From: Chiloscyllium plagiosum
Lineage: Eukaryota
Assembly (NCBI RefSeq): GCF_004010195.1
Contig: NC_057734.1
Location: forward strand, 9,464,938 to 9,528,937
Direction of reading: 5' to 3'
DNA length: 64,000 nucleotides
Shown: in pieces, positions 1 to 64,000 of the stretch
How positions within the stretch are numbered: the first letter of the stretch is position 1
Layout: each line of letters opens with the position of its first letter
Program-made: the position numbers and the translations under genes
Notes under the pieces: model-generated
Database searches by the model: none
What the model was told of the DNA's origin: nothing
Seen by the model: only the letters and a program-made list of their open reading frames with translations

Positions 1-357
1 GGGAGTCCAGAACTAGAGGGCATAGGTTTAGGGTGAGAGGGGAAAGATATAAAAGAGACCTAAGGGGCAACTGTTTCACGCAGAGGGTGGTACGTGTATG
101 GAATGAGCTGCCAGAGGAAGTGGTGGAGGCTGGTACAATTGCAACATTTAAAAGGCATCTGGATAGGTATATGAATAGGAAGGGTTTGGAGGGATATGGG
201 CCGGGTGCTGGCAGGTGGGACTAGATTGGGTTGGGATATCTGATCGGCATGGACGGGTTGGACCGATGGTCTGTTTTGGGATATCTGATCGGCATGGACG
301 GGTTGGACCGAATGGTCTGTTTCCATGCTGTACATCTCTATGATTCTATGATTCTAA
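1..357 (+). mobile_element. 3' end of CR1/HER1-type LINE
   Basis: ORF 33-224 (FTQRVVRVWNELPEEVVEAGTIATFKRHLD) is the typical CR1 ORF2 C-terminus; ends in a (tctatgat)n tail; has an internal ~45-bp tandem duplication at ~231-320; same subfamily as 5375-5680. Confidence 0.9.
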
Positions 358-374
358 GTTTGCTCCATTACACA

Positions 375-780
375 AGACGTTTCTCAACCCCCTTTTTCTG
401 CCATCTCCCTGGAACCCTTAATCTCCTTATTAATCAATAACCTATCTATCCCCACCTTAAATACACTCAATGACTTGGTGTCCATAGCCGTGTTCCCTAA
501 TGGGTTCCACAGATTCACCACTCTCTGTCTAATGAAATTACTCCTTATCTCATTCTTTCACTTGGAGGCTGTGCCCTCAGGTCCTAGACTCTCCTATCAG
601 TGGAAAAATCTTCTGCACACCAGACCTCTCAGTATTCTGTATACTTTAATGAGATTCTCCCATAATCTTCTAAACTCCATCGAGTACAGACCCAGAGTCT
701 TCAATCGCTCCTCATATGACAAGCCCTTCATCCTCTGGACGCCCTCCAATGCCAGCACATCCTTCCTAAAATACAGGAAC
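375..780 (-). mobile_element. degenerate CR1 3' fragment
   Basis: reverse-strand CR1 ORF2 C-terminal-like sequence (ttccacagattcaccactctctg; ctaaactccatcgagtacagaccc). Confidence 0.7.
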
Positions 781-1060
781 CTTCTTTAGCCACTGCCCAA
801 ATGTATTAGTTCACTTATCCAGCAGCCCCTATGTCTGCTGCTGCTGATTCATGAGATAAGTATTTAATATTCAAATTTACCTTGCCAGCAGGCTCCCGCT
901 GCTGATAAAAGTTTGCTCTCTTCTGACTGTCCATACTCCAAATGTGATAATTCTTTGAAAGAACCAACATGGGTAGTTTGGCTTCCTTTTGTGTTGAAGG
1001 TTCAAATTATACAGTTGGTAGAATGTTTACGCATCACTAATTCACAATATGTTCCTGCAG

Positions 1061-1237
1061 GTTTTGATTCCTCGGATGACAGGCCAGCCACTTGATGAGA
1101 CAAAGCTGAACAAAGCTCTGGCTGAATTGAATGGAACCTTGGACATTTTAGAATCAATGTTTCTGAAGGACCAGGCCTTCCTCTGTGGTGATGAGATGAC
1201 ATTAGCTGATCTATTGGCCATCTGTGAACTGATGCAG
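1061..1237 (+). CDS. gstt2: glutathione S-transferase theta, copy A, exon 4
   Basis: ttcctgcag| acceptor, 177 nt VLIPRMTGQP...FLCGDEMTLADLLAICELMQ, |gtgagg donor; size and motif fit GSTT exon 4; exons 1-3 would lie upstream of the window; symbol refers to the fish gstt2-like lineage (recall). Confidence 0.9.
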
Positions 1238-2051
1238 GTGAGGTTCAAGAATGTTATACACACTGTCATCACCTAATTTTGTTGACGTTGATAAAACCAT
1301 AACAAAATTTGCAAAAGGAGAAATGGATAAAATGGTCCAAAGATGAAGAGTACATTTTTACCAATCCTTCCATTGTTTTGGAATTGAACTTCCACTGCAT
1401 ATCAACTTTGTCTCCTCTTACCATTTTAAGAGACAGACTCCATCCGTTGTGCCCACAATTTGTCATCAAAACTTGAACTACTGTACTGCACATTGATAAA
1501 TATTCTGGGTACATGTGAAGGGAAAAGGAAATAATTAGAGAAATCCTAGATCTATTCCTCCATTTTTTAAAAATGAATCTGAATTTAGGTCTGACCAGAA
1601 GCAGTATACCTTACAGATGTGACTGCAGCTGAAAGCATTAATTCCATTTTATTTATCCTTTAACTTTACATTAAGCAGAGATCATCCACTCCTGGCTAAG
1701 GATAAAATCAAACCTAGGTTCTACTGCTGGCACTTAGTGGTATGTTAGCAACCATCATGATGCTGCTGCACATGAGTTCTTAGATTCGCTGAATAACTCC
1801 ACGCTTTGAAAATTAAGGCTCAGCTACTGGAAGCCAAGTAAAAGTAATTTAAAAAGTCAAACTGATCTAAACAGGATCAGTTCTTTGTAAATATAAACTA
1901 AATCAATCTATGATTTACAGCTTTTGCTTCAAGCCTTTTCACAGTAATGCAGATGGGTAAAGAAATCAGGTCTTTCTACTCCTGTACTAAACTGACTGAA
2001 AATGTAACACAGATTAATTTACATTTTTGTTTTGTTTTTATATATATTCAG

Positions 2052-2192
2052 CCACTTGGAGCAAATCGTGACATATTGAAAGATCGTCCAAAATTGATCG
2101 CCTGGCGTAACAGAGTGCAGTCGGCACTGGGGAAAACATTTGATGATGTGCATTTTTTGCTTTATCAACTAAGAGATAAAGCTAGGCTTTAA
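2052..2192 (+). CDS. gstt2: glutathione S-transferase theta, copy A, exon 5 (last)
   Basis: tattcag| acceptor, PLGANRDILKDRPKLIAWRNRVQSALGKTFDDVHFLLYQLRDKARL then TAA. Confidence 0.9.
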   Translation, partial: PLGANRDILKDRPKLIAWRNRVQSALGKTFDDVHFLLYQLRDKARL

Positions 2193-2389
2193 AAGCTAAA
2201 CCATGTGGTATTTCAGAACAATAGATTCCTGCAAATTAGTCTGCTTAATGGGACTAAAATTAACCTATCAAAACCACATGCCTTTAAAGCATCATTTGAT
2301 TAGTAAAACATGGTCCAAGTAATATTAATAACCATACAATCAGTTAATGACAGCAAATCACTAATTTGGGGTAAAATTATACCAAGGCT

Positions 2390-5300
2390 CTGGGTCTGTG
2401 GATTGTGAAGGAGCAAAAATGGTCTTTAATAGAGTGATATGTATTTCTTGTCAGATGTGGGAGTTTAAAGAGAGTTTAAGGGTTACTGCTGATTATTTCT
2501 GCCATAAATGCTGCTGGTTGCAAATCTTATCAGATCGAATGGATCGGTTGGAGAGACAGTTAGAAGCAATGTGGAATTTGCAACAGCAACAGTATGTGAT
2601 GGATGGCAGTTATAGGAAGGGGTGAAAGTCTCAGATACAGTCATATAGATAGGTTAACTCCAGGAAAGGTAAGAGAGGAGGCAGCTAGTGCAGGAGTCTT
2701 TTGTGGATATACCCATTTTGAAGAGGTATGCTGTTTTGGAAAATGTTGGGGGTGATGGATTCTCAGGGGAACATAGCATGAACAGCCAAGTTTCTGGTAT
2801 GGAGACTGGCTCTAATGCAACGAGGGGTAAGTCGGGTTCCAAGAGATCAATTGTGTTAGGGGATTCTCTGGTTCGAGGTACAGACAGACGTTTCTGTGGC
2901 CAGTAGCGATAAAGCAGAATGGTGTGTTGTTTCCCTGGTGCCAGGATCAAGGATGTCTCAGAGAGGGTGCAGTATGTTCTCACGGGGGAGAGGGGCCAGC
3001 AAGAGGTCATTGTCCACATTGGAACCAACGACATAGGAAGGAAAAAGGTTGAGATTCTGAAAGGAAATTACAGAGAGTTAGGAAGAAATCTAAAAAGGAG
3101 GTCCTCGAGAGTAGTAATATCTGGATTACTCCCAGTGCTACGAGCTAGTGAGGGCAGGAATAGGAGAATAGAGCAGATGAATGCATGGCTGAGGAGCTGG
3201 TGTATGGGAGAAGGATTCACATTTTTGGATGATTGGAATCCCTTTTGGGGTNNNNNNNNNNNNNNNNNNNNNNNNNNATAGTGAGGAAAGAGATCAATCT
3301 GAGACTGGTAGAGTTGAGAACAGAAGTGAGTCAAACAGTCAGGGCAGGCAGGGACAAGGTAGGACTAATAAATTAAATTGCATTTATTTCAATGCAAGGG
3401 GCCTAACAGGGAAGGCAGATGAACTCAGGGGCATGGCTAGGAACAGGGGCTGGGATATCATAGCAATTACAGAAACATGGCTCAGGGATGGGTAGGACTG
3501 GCAGCTTAATGTTCCAGGATACAAGTGCTACAGGAAGGATAGAAAGGGAGGCAAGTGAGGAAAAGGAGTGGTATTTTTGATAAGGGATAGCATTACAGCT
3601 GTGCTGAGGGAGGATGTTCCTGGAAATACATCCAGGGAAGTTATTTGGGTGGAACTGAGAAATAAGAAAGGGATGACCACTTTATTGGGATTGTATTATA
3701 GACCCCCCAATAGTCAGAGGGAAATTGAGAAACAAACTTGTAAGGAGATCTCAGCTATCTGTAAGAATAATAGGGTAGTTATGGTAGGGGATTTTAACTT
3801 TCCCAACATCGACTGGGACTGACATAGTGTTAAGGGCTTAGATGGAGAGGAATTTGTTAAGTGCATACAAGACAATTTTCTGATTCGGTATGTAGATGTA
3901 CCTACTAGAGAAGGTGCAAAACTTGACTTACTCTTGGGAAATAAGGCAGGGCAGGTGACTGAGGTGTCAGTGGGGGAGCACTTTGGGGCCAGTGACCATA
4001 ATTCTATTTGCTTTAAAATAGTGATGGAAAAGGATAGACCAGATCTAAAAGTTGAAGTTCTAAATTGGAGAAAGGCCAATTTTGATGGTATTAGGCAAGA
4101 ACTTTTGAAAGCTGATTGGGGGCAGATGTTCACTGGTAAAGGGACAACTGGAAAATGGAAAGCCCTCAGAAATGAGATAATGAGAATCCAGGGAAAGTAT
4201 ATTCCTGTTAGGGTGAAAGGAAAGGGTGGTGGGTATAGGGAATGCTGGATGACTAAAGAAATTGAGGGTTTGGTTAAGAAAAAGAAGGAAGCATATGTAT
4301 GGTATAGACAGGATAGATCAAGTGAATCCTTAGAAGAGTATAAAGGAAGTAGGAGCATACTTAAGAGTGAAATCAGGAGGGCAAAAAGTGGACATGAGAT
4401 AGCTCTAGAACTCTGTGGAAAGCGAGAGAAGTGATTGCTGGGCCTCTTGCTGAGATATTTGTATCATCGATAGTCACAGGTGAGGTGCCAGAAGACTGGA
4501 GGTTGGCTAACGTGGTGCCACTGTTAAGAAGGGTGGTAAGGACAAGCCAGGGAACTATAGACCAGTGAGCCTGAAGTTGGTGGTGGGCAAGTTGTTGGAG
4601 GGAATCCTAAGGGACAGGGTGTACATGTGTTTGGAAAGGCAAGGACTGATTAGGGATAGTCAACATGGTTTTATGCATGGGAAATCATGTCTCACAAACT
4701 TGATTGAGTTTTTTGAGGAAGTAACAACGAGGATTGATGAGAGCAGAGCAGTAGATGTGATCTATATGATCTTCAGTAAGGCATTCCACAGGTTCCCCAT
4801 GGAAGACTGGTTAGCAAGGTTAGATTTCATGGAATACAGGGAGAACTAGACATTTGGATACAGAACTGGCTCAAAGGTAGAAGACAGAGGGTTGTGGTGG
4901 AGGGTTGTTTTTCAGACTGGAGGCCTGTAACCAGTCGAGTTCCACAAGGATCGGTGCCGGGTCCTCTACTTTTTGTCATTTACATAAATGATTTTGATGC
5001 GAGCATAAGAGGTACAGTTAGTAAGTTTGCTGGTGACACCAAAATTGGAGGTGTAGTGGAGAGCAAAGAGGGTTACCTCAGATTACAACAGGATCTGGAC
5101 CAGATGGGCCAATGGGCTGAGAAGTGGCAGATGGAGTTTAATTCAGATAAATGCAAGGTGCTGCGTTTTGGGGAAAGATGTTGTGAAACCTGAAGGGGTT
5201 CAGAAAAGATTTACAAGTATGTTGCCAGGGTTGGAGGATTTGAGCTATAGGGAGAGGCTGAACAAGCTGGGGCTGTTTTCCCTGGAGCGTCAGAGGCTGA

Positions 5301-5680
5301 GGAGTGACCTTATAGAGGTTTACAAAATTATGAGGGGCATGGATCGGGTAAATAAGCAAAGTCTTTTCCCTGGGGTCGGGGAGTCCAGAACTAGAGGGCA
5401 TAGGTTAAGGGTGAGAGGTGAAAGATATAAAAGTGACCTATGGGGCAACTTTTTCACACAGAGAGTGGTACTTGTTTGGAATGAGCTGCCAGAGGAAGTG
5501 GTGGAGGATGGTACAACTGCAACATTTAAGAGGCATTTGGATGGGTATATGAATAGGAAGGGTTTGGAAGGTATTGGGCCGGGTGCTGGCGCGTGGAACT
5601 AGACTGGGTTGGGATATCTGATTGGCATGGAGGGGTTGGACCGAAGGGTCTGTTTCCATGCTGTACATCCCAATGACTCC
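2390..5680 (+). mobile_element. long, internally deleted and frameshifted CR1 LINE (ORF1 zinc finger + SGNH esterase; ORF2 APE endonuclease + RT)
   Basis: ORF1 motifs CISC..CHKC, GDSLVRG, CFPGARI, VHIGTND; ORF2 motifs YFNARGL, ITETWL, YYRPP, GDFNFP, SDH, PQGSVPGP, FAGD; CR1 tail at 5680; absent from the paralogous site (accaaggct-aaact-atacattcaa, ~18997-19020); N gap 3252-3277. Confidence 0.95.
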
Positions 5681-7222
5681 ATACATTCAAACCCACCTTG
5701 CAAAAGGAACTTAGGAGTGTTGTTGGAAGCAATCTTAATTTCTCAGACATAATCACTGTAGCAATACAGTCCCTCCATAAATAAGATCTTCATCTGCTCC
5801 AGGCACCAAGCAGAGTAGCAATTTCCACATGGCATCACCAAGTGGACTATGCCACTTTACTATAGATTAGAAGTCCCATGGTTTTGTCATCTCCAAGTGG
5901 GCACTGGGAGTGTCCTTGGGATTTAACAAACTCTGATTCATATACTTTAAAGTACAAAAGAACTGCTAATCTTCCTCTTTTCTGTCTAGCTGAGGCAAGT
6001 GAATATAAAGCCTCTGATCCAAATAGAAAAAATCCAAGTCTCATAACATTTTTTGTTAATTCAGATCCCATCAATGACCATTGCACTAGTCAATCAGCGA
6101 CAACCTGGAAACATCTGGTACTTGTCTAACATCAGAACTCTTGCTTCCTCCCACTCCTCCCTCTACGACAAATCGCCCCCAAGTGGACAACAGACCACTG
6201 GACATTTGGGCTCTGTTCCATGCAAGCATCACAGTGCTCTTCACTGAAAACAGGCACACCACACGTTAAACAGAGGTCAAGGACTACAACAGAGTCTGAA
6301 TTTCTGGCACATGGTTCAGACAGGATAAAATTCTCAGTAAGAACTTCTCAGTAGCTTCTGGTCAAATGTTGAGAGTTCCTCCACTCTATATCACAGACAT
6401 CTTTCAGTGTTTCGTTAAGACATTAAAGTTGAACAGCTTGTAATAAGCCAGGGATTTTAATGCCACCATGATTGGGCAGGCTCATTAGTCACCGAAAATC
6501 AACAATATTGAATCCAACTCCTCGGTGAGAAGACCAACAGTGCCAAATAATAGTGATCTAAAGTATTCATCTTTTGAAGTATTCTAATCCCGATCCATCC
6601 TATGCAACCTTTAAAACATCCTCTCATTGAATCAATTAGCTGTAGTAATGAAGATTTTAAATGGCTTATCACGTGGTATAATGTGAAATTATAATGTGAT
6701 ATCAAGAAACAACCTGATCAAAGTACTTGCAGCAATTAATTTAATATGAGGTAAACAGATTCCCCCAATCAATTCATAATAAAATGTATAATTCTTGTAA
6801 ATCATTTATTGAATTTTGTACAAAATATTTTGTCAGCTTTGATTTATAAAACAAGTTTTTATGTAAACCATCTTCCCTAACTATACAGTGAATGAAAGTC
6901 ATCCAGAACCACAGATGAAATTAGCTGCTGAGACACTTGAAGGTTCACTGATGCCCAATTATAAGGTTTGTCAATATCAAAAATTCCTTGTTAGCAGGGG
7001 TGACAGGCAGTCAGGTTAATGAATTACAGAAGCAAGAGCATAGCACTAAATATTTAGTGAACCTCTATTCTGAGCTTGTTCACAGAATACAGTGTAAACC
7101 AAAGTCGAAGGCTGGAAGTAGACATGCCCATTTTGGTGAACCATTGGATCCAATAACCACGAATACAAACAGAACCAAGAGGTACATATCCGAATATAAA
7201 TGGAAAAGCCTTGATTTGTACT

Positions 7223-7490
7223 TCTCCCCTAAACCTTCCTCCAATTACCTTAAAATTATGCCCCCTCGTAATAGCCATTTCCATCATGGGAAAAAGTCTC
7301 TGTGTATCCACTCTATCTATGCCTCTAAACATCTTGTACACCTCTATCAAGTCACCTCTCATTCTTCTTCACTCCGATGAGAAAAGCCCTAGCTCCCTCA
7401 ACCTTTCTTCATAAGACATGCCCTCCAATCCAAGCAGCATCCTGGTAAATCTCCTCTGCACCCTCTCTAAAGCTTCCACATCCTTACTAT
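7223..7490 (-). mobile_element. CR1 ORF2 3' fragment
   Basis: ORF 7054-7362(-) begins RGDLIEVYKMFRGIDRVD...TRGHNFKVIGGRFRG. Confidence 0.85.
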
Positions 7491-7491
7491 A

Positions 7492-8025
7492 ATGGAAATG
7501 GACTCAATATCGAGTTCAACAATTTCAGACTTTAAGGCACACTATCCTGTGTCCTTTTACCCCAAACCCCACACACCAGGCCTTGTTGTCACATGGTCTG
7601 CTTTTCCACACACTCCATTGTTAGCCGCTAACAGTCCCCATCCACAGCCATTCATTCTCCTCGGCTATTATCCACTCCTTGGTCCAACTGTTCTTTTCTC
7701 TCTATGGGCTCTATCTTGACCTATTGTTTCCTCCTTACTCCCTACTTCCACCCTATCTTCTACAAAAAAAAACTTATTCCAACATATAATTTCTGAAGAA
7801 CGGTCACTCAACCTAAACCATTAATTCTAAATTCTCTACAAACATGCTGCCAGACCTGCTGTGGTTTACAAGCAATTTCTGTTTATTGTTTGGCTCCCTA
7901 GATGACTTGGGTTCAAATCCCACCCATGTACTACAATATTTAGATGTCCAACACAAAGCAAAACAGAAATTGCTGGAGAAGCTCAGCAGGTCTGGCTGCA
8001 GCTGTGGAGAGAAATCAGAGTTAAT
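7492..8025 (+). mobile_element. Penelope-like (Neptune-type) 3' fragment with an inverted terminal segment
   Basis: ggactcaatatcgagttcaacaatttc (GLNIEFNNF, end of GIY-YIG domain), then gctgccagacctgctg...gcaatttctgttt with its inverse at ~7960-8025. Confidence 0.65.
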
Positions 8026-8333
8026 GGTTCCAATCGTAAAAGTACAACGTGGTGTGAGATGGGGGGAGCGGGAGACAAGCCAGTGCATAGAGCCTGGCAA
8101 TCACACCCGATAATAATAAAAAGTTTAATACTTGGGATAATTTTGCCTGGGTGAATTGTGTCTGCGCTCTACAGCGGGGACTGTATCGGTGTGGCAGCTG
8201 TCGATTGTATCGCTCCCTCTGCAGCTTTTGATTGGCCGCTTGTTGGTTACATTGTATCAAGCTCCATGTAGCAAGTTGCGAGAGTGGGTGCGCTGTTGTG
8301 TGTGTACTCTGTTAGCTGCTCCATTCTCCCCCC

Positions 8334-8457
8334 ATGGCTTCTCGGCTCCCCTTACGAGTGTACTTCGACCTGTTGTCCCAGCCCTCCAGGGCCGTCTTGA
8401 TCTTCCTCAGACGCACCGGAATCCCGCATGTAGAAAAACCCGTGGCCCTCCGGAAGG
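8334..8457 (+). CDS. gstt2: glutathione S-transferase theta, copy B, exon 1
   Basis: ccATGG start; MASRLPLRVYFDLLSQPSRAVLIFLRRTGIPHVEKPVALRKG with the theta-class catalytic Ser motif LLSQPSRAV; donor G|gtaag; CpG-rich context, ATTGG at 8231. Confidence 0.93.
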
Positions 8458-8785
8458 GTAAGCAAAAGGAAATCGCTCGCATTCCTGCCAAACAGGGGCT
8501 GGGGTAAATCCAGTGCCTTCCCCTCCACCCTCTTCCTCCCCTACATGCACAGTTTCTAACATTAGGTGTGAGCTTTTTTTTTTCAGATGTCACAATCGTG
8601 TAAATAACGTCAGTTGGTGAATTTGTACAGCCGAGTTCAGAGGCAAAGTTAAGCGATACAGAGGGATCGTGGTTAGCCCAGAAGTGAGGAGGGAAACAAC
8701 CAGCGGCAGGAGTTCAAACCCTACGACAGGAGTTGGAGAATTTCAGTTCGGTTACTTAAATAAATCTGCGATTTAAATTATTAAA

Positions 8786-9070
8786 CAGTGGCTCAGTGGT
8801 TAGCACTGCTGCCTCACAGTACCAGGTTCGATTCCAGCCTTGGGTCTGTGTGGAGTTTGGACGTTCTCCCCGTGTCTGCGTGGGTTTCCTCCGGGTGCTC
8901 CAGTTTCCTCCCACAGTCCAAAGATGTGCAGATCAGGTGAATTGGCCATGCTAAATTTCCCCATAGTGTTATGTCAGTTAGTCAGAGGGGAAATGGGTCT
9001 GGATGGATTACTCTTCGGAGGGTCGGTGTGGACTAGTTGGGCCGAAAGACCTGTAGGGAATCTAATCTAA
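8786..9070 (+). mobile_element. tRNA-derived V-SINE (HE1-like)
   Basis: A-box gtggctcagtggttagcac, B-box ggttcgattcc, V-domain ctgcgtgggtttcctccgggtgctcc, (aatct)n tail; appears inserted into an older SINE (~8660-9140). Confidence 0.85.
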
Positions 9071-9279
9071 TAATAGATCCTTGTAAAAATCCATCTGGTT
9101 CCTTATGGAAGAAGTGCTGCTATTCTTACCCATTGAACTGGCCATGTATTTGTAACGGCTTCAACAAAAAAAACTAACATTAAAATCAGACAGACTGCCC
9201 CACTGTGATCAATGCAGAGTCCTAGAGATTTGCACCAAAACTTGAATTATGAATGTCACATGTACTTAAGTACAGTGAA

Positions 9280-10215
9280 AACTTTTGTGTGCAGTACAGG
9301 CAGTTCACATTATACAAAGACCATTGGACAGAGTGAGAAATACCAAGTTACAGCTGCAAAGAATATGCACAAAAAGCAAGGTCAGCAATAGATTTGAAAT
9401 TTAAAAGATCCATTCAGAAGTTTAATAACAGCGAGGCAGAAGCTGTTCTTGAACCTGTTGGTACATGGGTTTAAGTTTTTGCCTTAAGGAAGAGGTTGGA
9501 AGAGCTTATAACTGGGGAGGGAGGACCTTTGATAATGTTGGCTGCTTTTCTGAGAGAATGGAGGGGTGTAGATGGAGTCAATAGATGGAAAGTTAGCTAG
9601 TGTGATGGATGAAACTGTGTTCATAACTCTCTGTAGTTTCTTCCGATCCTGGGCACAGCAGTTGCCATACCAAGCCATGACGCATGCAGATTGAACATTA
9701 TCAATGGTGCATCAATAAAAGATGGTGGGAGGCCTCACAGACGTGATGAAGTTTCTTAGACTCCTGAGGATGAGGAGGCATTTTTGTGCCGTCTTGACCC
9801 TCTCACTAAATGGGTGGTCAAGGATAGATTGTTGGTGATCGTCGCTCCTTTCCACCTCACCTCCACTGATGTAGACAGGGACTGGCCCTCCAACTTGCTT
9901 CCTGAAGTCAACAATCAGCTCGTTAGTTTCGCTGACTTAGAGGGAAAGGATGTTAACTTTAAACCGCATCATCAAACTCTCTCTTTCCTGTGTTCTATCA
10001 TGCCATTGTTTGATATCCAGCCTACAGCAGCGGTTTCATCAGCAAACTCGTGGATGGAGTTAGGACAAGATTTGGCTCCATGGTCATGAGTGCACAGGGA
10101 GTACTGTAGGGGGCTGCGAACACATCCTCATGGGCCCACTCGTGGAGGAGGTGCTGCTGTCTATTCTCACTGATTGCAGTCTGTGGGTCAGGAGATCAAC
10201 GATCCAGTTGCAGAA
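9280..10215 (-). mobile_element. Rex1/Babar-like LINE fragment
   Basis: ORF 9484-9678(-) AWYGNCCAQDRKKLQRVMNTVSSIT..PSIDSIY resembles the Rex1/Babar RT C-terminal region. Confidence 0.75.
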
Positions 10216-10599
10216 GGAATGTTATGTCAACTTGAACTTGAGAGCATTATGTCAAGTAACAAAATACAATGTCATACAGCATCACGCCTTTCGGCCAAAG
10301 CTCAAAATTTCTCCTTTGGCAAAATTGTCCACAGTTCAAAGTCCTCCAGATTCACTACATACTATATTTGGGTGGAGAAATGGGCAGGCTTAGCATGCGG
10401 TCCACATGGAGATGGTTGAGCCATCTCTGGACTGTGATAGACTAATTAGACATATTTACAAAAACTGTGTAACTTGTATCTATTGCTATTCTTGCAATAA
10501 CGTACATTTTATGTAAAACATGTACTTCTTCCCATTAAGATTCAACAGTACTTTACCCTCTAACACTGCTAATGAGAAAGTTCCTCAGATTAAGTGATG

Positions 10600-10825
10600 G
10601 GGTTGGTTAAATTAGTGGATGGATGGCTGGTTTGTTATCAAGAGTGACACCAAAAGTGTGGGTTCAATTCCAGCACTGGTCGAGGTTATCATGAAGGAAA
10701 TGCCTCAAACCTCTCCCCTCACCTGAGGTGTGGTGATCCTCATGTTAAATCACCACCAGTCATCTCTGTCTCTATTGAGGGAGCCACTGTATGCTCTGGT
10801 GGGACTATAGTGACTTTACCTTTTT
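10600..10825 (+). mobile_element. tRNA-derived SINE (second family)
   Basis: ggttcaattcc B-box followed by cccctcacctgaggtgtggtgatcctca; related inverse copy at ~59900-60060. Confidence 0.6.
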
Positions 10826-11542
10826 TTTTTAAAAGAGCTGGTATGAGCTAGAGGTCTGGTTTCAAGTCCCATCTGTCACATCATGTCGAAACACATTGAC
10901 TAAATTACAAATAATTTGGAAATGAAGATATCTGGAGCACTCTACCCCAACTACAAGCCACTAGTAGTTAGGACTGCAACATACAGCACTATCCTTTGTC
11001 AACTAGTGAGTCATTATCAATCTAATGGTGAACATCACTTGGAATAAAGGCTATTTGTAGTTGTGCTGACCCTTTAAACAAATTATCCTTTCTCCCTAAC
11101 TTTGTTTAAAAAAAATCTATTCACTCTTTTGAAATTTAGTTTCGAATCTGCTTCCTTGCAGCTGTGCATTCCGCACCCTTCGTTCCTATCCACTTGGTTT
11201 ACTTTGGTAGAATGTTATGGCTTAATATCACCATTATCTGAACCATTTAAATGTTTGTTAAAATTCTGTAAGTTGCCTTTCTTTCTGATCTGTGGAGGAG
11301 TAGAACACGTTTTGCAAAAATGTAAAATATCTTGGATCAGTCGTCCTCAAATTTGGTTGAAACTGTAGAAAATGTAACCAAAATCAAGGAAAACGAGCCA
11401 GAGATGTGGCTATGGAGGAGACAAAGTTCACTGCAGATCTACTAGAAAATTCATTGACATTACCCTGATGCCTTTGCTCTGTCCATTTTTCTTTATAATA
11501 TCATTGATTCAGAGTTAATCTTTATCAGGTTTATTTGAACAG

Positions 11543-11630
11543 GTGAACAGAGGAGCCCAGAATTCACGAAACTCAATCCAAATCAGAAAGTGCCAGTTAT
11601 TGTGGACAATGGATTTGTTCTGACTGAGAG
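11543..11630 (+). CDS. gstt2: GSTT copy B exon 2
   Basis: aacag| 88 nt (G)EQRSPEFTKLNPNQKVPVIVDNGFVLTE(S) |gtgagg; KVP cis-Pro and LTES G-site motifs; phases match neighbouring exons. Confidence 0.95.
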
Positions 11631-12494
11631 GTGAGGCTTTTATTTACTTCAATATAAAAAAACTGAATTCTCCTTCCTTTTCTGGAAGAGTTTGTATTGT
11701 TGTAGTAAACATGAAAAGCAGTCTTCTTAAGTGAAAGGCTAGTGAGTTAGTTTAGACGGCGTGCTTTACAGCACTACCCAACCTACACTTTTCTGGTTCG
11801 TGCCTAATTGCCCACAAAACTATGAGATAATCACTTGTTCATGCAATGGAATATTTTAAAAGTGCTTTATTAATGCAAGCCGTTGCTTTAGGTACATTAG
11901 TAACCATTATAATGGTTGTGCTCTCAGGTGCTTCTTGGTCTCTGTCCCAGAACTACAGCTGATGTTAACGTATCCATCTTAATGGTTTTAAAGTAGGAGT
12001 TAGAAAGCTTTTTTTTTAAACAACATATAAAAGCCTCATGTTTGCAGGTGAAAAGCAAGAATCAGAAAATCACAGTTTTGAAATTTCAAAGAGAAGTTCA
12101 TAGTACAGTGAGTCTTAATCACAATCAAAAGCAAGGCTTAGTACTGTATATCTTTGGTAAAGAACATTGAGTTCCTCTCCCACAGTCTTCAATAAGATAC
12201 ATAACACAGTCCATTCTTTAGAATTCCTTTTTTTTTCTTTAGGTCTTCAGTCTCCCATGTACATTACATCAGATGATATACATTGGGGTTGCTTAAGTAT
12301 GTCCTACATATAATATTAAATTTGGAGTCAAACAGCATCAAAGTCATGAATGCTGAAAGTTGGTCATTAAAGCCAAAACTTGGTTTTAAATAGTTTGAGG
12401 GGAGACCATCAATCCTTTGTACATTCTTATGGTGAAATAACAGCAAAAAAAACCTGCATGACACAAAAACGCAGCTTACCAATGTGCAACTGGT

Positions 12495-12710
12495 CAGAGT
12501 CAAGAGTGTCGAACTGGAAAAACACAGCAGGGCAGGCAGCATCCAAGAAAGAGGAGAATCAACCTTTCAGGCATAAGTCCTTCAGGAATCTCCTGCCCCT
12601 CAGATGCTGTCTGACCTGCTGTGCTTTTCCAGCACCACACACTCAACTCTGATCAGTTGCAGGGAGAAAGTGAGGACTGCAGATGCTGGAGATCAAAGCA
12701 GATTGTGTGT
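12495..12710. repeat. Penelope-derived inverted-repeat (hairpin) element
   Basis: ctggaaaaacacagcagggcaggcagcatc...gatgctgtctgacctgctgtgcttttccag arms; same family as 13152, 17357, 28160 and 39870. Confidence 0.75.
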
Positions 12711-12761
12711 TTTCTACATTTCAATTATTTTATTTTCCTGACCTAAGAATATTGTTTTCAG

Positions 12762-12912
12762 CGTTGCTATTCTGAAGTACCTGGCAACAAAGTATGATAT
12801 CCCTCAATTCTGGTACCCTGTAGACTCAATGCAGAGGGCAAAGGTGGATGAGTACATGGCATGGCAGCACGCTACTGTGAGATATCATGCATCAAAAGTC
12901 TTCATCCTGGAG
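12762..12912 (+). CDS. gstt2: GSTT copy B exon 3
   Basis: ttttcag| 151 nt VAILKYLATKYDIPQFWYPVDSMQRAKVDEYMAWQHATVRYHASKVFILE |gtatgg. Confidence 0.95.
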
Positions 12913-14140
12913 GTATGGACTAAAAAAATGTTTCTAATCAACGTATTTTGCTACCATGATATTTGGCTCCAGCCACATACTGTGGAGCAAAGAGCATGTG
13001 TTTTTAGGCTGTAGGTATACTTTCACCACACGGACTACAAGGATTCAAGAAGGCAACTTAGTACCATCTTTGACCATAAGACATAGGAGCAGAAAATAGG
13101 CCATTTGGACCATCATGTCTGCTCTGCCATTCAATCAGAGCTGATAGGTTTTCAAAGTCAAAAAGTATGGTGCTGTAAAAGCACAGCCAGTCAGGCAGCA
13201 TCCGAGGTGCAGGAGAGTCGACATTTAGAATATAAGCTCTTCATTCCTGCTCCTCAGATTCTGCCTGACCTGCTGTGCTTTTCCAGCACCACACTTTTTC
13301 ACTCTGATCTCTAGCATCTGCAGTCCTCACTTCCTCCTGATGGGAGTTGAAAACCTTTTTTCCCACTTTCTTACCATCACCTTTGATCCCCTTGGCAGTC
13401 AAGAACTTATTGATCTCGGTTTTAAAATATACTTGATGACCTGGCCTCCACAGCCTTCTGTGGCAGTGAATTCCACAGATTCACCACACTTTGGCTAAAG
13501 AAGTTTCTCTTTATCTCCAGTCTAAAGGGTTTTCCCTTTATTCCAAAACTATGCCCTCAGGTTCTTGTCTCTTCCGCCGCTTGGAACATCTTCCCAATGT
13601 CCATTCTGTCCAGGCTGTACTTCTAAACTCCTCAGAGTATAGGCCCAGAGTCCTCAAACGTTCCTCATGTGTTAGGTCTTTCATTCCTGCAGTCATTCTC
13701 CTGAACCTCCTCTGGACCCGCTCCGGGGCCAGTACATGGTTCCTGAATTGCTCATAATACCAGAAATGTGGTCTGACCAGAATTTTATAAAGCCTCAGAA
13801 GTGTGTCCCTACTTTTATATTCTAGTCCCCTTGAGATGAATGACAACATTGTATTTGCCTTCCTAACTACCAACTCAACATACAAGTTTACCTTAGGAGA
13901 AACCTGGACTTGGACTCTTAAGTCCCTTTGCACTTCAGATTTCTGAATTTTCTCCCCCTTGAGAAAACAGTCCACGCCTCTGTCCTTCCTAGCAAAGTGC
14001 ATGATCTCACACTTGCTCCATTTGTGTTCCCCTCACTTTTATTTCATTTACTACTTCATTGCCCGCACTCCTAACCTGTCTAAATCTTTCTGAAACCTCC
14101 CTACCTCCCCAATACTACCTGTCCCTCCACCTATTTTTGT

Positions 14141-15068
14141 ATAGAACATAGAACATTACAGCACAGCACAGTACAGGCCCTTCAGCCCTGGATGTTGCGA
14201 CGACCTATGGGACCTATCTGAAGCCTATCTATCCAACACTATTCCATTTTCATCCATGTGTTTGTCCAATGACCATTTAAATGCTGTTAAAGTTGGCAAG
14301 TCTACTATTGTAGTAGGTTCCATGCCCCTACTAATCTGAGTAAAGAAACTACCTCTGACATCTGTCCTATATCTATCACCCCTCAATTTAAAGTGAAGTC
14401 CCCTCGTGCTATCTATTACCATCCAAGGAAAAAAGCTCTCAGTGTCCACCCTGATTATATGTCTCAATTAAGTCACCTCTCAACCTTCTTCTCTCCAACG
14501 AAAAACAGCCACAAGTCCCTCAGCCTTTCCTCATAAGACCTTCCCTCCATACCAGGCAACATCTTAGTAAAATCTCCTCTGTACCCTTTCTAAAGCTTCC
14601 ACATCCCTCCTGTAATGTGGAGACCAGAACTGTATGCAATACTCCAAGTGCAGCCACACCAGAGATTTGTACAGCTGCAGCATGACCTCTTGGATCCAAA
14701 ATGCAATAAAAGCTAACACACAGTATGCCTTCTTAACAACCCTATCAACCTGGGTGGCAACATTCAGGGATCTATGTACATGGACACAAAGATCTCTCTG
14801 CTCATCTACACTACCAAGAATCTTATCATTAGCCCAGTACTTTTTATTCTTGTTGCTTCTTCCAAAGTGAATCACCTCACACTTTTCGGCATTAAAATCA
14901 ATTTTCCACCTCTCAGCCCAGCTTATCTATGTTCCTGCGCAACCTGCAACATCTTTCAGTCCTATCCACAACTCCACTGACCTTAGTGTCATCCAGTAAT
15001 TTACTAACCCATCATTGGATGCCTTCATCCAGGTCATTTATAAAAATGACAAACAGCAGTGGCCTCAA
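14141..15068 (-). mobile_element. second CR1 subfamily nested in the first
   Basis: (atagaac)n tail at 14141; ORFs 14225-14467 and 14564-14875 (LEYCIQFWSPHYRRDVEALERVQRRF); host sequence ttgt|atcatctgcaaac rejoins across it. Confidence 0.85.
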
Positions 15069-15453
15069 ATCATCTGCAAACTTAGCCAGAATGCCCTCAG
15101 TTCTTTCACCCAGATCATTAAAGTATAAAGTGAAAAGTTGTGGTACCAACACCTCTAGTCACCAGCTTCCAAGCTGAGAATGACCCTTTTATCCCCACTC
15201 TCTGCCTTCTGCCAGACAGCCAATCTTCTATCCATGCTAGGACCTTGCCCCTAACACCATGGGTCCTTACCGGACTCCTGTGTGGCACCTTATCAAAGGC
15301 CTTCTGGAAATCCAGGTAACTTACATCCATTGGCTCTTCTTTGTCTAACCTGCTCATTATCTGCTAAAAGAATTCTAACAGATTTGTCAGGCATGACCTC
15401 CCCTTAATGAAACCATGCTGACTTTGGCCTATTTTACTATACACTTAAAAGTA

Positions 15454-16122
15454 CAGAGGAACCTCGATTATTCAAATATCAATTATCAAATTTCAAATTA
15501 TATGAAGATCTCAAAAGTCCCATTAAAAACACTACATCAAAGGTGTTTCCAACACTGATAGTGTCTTTTGTTTACAATGATTAAAAGTGAATTTGACTTA
15601 CTGAAATGCTGCAGAGAACAGTCCTGGACATCGATGGGAACCCAGGCACAGTCTCCAAATGACTGACCGCATGCCCTCTCTCTCTCCTGCCCCCCCCCCC
15701 CAATACTTTCCTGGGGTTCTACACAGGGGTGTACCCTAAACCCTCCCTTCCCCAGATAATCTTTCCGACATTGTCCTGTTCAGGGCAAAGGTGTTGGGGG
15801 TGGGGGCAGACGGGGGCTCACAAGCGGTGTGCTGCTGCCTAGTCTCCCAAATGGGGAGCGGACTTAGAAGTGCTCTCTGTGTCAATCCCATTGAACTGAT
15901 GAGGAGTGGAGGAGCGGGAGGCTTCAGCAATGCTGCAGGTCCCTTACACACAAGTGTGTGTCTGTTCAGAAACAAACCCTGGGACAGAGAGGGAGAGCAA
16001 GGCAGGTACAGCGAGGAAAAAGGAAACTTCAAAATCCCAGAGGAGAGGCATTGAATCAGTTATTGAATAATCAATTGTCCAAACGAACTGCACATCTTGC
16101 TTGGATAATCGAGGTTCCTCTG
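15454..16122. mobile_element. MITE / non-autonomous Tc1-mariner(pogo/Tigger)-like DNA transposon
   Basis: TIRs cagaggaacctcgattat / ataatcgaggttcctctg with TA on both sides (15452-3, 16123-4); host CR1 sequence continues across it. Confidence 0.9.
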
Positions 16123-16699
16123 TATTCGGAAATCTCATCCTTTACAACGGACTCAAAAATCTTACCAATGACTGAGGTCAGTCTAATCGTCATATAATTT
16201 GCCTTACTCCCTTCTTAAAAGGGTGGTGGGGGGGTTACCTTAGCAATTTTCCAGTCCTCAGAGATTCTCCCTGATTCCAGTGATTCCTGAAAGATCATTA
16301 CTAAAGCCTCCACTATCTCTTCAGCTATCTCCTTCAGAACTCTGGAATGTAGCTCATCTGGTCCAGATGATTTATCCACTTTCAGACCTTTCAATTTTTG
16401 TAGCATCTTCTCCTTGTTGATGGCCACCATACTTCCCTGGTCAGCCACGGTTGCCTCATCCTCCCTTTAGAAGGCTTCTTTTTCTTTGGGATGAATTTTT
16501 GCTGTGCCTTCATAGGTAGACTCACTAAAAAGCAGACATAACTTCAGTCATATTTATTCCAATGCACTTTTTCCAAATGTCCCACCCTTATCATCAAAAT
16601 AACTTGCACCCAGCTTTCCACCGATCCAATGTTTGAGGCAGGTGTAACAGTGATCTAGGATGATACCCTCAGCCTTATTTTCCTTTCCTGTTCTTTGGC

Positions 16700-17130
16700 A
16701 TGTGGCCTCGTTCATTGCCACAACGGAACCTCCCAGTCACCGCACATTTTAATTTCCCTTCCCGCTCCCTTTCCGACATGACTATCCTTGGCCTCCTCAT
16801 TTGCCACGACAAACCAAATGCAAATTGGAGGAACACCTCATCTTCTGCCTGGGCATCCTGCAGCTCTGAGGACTCAACATTGAGTTCTCCAATTTCAAAT
16901 AACTGCCCTTCCCCCAGCTCCCTTCCCAGCACTTCCCCTTCCCTTCCACCCTTTCCACATTCATTCCTTTATCCATGCCCACTTCACTAGCCTGCCCCTG
17001 CCACACCCTTTATCTGCAGCTCCCACCCGCAGTCCTAAAGAAGGGTTACACCTGAAACATCAACTTCTCCACCTCGTGATGTTGCATGGCTTGCTCGGGT
17101 TCTCCCCAGCCTCATGCTTGTCTACCGTGT
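16700..17130 (+). mobile_element. Penelope-like (Neptune-type) 3' fragment
   Basis: LPVTAHFNFPSRSLSDMTILGLL and, after a frameshift, EEHLIFCLGILQL*GLNIEFSNFK = GIY-YIG C-terminus; followed by degenerate terminal motif aagaagggttacacctgaaac. Confidence 0.8.
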
Positions 17131-17356
17131 ATTATTGTCAACCCATCTTAATGAGTAAGGATCCAGAGGGGAGTAGGGGAGAAATATTCAAATATATTGA
17201 ATCATTTCAAGGGAAACCAGAGTACTCTGAAAAGATAGTGGAAGTCAATTCTGTAACTTTAAAAAAGGAGGTTGGGCAGGTACCAACAGATCAGGAATTT
17301 AGTTCCATCTCTTCTGATCATCCATACCCTAAATGTGACTGCTCTTCGAAAGAGCT

Positions 17357-17557
17357 GAAAATGTGTTGCTGGAAAAGTGCAGCAGGTCAGGGAGCATCCA
17401 AGGAGCAGGAGAATCGACGTTTCGGATGAGCCCTTCTTCAGGAAAAGCTCATGCCCGAAACGTCGATTCTCCTGCTCCTTGCATGCTGCCTGACCTGCTG
17501 CGCTTTTCCAGCAACACATTTTCAGCTCTGATCTCCAGCATCTGCAGTCCTCACTTT
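17357..17557. repeat. Penelope-derived palindromic insertion with 18-bp target-site duplication
   Basis: arms gaaaatgtgttgctggaaaag...cgacgtttcgg / ccgaaacgtcg...cttttccagcaacacattttc; flanked by ctgctctt(c/t)gaaagagct at 17339-17356 and 17558-17575; absent at the paralogous site ~950-966. Confidence 0.85.
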
Positions 17558-17670
17558 CTGCTCTTTGAAAGAGCTAACATGGGTAGTTTGGCTTCCTTTT
17601 GTGTTGAAGGTTCAAATTATACAGTTGGTAGAATGTTTAAGCATCACTAATTCACAATATGTTCCTGCAG

Positions 17671-17847
17671 GTTTTGATTCCTCGGATGACAGGCCAGCCA
17701 CTTGATGAGACAAAGCTGAACAAAGCTCTGGCTGAATTGAATGGAACCTTGGACATTTTAGAATCAATGTTTCTGAAGGACCAGGCCTTCCTCTGTGGTG
17801 ATGAGATGACATTAGCTGATCTATTGGCCATCTGTGAACTGATGCAG
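17671..17847 (+). CDS. gstt2: GSTT copy B exon 4
   Basis: 177 nt, same translation as 1061-1237; AG/GT boundaries. Confidence 0.95.
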
Positions 17848-18661
17848 GTGAGGTTCAAGAATGTTATACACACTGTCATCACCTAATTTTGTTGACGTTG
17901 ATAAAACCATAACAAAATTTGAAAAGGAGAAATGGATAAAATGGTCCAAAGATGAAGAGTACATTTCTACCAATCCTTCCATTGTTTTGGAATTGAACTT
18001 CCACTGCATATCAACTTTGTCTCCTCTTACCATTTTAAGAGACAGACTCCATCCGTTGTGCCCACAATTTGTCATCAAAACTTGAACTACTGTACTGCAC
18101 ATTGATAAATATTCTGGGTACATATGAAGGGAAAAGGAAATAATTAGAGAAATCCTAGATCTATTCCTCCATTTTTTTAAAACTGAATCTGAATTTAGGT
18201 CCGACCAGAAGCAGTATACCTTACAGATGTGACTGCAGCTGAAAGCATTAATTCCATTTTATTTATCCTTTAACTTTACATTAAGCAGAGATCATCCACT
18301 CCTGGCTAAGTATAAAATCAAACCTAGGTTCTACTGCTGGCACTTAGTGGTATGTTGGCAACCATCATGATGCTGCTGCACATGAGTTCTTAGATTCACT
18401 GAATAACTCCACACTTTGAAAATTAAGGCTCAGCTACTGGAAGCCAAGTAAAAGTAATTAAAAAAGTCAAACTGATCTAAACAGGATCAGTCCTTTGTAA
18501 ATATAAACTAAATCAATCTATGATTTACAGCTTTTGCTTCAAGCCTTTTCACAGTAATGCAGGTGGGAAAAGAAATCAGGTCTTTCTACTCCTGTACTAA
18601 ACTGACTGAAAATGTAACACTGATTAATTTACATTTTTGTTTTGTTTTTATATATATTCAG

Positions 18662-18802
18662 CCACTTGGAGCTAATCGTGACATATTGAAAGATCGTCCA
18701 AAACTGATCGCCTGGCGTAACAGAGTGCAGTCGGCACTGGGGAAAACATTTGATGATGTGCATTCTTTCCTTTATCAACTAAGAGATAAAGCTAGGCTTT
18801 AA
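18662..18802 (+). CDS. gstt2: GSTT copy B exon 5 (last); spliced CDS 681 nt = 226 aa
   Basis: PLGANRDILKDRPKLIAWRNRVQSALGKTFDDVHSFLYQLRDKARL then TAA; exon sizes 124+88+151+177+141 keep frame. Confidence 0.95.
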   Translation, partial: PLGANRDILKDRPKLIAWRNRVQSALGKTFDDVHSFLYQLRDKARL

Positions 18803-18906
18803 AAGCTAAACCATGTGGAATTTCTAAACAATAGATTCCTGTAAATTAGTCTACTTAATGGTTTAAAATTAACTGTCAAAACCACATGCCTTTAAAGTAA
18901 TTGATT

Positions 18907-18912
18907 AATAAA
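18907..18912 (+). terminator. candidate polyadenylation signal of GSTT copy B
   Basis: AATAAA about 105 nt after the stop; another AATAAA near 19103. Confidence 0.55.
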
Positions 18913-20182
18913 ACATACTACTTAATAGTTCCAGTAACTTTAATAGCCATAGTAATTTGCTTTCATTAATTAATTGTAAGTTTGGAGTCAAATTAGACCA
19001 AGGCTAAACTATACATTCAAAACTACCTTACAAAAGCAATTTAGGAGTGGTGTTGCAAGCAGTCTTCATTTCTCAGATATAATCACTGTAAAACAGTGCC
19101 TCAATAAATAAGGTTTCAGTTGTTTAGAGTTTTATGCAGTTTCTATTCTAGGCACCAAGCATAGTAGCAATTTCCACAATGCACTTGGTGATGCCTTGTG
19201 CCACTTCCATAGATTATAAGTCCCATGGTTTTGTCATCTCCAACAGGACATCGGGAGGGTCCTTGGGATTTAACAAACTCGATCCATGTACTTTAAAAGC
19301 ACAAAAGAACTGTTAATTTTCCTCTTTTCTGTCTAGCTGAGGCAAGTGCACATGAAGCCTGTGATCCAAATAGGAAAAATCAGAGTCTAGTGACAATTAT
19401 TCTTAACTCAGATCCCATCAATGCACCACTATGCCAGTCGAGCTGCAACAAACAGAAAAGCTGCATATATCTGGTATTTGTCTATCATGAAGGCGTCATT
19501 TCTCAACATCAAGCCTCAGAAAACGACAACATCAGAATTCCTGCTTCCTCCCACTAACACAAATCATCCCCAAGTGGGCAACAGACCACTGGGCATTTGG
19601 GCTCTGTTCCAAACATCACAGTAAATACCACAACGCATCACTGCAAAGAGGCACACCACATGTTAATCAGTGGCCCAGGTCTACAGAGTCTGAATTGCTG
19701 TCACATAGCTCAGACAGGATAAAATGCTGAATATGGCATTCTAAGTAACAACTTTACAGTAGCTTCTGGTCAAAAGTTGGGAGTTCCTTTGTCCTGTATC
19801 ATAGACATCTTTCAGTGTTTTGTTAAGACATTAAAGTTGAATATCTTGTAATATGCCAGACATTTTGTTGCTATCGTGACTAGCAGGCTTGTTCTTGAGC
19901 AAAAAATTAAGACTGAACCCAACTCCTAGGTGAGACAGACCAGTAATATCAAATAACAGTGATCTGAAGTATTCATCTTCTGAAGTATTCTAATCCTGGT
20001 CCATCCTTTACAACCTTTAAAACGTACTCTCATTGAATCAATTAACTGTATTAATGAAGATTTAAAATGGTTTATCACATGGCATAATTTGTTTCCTCTA
20101 AAATATAATCTGAGCAGTGTACTTGCAGGAAACCAGTTTCTCTCAAATAATTTGTAATAAGATGTATAATTCTTTTAAATCA

Positions 20183-20188
20183 TTTATT
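20183..20188 (-). terminator. candidate distal polyadenylation signal of CHEK2
   Basis: minus strand reads aaaatattttgtacaaaattcAATAAAtg, an AU-rich context with upstream TGTA, at the end of a repeat-poor 3.6-kb stretch after the CHEK2 stop; other AATAAA candidates exist nearer the stop. Confidence 0.45.
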
Positions 20189-20842
20189 GAATTTTGTACA
20201 AAATATTTTGTCAACCTTGATTTATAAAACAAGTTTTCACATAAACCATCTTCCCTAACTATACAGTGAGTGAAAGTCATCCGGAACCACAGATAAAATT
20301 AGCTGCTGAGACATTTGAAAGTTCACTGATGCCCAATTATAATATTTGTCAATATCAAAAATTCCTTGTTAGCAGAGGTGGCAGGCAATAATGTTAATGA
20401 ATTACAGAAACAAGAGCATAATAATGAATATTTAATTAACCTCTATTCTGAGCTTGTCCACAGAATACAATGTAAACCAAAGTCAAAAGGCTGGGAATAG
20501 AGAGATGCCCATTCTGACTACTCATTAGATCCAACAACAATAAATCGAAACAGATTCAATAGGTCTGTATCCAAATACAAATAGAAATGCCCTGAAGTGT
20601 ACTCAAACCCTCTTCATTAAGACAGTCCAAAGTCATGATCGTAAATTTTACCTACAGTTCCCCTGCTTCACTGGATTGAATCTAGCACCATCACCTCTAA
20701 ATGCTATAATAAATTCAAATCTTCCTGGTGCTGGTCAGAGGTAGTTAGGAACAGATTTGTAAACTTTAACTGCCAAGCTCCTTCATTATCATCTATAAAA
20801 TGGCCAAAATATTCATCATGAGGATAATTGTAGCTGCTTCCA

Positions 20843-20905
20843 GGCTCCTCAGATCAGTAACAGTTGTAACTGGGCTCCTCAGATCAGTAACGGAGCTGTA
20901 ACTGG
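20843..20905. repeat. short tandem duplication, 2 x ~30 bp
   Basis: ggctcctcagatcagtaac(a|gga)g(t|c)tgtaactg repeated twice. Confidence 0.85.
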
Positions 20906-23773
20906 AAGGTCAATAACCAACTATGTATTTTACTTTGGAAAACTGTTTGCAACAACAACTAGGTGTGATGGCCACACACTAGAAGGGGGACTTCTACGTA
21001 AGTAATATTTACGAAGCAGAGGCAAACAGCTCTTGAGAATTTAATTTCCCCAGAGCTTTTTAAACACACTACTTAATTAAATTCAAGCATCTACAGTTTA
21101 GAGAAAACAGACAAATCAGTATACAAAAAAAAAAGCACACTTTAAAGATCAAACCCAAAAGTAAGGGTTTCCTCAACTAAATCTCTAAATGTTTTAACTT
21201 CACTTCCTGTTCTTCAGGCCTCTCTCATTCAAAGTTCAGTTTACCAAAATGAAAATACAGCAAAGCAACATTTAACCATCTCCATCTTACAACATAGTTT
21301 GCCTATGTTTGAACAGCATGGAGATGTTCAGATTTTTGGGACTAAGGCTCAGTTCAAGTACTTAGTGAAAAACAAATTTAAAGGTGCAATAATGCATTAA
21401 ATAGTATCTTGGGGTATACAAGTTCAAGTTTTATTAAAAAGTAAATAGAAAGGTTGAATTGCTGTTTAGTCTAATTCTAACCTTTTTTGTTTACTTTCCT
21501 TGGTTGAAACTAGTCCAGAAGAAAAAAAAGTTATCCCTTGACAAAACTTAGAACAGTTAAACGTTATAAAGATGATGATGTGGAAGTGCAGTCTGTATAA
21601 CACAAAACAAAATCATTGAAAAAAAACTTATAACCACAGCGGATGGAATCTCAATGCCACAAGACATCTTGGACAGATTCCATGAACATTTGTTAATAAA
21701 TACAATTTGAGGTGTATGACCCAATGTTACATTCACATTAGAATTACACATGCTGCAACTAATTATTTCAACATGCTCCTGGTTGTTTGCCACCTTTTCA
21801 ATACAGATCGAATCAGCAGCCATCCTCTATTAAATACCATCTAAATATTAGTTAAATCTGAAGCAAAAGGAAGGTTATGTTTGCCAAAATCATACCATTC
21901 AACTTGAGGTGGTACACTAAAGGTTTCTGCATTTTGCACTGATGCTTGTATCTGCAACAGAAATATAGAACTAATCCACATGAATTAAATTACAGATGTG
22001 TAAAGTATTCAGAAAGGAACAATGAGAATCCAGGAACACACAGAAATACTATTGCAGCAGAAAACCAATTGGGTTACAGAAATTCACAAGGAACGACATA
22101 ACTACAACCTTCAAAGTCCAACCAAATGAGTACACAACTCATGTGTAATAGCTTTTTAGGTGATGAAAGATAAGAGTTGCAACACAAAGTGCAGTTGTCA
22201 TCAAGACTAGTTAAAATATTGAGTATTAGATCATAAAATGTTGGAACGGGTGGAAAATCAGTATGTGCATGTTCCACAATGGAATAATATTGCAGCTTTC
22301 AGCAAAATGACATTAAACACCACTAAAGTTTGTATGATTACTTAAGATGAGGAGCCTCAGCAAAACACAAATCTGGGAGTAACCTCCCAACATAATGGAA
22401 TGAAAAAAATGGTTGCAACATGAGAGTAATTTTGGCAGCAGAGCCAAGATTACACCAATTTACAGCTGGTTTTCCTTTCTATATTACCTGAAATACTCAG
22501 AATTTTACCTCCGTCAACATTCTCCCACTCCATGCACATTCCTGTCTCCTTGAAGACACCACTTCATAGAAGTGTATGGTTATGTGTAGCACATCTCTAG
22601 CATCTTAGACAAGAGCAGCCTTCGACATAACTGTGTGCCAGTCTACAATTAAATGGAAGGCTATTTGTCAGCATCATAAATTGGCACAATCCAACAGCCC
22701 AACAAAGCTTCACATGAACAGTTTTCTATAGTGAACTATCAGACGCAGGAAGCATCTATCCCAGCATGAAGTCTGGGAGGCCAGTTGTAGTGATCCTCCT
22801 ACTATCTGGCTGGGATCAATTAATTCAGAATAGAATAAGGAATTGAACTTGGCATCCATGTGATCTAGGCAGTGGATACACCAATTAACACACAGGGATA
22901 CCAACACATACAATTCTACAGAAATTTGAGGAAGTGCAAGGACAACCTTTCATTTCAATGCAGTATTTGCAGTTCATATGAAAAAGTATACTTAAAATGG
23001 CACTTTTGCAGTTTTTGATCCAAATACCAAAAAAATGTTTGCCAGAATCTTCATTTTCCATATTATATTTAAAGTGTCTCTGCCTTTGCCATACATGACA
23101 AAAAGCCATCAGAAATGCAACCTAGGGATCCAGCCCATGGTGGGTTGACAACATTAGAGTCAAATACAACCATTAACAGCAGCAGTAATTAAAGTGGTCA
23201 TTTACATTAGGTTTTCCTTCATCTCAATGTCCAATTATTTTCCCCAGCTTTCAATTATTTTGGGAAATTTGTGACGTATTGCAATATTCAACAGCACTTT
23301 TAGACCCCATTTCATTAATATTTTTAAAGATATTAATGTTAAATCACCAAATTTTACCAGCTGAAATTTATTGTGTAAAGAAACATTAAGCTCTTTAAGC
23401 TCCTTGCTAATTATAAATTGTAAATACTCTCATGGATTTTTTTAAACTGTGCAACACCTTTATGGCACATAAAAGGTATTGTGGTTTAAAATAAAGCAAA
23501 TTATCTGTATAATGGGACTACAAATGACTGACTATATACCGTTATGGTTCCAGAGAGTATGAGATGAAAACCAGTTAACTTTTTATTCTGAAACAAGATT
23601 TCAGGAAAAATTCTAGATGCATTGATAGAATTAATTACAGTAATAAAAGAAGCAAAGCACAAAAACAACAACTAAAATGGGCCACAGGCGCCTGATGCAA
23701 ATCAAATGAAGCAGTTTCTTGGAGATCTCCACACACAGCAGGTAAACGCTATGCTGCATCCACTCAAATTCCC

Positions 23774-23872
23774 CTAATCTTGAGTAACCAGTTTGCTTAT
23801 TGAAGAGAGTGTGGGTCGTTTGGTATTCGAAGGATGGTCCTCTTCGTGTGGTCTTTTCCTACCAGTTGATGA
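23774..23872 (-). CDS. CHEK2: CHEK2 last coding exon
   Basis: tttacag| SSTGRKRPHEEDHPSNTKRPTLSSISKLVTQD then TAG; RKRP...KRP NLS-like motif as in Chk2. Confidence 0.88.
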   Translation of the reverse strand, partial: SSTGRKRPHEEDHPSNTKRPTLSSISKLVTQD

Positions 23873-24273
23873 CTGTAAAGAAAAAAAAACCCTACCTTTA
23901 TTAACCAATACCATTTCACTCTTGCTCCTGATCATATCTTTCTAATTCATTGGTACTAAAGCACTCTGCGATTCCCTGATGTTGGTGAAACCCTATTTTA
24001 AGTTAAAGGAGCAAATCAATAAAAAGAACCAAAGGGTTGGGACATTGAGGAAAAGCTATGGATTCAATGTTTTTAGCAACCTTAAGCCAACCAAAAAAAA
24101 AAAAGTCTCAGTTGGTTCATTACAGACAACACCTAAACTAGTATGGCCACATTCATGAACAGCTAGGCATAACAATATGCATCTCAGTTTGTTTTTCCCA
24201 TTTTCCATGCAAGCAATCAACTATTTGCATTCGCATGGACAACCTCAAAATCTGCTAGCTACCAAAGCACTGA

Positions 24274-24707
24274 TGTGAGAGACGATTTCGGTACAAATAG
24301 TTAAGATGTGCATGACCTCAGAGTCTAAGGGGAATAGAGCCGTGGGGGTAGGGTAAAACATGCTTCTCTATAATAAAGGACGAGACATCTGCTGCTACAG
24401 AGTAGAAAAACAAGTCCTTGATTGATAAGACCACTAACTCTGACAGGGAAGAATAACTCCTTGACTGATAAGACTACAGGGTAGAAAAACAACTTGGGAA
24501 ACTGTTGCAGACTTTGTGAGAATGTGAACCTCGTGACTCTTTAGAGCTATAGAGGGGAGGGACTTGTACTGTATTTAATCAGAAACATTGTTAGCCTGGC
24601 GCGCCTTTTTCTCAGAAGGGTGCCCAACTCTGCAGACTTGCTAATAAAACTTTGTTTTCCTGAATTTGTCTAGAGCGATTATTGAGAAGCAATTTTCGTT
24701 TCTAACA
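24274..24707 (+). mobile_element. solo LTR (434 bp) with 5-bp TSD
   Basis: TGTGAGAGACG...CGTTTCTAACA imperfect inverted termini; actga on both sides (24269-73, 24708-12); internal direct repeats, TATA-like gtatttaa ~24571, AATAAA ~24643. Confidence 0.85.
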
Positions 24708-25105
24708 ACTGACAAAAAGCACTCGGAATGATTTCTGACGCACATTTGGATTAATGACAGGGGAAAATTTCTAATGCTAGTCTGTTCCTTTAATTTTCAG
24801 GCAGCATGAATTTATGTAGTACAGAGATAAGACATGCTAACAATTTAATAGATTCTTCATACGACAATACAAAAGGGAAGAAATAGACTATTTAGCCCTT
24901 TGAATCTGTTCAGTTTTTCAAGATGATCACCACTGAACTGTTTGTGCTTCACATTCCACATTTCCATCTACCCCAGTAACCTTAGATACATGAAACAAAA
25001 AACAGAAATTGTTGGAGAAAATCAGCAGGTGTGGCAGCATCTATGAAGAGAAAGCAGAGGTAATGTTTCGGGTCCAGTGACCTTTCTACAGACCATTAGA
25101 TATTT

Positions 25106-25208
25106 TCAAAGTTTGTGCGAAGATTTGTAGCTCGGGTGCTCGTTGTTGTGGTTCTGTTCGCCGAGCTGGAAGTTTTTGTTGCAAACGTTTCGTCCCCTGG
25201 CTAGGCGA
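25106..25208 (-). mobile_element. short truncated Penelope (Poseidon-type) insertion
   Basis: matches the terminus of 49522-49620 (gaagatttgtagctcgggtgctcgttg); flanked by 12-bp duplication cattagatattt. Confidence 0.8.
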
Positions 25209-27032
25209 CATTAGATATTTGTTTGGGAAGGGGATTAATCCACCTCTGAGACGTGAACCTGCCTCCACCACTTTTGGAGGCAGTGTTCCAAATTCTCTCA
25301 AGCTTCAGAAAAACAATTCTTGTCTCTATCTTAAAATGGCAATCTCCAATTTAATAAGTGTCCTCTGGTTCTGGAGTAACACCCACATCCCTTCTACATC
25401 CAACCTGTCAAGACCATGCAGAACCTTGAACACTTCACTCAAGTTGCAATCATCATTCTAAAGTGCTGTGGCAACAAGCCCAACATGTCCAACCTTTCAC
25501 AACAGGACAACCCACTTATTCCAGGAATCAATCTAGTAAACACCCTCTGAACTTCTGTGCACACTAGTTGCCCTTAAGACTGTGGTGGTTAAGCTGCCTT
25601 CTTGAATGGCCACAGTCCATGTGCTGCAAGGCAGACCTATAAGGGAGTGCATACTAACTTTACATGACTCATACACTAGAATACCTAAGCTCCTCTGTCT
25701 AATGAAAATTCCAATCTTCAGAAGTTAGATGTCACTGTGTTGCTACTCATAAGCTTTAGGAGAATGATATAGGATACATTTAGGTTAGCTGTGAGTTTAC
25801 TGAAAGAGGGACTCAAGCTCAGCAAAAGAACCAGAACAGCGTGAAAGGTTTAAAAAACAGATTGGTCATGTCGTTTAGCAGTAAACTTAGCACCAGTGTG
25901 ACATTCAGCAGTATGCAAAGTAGATGGATGGATTTGTTTTAAAAATACCCTATGATAATCTGGAAGGCACAGTTGAAAGCAGACTAGATAGTAGCTTGCA
26001 AAAGATAACTGAATATATGTACGAGAGGAAAAAACAAGGAAAGCACAGCAAATTAAATCAATGTTTTTTAAAAACATAATGGATTGAATGGTGTCTTCTC
26101 TAACTGTATAATTCTATGAACTAGCAACAGAGTATGGAAAGCAGACAAGTGATGAAAGTTTCAGTATGAAGTGAAAGAGGCAAAGCATTCAAACAGGCAA
26201 TGGGAAAATTCGAAAGGCAAGAAGGGTTCCGAAGAGATGCAAATCACAGATTTAGATCCACAGCAGCTGCCAAAACATGTGCCATAAATTTAAACCAACA
26301 ATTTATGCCATAAAAGCACAGCAGAGATTAGAGGGGATCCCATAATTTAGGTATGTTACATCATGTGGAGTCCATCAACACTTACAGTGTACTTTAATAT
26401 TACAATAAAACGTTATAATATCTAACAAAACCAACTGTTAGCCTACAGCTGCAAAGCTTCACAGGACCTTGGGGAACATCGACAAATTCAACAATTATCC
26501 TACTTTCAGAGATGATGTCCATCTGCAAGGTCTTGTCTCCTCCATTTCCCTGTTGACTTACTGTAAAAACAAAACCATCTCTTTCCTACACAGCTGATTT
26601 ACAGCATTCTCCATTCAGTTCACGTGTGCTTGCTCTGTTATATGGAATTTGGATAGTGGTACTGCTGGACATTGGGGAGGTGGACAAACAAAGAATCTCA
26701 TTTCATATTTAAACCCCATGTTTATTTTGTGTAAAACAAAGAACAATCAAGCTTAATGTCTCAGGTGGTCTACAATTTGATCCACTATTGCACATACATG
26801 CTTTTCACCACAAAGGTGACCAAACCTGAATGCAGCACTTCAAATCCGATCTGACTCATGTATTAAAAAGTTTCATTTCATGGAAGATTATGTTTATTCC
26901 TGAAGGCAAAAATCATGTGAGCCTCTTGTATTTCAAACACCCACTGCATTAAGAATAAATAAAGTTGTGCTAACAGCAAAAGCGAGCACTGTTGAGAATG
27001 GAATTATAGCTGCAAGAGTTGGCTTTGCTTAC

Positions 27033-27113
27033 CTGATCAGTTGTGCTTAGGGGCAACATTAATTCCGTCCGGGCATCCATCAGCTGTTTCGCTTTTTTCT
27101 TCATATCTTCATC
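27033..27113 (-). CDS. CHEK2: CHEK2 coding exon 13
   Basis: 81 nt DEDMKKKAKQLMDARTELMLPLSTTDQ, ag|...|gtaagc. Confidence 0.9.
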
Positions 27114-29116
27114 CTTGTTTGAAGCATAATTCAGCATGATAAAAATTAATAGTTTCTATCGAATGACACCAGCTATGTACAATTCTATAAAGTAACTAAG
27201 CAATTAAAAGTTGAAACTGCCTTTGATGAAGAAATTTAAATTAAAACAAGACTTAAAAAAGATGCATTACCCAAGGAAAATCCTGAACCCATTCCAACCA
27301 TAACAAGGTCCTGATCATAGTCAAAAACCTGGGTTTAAAGTAGAGCCAATTGGGTCCCCACCCTGCCTCTAAGTTCAAGCTGCTGTGATAACTTACAAGT
27401 TGTAACTTGAAACTATAGAGAGCATTGGTAGAAGCCCTAATATTCCTTTCATCATATAACTGACCTTTCATCATATAACTGACTTTCTTGTTGTCACTGA
27501 CCGTCATTTGGGTAGGTGGGAAGGATTTACAACAAAGGAGGCGGTCATTCAACACACACCCCTGTTCCTCACCCAAATCTCAATGATGTTGGCATGTATC
27601 CCAGAACACAGAGGAAAGCCCAGGGGCAAGATAATATCGAAGGCTCTGACCAGTCTTTCAAATGATTTTTGAATATGGATGTTATACCAAGGCACTGGAG
27701 AAATAGCAGTGCAAATAAATAAACTGCGTTAGTTACAGACTAGGCAACCTTCATTTTGAGGAGATGAAATAGGACAAAATTACTCCACGTTGTGAATAAT
27801 TAGCTAAATCCAGGTCTTTCTGATAAATAGAAAATAAAGAGTTTTTAAAGGTACTAACAATATTGATAAAATGAAATGCACAGAATCTTGTGTATGTATT
27901 GATTTTTTAAAAGTACTGCCATAATATGTAGAGAGAACAGATTAACAGATTGGAGAGATAGCAGTCAAGTGAAATTTAATATTCAAAGGTGTGCTTCAAT
28001 GCATCTTAGAAGCAGAAGTGAATTCAAGTGCAAGGACAAAGTGATAAAGCCAGTCTTAAAAAAATGTGATACCAGATTGTACACAACACAAGCAGAGATG
28101 ATGAAAGCAGTGACAACATTAAACTGCTTTGAATTATTGATTAGACTATTAGGACAGTGTTGAAAAGTGTGGCGCTAGAAAAGTACAACAGGTCAGGAGC
28201 AGGAGAATCGGTGTTTCTGGCATAAGCTCTTCATCTCTGCTTTTCCAGCGCCACACTTTTCAAGTCTGCTTCCAGTCCTCACTTTCTCTGTTAAAGCACC
28301 ATCTAGTCTCAAAGTCTTACTTTAAACCCAGGTTTTTGACTATGATTAATACAAAAAAGCTGAGGTTTCTTTGTAAGTGCTGGGAAATTCAGAAGGCAAC
28401 TTGAAAATTCTAAACACTGACTGCAAATAAAACAATTTGACTGGTTATGTCTGGTATAAGCTAAACAGGTATAATTTTAAAGGGAAAGGGTCAGCAACTT
28501 TTTCTCTCTTCGGTGACACTGTAGTGGTTAGAATATGATTCACCAGATATAAAGTTAATGGAATAGAATTTTAAAAATTCAAAATACAAACAGAGTATTT
28601 GGAAAAGTATATGTATCTAGATAAATTACAAGGTTTATGGTTGGGTCTTGGAGAGCTGGCAGAGGCAAAATGCACCGAATAGCCTGGTGTATAAAATTCC
28701 AGAATTTGAGAGAATAACTACAGACAATTAAACTTTTCTGAAATTGCAAAGAAATCAAACAAATGTATTTCCTAGTATTTCTAATCCTTATCTCCATAAC
28801 ATGCATTAGTCTGTTCACTTAGTTTTTTTTTGGTAACGTCCAAGCCTACCCAAGAAACAAAAGCAGCAATAGTTCGTGTGACCTTTCAAGCCTGATCCAC
28901 CATTCAATAATTTTAATTAAATTTAAATTAATAAGTTAATTATCATCCATGATTTGAGTAGTTTGATTAACTTGTGGTCACCCCAGTTGATAGTGGGGTT
29001 TGCGTATCAGCACACCTTCCCAAGTGGGTTATGACGATTATAGCGACCAGCTATGAGCAATACTACAAGACAACAGCTGGTGTCTACGCTTCAATAATTT
29101 TAAAGGACATCTCTAC

Positions 29117-29202
29117 CTGCATCCAAGAGTGATTAAGAGCTTCTTTTGTTGTGAATCTTTTATTTGGGTCCACGTTAAGCAGCTGCTTCACCAAGTCCTT
29201 TG
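29117..29202 (-). CDS. CHEK2: CHEK2 coding exon 12
   Basis: 86 nt (A)[28 protein letters not shown]. Confidence 0.95.
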
Positions 29203-29795
29203 CTAAGCAGAAATAAGGGTGGAAATTTATTGTGTACAGAAGAAAGTCATACAAATAAAGTTGCCATTTAAAGGCAGGATAACATTACCAATTAATTCCT
29301 CATGTGCAAATTTTTTACTTTTTTTAAATTCTCAGCTTCCAACCATCTGTTCAGCTATAAAGGAACATAGCTTTAATTTAGGTTGGGAATGAGCATTAAA
29401 TATTTGGTGTCTTTCATTCAAATCTTGCTACTAAAAATTATCAATATCTTTATTAAATTTAGTTTTCTCTGCTTTCTTACATTTTGTCTTTAAAGAAACT
29501 GGTAATCCCTCTATATAGCAACTATGTTGCCCAAATACTCTCCACAAGTGTCAATACTGAATTGAACATTAAAGAATTCCAATGTTCATAGATAGCAAAA
29601 ACAAAAAAACAAGTTGGTGGTGTGAGTGGAGGAGGAGACATTTGGCGGTGGAGGGGGTGGGGGGGAANNNNNNNNNNNNNNNNNNNNNNNNNNNNNNNNN
29701 NNNAAGAGAGAGAGGATGACTTAATAAAGTTTTAATGCTTTGAATGCTGATCACATTTCACTCAATCCTTTCCCTTAATTACAAATTACACTTAC

Positions 29796-29911
29796 CTGCT
29801 TCAGAGACATTTGCCCAGCACTGCGGGATGAACTTGTAATGTCCATTTATGATTTGATCCCTCAAATTCATGTCTTTGATTTGATCACTAAATGGTGGAT
29901 ACCCACCCAAG
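29796..29911 (-). CDS. CHEK2: CHEK2 coding exon 11
   Basis: 116 nt LGGYPPFSDQIKDMNLRDQIINGHYKFIPQCWANVSEA. Confidence 0.95.
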
Positions 29912-31101
29912 CTGAAAAACAAAATGCAGTCTCCATTCTAGTAACTATAGAGGGACTTGGTTATTCACTTTGCCAATTGCTCACAAGATATTCTTCCAAA
30001 ATAATACTTTGTACAAGACATGGATGCCAAGCTCCTTTTGTTGGATTGAAATATGCAATAAGACAAAAAAAATTCATCCTATGAAACATTATATTATCGC
30101 TAAGTATCTGGTCTTTGTGCATATGGATTAATGTTGCCTCAAGTGCAAGACCAAACCTTTTTGAGGTCTTTAGTATTCACCAATTTTCATGATCTACTGA
30201 GGAGGGTCATGCCCTCCTTTCTCACTTACCAAATAGCAGCTGCATTTTAAACAGAAGTCAAAACAAATTGTACAACTTATGTTCACCCTCCATTTAATAA
30301 AACAAATCTGTTCAGAAGCCATAAGAATCAATATAGATGAACTGTGTCCTTTTCAAAACTTAATAAATCATTCTGAAGTTTAAGCAAGTTAATATTACAT
30401 TAATTTCAAACACAGATTAACTCCACATATACTTTAAGACACTTTCCGGCTGATATTTTTCATAGAGGAAGAATTACCTATTTGAACTTCTACAGAGTAC
30501 AAACAACACAAAGAATGTCTAAACATATGAAAGTACAGTTAAGAGTGCACAGAAAAAGACCCACTAGTCCACTCAGCCTATGCCTTCCAGTTCATACATT
30601 GCAATACATGAAATTCTCAATGCCAGCTTCTGATTTGCACACAATTCAAAACCACATGTTGCCAGTCTTTTAATGATTTTTTTTTTTAAATGGGCAAGAA
30701 AAAAAAACATTGCAGTTACCTTCAGATGTTATACCTTCCTATATTCTTAAGAAGCAATAACTTTAACTGGCCCACAAAGAAAAGATTTGATCCATAGTGG
30801 ATGCATTCTAGTAAGACAAATAACTGGAGATGCTGGAAATTTGAAACAAAACCATGCTGGAGCAAGTCAACAAGTCTGGCAGCAACTATAAAGAGAAAAA
30901 CAGACTGGCCATCTGCTTTTCAAAGCAAGTCCTACATGCCATCAAGTCACTACAAACACACAAGTGTTTACAAACTAACAGTTCACTTCAAACAAAGTGA
31001 AAATTGCAATTAATTGTGCTTCAGTTTACTAGATCACTGTACAAAAAAATTTCTATCCGAAAACCAACACTTGATGAAATTCATGCAAAGCAAATGACTT
31101 A

Positions 31102-31374
<273 letters not shown>

Positions 31375-31980
31375 TTATATGAAGGAGAATGGAGCAATTA
31401 CTAAATACAGTTTGCATGGATTTCACAGCAGTTTTCACAATTTACACAGCATTTAACATGGTTCAACATCCATTATATGAATGTGTGAAGGGTGGGCAAC
31501 AAATGCTGGCTTTGCCACAACATCTGCAAGCAACTGAAGAGTAAAGGAGCAAGGCAAATTTAAATGGTAATTTTTTTGAGATAACTGCGCAGAGGGAAAG
31601 TTCAATTAATATAAATGATTAGGATAACTTCTTTATTTATTTAAACCTATTTTTGTAATCAAACTGTTCAGCGACATTATGACACACCCCTGGAGCAGGC
31701 AGGACTTGAACCTAGGCCTCCTGGTCTAGGGGTAGGGACACCACCACTCACCCCACATACTGCTGCACGCAATACTAGAAATACATCGGATTCAAGTTTG
31801 GTCAGATTAACCTATTCGTATTGCTGTTTCTCTGCGGATAGTAGGCCAAGGAGACGCAACAACAACACCATGCATTTACCATTGGACTAGTGGGGAATCA
31901 GTTCAAATTCCACCAAGCAAGCTGGAGTTCAAAAGAAAATTAATAAATCTGGAAAATAAAACTAGTCCTGAAATGGCAAT

Positions 31981-32665
31981 TGTTACAACACAGGGTAAAC
32001 CCTCCTGTTTAATTTACACCAGCAACACAGAAAAGATTTATCCCATGCAGTAATCTGTGAAAATTCAAGAGGCCAAGAACTATTTAAAGTAATTTTATTT
32101 CTTAAAAGATAATGAACTAATAACTATTTATAACTCCTTCCTCTAACCTATCTTCCCTTCTATAATACTAGTCTGATAATAACCTCTGATTAAGATTTAT
32201 CAAAAATTCAAGTTTTCAAACCCAGCCAGCTGTCGAATCTTCTATTTGGATCTCCCAGTGTCTTTTTTTCTTCTTCTTAGGGATTATGCTTCACAGGACA
32301 CTAATCGATAAAGGTATCTTTAAGAGCTATTTTTCAGGCAATCTCTACCTGCTGGTGGCATGGCAGTTCTCCTCCCAACTGTTCAACGTTCCCTGGTCTT
32401 ATACCCCCCCCCCCCAAAGCATTGGATTGTGTCATTGGCTTTTAAGATTATCAATATACTAAATTCAAACTTGATTGGAATTTGTTTTTTTTGGGGGGAT
32501 ATAATTTAAACTGATTGGCCTAATTCAAATCTGTTTTTGTCTCCAGGCAACCAGCTACCCCAGTAGCTGGACCACATGTTACATTGTATCTTATTCAGAA
32601 TACTTGGGGCTGTCAGGTAGTTCTGCTAGTTTTTAAACTCTCTTAAAAGGTACAGTACACCCACA
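31981..32665 (-). mobile_element. solo LTR of the same family as the 61111-61725 LTR, inserted in a SINE
   Basis: reverse complement matches 61111-61725 along its length (gggtaaaccctcctg, aggtatctttaagagctattt, tgtctccaggcaaccagct, tacagtacacccaca); apparent caat duplication; about 11-13 nt of one terminus missing. Confidence 0.85.
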
Positions 32666-33633
32666 ATGATGAAACAATCATCATAAAAACTCATCCATTT
32701 ACTAACATACTTTATGGAAAGAAATTTGTTATCCTTATCTAGTCTGACAAACACATCCATTCAGACCCATAGCAAAAGTGGCTGACTCTTACCCAACCTC
32801 TGAAATGCCCTGACCGGCTAGAAAAGCAAGCCACACAGCTCTAGGGATGGAAAACAAATGCTGACTTTGCCTGCATCATTCATATTCCATATAAGAAATG
32901 AATTAAACTTGAAACCTTTTTTAAACAAACACTCTTGTGTCTAATGAAACATTTTAGGAAATACTGCTCTCAAATCAGATAGCAGACAAGGGTTTGGGCT
33001 ATAAAAAGTGTTTTAAAAGGATAAATACATTTTCAGGAAGAAATTCCAGAACTTGACCTGGACGGCTGCTAGTGATAGGAAAATGTAAACTAGGGAAATT
33101 TAGTCTGGTCTGAGTCATGATCATTGCATTCCCGTGAGGATTTGCTGTGGTCCGCCAGTGTTGTGTAATTTAAAACCAGGTGCACAACAAGATCCACAAG
33201 GAGGATGAGATTTAAAAATTAAGAGCCAGAAAGGAAGATGGTAACAAAAATTGCCATTTGGTCAAGTAACAGTTGATATCAACCAGCTTATCATAATGAG
33301 AAGATAAAGAAAACAAAGGTGGAAGTCTTCAATAAACAGAAGTTTTGGAATGTTGCCTAATATCAAGGGTGCAAATTGTTATGGGGTGAAGTCATTTTAA
33401 ATACCAGTATATAGAAACAGTCATAAATCAGAATCAGTGCAGCTACAGAATGTTACAAACGAAATTTCATGCAGAAATAAGATAACTGGGTAAAATAGTC
33501 CGTATACCACGTAGATGAAATGCAACAGTGGCTGATGTTCAATGCATCGTTTTACTGCCACTACATTTGGTACACTCTCAATACTATTTCGGTTTTACCA
33601 GTAGATGGCATCAAACTGCATCATAATCCTTAC

Positions 33634-33720
33634 CTTAATGAGGCAGTTCTCTTCATTGTTCGCAAGCAGTACATTCTCTGGTTTGAGATCTCGGTGGGTG
33701 ATGTTATTTTCATGAAGGTA
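33634..33720 (-). CDS. CHEK2: CHEK2 coding exon 9 (catalytic loop)
   Basis: 87 nt [29 protein letters not shown]. Confidence 0.97.
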
Positions 33721-34259
33721 CTGTAATTAGATTGAAAATTTAATGTCCTCTGATCTTTTGAATTTTAAACTAAATTATATTTTGTTATGCTATATTATCC
33801 CTGTGTGATTTAGAATCTATGGACATACATAAATATCCAGAATTCCAGATTAATCACTAATGCATCACTGTACATTGAACTAACAACAATCGAGTCTGCT
33901 GCAGTGACAAGGAAAATGGAGCTTCAGATTTTAAATGTCTTGTTTCAAGCTTCCTACAAGACAAGATACAATGCATTCACTTGCTCTCTCCTCTCCAACT
34001 CAACACACTGATTTCCTATCTTCCTAGTTCTTTGATCTGTGGCTAAAAAAGTAAACCCTTCTGGCCTTGCAACCTCTAACAATATCACCTAAATTTTAAA
34101 ATATTCTCAAGAGAGGAGTAACAACAGCAAAGCCACATTTATTGCCCTTTTCCTGCTGCCCTGCAAAGAGCCAGTGGGCCAAATCTCAAAGAGCAATTAT
34201 TCTTTCTTAAACTGCAGTTTTTGCCAGCTCACACCAGAGTTAATTAAAAGGTCAAACAA

Positions 34260-35330
34260 ATAATTGGAATAGAAACAGAAAATGCAGGAAATACTTAGAT
34301 CAGATGGCATCAGTGGAGAAAAAGTTGTTTTAAGGTCAACGATTTTATACCAGAGAAAAAGTTAGAAATTTAATAACTTTTTTTAAGTGAGTGAAAAGAA
34401 GAAATGGTGGATAAAGATGAACAGAAATGGTTTATGAAAAAGTAGCAATCTACAGATATTAAACAAAGAAGTTGGTGGGACAAGGACAAAATGAATGGTC
34501 AACATATAAGAAACAAATAATTGTTCGAAAAGAGATGTGAAAGGCAGAATGATGAACAGTTTCCATCCAGAGAGAGAAAACAATAAAATTGAAACCTGTA
34601 AAGCAAAAAGGAAAGAATATCCGTGCAGAAACTGTTGAAAGTAAATCTGATTCCGGAAAGCTGTAAAGCATTGAACTAAAAGATGAAATGTCATTTGAGC
34701 ATATGTTGAGTTTGAATGGAAAACCAAAGGATGTCAAGGACAGAAGGGTCACTGCAGGAAGAAGTTGGAAAATTAATGAAACAGGAAGAGAGAGAGGGGG
34801 AGGGAGGGAGAGAGATAGAAATAAAGCAGGTGCTGTTGATACAGAATGGTGTCTTGGGAAAGGGAGCAGAAGATGGATTAGGTGATGGCAACAGTGGCAA
34901 AACTAGAGGATGATCAACTGAAATTAAGGCTAGCTGTGTGTAAGGTGAGCACTAAGAAACCCTATGATAGTCTGGGAAGGAGGATGACTGAAGTGTGGAA
35001 AATCAGTTGAGTTGTGGGGACAGGCAAATCCTTAGCAGAGGTAAAGGGAAGAGATGTCAGAAGTACTGGTATGGAAGACTGCATCATCAGAATAGAATGG
35101 AATTTTACAGGAAATAGGACATGGAGGTAGATGTTCAAGTTTGCAGCCTCGGCTCAGAAACAGAGAAATCGAGAAGGAGAAGCAAACAGGCAGAGATGAT
35201 GACATTAAAGTGGGAGAGTAATGTGAAAATTGGAAGCAAAGTTGATTAAATTTTCCAGCTCAGGTAAATAACAGAAAATGGCACTGATATATGACTGTAT
35301 CAGTGTACTATAAACAAATAAAAAAAGGCA
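34260..35330 (-). mobile_element. old degenerate Penelope-like element
   Basis: terminal motif aaacagaaaatgcaggaaatacttag at ~34272 and purine-rich body resembling 47515-48620; no intact ORF. Confidence 0.45.
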
Positions 35331-36549
35331 AGAAAGGGTCTTCAGAGGGACAGAAACAAGGAAAATTTAACTGATCTTGCAGTTTTACTTTTCCCACAAG
35401 GTAAATTACCTGTGATAGAGAATTGCTTCGGTGAGGGCAAAGATGACAACTTTCAAGTAATAATAAATGAACTACTTTAAGCATGCAGAAAGGGAGAAAA
35501 TGCAGTAAGTAATAAATAAAACATTTGGAACTACTTGGGCTTTTGGCAAGAATGGTAGAATATCCTAGAGATTTGTTTAATTTCCTTCTCTTAGGTTATG
35601 GCTGCAGGGAGGATGAATCATGGGTTGGAATATGGGAGTTAAAATTGTCAAAGAATGGGAGGCAGCATATAGTTCTGATGGCCTTTTCTCATCCTTGACA
35701 TAACCATAAAATTACAAGAAACTGTCAAACACAGAATCAAAACAAGTGACAGTTTTTAAAAACAAATAAGAGTTAAAAAATTCACAATTCTAAATACTAG
35801 ATATTTAACTAGAGATTTATCACCTTTTGAGACTTCTGAGTCTTTTTTCTTAGGCCCCTCGGAACTTTTGGTAGCGTTTTGACAATGCAAAGTCGTGCTC
35901 CCACATGAAGTTCACCAGTGTGACCATTCGTTAGGAGGCTGATGAGATGCGAATAAGTTTAAGCCTCAACAACCACATGTACAAACACATTAAAAGTCAG
36001 ATGTAATTAAGTCAATTTTCAGGTTTAAAATAGGTTCCAGTAAAATGTTAAATTGTAGTTGGTGGAAGACAGACAGGACTACCTTTGTAGTTCTGGGAGA
36101 AAGAGTAACAGATAAATTTTCCTGTGTCTTAGCAATGTCTAGTGTAACACCAAACTATGTAACATTGGTTCAAATTCTACTTAATGCAATTAGCCAAGTT
36201 CAGTAAAGGAAGCAGTATATGTAATACTAGTCCTATTCTTGTGATAGTCAATTCATAGCCTGATTTAGTTTCTACCTGCTGGTATAATATTTTTATATTT
36301 CTTATTCCAACTCTCTCTCCTAGAACTGCAGGCTCAGGAAATTCTATTCTCAGCATTAAATAAATGAAAAATGTTATATTCACCAACATGGGTTAATCTA
36401 AGAAAATCCTTTTGAATGCAGTAAAGGCAACACTATATATAGAAATGTCTTTGGTGAGTAAAGAACAAATGTGTCCCTAACAATTATATTAAAAGGAGTG
36501 AAAAATAAATAAGGAGATCTGAGGGTAAATTCAGTGACAAATCAGATTT

Positions 36550-36575
36550 AAAGAGACAGAGAGAGAGTCACAGAC

Positions 36576-36614
<39 letters not shown>
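36550..36614. repeat. (GA)n/(GACA)n microsatellite
   Basis: directly visible. Confidence 0.9.
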
Positions 36615-38246
36615 GCACGAGCTCATTTTAAAATTTGATACTTTTAAAATTTCAACAACTCAGAACCTCTAGACAATTTCTTTCCACATTTTAAATTTTC
36701 ATTTTCTGGGCAAAAGAAGTGGTTTGGCAGTCGTTATCATTGTTAACTGAATACTTGCATCAACTTCTACCATTCTACGTGGTGAATTGATGGAACAATT
36801 ACCAAACTTAACAACTACATAAATATCACCAGAAGGTTAAGGTGAATGATGCTGTTTCACAAAGCTAATAAGAAAATCATACAAAAATTGGCTAGCAACT
36901 TATGACAGTTCAGTTACTGCTTCTTTTCTACAAGATTTACTAATCAATTTGCACATCATTTACATGCTATTATTTTTTTCCCCAGTAAATCCTTGGCATT
37001 AACTGTTAAAAGGTATTTTAAAATTCATGCATACTTCACCACTCTTTAAAAAAAAAACTTGGTATTTTTGCAGTCCATATTTCTGACACAAATTAACATG
37101 TCTGCTTGTTTAAATTCTGAGGCAAACTAATTTGGAAAACTACATTATTTAGATTAATATTCCACAAGTTCAAAATACTTTGAGATCCAAGCTTGAAATT
37201 CAGATAAAGTTAAGCCAGTAGTAACAGGTTACTAAATCTGATGTGCGGCAAGACAACGAGGCACTGCAATGGAATTAAGTAGTAAAAAATTTTAGCAACA
37301 CATGAAGAGAAAGATGTCTTCTTATCAGCAGAGTAAGGAAAGAAGAAACAAATGAGAATGTTCATTTGAAAAGTGTCTCATGAAACTATTATATTCATGT
37401 TGGTGGATTTCTCAACAAAAATCAGTGGCAGAAATTTAGAGGGCCAGAGAAAGTTCACCTCACTCCAGAAGGAAAGTCACAGATGTAAAATAAGTCTGTG
37501 CCACAACATATTGCAAACAACCCAGATTAGTAGAGTGAGGCCATCATCTCTCTGGAGGAAGCTGCATTCTTTTGAGCTGCCAGAGAATCTCTGATGTGGG
37601 GGTGGTCAGAATGGGTTTGAAACTATACATTCAGACATGTTATGACACATCTCTGGCTCAGTGAAAGGCTTAAGTGAGTTTTTTTTTTTAAACATACTTT
37701 ACTGAATCTTAGGTATTTATTTACCATGATGGGCAGGCTGATTGGTTTGGCATCCACCCATCCTTTGTATTGTGGGGATGAGCTCAAGGTGCTTGGCCAT
37801 GTGGGGAGTACCCATCCTATCATACATGCATTCTATCACACAAGAGCAAGTCTGTTCTTTGTGTGGTCCTGGTGGTGGTGATGGTGATGGGTTGGGGGCA
37901 GAGGAAGAGAAATGGAGTAAGCAAAAGAAAATAGTGATCATTCCTAAATCTGATCATTATGTAACGACTCTGAGAAAAGGCTGACGTGAGGAAAGGATTA
38001 TGTAGTCCCAGGCTCCTTGTTCTTTTGATAAGTGAATGGGCAGCTGGAATTCATGACAATATTCCAACATGAACTAACACCTTCCGGAGAAGAAGTAATT
38101 AGTTAGAAAAGCAGGATAGGAATAGCGGTTGAGATAACAGACATGTTTCTAAACCAAAATAAAGAGTTAGCTGCTTTTAGTTCATCAGCATAGAAATTTG
38201 TTACATTTGTTGCTCACAACATATAATACAAATTGTAGCTACATAC

Positions 38247-38346
38247 TTGGACTGCAAGAAGCATCTGATAGAACAGCAGTTTGGTCGTTTGTTCTTTAAG
38301 TCCTTTCGAGCGGACTACTCGATCAAAAAGCTCGCCACCTTCCATC
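38247..38346 (-). CDS. CHEK2: CHEK2 coding exon 8
   Basis: 100 nt [33 protein letters not shown]. Confidence 0.97.
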
Positions 38347-38999
38347 CTTTAAAAAAAGGATTAAATTTCTCAAAAAGAATTTATTTAGCTTTACAAGATA
38401 ATCTCCAATTCATACCAAAATAAAATTATTTGTAGCATATGACAAAGGGTGCAAATGAGAAATTATCCAATTGTGTGCAACCATATTTTAATCAGGACAC
38501 AGATTCAATTGAATTGTAGCTACCGGATATAACTATTCTTGTGTACGAATAATCACACCGGGATCATTTGGCAAGTTCAACAGAGATATAATGCTTAATA
38601 CACAAATTTTGCAGCAAGCATGCTATAATCCCGTTTCCTTTAAGTGAAAAATGAAATTGGTCATAAAATTCAAAGCAGCAGCTATAAAAATGCACTGATC
38701 ATACATCTGAATAACATTTTATGCTAACAGTCATCTCCATTCCATACTTTGTGATTTCGGACACATCAGTATCTTTCTATTAAAAAGGTAGCCTATTGCA
38801 AAATATACCTAGTCTCTTAACACAAGGCAAATTATTTCCATGTCTCTTCTTTCATTAATAGCTAAGTTTCTAGAAGGTATTTGATAAAGTGCCATGTCAA
38901 AGGTTATTTCAGAAAATAAAAGTTCATGCTTTAGGTGATAGAATCTAGGCATTGATGGAACATTGGGTTGCCAAAAGGTAGCAAACAGTAGACACAATC

Positions 39000-40810
39000 A
39001 GGTCTTTTTCCGGTTGGCAAAATACATGTGTGCTGCGTCACAGGGATTAGTGTTGGAACCTCATCTCTTTACAATTTATATAACTTATATGAAGGGACCA
39101 AGGGTATGATTGCTAAATTTACTGATGACACAAAGTAAGGCAGAAAGGTAAGCTGCGAAGAGAACCAACAGATGCTACATAGGGATACAGATACTTGAGT
39201 AGGCAAAGAACTGGCAAATAGAGTGTAATATGGAAAAGTGAAATTGACTAATTACTTTAAGAAATTTAAAATAAACTTATTACCTAAATAGTGAAAAGGA
39301 ATGCAGAGCTCTGCAAAGCAGAGGGATCTGGATGTCCTAGTGTATGGATCACAAAAGGGAAGTATGCAGGAACAAGGTGCCCTTGGTTAAAGTTGGAGCT
39401 GCATTCCTGGAAATTGCAACTTTAAGTGAAACAACTTGCAGTGAATCATGCTTTCCCAAAGCAACTAATGTTAAAATTAGAGTCAAGTTCCAGAGGACAA
39501 AGTTTATGTAGAGCAGCCAGGTGTTAAAGTTGAAACATTGCACCAGACGTGTGCAGCACTATACATTCCTGGTTGAAATAACATGCAAAATAAAACAAGG
39601 AAAACTTCAGTGAAAAGAAAGCAGGCTCCATTCTTATAGAGAAGTCTTTAAAGTAAATTTACAGTCCTGGCCGAGTGCAAGTTCCTCGACCACTGTGCCT
39701 CTATCTGTAAAGTAGAAAATTATTTTAAATAAATAATTGACCGCAGTTCTTCCATTAGTATAGATAGAAACAGAAATTTTAAAAACTAAGATTGAAAATG
39801 AAGTTTACTTCAGCACCCAAGCAGAGAAATTTTTAAACAAACAAAATTTTTTGACTGTAGGACACAAACAGTTTTCGAGTGTGGTGCTGGAAAAGCACAG
39901 CAGGTCAGGCAGCACCGAGAAGAAGGAGAATCGATGTTTCGGGCATAAGCCCTTCATCAGGAATCGCCTACCCTTCAGATGCTGCCTGACCTGCTGTGCT
40001 TTTCCAGCACCACACTCCCGACTCTGATATCCAATGTCTGCTGTCCTCACTTTCTCCCATAAAGTCAGTGGTGTCAGCTCTAGCAGCACAAGTGGAGGTG
40101 TATGCTTTATACACAATGAAAATAGATATGACCAGGAATTAAGGAATGTTAAAAGTGGAATGATACTTTAAATGGGAGAACATTTTAAACATATTAAAGC
40201 GAAGACAAGTTTTAAAGAAAATTAAAACGAAGTCTCCCTCCACAGTAAATAATGAGGAAAGCTATTAGGATGTTATAATTTATTGCAAGGGAAATTCAAC
40301 ACAAAAAGAGGGAGATATCATTCAGATATACAGGGTACTAATGAAGCCACATCTAGAAATATTATGTAGAATACTGGTTGCCTTGATTTAGGAAGGATGT
40401 AAATATATTGTAAACAGTTCATAGAAAGTTTACCAAACTAATACTTTGGAGTGGGAGGCAGTCTGATAAGGAAAGGTTGGACAGGGCTTACTCTCCTGAA
40501 CTCTACTGGATGCAAGTTGTGATTGTTTTGAAGTACAAGATCATGCAAGGTTTTCACAGGGTAAATGTGGAGAGGATGTTTCAACAATTAGGAATCACTG
40601 TTTAAAAATTAGAGATCTCAAATTTAACATAGATGAGGCAATTGTTTTCTCTCAGAATGCTGAGTTGTTAAAACTCTTTTTCTGAAAAGGTGGCAGAAGC
40701 CAAGTCCTTTAAGAAGGTCGTCAGGGATAGATGAATTTTAGATTATAGTCAGATCAACCATGGTCTTACTGAATGGTGGTGCAATCTCGAGGACAGAATG
40801 GCCTCCTCCT
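39000..40810 (+). mobile_element. degenerate CR1 RT/3' region (39000-39370 and 40200-40810) split by later insertions
   Basis: cacagggattagtgttggaacc (QGSVLGP-like), gctaaatttactgatgacacaaag (KFADDTK-like), CR1-like 3' end gaatggcctcctcct; Penelope hairpin at 39870-40060. Confidence 0.65.
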
Positions 40811-41258
40811 TACTTTTTTTATGTAGTTTTAAACTAAGTTTACCTGGGGAGAGGCAATCAACATTAGCAGAAAACAGACTTTTATCAACAGTCTGAAGAG
40901 GAAAACAAAAATCATTCCAGCAGTTAAAGTGTTAGTGAAATACTCAATAAGTTCACCATTTAGTTTTCTCCCCTGTACCTCCACTACGTTTTTAAAAAAA
41001 AAAATCTTAATTTTGATCCCTCTCCGACTACACCAAAGATAAAGATAGATGGAAGTTATTTCACACATGTACATGCATGGAATTGATCAGTGCACAAGTA
41101 TTTCCTTTTAAACTTATGTTTAACTTGCTTAATCCAGATGCCTGTTTAAATGATCTATAGATTTGTGTCAATTTATTACATTTTAGACCAAAGGAATGTT
41201 AACGTCATTAAAATTATTTTAGTTCAACCAATATCATTACAGAAAGAAACAGGACAAG

Positions 41259-41786
41259 CAGAGGAACCTCGATTATCCAAACATCAATTATCCGAATATC
41301 AGATTATCCAAAGGTGAGCTCTAAACCACCCTTCCCCAGATAATCTCTTCAATGATTCCCTGTACAGGGCAGAGGTGGAACCTGTCAAAAAGTTGTGCGC
41401 GCGTATGCATGTGCACTCCTTGGTGACTTACCCCACAAAGGCAGGAGCAGTCTTACTGTTGGTGTACAGCCCGGCTGCCCTGAAAGGGGTGGGTGGGGTG
41501 AGGGGGTGGTGGTGGTGGTCAGGCGGGGTGCATGGGCGCAAACGGGGGTCGGACAGTGGTGTGGGATTGGAGGCAAGCGGTGGCAGTGTTAGACGGGATT
41601 GGGGTCAGGTGGGGGTGGGGTGGGACCGGGCAGGGTCTCATGCACAGTGTGATTTTGCCTTGTCTCCTGAATGGGGAGCAGACTTCACAAAAACTCCAAC
41701 CCCCAGAGGGAATCAATTAACCGAATAATCAATTACCAAACGAAATAGTGCCTGCCCATCTCGTTCGGATAATCAAGGTTCCTCTG
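41259..41786. mobile_element. MITE, same family as 15454-16122
   Basis: TIRs cagaggaacctcgattatcc / ggataatcaaggttcctctg, TA on the right side; shared internal cccttccccagataatctct block. Confidence 0.88.
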
Positions 41787-41844
41787 TATAAAAAAAAATG
41801 CAATTTCCACAGAAGTAAGACCCAAAAAAATGTGTAACACTTAC

Positions 41845-41909
41845 AAATCCAGTACAATGTAGAACGAGTCTTCAAAATCAAACACCTCCTCAATTTTGAT
41901 TATGCAAGG
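41845..41909 (-). CDS. CHEK2: CHEK2 coding exon 7
   Basis: 65 nt PCIIKIEEVFDFEDSFYIVLD(L); preceded by an 82-nt intron. Confidence 0.93.
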
Positions 41910-41991
41910 CTTTAAGAAAAAAAATTAACAGTATTTATCAATCAGAAATTAATATTTCAATACAATAAAGTAGACACTTTCTGTAACTTAC

Positions 41992-42060
41992 ATGGTCCAA
42001 TTTCTTCAGAATTTCAACTTCTGTTGCAACATTTGAAGTGGAACACTTTGCAGCAGCATC
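41992..42060 (-). CDS. CHEK2: CHEK2 coding exon 6
   Basis: ctctgcag| 69 nt DAAAKCSTSNVATEVEILKKLDH |gtaagt (alphaC helix). Confidence 0.9.
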
Positions 42061-43489
42061 CTGCAGAGGAACGGAATTTAATTAGAAACTTGAAATAAAA
42101 CAGTGCAATGCAAACAAGCTTGATTCACGTAGTATGAGAATGGCCAAAGTTTTAATCGATTGATCAAGACTGTTCGAAGCAGGAATGGTATGCATGAGAG
42201 GCAAGACTTCCAGCATCAAAATGAATTGTCAACTGTTCCATCACATGCAAATATTCTGGAATTGCAATTACATTTGGCAGCCTTTAATATATTAGCATAC
42301 TCCTCAGTAAGAGCAATTACTTTAGAGCAGGACACACCTACAGAAAAATGAGTACTATGAGATATACACTATCCCGCTCAGGAGATACATTGCATTTAAC
42401 AGCTTGTGGACAGAGTTTCAGGAGCAAACTGGCAAACAAAAGAATGGCTGAACAATTTTTAGATTGACTTGTACACAATGGAGACTGAAGAATTAACAGA
42501 ATATTTGGCATATTAGTTTACATGAAAACATTCCATACAGAATTTACAGCTACCTGGATATGTTTGTTAAATCTACTATCTGGTAGCTCAAGCAGTTCGC
42601 AGCTCTAGTGAAAAGTTCTGATCATTTCATTGTCAGAGCCCTCATGGTCACATACACTATTGATATTTAATTCAACAAGCACATACACATACTCACACTT
42701 GTTACAAATGGAAAAGCATGCATAGAAGAGAATAAAGTATATGAGATTGTAAAAAAGCCTGTGGTTGATTAAATAAAAAAGAATTCGGTTTTCACAATAA
42801 ATGTTCCTCCATTAGTTATTTAAATACATAATTTTCTTTCTAGTGAAAATTAGAAAGGATGCAGCCATCAACTTGGGTAACCAACAAGCATGGAGCCAGT
42901 AATCTAAATACTTTCTTTCTTGAGGCTTCTGACTTATGTCCCATGTCAAGTTCTGCTCCAAAAGGCACTAACTGTTGCTTGTAAATGCTATCAAAAGTAA
43001 ACTGGGCAATGTGGTCATTCTACAGGTATAAGCCTAAACACGTGAATGTCTGTTGACATCTCTAAAATGCCCTCATTAAATCACATCCAATCCCAGAAGC
43101 AGAGGACAGCGATATCAACTAATTATTGCCTCGGATGGTATCATCAAATTCAATACATTAAAAGGGAACAAATCAGACATTTAGGTTTGTGCGACATAAT
43201 AGCACATTGCTATTCATTTAGATGCTGAACATTGCCCGACACCAGTGAGGTTCGTCCAATCAGAATTATTACTCTGCCCCTGTAAAATGACGAGAATAAA
43301 TGTCACACTATAAAGCCATGAGACATATTGTAAATTACAAATCTCATTTCCCATTTCAACTTCTATTTGTGCATACAAACATATAATCTCGAAGTATGCG
43401 AAAAAAAATTGATAGAATAGCAGGTGCTAAACTTGGTCATAAGAGACACAAATTAAAAAAAAAATCAGTAAAGATCCTCCAACATTTTT

Positions 43490-46400
43490 TAAATGAATTC
43501 ATGGGATGTGGGCACTGCCGATTGGATCATTTTTGCCCATCCTTACCAGCCCTCGAGAAGGTGGTGGTGAGCTGCTTTTTTGTGGTGTATGTGTTGGAAT
43601 TCCCATGTAAATGCTGCTTTTTACTTCTAAATGGCAGTCATGGATCTGTAAGGTGTGGTCGAAAGAACTTCAATGAATTTCTGCAGTGCATTTTGTGGAT
43701 GGTACAAACTGCTACTACTGTGCACCTGTGGTGAAGGGACTAAATGTGCAACTTCTGTCTGTCAAGCAAACTGCTTCAGGTATCAAGCTTCTTGAGTGTT
43801 GCTGAAGCTGCACTTATCCATACAAACGGAGAATACTCCATCACATGCCTGACCTATGCCTTTTAGATAGTGGACAGCCTTTGGGAATTCTGGAAATGAG
43901 TTAATCACTGCAGGATTTGTGCACTCAGACATGCTCTTCAAGCATCAGTTTAATATGGCTAGTACAGATCAGTTTCCTGTCAATGGTAACACCCAGGATG
44001 ATGATACTGGCATTGCTATTGCTGAATCCGCCACATGACGGTTAGATTATTTCTTGTTGGAGACAGTTAATGCCCAGCACTGGTGGGACCCAGATTTACT
44101 TGGCACTTATCAGCTCAAACCTAATTACTGTCAAGGTCTTGTTAGATTTGGATATTATTAGTACAGGAGTCACAAATGTTGCTGAACTCTGTGCTGTTAT
44201 TAACAAATACCCCCACTTCTGGTTTCATGATGGACGGAAGGTCATTGGTGAAGGAGGTGAAGCTGGTCCAACCTAGAACAATATCCCAAAGAACCCCTGA
44301 AGAGATCATAGAGCTGAGAGGACTGACATCCAACAATCACAGCCATCTTTCTTTACTCCAGATTTTACTCCAGCGAGCAGAAAATTCTCCTCACAACCTC
44401 CCCCACCCCCACTCCAGTTTTGCCAGGGCTTCTTGATATAATTCTTGATCAAATACAGCCCTGATGTCAAAGGCAGTCAACTTCCACCTCAACTCTGGCA
44501 TTCAGATTTATTTTATCCACATTTAAACCATGGCTGAAATGAAGTTAGGAGCTGAATGGCCCAGTAAAGCCCAAACTGAGCATCAGTGAACAGATTATTG
44601 CTGAGCAGGATGCTACTGGATAGCACTGCTGATTATCCTGCCATCACTCTCCTGATGATCTCGAGAAGACTGATGGGGCTGTAAACAGCTGGGTTGGATT
44701 TGCCCTGATTTGTATGCACTACAAAACTGGTTGATTAACTACCTTGTCAGATAAGTGTTGGTATTGTAGCTGCTTTGGAACAGCTTGGCTAGTGGTGAAG
44801 CAAGTTTTAGAGCACATCATCAGTATCATTACTGGAATACTATCAAGGCCCATTGCCTTTGCAAACTAGTGCCTTCAGCCATTTTGTGATATCACATGCA
44901 ATTGATCAAACTGGCCAAAGAATTCCAGATTCTGGAAATCAGAAACAAAATCATAAATTGCAGATAAAGCTCAGCAGGTCTGGTAGCATCACAGAGAGAA
45001 AGTAGACAATGTTTCAGGTCCAGTGACACTCCTTCAGATATTTTATCTACTCATCACATCTGGCTGAATATTGCTGGAAATGCTTCAACCTTATATTTTG
45101 CACCAATGTATTATGTTCCCCCTTTATTAAGGATGGAGATACTTATGGCATCTTCTCCTCCAGTGAGTTGTTCAATTGTCCACAATCATTCACGACTGTA
45201 TGTAATCGAACTACAGAATTTAAATTTATTCCATTGTTTGTGGAACTGCTTAGCTCAGTCTGTCACTTGCTGCTTATGCTGTCCGACCTGCTAGTCCAGA
45301 TCTGTTGCTTCACCAACTGACACTTCGTTTTTAGATATTCTTGGCACTGCTCCTGGTAAGTCATCCTGCACTTTTCAATAAAGCAGGTTGAACTCCTAGC
45401 TTGACAATAATGGCAGCGCAGGGGATTTTCCAAATCATCAGGTTGCAGATTGTGTTGAAATACAATTGTGCTTCTGCTGATTGCCCACAGCACCACTTGG
45501 ATGCCTAGTCAAGTTGCTAAACATGTTTGAAGTCCATCATTTAGCATGGTGATAATGTGACACAACAGGACGGAGGAGATCCTCAGTATGAAGACAGGAT
45601 TTAGTCTTCACGTGGGCTTTGCAGTGATCAGTCTGTCAGGGACACATGCATCTGTGGCAGGCAGATTAGAGAAGATGAAATCAAGTAGTTTTTCCCTCTT
45701 GTTTACTCTGTCACCACCTGCTTCAGACTCAATCTAGCAGCTATGTCTTTTAGGGCCCAACAAGCTTCATCAGTCATGTGCTCATGGTGATAGACAATGA
45801 AGTCCCTCAGCCAGAGTACATTCTGCAGCCTTGCCACCTTCAGTGCATCCTGCAAGTGGTGTTCAACATGGATGACTATTCATTCATCAACAGAAGTGGT
45901 GGGGTATCACATGGTGACCAGCAGGAGGCTTCCTTGACCATGTTTGACCTGGGGGCTTCCCGAAGTCCACAATCAATGTTGAGGACTCAAAGGACAACTC
46001 ACATTCTGACTGTATAAACAATGCTATCACCTCTGGTGAGTTTACCATGTTAGTGAGACAGGACATTCTGGGAGATGCTTTGTTTCCCGGAACAGTGTGT
46101 GCAAGTATACTTGCACAAGTATGACTGTCAAACACAACAACCTGACTAATTGGAGACATCTTTCTCAATTTTGGCATTAGCCCCCAGATATTGAGGATGA
46201 CAACTTTTCATAATCAACCAGGCTGAGTTTGACATTGTGCCTTCATCAATATTATGGTTTCATTTCTTTTTAAGACATTTTAAGCAAACAACAGAGAGGT
46301 TTCCTAGGCCATTTCACAGGGTCGACAATATTGCTGTGTGCTTGGAGTTACATTTAATAACAGAAAACGGTTATTAAATGTAACCAGATGAGTTTTCACA

Positions 46401-46560
46401 ATAATATTTCATGGTCATTATTAGACTTTCAGTCCCAGCTTTTATTGAATTTAAATTCCATCTGCTGCGATGGGTTTCAGACCCAGGTCCCCGAAACATT
46501 ACCTGGGTCTCTGGATTACCAATCCAGCAACAATGTTATCACGTCAATACTACCCCAGAT
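43490..46560 (-). mobile_element. old CR1/L2-group LINE (degenerate) plus SINE with related tail
   Basis: ORF 44142-44336(-) GVLWDIVLGWTSFTSFTNDLPSIMKPEVGVFVNN is a decayed GVPQGSVLGP..FINDLP..FADD RT motif; tail gagaaggtggtggtgagctgc. Confidence 0.7.
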
Positions 46561-46726
46561 TGCATTTAGATGTTTTGGCTCCAACTGAGGAAGTTACTTT
46601 TCAGTTGTGGTTGATATATTGTTTTCTCCTAGAATCACTCATGTAGAAAATTTAACAGTCTTTAGTAGAAGCCCTCACTCTGCTGTAGAGATCTGTATGA
46701 TATCCCTGAAGCAGGGTTCAGAACTT

Positions 46727-46992
46727 AATCACAGTATCCCTACATTGTGGAAGCAGTTTATTTGGCTCATCGAGTCCACACCAACCCTCGAAAGAGCATC
46801 CAACCCAGACCCTTGCCCCCTATAACTCCACAGCCAATCTACCGAATTTGCACATCTTTGGACTGTCAGAAACCGACCCAGGCAGGGGGAGAATGCGCAA
46901 ATTCCACACAGACAGTTGCCCTAGGGTGGAATTGAGCCCGGGGCCCTGGCATTATGAGGCAGCAGTGCTAATCACAACCACCATGCTGCCCC
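46727..46992 (-). mobile_element. HE1-like V-SINE
   Basis: inverse of the 8786 element head (gaggcagcagtgctaatcac, attccacacagac) plus CR1-like tail. Confidence 0.75.
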
Positions 46993-47514
46993 AACTTGGA
47001 TGGAATTAAGGGGAGAAAGGTATAGCAATTCAGCCACCCTGCTATAATATCATTCCCTGTTGCCCAATTCAAAAGTCTAAAACCCAAAACACTAAAAGGA
47101 TATTTTGTGACGTGCTCTCCATGCTGATTGTGTATTTCATACAACAAAGATCAACTCTGCCTTGCATAGCCTCTCTTTAGCCATTGCTTCACAGCAAAGA
47201 TAATTAATTTTTAATACAGGAAATTACTTTTTGACCAAATAATTCCCCCATACCTTGTTGAGAATTCCCTATCATGTTCTGGACAGAACATCTTCATAAC
47301 ACTAGCTCCCATCCGACCCATTCAACCACAGATTCCAACCAGTTCTTAATGAACTGCAAGGTTCAGTATTCACAATGTCTGTTAGAGACTACTGCCAGAT
47401 TTTAATCCTAAACTTGTTCATCAACAGTTGCAGTCTTTGCTCCTGGCACTATTTTCACAGCATACTTTGAATAGTGTCCAGATTTCTACTCAGTTTAATA
47501 ACTTGCATAGCAAG

Positions 47515-48620
47515 AAGGCTTGAAAAGTACAACAGGTCATGCAGCATCCGAGGAACAGGAGAATAGACGTTTCGGGCATAAGCCCTTCATCAGGAATGTG
47601 GGGAATGGGGAGAAGGGGGCTGAGGGATATATTGGTGGTGGTGGTGGTGGGATAGGGGGAAGCTGGAAAGGCAATAGGTGTTTGTAGGTGGGGGATGATG
47701 ATGATGATAGGTCAGAATGGAGGGTGGAACAGACAGGTGGGAAGGTGGAGAGGTGGGACAGTTCAAGAGGGTGGTGCAGAGTTGGAGGGTTGGATCTGGG
47801 ATGGTGGGGGAAAAAAAAAGAGAAGGGAGTTGAGGAAACTGGTGAAATAGATGTTGATGCCATGTGGTTGGAGAGTCCCACAGTGGAAGATGAGGCATTC
47901 TTTCTCCAGGCATCAGGTAACTAGGATTTGGCGGTGGAGACAGCCCAGGACTTTCATGTCCTTGGCGGAGTGGTGGTGGTGGCGCCGGCAGCGACAGGGG
48001 GTGGAGGTGGTTGAAGTGGACAGCCACAAGGCGGTAGGGTTATTTGACACATTGTTCTCAGAAACGTTTCACAAGTTGGCATCTTGTCTCTTCAATGTAG
48101 AGGAGACCACAGCAAAAGCAACAGATACAGTACATGAGGTGTATGGATGCTCATGAAAATCTCTGCTGGATGTGGAAGGACCCTTTGGGGCCTTGGATGC
48201 AGGTGAGGGGGGGGCGCAGGTTTTACACCTTTTGCAGTGGTATGGGAAGGTGTCAGGAATGGAGGGTTGGTTGGTGGGGTGTGTGGACCTAACAATGGAG
48301 TCTCGGAGGGAATGGTCTATGCGGAATGCTGATAGGGATGGGGAGAGAAATATATCTCTGGTGGTGGGGTCTGACTATTGGTGGCAGAAATAGCTGAGTA
48401 TGATGTGCTGTATCTGGAGATTGGTGGGTGGAAGGTGAGGACCAGGAGGGTTCTAATCTTGTTGCGGTTGGAGTGGTGGGGTTCAAGTGTTGAGGTGCGG
48501 GATTAGGAGGATATGCGCGAGAGGGCATTGTTGACCACATGAGGGGAAATTGTGATCCTTGAAGTAGGAGGCCATCTGGGATGTTCCGGAGTGGAACTGC
48601 ACCTCCTGGGGGAGAGACAC
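47515..48620 (-). mobile_element. Penelope-like (Neptune-type) retroelement, 3' part with decayed GIY-YIG endonuclease
   Basis: minus strand gives IQGPKGSFHIQQRF..LMYCICCFCCGLLYIEETRCQL; terminus contains ctgatgaagggcttatgcccgaaacgtc. Confidence 0.85.
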
Positions 48621-48736
48621 TGCCGAGCCAGAGAAGGCTCCCTCACTTTAATGGTGTTAAACGCCTTTGGCTTCAAAACAAAATACATTTAGATTAGATT
48701 ACACAGATACTGTGCAATTCATTTGGTCATACTTAC

Positions 48737-48845
48737 GCCTCGTTCAGACACAAGTTGTGCAAATTTGGGTTTATGTACAATCTTCACAGCTACTTTCTTG
48801 CAGTTTGCCTTTTCAAATGCCAGCTTCACTTCTCCACAAACACCT
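48737..48845 (-). CDS. CHEK2: CHEK2 coding exon 5 (Gly-rich loop, VAVK lysine)
   Basis: 109 nt [36 protein letters not shown]. Confidence 0.96.
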
Positions 48846-49521
48846 CTGCAGCATTAAAAATATTGTAAAATTAGAAATTAATCCAAATTACATATTGAAG
48901 GATAAGACAAACTGCACATAAACCTAAGCTACAGAAGGGACTTGTCTTCCTCACACTGAAGATTATACCTGCTGACAATATAACAATTTGCAAGTGCAGT
49001 GCTGGGACTCCTTGTCTACAAGTTTGAGATGAAAATTTATAAAATTGGATAGCTCTCTACTTCAATATATGAAGAGCTAAACTGAAATAAGAAATTGCAG
49101 AGTTTATAAATGGCACTCAGACTTATTAGTAATAAAATCAATTCAAGAAGAATATACTGTCCATCCTTCATTTTAAATGGTGTAGTTCCACAACAAAAAA
49201 AACTGAGTATTATAGCTCAGAGCTTGTTTACACTACTGTGGGAAAAGATCTGCCACCCTGCCTACTCACAGTACGCCCACACAGAATGTAGGAAATCAAA
49301 CTTGGCCAAACTGTACCAGAAGCACCCAGAATGCCTCAGCATTGACCAACAAGCTGACAAGTGGAACCAGACAGAACCATAGTCACTCGCAGACAAGGGA
49401 ATACAGTTCCCAAAACACACTAACAATAAGCTTCCTGGACCCGGTCAGCACAGCTGTCCCAAAGCCCAAGGGAAGTCTGAAAACACAGGAATACCAAAGC
49501 CACACAAAGGACAGGTCAGAG

Positions 49522-50405
49522 CTTGAGAGAAGATTTGTAGCTCGGGTGCTCGTTGTGGTTCTGTTCACCGAGCTGGGAATTTGTGTTGCAGACGTTTCGT
49601 CCCCTGGCTTGGTAACATCCTCAATGCTTGGGAGCCTCCTGTGAAGCGTTTCTGTGATCTTTCCTCCGGCATTTATAGTGATTTGTATCTGCCGCTTCTG
49701 GTTGTCAGTTCCAGCTGTCCGCTGCAGTGGTCGGTATATTGGGTCCAGATCGATGTGCTTATTGATAGAATCTGTGGATGAGTGCCATGCCTCTAGGAAT
49801 TCCCTGGCTGTTCTCGGTTTGGCTTGTCCTATAATAGTACTGTTGTCCCAGTCGAACTCATGTGACTTGTCATCTGAGTGTGTGGCTACTAAGGACAGCT
49901 GGTGTGTCGTTTCGTGGCTAGTTGGTATTCATGGATGCGGATCATTAGCTGTCTTCCAGTTTTTCCTATGTAGTGTTTTGTACACTACATTGATTTTGCT
50001 CATGCTGGGTATCGGGTCCTTCGTCCTGGCGAGTTGTTGTCTGAGAGTGGCTGTTGGTTTGTGTGCTGTTAGGAGTTCTAGTGGTCGCAGTAGTCTGGCT
50101 GTCAGTTCGGAAATGCTCTTTATGTATGGTAGTGTGGCTAGTCCTTTGGGTTGCGGCATGTCCTCGTTCCGTTGTCTTTCCCTTAGGCATCTGTTGATGA
50201 AATTGTGCGGGTATCCGTTTTTGGCGAATACATTGTATAGATGTTCTTCTTCCTCTTTTTGCAGTTCTGGTGTACTGCAGTGTGTTGAGGCCCTTTTGAA
50301 TAGTGTCTTGATGCAACTTCTTTGGGTGTGTTGGGGTGGTTGCTTTCGTAGTTCAGGACTTGGTCTGTGTGTGTGGCTTTCCTGTATACCTTTGTGGTGT
50401 ATCCT
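49522..50405 (-). mobile_element. Penelope-like (Poseidon-type) retroelement, truncated
   Basis: minus strand YRKATHTDQVLNYESNHP...NGYPHNFIN...LPYIKSISELTARLLRP...HKPTATLRQQL..KDP..NVVYK = PLE RT thumb/linker leading into GIY-YIG. Confidence 0.92.
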
Positions 50406-50997
50406 CAGCTCAAGGAAGAAAACCCTTTATCCACCTGTACAGACGGTCAGTTCTGTGTCAGCCTCATCAATTTCTCTTCTAGCGATATCACTTGTAACAA
50501 ACAGCTTATCAATTTCACCCAATCTGTCTTGTGTGGTCTCTGCTTTATTGCGCTAATTTCTCCAACAGCAACATTAATTTATTCAGTCAATACATTTTCT
50601 ACTTGATGCTAGATTCGTTTTTTTTCAAATTAGGTGGGGAATAGCATTGAACAACTGGAGTTGCTTCCCTCATCACGATCCAGGTAACTTTACTAAAAGT
50701 GTAGTCAGTTCAGTTGAAATGCTTCTTCCTCCAAAAAGGTACCCCATGCAAACTTAGATCACATAGATGAATGATCATTTTGGGAAAGTAGAGAAGAATC
50801 CAAGAGTTCAGCAAATCTTTGAAAAAGGAAATATTAAACTGCTGCTAATAGGAATATCCAAGCACTGCAGAAAATAATGATCTCAACTGGCTTCTTTTCC
50901 AGTTGGTTACTGTCTGGTGTTTTCCTAACAATTGTACAGTTGTCGGTAAGAATATTACAATATTCTAGAGCTTGAATGAAAGATAACTTATACTTAC

Positions 50998-51088
50998 GAG
51001 CCAAGAGGTTTTGAAATGATGTATTTATCCCGGAACTCTTTTGGCAAGTTCAATTGGTCATCAGTTGTGAGGTCAGAAAAGACAAAAA
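50998..51088 (-). CDS. CHEK2: CHEK2 coding exon 4
   Basis: 91 nt (V)FVFSDLTTDDQLNLPKEFRDKYIISKPLG(S). Confidence 0.95.
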
Positions 51089-51423
51089 CTAGAAGTAGAA
51101 ACATAGAGTAAATCATCTGCCTCATTTAAAACACTGTTTTACAGAAACCTTCCATTTTTTAGCTAACTGACCTGTAATCAACTTAATTAAGAGCTGTCCC
51201 ACATTCCAGCTTTGCCCAGTCTAGAGTAGAGCAATAAGGAGGGAGTTCAACAATAATCCAAAAGACTGGCCATAGAAATACCATGTTGAATCACTGATAG
51301 GCAAGAATTGATTTCTAATGATCTGGCAACAGTAAACAACAAAATGTGGTTGAGGGGGCCAGATTAATAGTCACCCAGGTGTTAGAGGAAGTTTTTCATC
51401 CTATCACTTTCTTTGGGCAATTA

Positions 51424-51890
51424 CAGACGAACCTCGATTATCTGAATACCAATTATGTGAAAATCGGATTATGCCGACAGAAACATTACGTCAAAGACTT
51501 GTTTCCAACAGTGATCGTGTCTTTTGTTTGCAGTGATTAAATAGGGACCATCTCCAAATGAATGACCTCCCGCCCCCTCTCTCTCTCTCCACATTTTCGC
51601 TGGAGTTCTACAGAGGGTTGTACCCTAACAACTACCCCCTTCCCCAGATAATCTCTCCAACATTGTCCTGTACAGGGTAAAGGTGGAACGTGTCAAAAAG
51701 TTGCAGTAAAATGTTGTGTGTGCGCGCTATTTAGAGACTTACCCCACAACGGCAGCTGCAGCAGCAGCACTCTTGTTGTTGATGTCCAGTCCGGCCCCCA
51801 GAGGTGTTGGAATGGGTTGGGGCTCGGATAATTGATTAGCTGAACGCAATAGTGCCCGGCCATCTCATTCGGATAATCGAGGTTCCCCTG
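51424..51890. mobile_element. MITE, same family as 15454-16122
   Basis: TA|cagacgaacctcgattatc ... gataatcgaggttcccctg|TA. Confidence 0.9.
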
Positions 51891-53108
51891 TATTAAGTTT
51901 GACTGAGTCAAAACACTCCAAAAAGTTTCCAATTTAAAAGAACCTTTTACAGAGGATTCCAGAAGCGTAGGAGTTGTCATTACAAGTTTCAATTTCCTAA
52001 CCAGTTCCTATGGAGTCAGCCATTTAAGCATTCAGCATGGTCCGAAAGCATAGGCAAGAGTGGTGTAATTTCAACAGCTATTTGGCCATCGGAATAGCAG
52101 GATCAAAGCTTTGATCTGTACTGTGAGAGTTTTCTCTAGATTGTAAGGTACTAGTGCATGTATTCTGAAAGTTCCACTTTGCTATTCATTGAACACCTAC
52201 ATTAAAAAGAAGCACAAGCACCAGTACGGGCATGTCTCTTAAGGAAAATGTTGAAAAGGTTTCAATCTCAAAAGTATTAACTTGAATTCATGCATCCACT
52301 ATCATGACTCAGCATGCTCCAAACTGCTTGATATCCAAATAAAATACTTTTGAGATATAGTCACTGTACAAAGTAGACAATCACACCAGTTAATTCACAT
52401 ACAGCAATGAGATGATTGATCTCTTTTGATGATGTTGGTTTAGGGACTAATGTAAAGCATAACAATCAGAAAGCTTCCATGCTCTTCCTTCTTTAAGTGC
52501 CTCCCAGGAATATTTAAATCCCCAGGTCACAGAAGTGAATTTAGGAATCAACAGAAGCCTCCAGATTAACTTCTAAAAGAAATATTTTGAGCAATTTAAT
52601 TAGTCCACTTTTCAATTTTGGTAGTTTCACTTAAAGCAGATCATCAACTTCCAATTCTCAATTTTTAGCTTTTGGACCCACTTTCCTGCAAATAAATTTA
52701 TGGCACTTAATTATGGTTTCTCAGTATCATTTCAGCCCGTCTGGTGCACATGACCGGTTTGTTGATGTGACAAACCCCAACAAAAATTAAAACTAGTAAG
52801 ACCTAGACTGCTTAAATTAGCATCCAACAAGAATTATAACAAAGATCAGCAATCCCTGCACTTGATCAACCTGGTCCAAAGGAGTAACCAAAATTGGAGT
52901 TCTCGCAAGCTACGGATGGAGAAAGTGTTCCCAATCCATAAAAGGTATTTATGGACAACGGCCATAAAGTAACATAAGGCACGAGTCCAAGCACAACCTT
53001 GTCAGTGATAAATATTTGAAGCAAATTTCCAAGTATACTTGCAAGCAGGTCCAGAAAAGGTGCAACCAAATTGGACCAACTACCAATATATTAAAAACAC
53101 GTTTTTAC

Positions 53109-53256
53109 CTTTGTGTAATTCATGATTAATTGCAATTTCTGCATTGTTGCACAATGGTAATCTTCGATCTTTTCCAATTATCTGGCCATTCAGGAAGGTA
53201 CCATTCGAACTGTGATCTTCAATAAATACTACGAATGTGCTTCCAGGGCCCTTTTC
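53109..53256 (-). CDS. CHEK2: CHEK2 coding exon 3 (FHA)
   Basis: 148 nt EKGPGSTFVVFIEDHSSNGTFLNGQIIGKDRRLPLCNNAEIAINHELHK. Confidence 0.96.
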
Positions 53257-54246
53257 CTAAGTAAGACCAGGAAATAAATTCTGAAACGGAGGTGTACGCT
53301 TTCAATTATTGAACTGGTTTGCTAAAATTGCTGGAAGTAGCACATCTATACCAATGCTACACATTCCATTTTGTATATGTGAGCTAAAGTGTAACGGTGT
53401 GCTTCCACCCACAAAGTCAGCCAATGTTAGCATTGGTTATTCTAAGCTTATACAGGAATACAGGTAGAATAGCAACAATCAAACCAAATGGGCAAAAAAT
53501 GTTGCATTAATTGATTTTTAAATTTCGTTTGGAATTCCCAATGATTTTAACTGAAGCTGTTAAAAGTTCATCATTTCAGAAGGATATAAAAGAGGCATTC
53601 ACCCCAGGACACCAGTCACTTTAAAGGATGCATAATTTCAAAATGGACTAATATGGCTGTACCAAATAAACCATATCTACTGAGATTAGATGAGCTGCAT
53701 TTCAACAGGTCTTGGTTTGTAATTCCACTGTATGACACGATGTTTCACAAACCTCAGGAAGTATTGGTAAGCAAATTAAAGTAGTAATTACAATTACTAA
53801 CTTTATAAACGTATACTGATCGCAATACAGAATTTCCAAGTTTGTGATTTTTGTTTAAGAAAGGAACCACCATCTTTGGAGTTAGGGGAGAAAACTGGCA
53901 GAAAACTAGCCCTGGGTGAGGCAGTCTCTGCATCACTAGTAGCCTGAGTATTAGTTTTCCAAATAGCAACGGTTGACAGATTCTGCAGCTGTGTGGGGCA
54001 TCACAGCAATCACAATCAGGTTACTTTTCTTGCACGTATGCTCAAACAAGGACATATTTTAAAAAGGCAATCAAATCAATTTTGTTCAAATATGAATCAA
54101 TATTACGTTTCTTAGTTTTCATATACAGAATATGATTCAGAACAATAGGTCGTATAAACTGACATTCAGATTCTATTCAACCGGACTCAAAAGGAAACCT
54201 TCAAATGTCTTTTTATAGTCCTAGCTACAGTGTTGTCATAGCTTAC

Positions 54247-54371
54247 TCTGATAATTCTGCAGTGTTTCTTGCTGTACGATTTGAAGTGCTCCTTCCTCTT
54301 CAACACTGGATGATCAAAACAATAGTGACATGATTTATCCCTTCCGAACCAGTACTCGTTATCTAAGCAAT
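54247..54371 (-). CDS. CHEK2: CHEK2 coding exon 2 (FHA)
   Basis: 125 nt (D)[41 protein letters not shown]; FHA GR and SxxH motifs. Confidence 0.96.
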
Positions 54372-54569
54372 CTGTGACAAAAAAAAAAGACGTGATTGGA
54401 TGGACAAATCCATGTCTCTAAAGTTCTCAAATATCTTTCCACAAGATATACTCTCCTAGAATAATCAATGCAAATCAAAACTCGGATAAATAAAAAACAT
54501 TTTTGAGTGAGGTGCTGGAGGGTGAATGTGCTCACAGAACCATACATTAAGACAAGCCCAACGAAAAAA

Positions 54570-54785
54570 ATCAGAAACAAAAACAGAAATCGCTGGAAAA
54601 CCTCAGTGGGTCTGGCAGCATCTGTGGAGACAATACAGAATTTCCATTTTGGTCCAGTGATCGTTCTTCAGAACCTTCAGTGCTTTCTCTGCACAAACAC
54701 TGCCAGACCTGCTGAGCTTTTCCAACAATTTCGGTTCTGGTTTCTGACTTCCAACATCCATGGTTCTTTGGTTATTTTTGTCTAA
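54570..54785. repeat. Penelope-derived inverted-repeat element (second subfamily)
   Basis: aaacagaaatcgctggaaaacctcagtgggtctggcagc ... tgccagacctgctgagcttttccaacaatttcgg; related single arms at ~25000 and ~44940. Confidence 0.7.
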
Positions 54786-55499
54786 TAAAAATCACCCAGG
54801 TTTGGAAGAAATTCTTACATACAAACTGTCACTAATTGAATTAAGTTAATCGGCCATGAGCAACATTTCTCTGCAAATATTCTTAACTCAGCATTGAGCC
54901 AAATAGCTAGTGCTCCTCATCTGACCTCACCACAAGTTTCAAGCTGTCAATGAACAGCAGCTAGCCACCAAATATCATTAAGTGTACAAAAATAAAAACA
55001 GGAAACAAAGCATATCTGAATATCTGACTTCAAAGTATTATATACTTGTCAAAGTACACAAGGCTTTTCAAAATCATTTCAATAACTACCCTCATGTTTA
55101 AATAAATCAAAAAGGAAAGAAGTTTAAAAAGATGGTTAATTTAAGGTGTCTCTCACTGTTGCAAGCCAGCTGCTTCGTCAATTGCTAACACACAAGATTA
55201 GGACATTTGCTTGATGACACATTTATTTGCTCACTCTTTGCTTCCTCAATCTGGCTCAAACAGAAACATCCAATTAAAACTTGGTCAAAAACGGACACTA
55301 CATTATTAGCCTGTAAAATTTTGAAAACAGAAGCTCAACAATATGAAATGAACATTGAAGGTTAGTATCAGTGCTTCAAACCGGTTTATATCTAAAATAT
55401 GTTAATTTATTACCAAAAACTTCTACACAATGTCAAGACCATTTTCAGGACAATTCCAAAACTGTTTATTACTCCATGTTTCTGGATCAAAATGTTGAT

Positions 55500-56035
55500 C
55501 ATTAGAACATAATATCGAGGAGCAAGAAGAGGCCTACTCATGCCTAATTCACCACCTCACACCTGCTCCACCATTTGATATGATCATCACAGCCTCAACT
55601 CCACTCTCCTGCTAACTCCCCATAATCCTTCAACCCATTACTAATTAAATATCTGTATATTTCCTCAAAATTATTCAATGTCCCAGCATACATCCTGTGC
55701 TGAAGTAGTGAATTCCAGAAAGTCACAATAGAGAGAGAAGTAATTCCTCTTGATCTGTTTTAATTACTACCCCTTATCTTAAAATTATGACATTGTTTTA
55801 GATGGCCACACAAGGAAACATCCTTTCTACATCTACAACCCCCTTAAGCATCCTTTACATCTCAATATGACCTGCTCTTTCTAAACTCTAGAGAGTTTAG
55901 GCCTGAAGTGCTAAATCTCTTTTTACAAGACAAACTCCTCATCTGTGAAATCAACCTAGTGAACGTCCTCTGAAGTGTCTGCTTCCTCAAGCATGGGGAC
56001 CAAAATTGTGCACAATATTTCAGGTACTGTCTTTT
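55500..56035 (-). mobile_element. degenerate CR1 3' fragment
   Basis: ORF 55862-56095(-) YLKYCAQFWSPCLRK..LQRTFTRLISQMRSLS..GLNSLEFRK. Confidence 0.8.
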
Positions 56036-57557
56036 GTTTTTCAGCCTATTCCTCCTTCCAACATATGATTTATAGTGTCTTTCTTTCCACAGCACTACTC
56101 AAAAATGAACAAAAATTAAATTATAAAAAGTATTATTGTTACTTTAAGCTTCATTTTGCACTTGGGAGGTTTATCAGACAAGATTCAATGTACAACCTTT
56201 GTATTGTAATACCTGAACAATGTTCCAAAATATTTATATTACTGCAGAGATTAGGGACCTGCAATACTTTACTACTTTCCTTTTCATAAATGAGAATTTA
56301 GAAACAAGCACATGGCCCTTTCAGGTACTGACTCCTTAGGTAAACAAATACAGTGTGATATTTATAATTTCAGACATCTGATTTCATTTTTCTCAACTCA
56401 GAACAAGTCTCAAGCTATCACTTCAATAACATTACTATTGTACCAACATAACACCACCGAGATCTCTATGTTATTTATAGCCATGACAAAATTCAATCCA
56501 CACAATTTATACATTTTATATAATCAATTCTCTGTACCACCACAACCTTCTCCTCTCATGTCTTTATGGCATTTACCCCTCGACCAACTTCAGTTACACC
56601 AACTACTCAGTAAAAGGAGAAACCTCAAATTAAAACAGCTGACTAGAAATTACAGCTGTTTTGGGGTACTGAATGGTAACTTAAATCACCACAAAGAAAA
56701 TGTAGGGTGGTTAGTGAGCTGGACACAATACCCATCACATTGATAAAAGTTTTAAAACCCTGGTGTACAATGCCCACACATGGAACAGGTTACAAGCATT
56801 TTGAATTTGAAATTCAAGGGCCTATTGACAATACTGACCCTCCCAGTCCTGCAAGAAAGACTACACTCAGGCAAAACTTGAATGGGCAACATATTAGACT
56901 TCAATTAACAAGGGAGCTTTAAATATTTATTTATCCGACTATAAAGCCTTCGGATAGTACTATCGCCTTTTATTGTAAATGCACATAGCAATGTTGCTTT
57001 TATTTTCATCATAAAGGGAATACTGCATTCTGTAGGTGTTTCTTTTATACTTGAAGGTTTCTTAAAAATAATCTAGCTGACATCAAAAACAGTGAAAATT
57101 GAAAATAAATGAAAAATAGTCCAATAATAGAATCAGATTTGCTACAGTTTATGAGCAATTACTGCAAAATTCAATTTAAGCTTCCAGTTTAGAAACATCT
57201 ACACCACTTTACAAGAATTCAGAGCAGACTTCCCTACAGGAGTATTGTTTGGCTGACTTTCCCCTTTGTGTCAATACAAAAAGGTCGAATGAAAAAAAAA
57301 GGGCAGAGGCCGAGGTTCAAGTTCTACCTGTTTCAGAAGTGTGTAATAACATCTGGGAACGGGTTGATCAGAACATGCCTAACTACCAGTCCAAACTCAG
57401 AAGCTCAGGTCAGCACAACTCTTAAGCACCTAAAACACGTAGGATAGATCAAAACTGAAGTGATGCTGGCTCTTGCCATATCCATAACAGTTGATACCTT
57501 TCAGAATCAATTGCCTGAAGCACAAGTTCTACAAGGTTTTGTTTTAAAGGTACTCAC

Positions 57558-57780
57558 CAAAGTTCCAAAATCCTTTTTCTAGCGCCCAGAGGCGTCCCCA
57601 AGGTTTAGGCAATTCTTCCACTTCTGGAATGGTAGCAAGATCCTGGGTAGGGTTGGAATCCAGGATGACAGTGCCTGCTGAGGATAGGCTGCTCGATCCA
57701 GTGCCGCTGGTGGACGAGGCGGACTGGGACTGACTCTGGGACTGTGATTGGGATGTGCTGGTAACGGTCTCCTTCGACAT
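57558..57780 (-). CDS. CHEK2: CHEK2 first coding exon (SQ/TQ cluster); spliced CDS 1563 nt = 520 aa
   Basis: MSKETVTSTSQSQSQSQSQSASS...NPTQDLATIPEVEELPKPWGRLWALEKGFWNF, donor G|gtgagt; TQ equivalent to human Thr68; all 14 exons splice in frame. Confidence 0.95.
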
Positions 57781-58499
57781 TGTAGGTTTGAGACCAAACA
57801 AAAATGATGATAACAATAGAAGAGCTTGAGGAGGTGGGGGAGGCGAGAATGAACCACTCTCCGCAATTCTCGGCGACGTGGTGAATTAAAACAAAAGATG
57901 TTAAACCCCACTTTTTAAAAAAAAAAGAGCAGTGGACATAAACTATGGGAGATTTTCGGTGAAAATGGTCATTGTTTATTCTGCTGCATTAAAAAGAGTT
58001 GGTGCTAAATCTCAACCCATCGCAACTCGGTACTGAGTTTGCTTCCCATCGGCAAAACAAAACAAAAACCTAACTGAATGGAATCAAACGCCAATTAGGC
58101 ACATATAAAAGGTCCAGGTGTGGACAAAAAGTGTAAATCCACATCAATGGCAATAGATGAAAATAATATAAGGGAAGGCTGACAAGGTCCCCAGAAAGTG
58201 TCTTTCTCCAAGAGACCAACTCAGTCTCAACCTCTTCAGGGCAACGTGTACAATTAACCCTATCTTTCCGCAGTATCTAACACACAAACATCTTATGTCC
58301 TTTACAGATATAGAAAGAGATTTCGCTTTAAAGCTGTTTACATCCCTCCCATTCTCCCGCCCGAAACCCAGACATGCTGCAACCACGCCTTTGACTATCA
58401 CCTTTGACCTCCCTCCCAACTGCTACCCACGGCGCGAGCAAAATATTTTTATCATTCTATCATATCTTTGCGGGCAAACACAAACCACTCCGACATTAT

Positions 58500-58920
58500 G
58501 ATTCTAAACCCTCCTTGGATTCGTAAAAGTTTTATTTATCTCCCGCCCCCAAAAAAGCGTGGCTGCTGACGCAAGGAATTCTGGGGAAGGGGGTGACGGT
58601 TGGGCTTTGACCGTTATATTTTTCAAAAAAACGAGGACGGGCGATGGTTTGGATTCGACTTTTTTTCGACGTCTTTCGCATCTGCGGTTGTTAAAAGGAG
58701 GTGGGAATAACTTTTGGAAAGGCGGAACTTTGGGAAAAGTGGATTGTTTTCGGTCGCCATGGCAACCGGGGAGCCCATCGAACTTGCTGCTTCGCCTCAA
58801 GTCCCGCCTCAGAGACTCCCATTGGTCAATTGATCACGTGAATGTCAATAATCGGAGCTTCTATTGGTTAACCCGGGTGCCAGTCATTACACGGGCGGGG
58901 ACCGCTTCACCATCAAGGCA
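58500..58920. promoter_or_regulatory. CpG-rich divergent promoter region
   Basis: GC boxes (~58542, 58893), X-box GTCGCCATGGCAAC 58753-58766, ATTGG at 58821 and 58863, TCACGTGA 58834-58841; lies between the CHEK2 start (-) and a + strand ATG exon. Confidence 0.75.
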
Positions 58921-59111
58921 GGTTGAGGGGTTGTTTGGGAGGTATGGCAATGACCTGTATCCCCCTTATCTGGGGGGCGAGAAACGGGATTGTAAACAAC
59001 AACAATAATAATGTTGTTATTATAATTTTTGGAGGAAGAGTAGTTTACGCTGTCAGATATTGGAGATTGATAGTTTTTTTTTGTTTGAATTCTGCTCTCA
59101 GTTTGAAGGCA

Positions 59112-59315
59112 ATGGTGCTCACCGAGAAATCTTCCGAGGAAGATGCTGATGCTGGGGCAGAGGCGGGAGAGGGAGAGACTGATAAGGTGGATAAAACAGA
59201 AGGAGTTCAGAAGGTTCGTGCAGCAGGTGTTTACCTACATCAACTCGGGGGTGTCAGCAGCAAGCCCCCCAGCAGACCCCGCAACTCTTACAGCAGGGGC
59301 AGCGTCGACTTCAAA
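59112..59315 (+). CDS. putative first coding exon of an unidentified gene
   Basis: acceptor ttctgctctcag|59102, gcaATGG Kozak, MVLTEKSSEEDADAGAEAGEGETDKVDKTEGVQKVRAAG...SRGSVDFK, donor aaa|gtaggt (alternative donor aag|gttcgt ~59213); no further exon identified. Confidence 0.45.
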
Positions 59316-60344
59316 GTAGGTTCGATGTGTTATTCTGTGCATATATTCCCGCATGTCATAGCCTGGGCCAGCATTTGTTGCCTGTCCCTTTTTTTTGTAT
59401 TTAAGAGCCAACCGCGGGAGTAGAGTCACAGGTAAGGTCTCCATGTCTTATCAGAGCATCGTGCTGCTCTCCTCTTAGAAACAAAATTCAATAAAATTTA
59501 GAGGAGACCACCAAAACTGGAAACAAGACAATTTATTACAATTTATTGCACGTATCTCAATGTTCCCCTTTGTAACTTCTTTCATTATCCATAGGTACAT
59601 TCCATTCTTGTACATACATCTTAACAATGTATCTTTTTCATGTTTCGCTTATATGTTTCAGTAATCTTAGCTTTTTGCTGAAACTGTTGTTTTAAACATT
59701 ATGGTAAAAGGAATTATTTTCTTTAATAAATCTACATTGAAGTTAGTACTTAACTATCCATAATTATGCACTGAAAAGTAGAGATACTCTTCCCTAAATA
59801 CCTGCAGAGTTAATAGTTCTCTTGCTGTACCCCTTTGCTGTATGCTTTTTCTATATCTGCAAAAACAACACTTTTCCCCATTTCTAACAATGGTGAGTGG
59901 TGGCATAATTGGAGGGTCACCATCTTTCAGGTGAGGAGAGAGATTGAGAAGGAGAGCCCTTCATGGTAAGCTCAGCCAGTGTGGAAATTGAGCCCATGGT
60001 GTTGATATCACTCTGTGTGTTGCAAACAAACTGTCCAGCTAACTGACCCAAGTAGGCCAACTGACAAGTGCAACAATTATATTTTTATTTGTGGGTGTCG
60101 GCTGGCTGTGCCCATCCCTCATTGCTGTAGGTATAGAGTCGCAGGTAAGCCAGACCAGGTAAGGATGATGGATTTCCTTCCCTAAAGTACATTATTTAAC
60201 AAAATGTTTGTTTTTTTTAAATGGCTATCAACAGCAGTTAACCTGGTCAACATGTTTTACAATGATTTCACATTTCACCATCTGACATGGTGGGAATTGA
60301 TCCTTTGTCCCCAGAAATTAGCTTGGGGTTCTAAATTACCAACT

Positions 60345-60545
60345 CAAGTCCTTTCCTGACCTGACCCAGGGCATCTGGCCTGTCCCTCCATTAAGATCAA
60401 AGGAGAAGTCCTCCCAAATGTGGAACAATTCCCCAACCTGGAGAGGCACTTGTCATCTAAGGCAGACATTGATGCGGAGATCCACAAGTGCTGCCTTCGG
60501 ACGAGTGTCTTCAACAGCCACGATATCTGTACTGATACAGAAAAC
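60345..60545 (+). mobile_element. RTE-clade LINE fragment
   Basis: PSIKIKGEVLPNVEQFPNLERHLSSKADIDAEIHKC resembles the RTE/BovB motif F.YLGS.LS....ID.EI. Confidence 0.65.
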
Positions 60546-60984
60546 TTATCAATAACTAGCATCTGTGGGCATAGGAGTGTGCTGGTTGTTCAAATATTCC
60601 AACTGATTATGTGAATCTCTTGATCAGTGTAAAAACACACACTAAGAAATAGAAACATAATGCAGGAGGTATACACATCACTGTTATACTTTACTTGCAG
60701 CATAAATCACTTAAATAATGATGCAACCTAGCCTTAAATAAAACTTAATGGCAGCGAGCCTTCTCACTCTCAGCCTCAACTGGCTACTTGAACGTTGCGG
60801 AGATTGCGATAATGCAGTAAACTTAGGGTATTTCAAGGAGGTTATTTTTTGCCGGTTTATTGAGAGTGCAAGTTCATAAGGTTTGCTTAAAACAAAGTTT
60901 GCTATGCTAGGATCCTCAACTATGAGGCAGTCAGTGTTCAAATTTTTCTATATTGTTTAGAAATTTGGACTACGTTTTTCATCC

Positions 60985-61110
60985 ATGAAGGGTTCAGAAA
61001 AGATTACAAGGATTGCCAAGTTTGGAGGATTTGAAATATCGGCAGAGGCCAAATAGGCTGGGGCTTTTTTCCCTGGAGCGTTGGAGACTGAGGGGTGACC
61101 TTATAGAGGT
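60985..61110 (+). mobile_element. CR1 fragment cut by the LTR element
   Basis: gaagggttcagaaaagattacaagg...gacttatagagg-like sequence matching 5192-5320, ends abruptly at the LTR. Confidence 0.8.
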
Positions 61111-63810
61111 TGTTATGAAGATGTGGGTGTACTGTACTTTTAAGAAAGTTAAAAGCCACTAGAACTGCCTGACAGCACCAAGTGTTCTGAAAAAACAGGT
61201 TACATTTGGTGGAACAACTGGATTAGCTGGTTGCCTGGAGACAAAAACAGATACAAAATCGGCCAATCAGTTTAAATTATACCATGAAAAATACCAAATT
61301 CCAGTCATTTGAATTTAGTATGTTGACAATCTTAAAAGCCAATGACACAATCTGATGCTTTGGGGATATATGACCAAGGAAAATTGAACAGTTGAGAGGA
61401 GAACTGCCAAATACCCACTTGTAAAGACTGCCACAAAAATAGCTCTCTTAAAGGTACCTTTATTGATCGGTAACCTGTGAAGCAGAGTCCCCAAGAAGAA
61501 GACAGGAATACAGAGAAAACTGAAAGCTGCCTGGTTTTGAGATAAGAAGTTTTGTTTTGTAAATCTTAATCAGGGGGTGTTATCGGACTAATATTACAGA
61601 GGGAAGATAAAAGCTAGGTTAGAGGAAGGAGCTGTAAGTAGTTGTTTACTGATTACGGCATAGGATAAATCTGTTCTGTTTTGCTGGTTTAAATTAAGCA
61701 GGAGGGTTTACCCCATGTCGTAACAGGTTGGGGGCTCATCATCGGGATTTGAACTGATTTAGACAGATTTGAATAGGTTTGGGGGTACATAAAATCCCAG
61801 CAAATTTAAACACCTGCAGGTTAGTGTCCTAGATCTTTAAGTAAATGTTAGGAGAAACAATTTGTTTCCTTTGGTGGCTTGTGGTTGATTAAAGTAAAAG
61901 TGAGAGAAATGGCTCTTAAAATTGCTAAAGAGGTTCTGGGATTTGAAGGTGATTTTCAAATTTGCCAAGAAAGTTTAGAAGTTTTAACCAGGGTTTAACC
62001 AAGGACAAAAGTAAATCTGAAATTTTAAGGGAATTACTCAAACACTTAGGTGTGGTCCAAGGATTTATGGATAATGCTTGGTCAGACTAAACTGGTAGGC
62101 CGAGCTAGTGAAGGTATTTGCCGCATTGTCAGAATCATAGAATCCCTACAGTGTGGAAACAGCCATTTGACCCAACCAGTCCACACCTCAGAGTATTCCA
62201 CCCAAACCCACTCCCCTACCCCTATTACTCTAGATTTCCCTTAACGAACACACTTAACCAACACCTCCATGAACACTACAGGCAATTTAGCATGGCTAAT
62301 CCACCTAACCTGCACATTTTTGGATTGTGGGAGGAAACTGGAGCACCTAGAGGAAACCTATACAGAGACTGGGAGAATGTGCAAACTCCAGAAGGGTCCC
62401 TGGCACTGTGAGGCAGCAGTGCTAACCACTGAGCCACTGTGCAGCTGGGTTTTTTTTCTCCCCCCCTTTTTCTATTCCTAATCTTTCTAAAGTATATGCA
62501 GGTATATATTGTTTACCACTGTGACTCAGTTGAGAGAGTTATTAAGGGCTCTCTCCACAAGTCAAAATGTCTTCTCTGGATCTGTTTGATCCAAACTGCC
62601 TACAGACAACAATCAAGGTCTTCAGGAAATTTGTTGGGAATTCCACAATTAGAGAATATTCTGGAATGGCAACAGGAAGCAGCAGCCTTTCCCTGAGGAT
62701 TGGCTGTGAGTGTAGCAGGTTTATTTACTTGAAAATCCTGCTTTATGCCACCCATTGCCCTCCTCAGAGGCATATTTCTCTCAAAGCAAGCCACGTTCTG
62801 TCCACTGTTCTCTGACAAGAACACTGCCTCCCCCAACACTGCGCTCCTCTCACTATCAACCAGTCCGGGCCATATACACATAGAGTTGCGTGCAGCCGGT
62901 TTCTGTGGAAATGCATTCAAGTGTGTTTCAGATGCCTGGGGACAAGAGAGAGGGAGTTGGGCCAAGAGGGAGGCTCAGATAGCAGAGTGTTGGAAAAAGA
63001 CAGAGCAGTGCCTGACACTAACACTACAACATGTACCTTCACATCCCTGTCCCTCTCTCTGTCTCAAATACACAGACCCCAAGAAATCCAAACTTTGCAA
63101 TCCTCCAGCTCAGCAGCCCAGCCCTTCCTGGAGTGATTACCTCCCTCTTCCTGGTACTCACTGTGTGACAGGGAATCCTTCTTGCTGTTCTCGGAGTCTA
63201 GGAAGAGGTGAAGATGTTGTGTATTGAGCTGTGCCCACTCCAACTGCATTCCCCCACCGTCATGGCATCACTCTCTATATCTCTCTAATACACAGTATCT
63301 GCATGAAGCAATCAAGGCCTTCTTCTGCTCCACAGCAGTTTGCCCAGGTGCTCGAACTGCAAGGTCAGTGGAAAGTGCCCAACTCCTTCTGACCTCTGGC
63401 TCTGCCTGAGGCGAGTCCCCCGCAGCAAACCAGCAGCTTATCTGCATATTCGGATGAGATGTCAAGAGATTATGAAGAGGTTAAACAGGCTATTTTAATT
63501 GCTTATGAATACTACCAGAAGCATATACACAGTGGTTCAGAAACTTAAAGAAGGAACCAGGTCAGACTTTCGTTGTATTTGAAAGAATTAAGCATAGTCA
63601 TTTTGATCGATGGGTGCATGCTTTCAAAATAGATAGGACCTTTGAGGCTCTAAGAGAAATCATTATGCTGGAGGAGTTTAAAAATTCCTTCCAGAGATGG
63701 TAAGAATTCCCGTGGAGGAACACAAGTTCAGGAAGTGAGAAGGGCAGCAGCATGAGCAGATGAGTACACATTGGTGCATAAGACCAGCTTCTGGTCAGAG
63801 GTTTGTCCTG
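61111..63810 (+). mobile_element. Gmr1-like Ty3/Gypsy LTR retrotransposon: 5' LTR (61111-61725), tRNA-Pro PBS, decayed SCAN-like gag
   Basis: TGTTA...TAACA termini; PBS tgggggctc-atcatc-gggatttgaac versus tRNA-Pro complement TGGGGGCTCGTCCGGGATTTGAAC; gag pieces LWIMLGQTKLVGRASE (62065-62115) and YEEVKQAILIAYE/PEAYTQWFRNLKKEPGQTF..FDRW..LREIIMLEEFKN (63470-63690). Confidence 0.85.
62132..62443 (-). mobile_element. HE1-like V-SINE inserted in gag
   Basis: gtgaggcagcagtgctaaccactgagccactgtgc head, gtgggaggaaactggagcacc V-domain, agaatcatagaatc tail. Confidence 0.88.
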
Positions 63811-64000
63811 TGAGGGATAGAATAGAATGCAGGGGAGAGAGAGAGAACCTGCATAGTTACCTGCCTTTGCTGTTTGAATTTGTGTATCGCTGGACATCGG
63901 AGTGCATCTGGGAAAATTAACAAACGGTGAAATTCACAACTAATCTTGGAGGAACTGTTGGGCAAAGTTCACAGCACAGAATCAGGTAAGTTAATCGTTG

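What the first reader, a model, noticed from the sequence alone, without database searches (positions are those of the whole stretch)
18662..18802. Theta GST with a shortened C-terminus ending in a PTS1-like signal (-ARL)
Seen: both copies end ...YQLRDKARL*, and the last exon encodes only 46 aa. Established: [SAC][KRH][LM] at the C-terminus is the peroxisomal targeting signal 1, human GSTK1 uses ARL, and mammalian GSTT1/T2 are cytosolic with a longer tail covering the active site. Inference: this is a peroxisomal, more open-site theta GST of the fish gstt2-type lineage. I recall zebrafish Gstt2 also ending in an AKL-like tripeptide, which needs verification. That would point to an old, little-studied vertebrate peroxisomal detoxification enzyme, here duplicated.
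Basis: partly seen in the sequence, partly recalled or inferred. Interest (0 to 1): 0.7.

Follow-up and report, generated by a model that had tools for sequence, protein, structure and literature searches.

The report
Fish glutathione transferase with peroxisome tag
This is the shark version of a fish detoxifying enzyme (gstt2) that ends in a peroxisome address tag kept in nearly all fish relatives examined, so it likely works inside peroxisomes, where mammals have only one known glutathione enzyme; the second 'copy' next to it is just a fragment.

Summary
The ending is real. Exon 5 (18662-18802) encodes 46 aa ending in ARL-stop, and RNA reads confirm it as the spliced, polyadenylated last exon of a 226-aa theta GST, the shark orthologue of zebrafish gstt2. 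A strict PTS1 ends 136 of 148 listed fish relatives, swapping among AKL, ARL, SKL and SRL. The long-tailed vertebrate GSTT1/T2/T4 clade, including this shark's probable paralogue, has none. The zebrafish PTS1 prediction is already in a 2022 supplementary table, undiscussed and untested there; peroxisomal theta GSTs are proven in Arabidopsis. Best reading: a peroxisomal glutathione transferase/lipid-hydroperoxide peroxidase (0.75). Localisation and substrate are untested.

The parts
8334..8457 (+). gstt2 exon 1 (ATG; catalytic Ser15 in the SQPS motif)
   Evidence: spliced product identical to P0002; Ser15 invariant in 54 aligned sequences
11543..11630 (+). gstt2 exon 2 (G-site, cis-Pro and ES motif region)
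12762..12912 (+). gstt2 exon 3
   Evidence: one match in the genome
17671..17847 (+). gstt2 exon 4
   Evidence: RNA joint to exon 5
18662..18802 (+). gstt2 exon 5, coding part: 46 aa plus stop
18791..18799 (+). codons of the C-terminal PTS1-type tripeptide ARL (stop at 18800-18802)
   Evidence: conservation
18907..18943 (+). main poly(A) signal AATAAA (18907) and cleavage sites 18933-18943
19103..19121 (+). second poly(A) signal and cleavage site
   Evidence: 7 reads
952..2311 (+). partial duplicate: end of intron 3, exon 4, intron 4, exon 5, start of the 3' UTR; 97% identical to 17562-18916
   Evidence: left edge bridged by contigs of two runs
1061..1237 (+). exon 4 of the partial duplicate, 0 differences in 177 bases
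2052..2192 (+). exon 5 of the partial duplicate, also ending ARL-stop; 4 base differences, 2 change residues; its AATAAA reads AGTAAA
   Evidence: RNA reads carry the intact gene's letters
5681..7222 (+). old duplicated 3' flank, 77% identical to 19011-20603
   Evidence: a 501-base piece has only these two matches in the genome

Best explanation
The window holds one intact, transcribed theta-class glutathione transferase gene (shark gstt2, 226 aa) whose protein ends in the tripeptide ARL and is likely imported into peroxisomes by PEX5, where it would use glutathione to reduce fatty-acid hydroperoxides and conjugate lipid-derived electrophiles. Shown: gene structure, last exon, poly(A) sites, theta fold with Ser15, conservation of the tag across sharks, rays, a chimaera, ray-finned fishes and lungfish, and its absence from the long-tailed vertebrate GSTT1/T2/T4 clade. 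Inferred: PEX5 binding and import (probably with a cytosolic pool), dimer formation, hydroperoxide substrates (by analogy with Arabidopsis GSTT1-3), a less covered substrate site because the last mammalian helix is missing, short-plus-PTS1 as the ancestral state of theta GSTs, and loss of this lineage in tetrapods. The upstream exon 4-5 segment is likely a non-functional remnant of an old tandem duplication that gene conversion keeps nearly identical.
For: 136 of 148 listed 90%-cluster representatives end in a strict PTS1 (AKL 85, ARL 33, SKL 14, SRL 2, AKM 1, ARM 1); 2 more end in PKL or PRM; positions -5 and -10 vary freely (2.8-2.9 bits) and the spacer varies by two residues, while -3/-2/-1 change only within the PTS1 alphabet; upstream residues are basic. 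None of 8 rows in the long-tailed vertebrate clade has a PTS1, nor has the last exon of this shark's probable GSTT1-type paralogue. The AU test rejects fish gstt2 plus rodent GSTT2 as one clade, p=0.0013. Among 67 full-length distant thetas, 15 end in a strict PTS1 and 51 end within 10 residues of the shark's end; named tagged ones include a crinoid, two flies, two beetles, a copepod cluster and an amoeba. The model (pLDDT 95) matches human GSTT1 at rmsd 1.2-1.3 over 217 columns. Zebrafish gstt2 is scored 'Targeted' by a PTS1 predictor in PMC8919083 Table S4. Arabidopsis GSTT1-3 are peroxisomal, active on fatty-acid hydroperoxides, and ARL directs GSTL2 partly to peroxisomes (PMC2657551). Duplicate: 22 differences in about 1240 bases up to the stop codon, then about 83% and 75-77% identity in the flank; a matching 109-aa partial model exists in Hemiscyllium and shares one species-specific residue with its own full gene.
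Against: No localisation or enzyme assay exists in my calls. In the model the last helix runs to residue 225, so the tripeptide sits at the helix end with a spacer two residues shorter than in most teleosts; it must fray to enter PEX5. PMC8919083 shows full-length proteins with predicted PTS1 that did not reach peroxisomes (CDC5L, KCTD5, rat LACTB2), and its table gives WoLF PSORT 'mito: 23' for zebrafish Gstt2. Ten of 148 relatives have no PTS1-like end, six through an added tail, so the tag is dispensable in some copies. The 148 are the best-listed hits only (26 of 26, 120 of 477, 120 of 287), and kin share endings. Deep nodes of both trees are weak and the trees are quick searches rooted at the midpoint, so the ancestral state is not proven. 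The tetrapod absence rests on a word-index search listing 120 of 287 hits. For the duplicate: its own exon-5 letters and right edge were seen in none of the four runs laid, conversion across species rests on one residue, and exons 1-3 could hide in an N gap.
Confidence: 0.75

Rival explanations
1. The enzyme is mainly cytosolic. The tripeptide is packed at the end of the last helix, is conserved partly for structure, and gives weak or conditional import only.
For: Helix 215-225 reaches the tripeptide in the model; some predicted PTS1 proteins fail as full-length proteins (PMC8919083); several cyprinid copies mask or lose the tag.
Against: Substitutions stay inside the PTS1 alphabet while the spacer length varies, which a packing role does not predict; plant thetas with such ends are imported (PMC2657551).
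Confidence: 0.18
2. The enzyme is mainly mitochondrial or dual-targeted like GSTK1, through its short basic N-terminal extension.
For: WoLF PSORT 'mito: 23' for zebrafish Gstt2 (PMC8919083 Table S4); Arg-containing 4-residue extension and pI 9.2.
Against: Strand 1 starts at residue 7, leaving no room for a presequence; the extension is missing in Heptranchias (222 aa) while the tag stays.
Confidence: 0.05
3. About the duplicate only: the upstream segment is the 3' half of a second complete, functional gene whose first three exons lie in an assembly gap; or it is an assembly artefact.
For: An N gap lies directly before the window; exon 4 is identical and the frame and ARL are intact; its exon-5 letters were not seen in other runs, which would fit an artefact.
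Against: Exons 1 and 3 are single-copy in the genome; similarity stops 110 bases before exon 4; RNA reads show the intact gene's letter at 29 of 29, 31 of 32 and 32 of 32 reads; its poly(A) signal is changed. Against an artefact: 75-77% flank identity, left edge bridged in runs X1 and X5, same partial model in Hemiscyllium.
Confidence: 0.15

Closest known systems
Zebrafish Gstt2 (NP_956815.2) and fish 'GST theta-2'
   Same: 65% identical, same clade, same short end, AKL; already predicted PTS1 'Targeted' in PMC8919083 Table S4
   Different: Shark spacer two residues shorter; SQPS instead of SQPC. The prediction is not discussed in that paper's main text (no 'theta' there) and Gstt2 is not among the constructs tested in the section read
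Human GSTT1-1 (2c3n, 2c3q) and GSTT2-2 (1ljr, 4mpf)
   Same: Theta fold, catalytic Ser, 46% and 40% identity, TM 0.92-0.93
   Different: Human proteins run 17 and 22 residues further; PMC2672168 states that this extension buries the substrate pocket; their clade has no PTS1 and is separate
Arabidopsis GSTT1-3
   Same: Theta class, C-terminal PTS1, basic pI; shown peroxisomal with fatty-acid hydroperoxide peroxidase activity (PMC2657551)
   Different: Plant lineage, SKI/SKM ends; no direct sequence comparison made here; activity of the fish enzyme untested
GSTK1 (kappa class)
   Same: PTS1-dependent peroxisomal GST; the only glutathione-dependent enzyme known in mammalian peroxisomes (PMC10565873, PMC10295636)
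   Different: Unrelated in sequence and structure (PMC10295636); zebrafish has it too (AKM), so fish would hold two peroxisomal GSTs

Membership tests
Cytosolic-type (canonical) GST, theta class | GST_N plus GST_C domains | tested here: met
   Pfam GST_N 58 bits, GST_C 39 bits, both over the cut-off
Cytosolic-type (canonical) GST, theta class | Catalytic Ser in SQP[CS]R; best matches are theta class | tested here: met
   Ser15 invariant; top PDB hits GSTT1 and GSTT2 by sequence and fold
Cytosolic-type (canonical) GST, theta class | Glutathione transferase or peroxidase activity, homodimer | not testable with these tools
   needs recombinant protein
Fish gstt2 orthologue group | One clade with zebrafish Gstt2 | tested here: met
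   17 rows at SH-aLRT 100; 8 rows at 88 in the smaller tree
Mammalian GSTT1/T2/T4 (long-tailed) group | C-terminal extension with a last helix over the active site | tested here: not met
   ends 17-22 residues earlier; last model helix 215-225
Mammalian GSTT2 | One clade with mammalian GSTT2 | tested here: not met
   AU p=0.0013; group chosen after seeing the tree
PTS1 peroxisomal matrix proteins | C-terminal [SAC][KRH][LM] on the real last exon, conserved in orthologues | tested here: met
PTS1 peroxisomal matrix proteins | Favourable upstream residues and an accessible end | tested here: inconclusive
   basic upstream residues, zebrafish end scored 'Targeted' in print; but helix to residue 225; no PTS1 predictor was run on the shark end
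PTS1 peroxisomal matrix proteins | PEX5-dependent import shown in cells | not testable with these tools
   needs microscopy or fractionation
Complete second gstt2 gene (upstream copy) | Exons 1-3 and transcripts | tested here: not met
   assembly gaps leave a small opening

The most novel reading that the evidence does not exclude
A peroxisomal theta GST is the ancestral eukaryotic state, kept from plants and amoebae through arthropods and echinoderms to sharks, teleosts and lungfish; early vertebrates split theta into a short peroxisomal lineage (fish gstt2) and a long-tailed cytosolic lineage (GSTT1/T2/T4), and tetrapods lost the peroxisomal one. Mammalian peroxisomes would then have a single glutathione enzyme by loss, and zebrafish would let one test what the lost enzyme did.
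Probability: 0.45. Interest if true: 0.65.

Novelty: new member of a known kind. Interest (0 to 1): 0.45.

Why it matters
Reviews list only GSTK1 as a glutathione-dependent enzyme of animal peroxisomes (rat column of Table 1 in PMC10565873), and PMC2657551 states that animal GSTTs have no obvious peroxisomal signal. A tag kept across all major fish groups would overturn that for non-tetrapod vertebrates. It bears on an open question, how peroxisomes clear lipid hydroperoxides, all the more since most teleosts lost the PTS1 of Prdx5 (PMC8919083). It is cheap to test in zebrafish. It also warns that fish gstt2, used as a toxicology marker, is not the counterpart of human GSTT2. The score is held down because the gene is annotated, the zebrafish prediction is in print, plant precedent exists, and the duplicate is a fragment.

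Tried and rejected
Two intact paralogues: rejected. A different last exon: none seen in run X21 for 17560-19300 (one library, about 2 in 100 of the run read; tissue not known to me). Tetrapod orthologues: none named among 120 listed hits to the lungfish protein; of 36 unnamed or aberrant proteins compared with 20 references, none pointed to a tetrapod gstt2; this is absence in a limited search. Synteny with tetrapods: the downstream neighbour is CHEK2-like, but the upstream neighbour was not identified in 100 kb; a CpG-rich patch there is a retroelement remnant. GSTK1 in this genome: the DSBA family search found nothing, uninformative for split exons. The careful tree did not finish; the quick tree is reported. 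The run search listed no indexed RNA holder. A Drosophila peroxisome inventory that I recall listing theta GSTs was not held and was not found, so arthropod predictions may be in print unseen. Ten literature searches found no localisation experiment on a fish Gstt2; subscription journals are not covered. PMC4202327, PMC3375281 and PMC11764017 (passages only) added nothing on fish gstt2. Earlier findings of this scan: none.

Full report
Observation. Window 18662-18802 (+) translates to 46 residues and a stop, ending in ARL. The same ending occurs at 2052-2192. Five GT-AG exons (8334-8457, 11543-11630, 12762-12912, 17671-17847, 18662-18802) give a 226-aa protein (the first try had exon 5 off by one base). 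It is identical to P0002, which NCBI names GST theta-2 or theta-1-like in two Chiloscyllium bamboo sharks. Raw RNA reads of run X21 (about 2 in 100 of the run read) join exon 4 to exon 5 in 11 reads and end in poly(A) at 18933-18943 and 19121; run X22 laid nothing. So ARL is the real end of the expressed protein in that library.

The second copy. It is not a whole gene. Only 952-2311 matches 17562-18916 (97%). Exons 1 and 3 have one match each in the genome, and exons 1-3 give no hit in the 100 kb upstream, which has N gaps, one directly before the window. NCBI's model of it (P0003, 109 aa) has only the GST_C domain. RNA reads over its exon 5 carry the intact gene's letters at 29 of 29, 31 of 32 and 32 of 32 reads, and its poly(A) signal reads AGTAAA. 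Identity is about 98% from 110 bases before exon 4 to the stop codon (22 differences), about 83% just after, and 75-77% in a flank that occurs only at these two places. Hemiscyllium has the same 109-aa partial model on a contig of the same length as its full gene, and each species' fragment shares its own gene's residue at position 138. I infer an old tandem duplication whose exon 4-5 core is homogenised by gene conversion. The left edge is bridged by contigs of runs X1 and X5, but the fragment's own exon-5 letters and right edge were seen in none of four runs, so its fine structure is less sure.

The tag. Of the 148 cluster representatives listed by three searches (26 of 26, 120 of 477, 120 of 287 hits), 136 end in a strict PTS1 and 2 in PKL or PRM; 6 carry an added tail, 3 end short and 1 runs into an intron. 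The set includes this gene and its fragment. It spans sharks, rays, a chimaera, bichir, sturgeon, gar, bowfin, teleosts and lungfish. The last three positions change only within the PTS1 alphabet, whereas positions -5 and -10 are free and the spacer is 5 or 7 residues. Chance per protein is about 0.004. As an internal control, this genome holds a GSTT1-type gene 40 Mb away on the same contig; its probable last exon, on a small separate contig, has a long tail and no PTS1 (the link between the two pieces is inferred).

Lineage. Fish gstt2 (17 rows, SH-aLRT 100, all tagged) and the long-tailed vertebrate thetas (8 rows, 99, none tagged; several are aberrant models) are separate clades (names). 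The AU test rejects fish gstt2 plus rodent GSTT2 as one clade (p=0.0013; group named after the first tree). Among 149 distant representatives, 67 were full length and 82 were dropped (10 of these tagged). Of the 67, 15 end in a strict PTS1 and 51 end within 10 residues of the shark's end. Named tagged ones are a crinoid, two flies, two beetles, a copepod cluster and an amoeba; a bryozoan ends in PKL and a tunicate in NKL. The simplest reading is that short and often tagged is old and the mammalian tail is an addition; deep support is weak, so this is inference. No tetrapod appears among the 120 listed hits to the lungfish protein or among 36 unnamed or aberrant proteins checked; loss in tetrapods is likely but not shown.

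Structure. The model (54-row alignment, pLDDT 95) overlays human GSTT1 at rmsd 1.2-1.3. Ser15 and Arg111 are invariant. The protein stops 17 residues before human GSTT1 and 22 before GSTT2. PMC2672168 (passages) says that the mammalian extension buries the substrate pocket, so a more open site is plausible, but I could not measure it. The last helix reaches residue 225, so the tag must fray to bind PEX5.

Mechanism. Shown: an expressed Ser-type theta GST with a conserved PTS1-type end. Inferred from established PTS1 biology: PEX5 binds the end and imports the folded protein. Inferred from Arabidopsis GSTT1-3, which are peroxisomal and reduce fatty-acid hydroperoxides (PMC2657551, passages): it clears lipid hydroperoxides and electrophiles made during beta-oxidation. 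I put this at 0.75 for localisation (in whole or part); the substrate is less sure. Rivals are a mainly cytosolic enzyme (0.18) and mitochondrial or dual targeting (0.05).

What is known. PMC8919083 (passages, section 27, supplement search) lists zebrafish gstt2 in Table S4 as 'Targeted', conserved in goldfish and not in human; its main text has no 'theta' and names only Gstk1. PMC10565873 and PMC10295636 (passages) give GSTK1 as the only glutathione-dependent enzyme of mammalian peroxisomes. PMC2657551 says that animal GSTTs have no such signal. Ten searches found no localisation test of a fish Gstt2; subscription papers, including fish GST surveys and a Drosophila inventory that I only recall, were not seen, and supplements of papers other than PMC8919083 were not searched.

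Verdict. The tag is real, expressed and strongly conserved; the duplication is a fragment; the gene and the zebrafish prediction are known. New here are the breadth of conservation, the split from mammalian GSTT2, the probable ancestral state and the apparent tetrapod loss. New member of a known kind (peroxisomal theta GST), interest 0.45.

Noticed in passing
window 952-2311 versus 17562-18916: The high-identity tract starts 110 bases before exon 4 and decays within 20 bases after the stop codon. The fragment carries two residue changes (S215F, F216L), so conversion from it could alter the last helix of the working gene.
   Followed up: partly
window about 29900-57900, minus strand: CHEK2-like gene (SQ/TQ-rich first coding exon near 57600-57800, FHA exons near 54300 and 53200, kinase exons near 33700, 31200 and 29900), tail to tail with gstt2; named from motifs, not from a family hit.
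   Followed up: partly
proteins P0024, P0027, P0325, P0328, P0339 (cyprinids) and P0148: Some gstt2 copies extend 6-9 residues beyond or over the AKL, masking the tag: possible relocation to the cytosol after duplication.
   Followed up: no
window 18673: Synonymous T/A difference in 9 of 15 minus-strand RNA reads of run X21; the A is also the fragment's letter and that of a related species, so it may be an allele shared by conversion.
   Followed up: no
G000:C25:49291926-49307330, G000:C21499, G000:C15934: GSTT1-type gene with exons 1-3 on C25, a second slightly different exon 3 on a 1.2-kb contig and a last exon on a 1.1-kb contig: perhaps two GSTT1 paralogues or alleles, poorly assembled.
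   Followed up: partly
window 2900-5700, 13500-15100, 49200-50550; L007 2177-3136: Decayed LINE-type reverse-transcriptase fragments and Penelope-like remnants; identified by eye from the reading frames.
   Followed up: no
protein P0038 (older zebrafish record NP_956815.1): A 242-aa version of zebrafish Gstt2 with a different end and no PTS1; databases using it would miss the tag.
   Followed up: no
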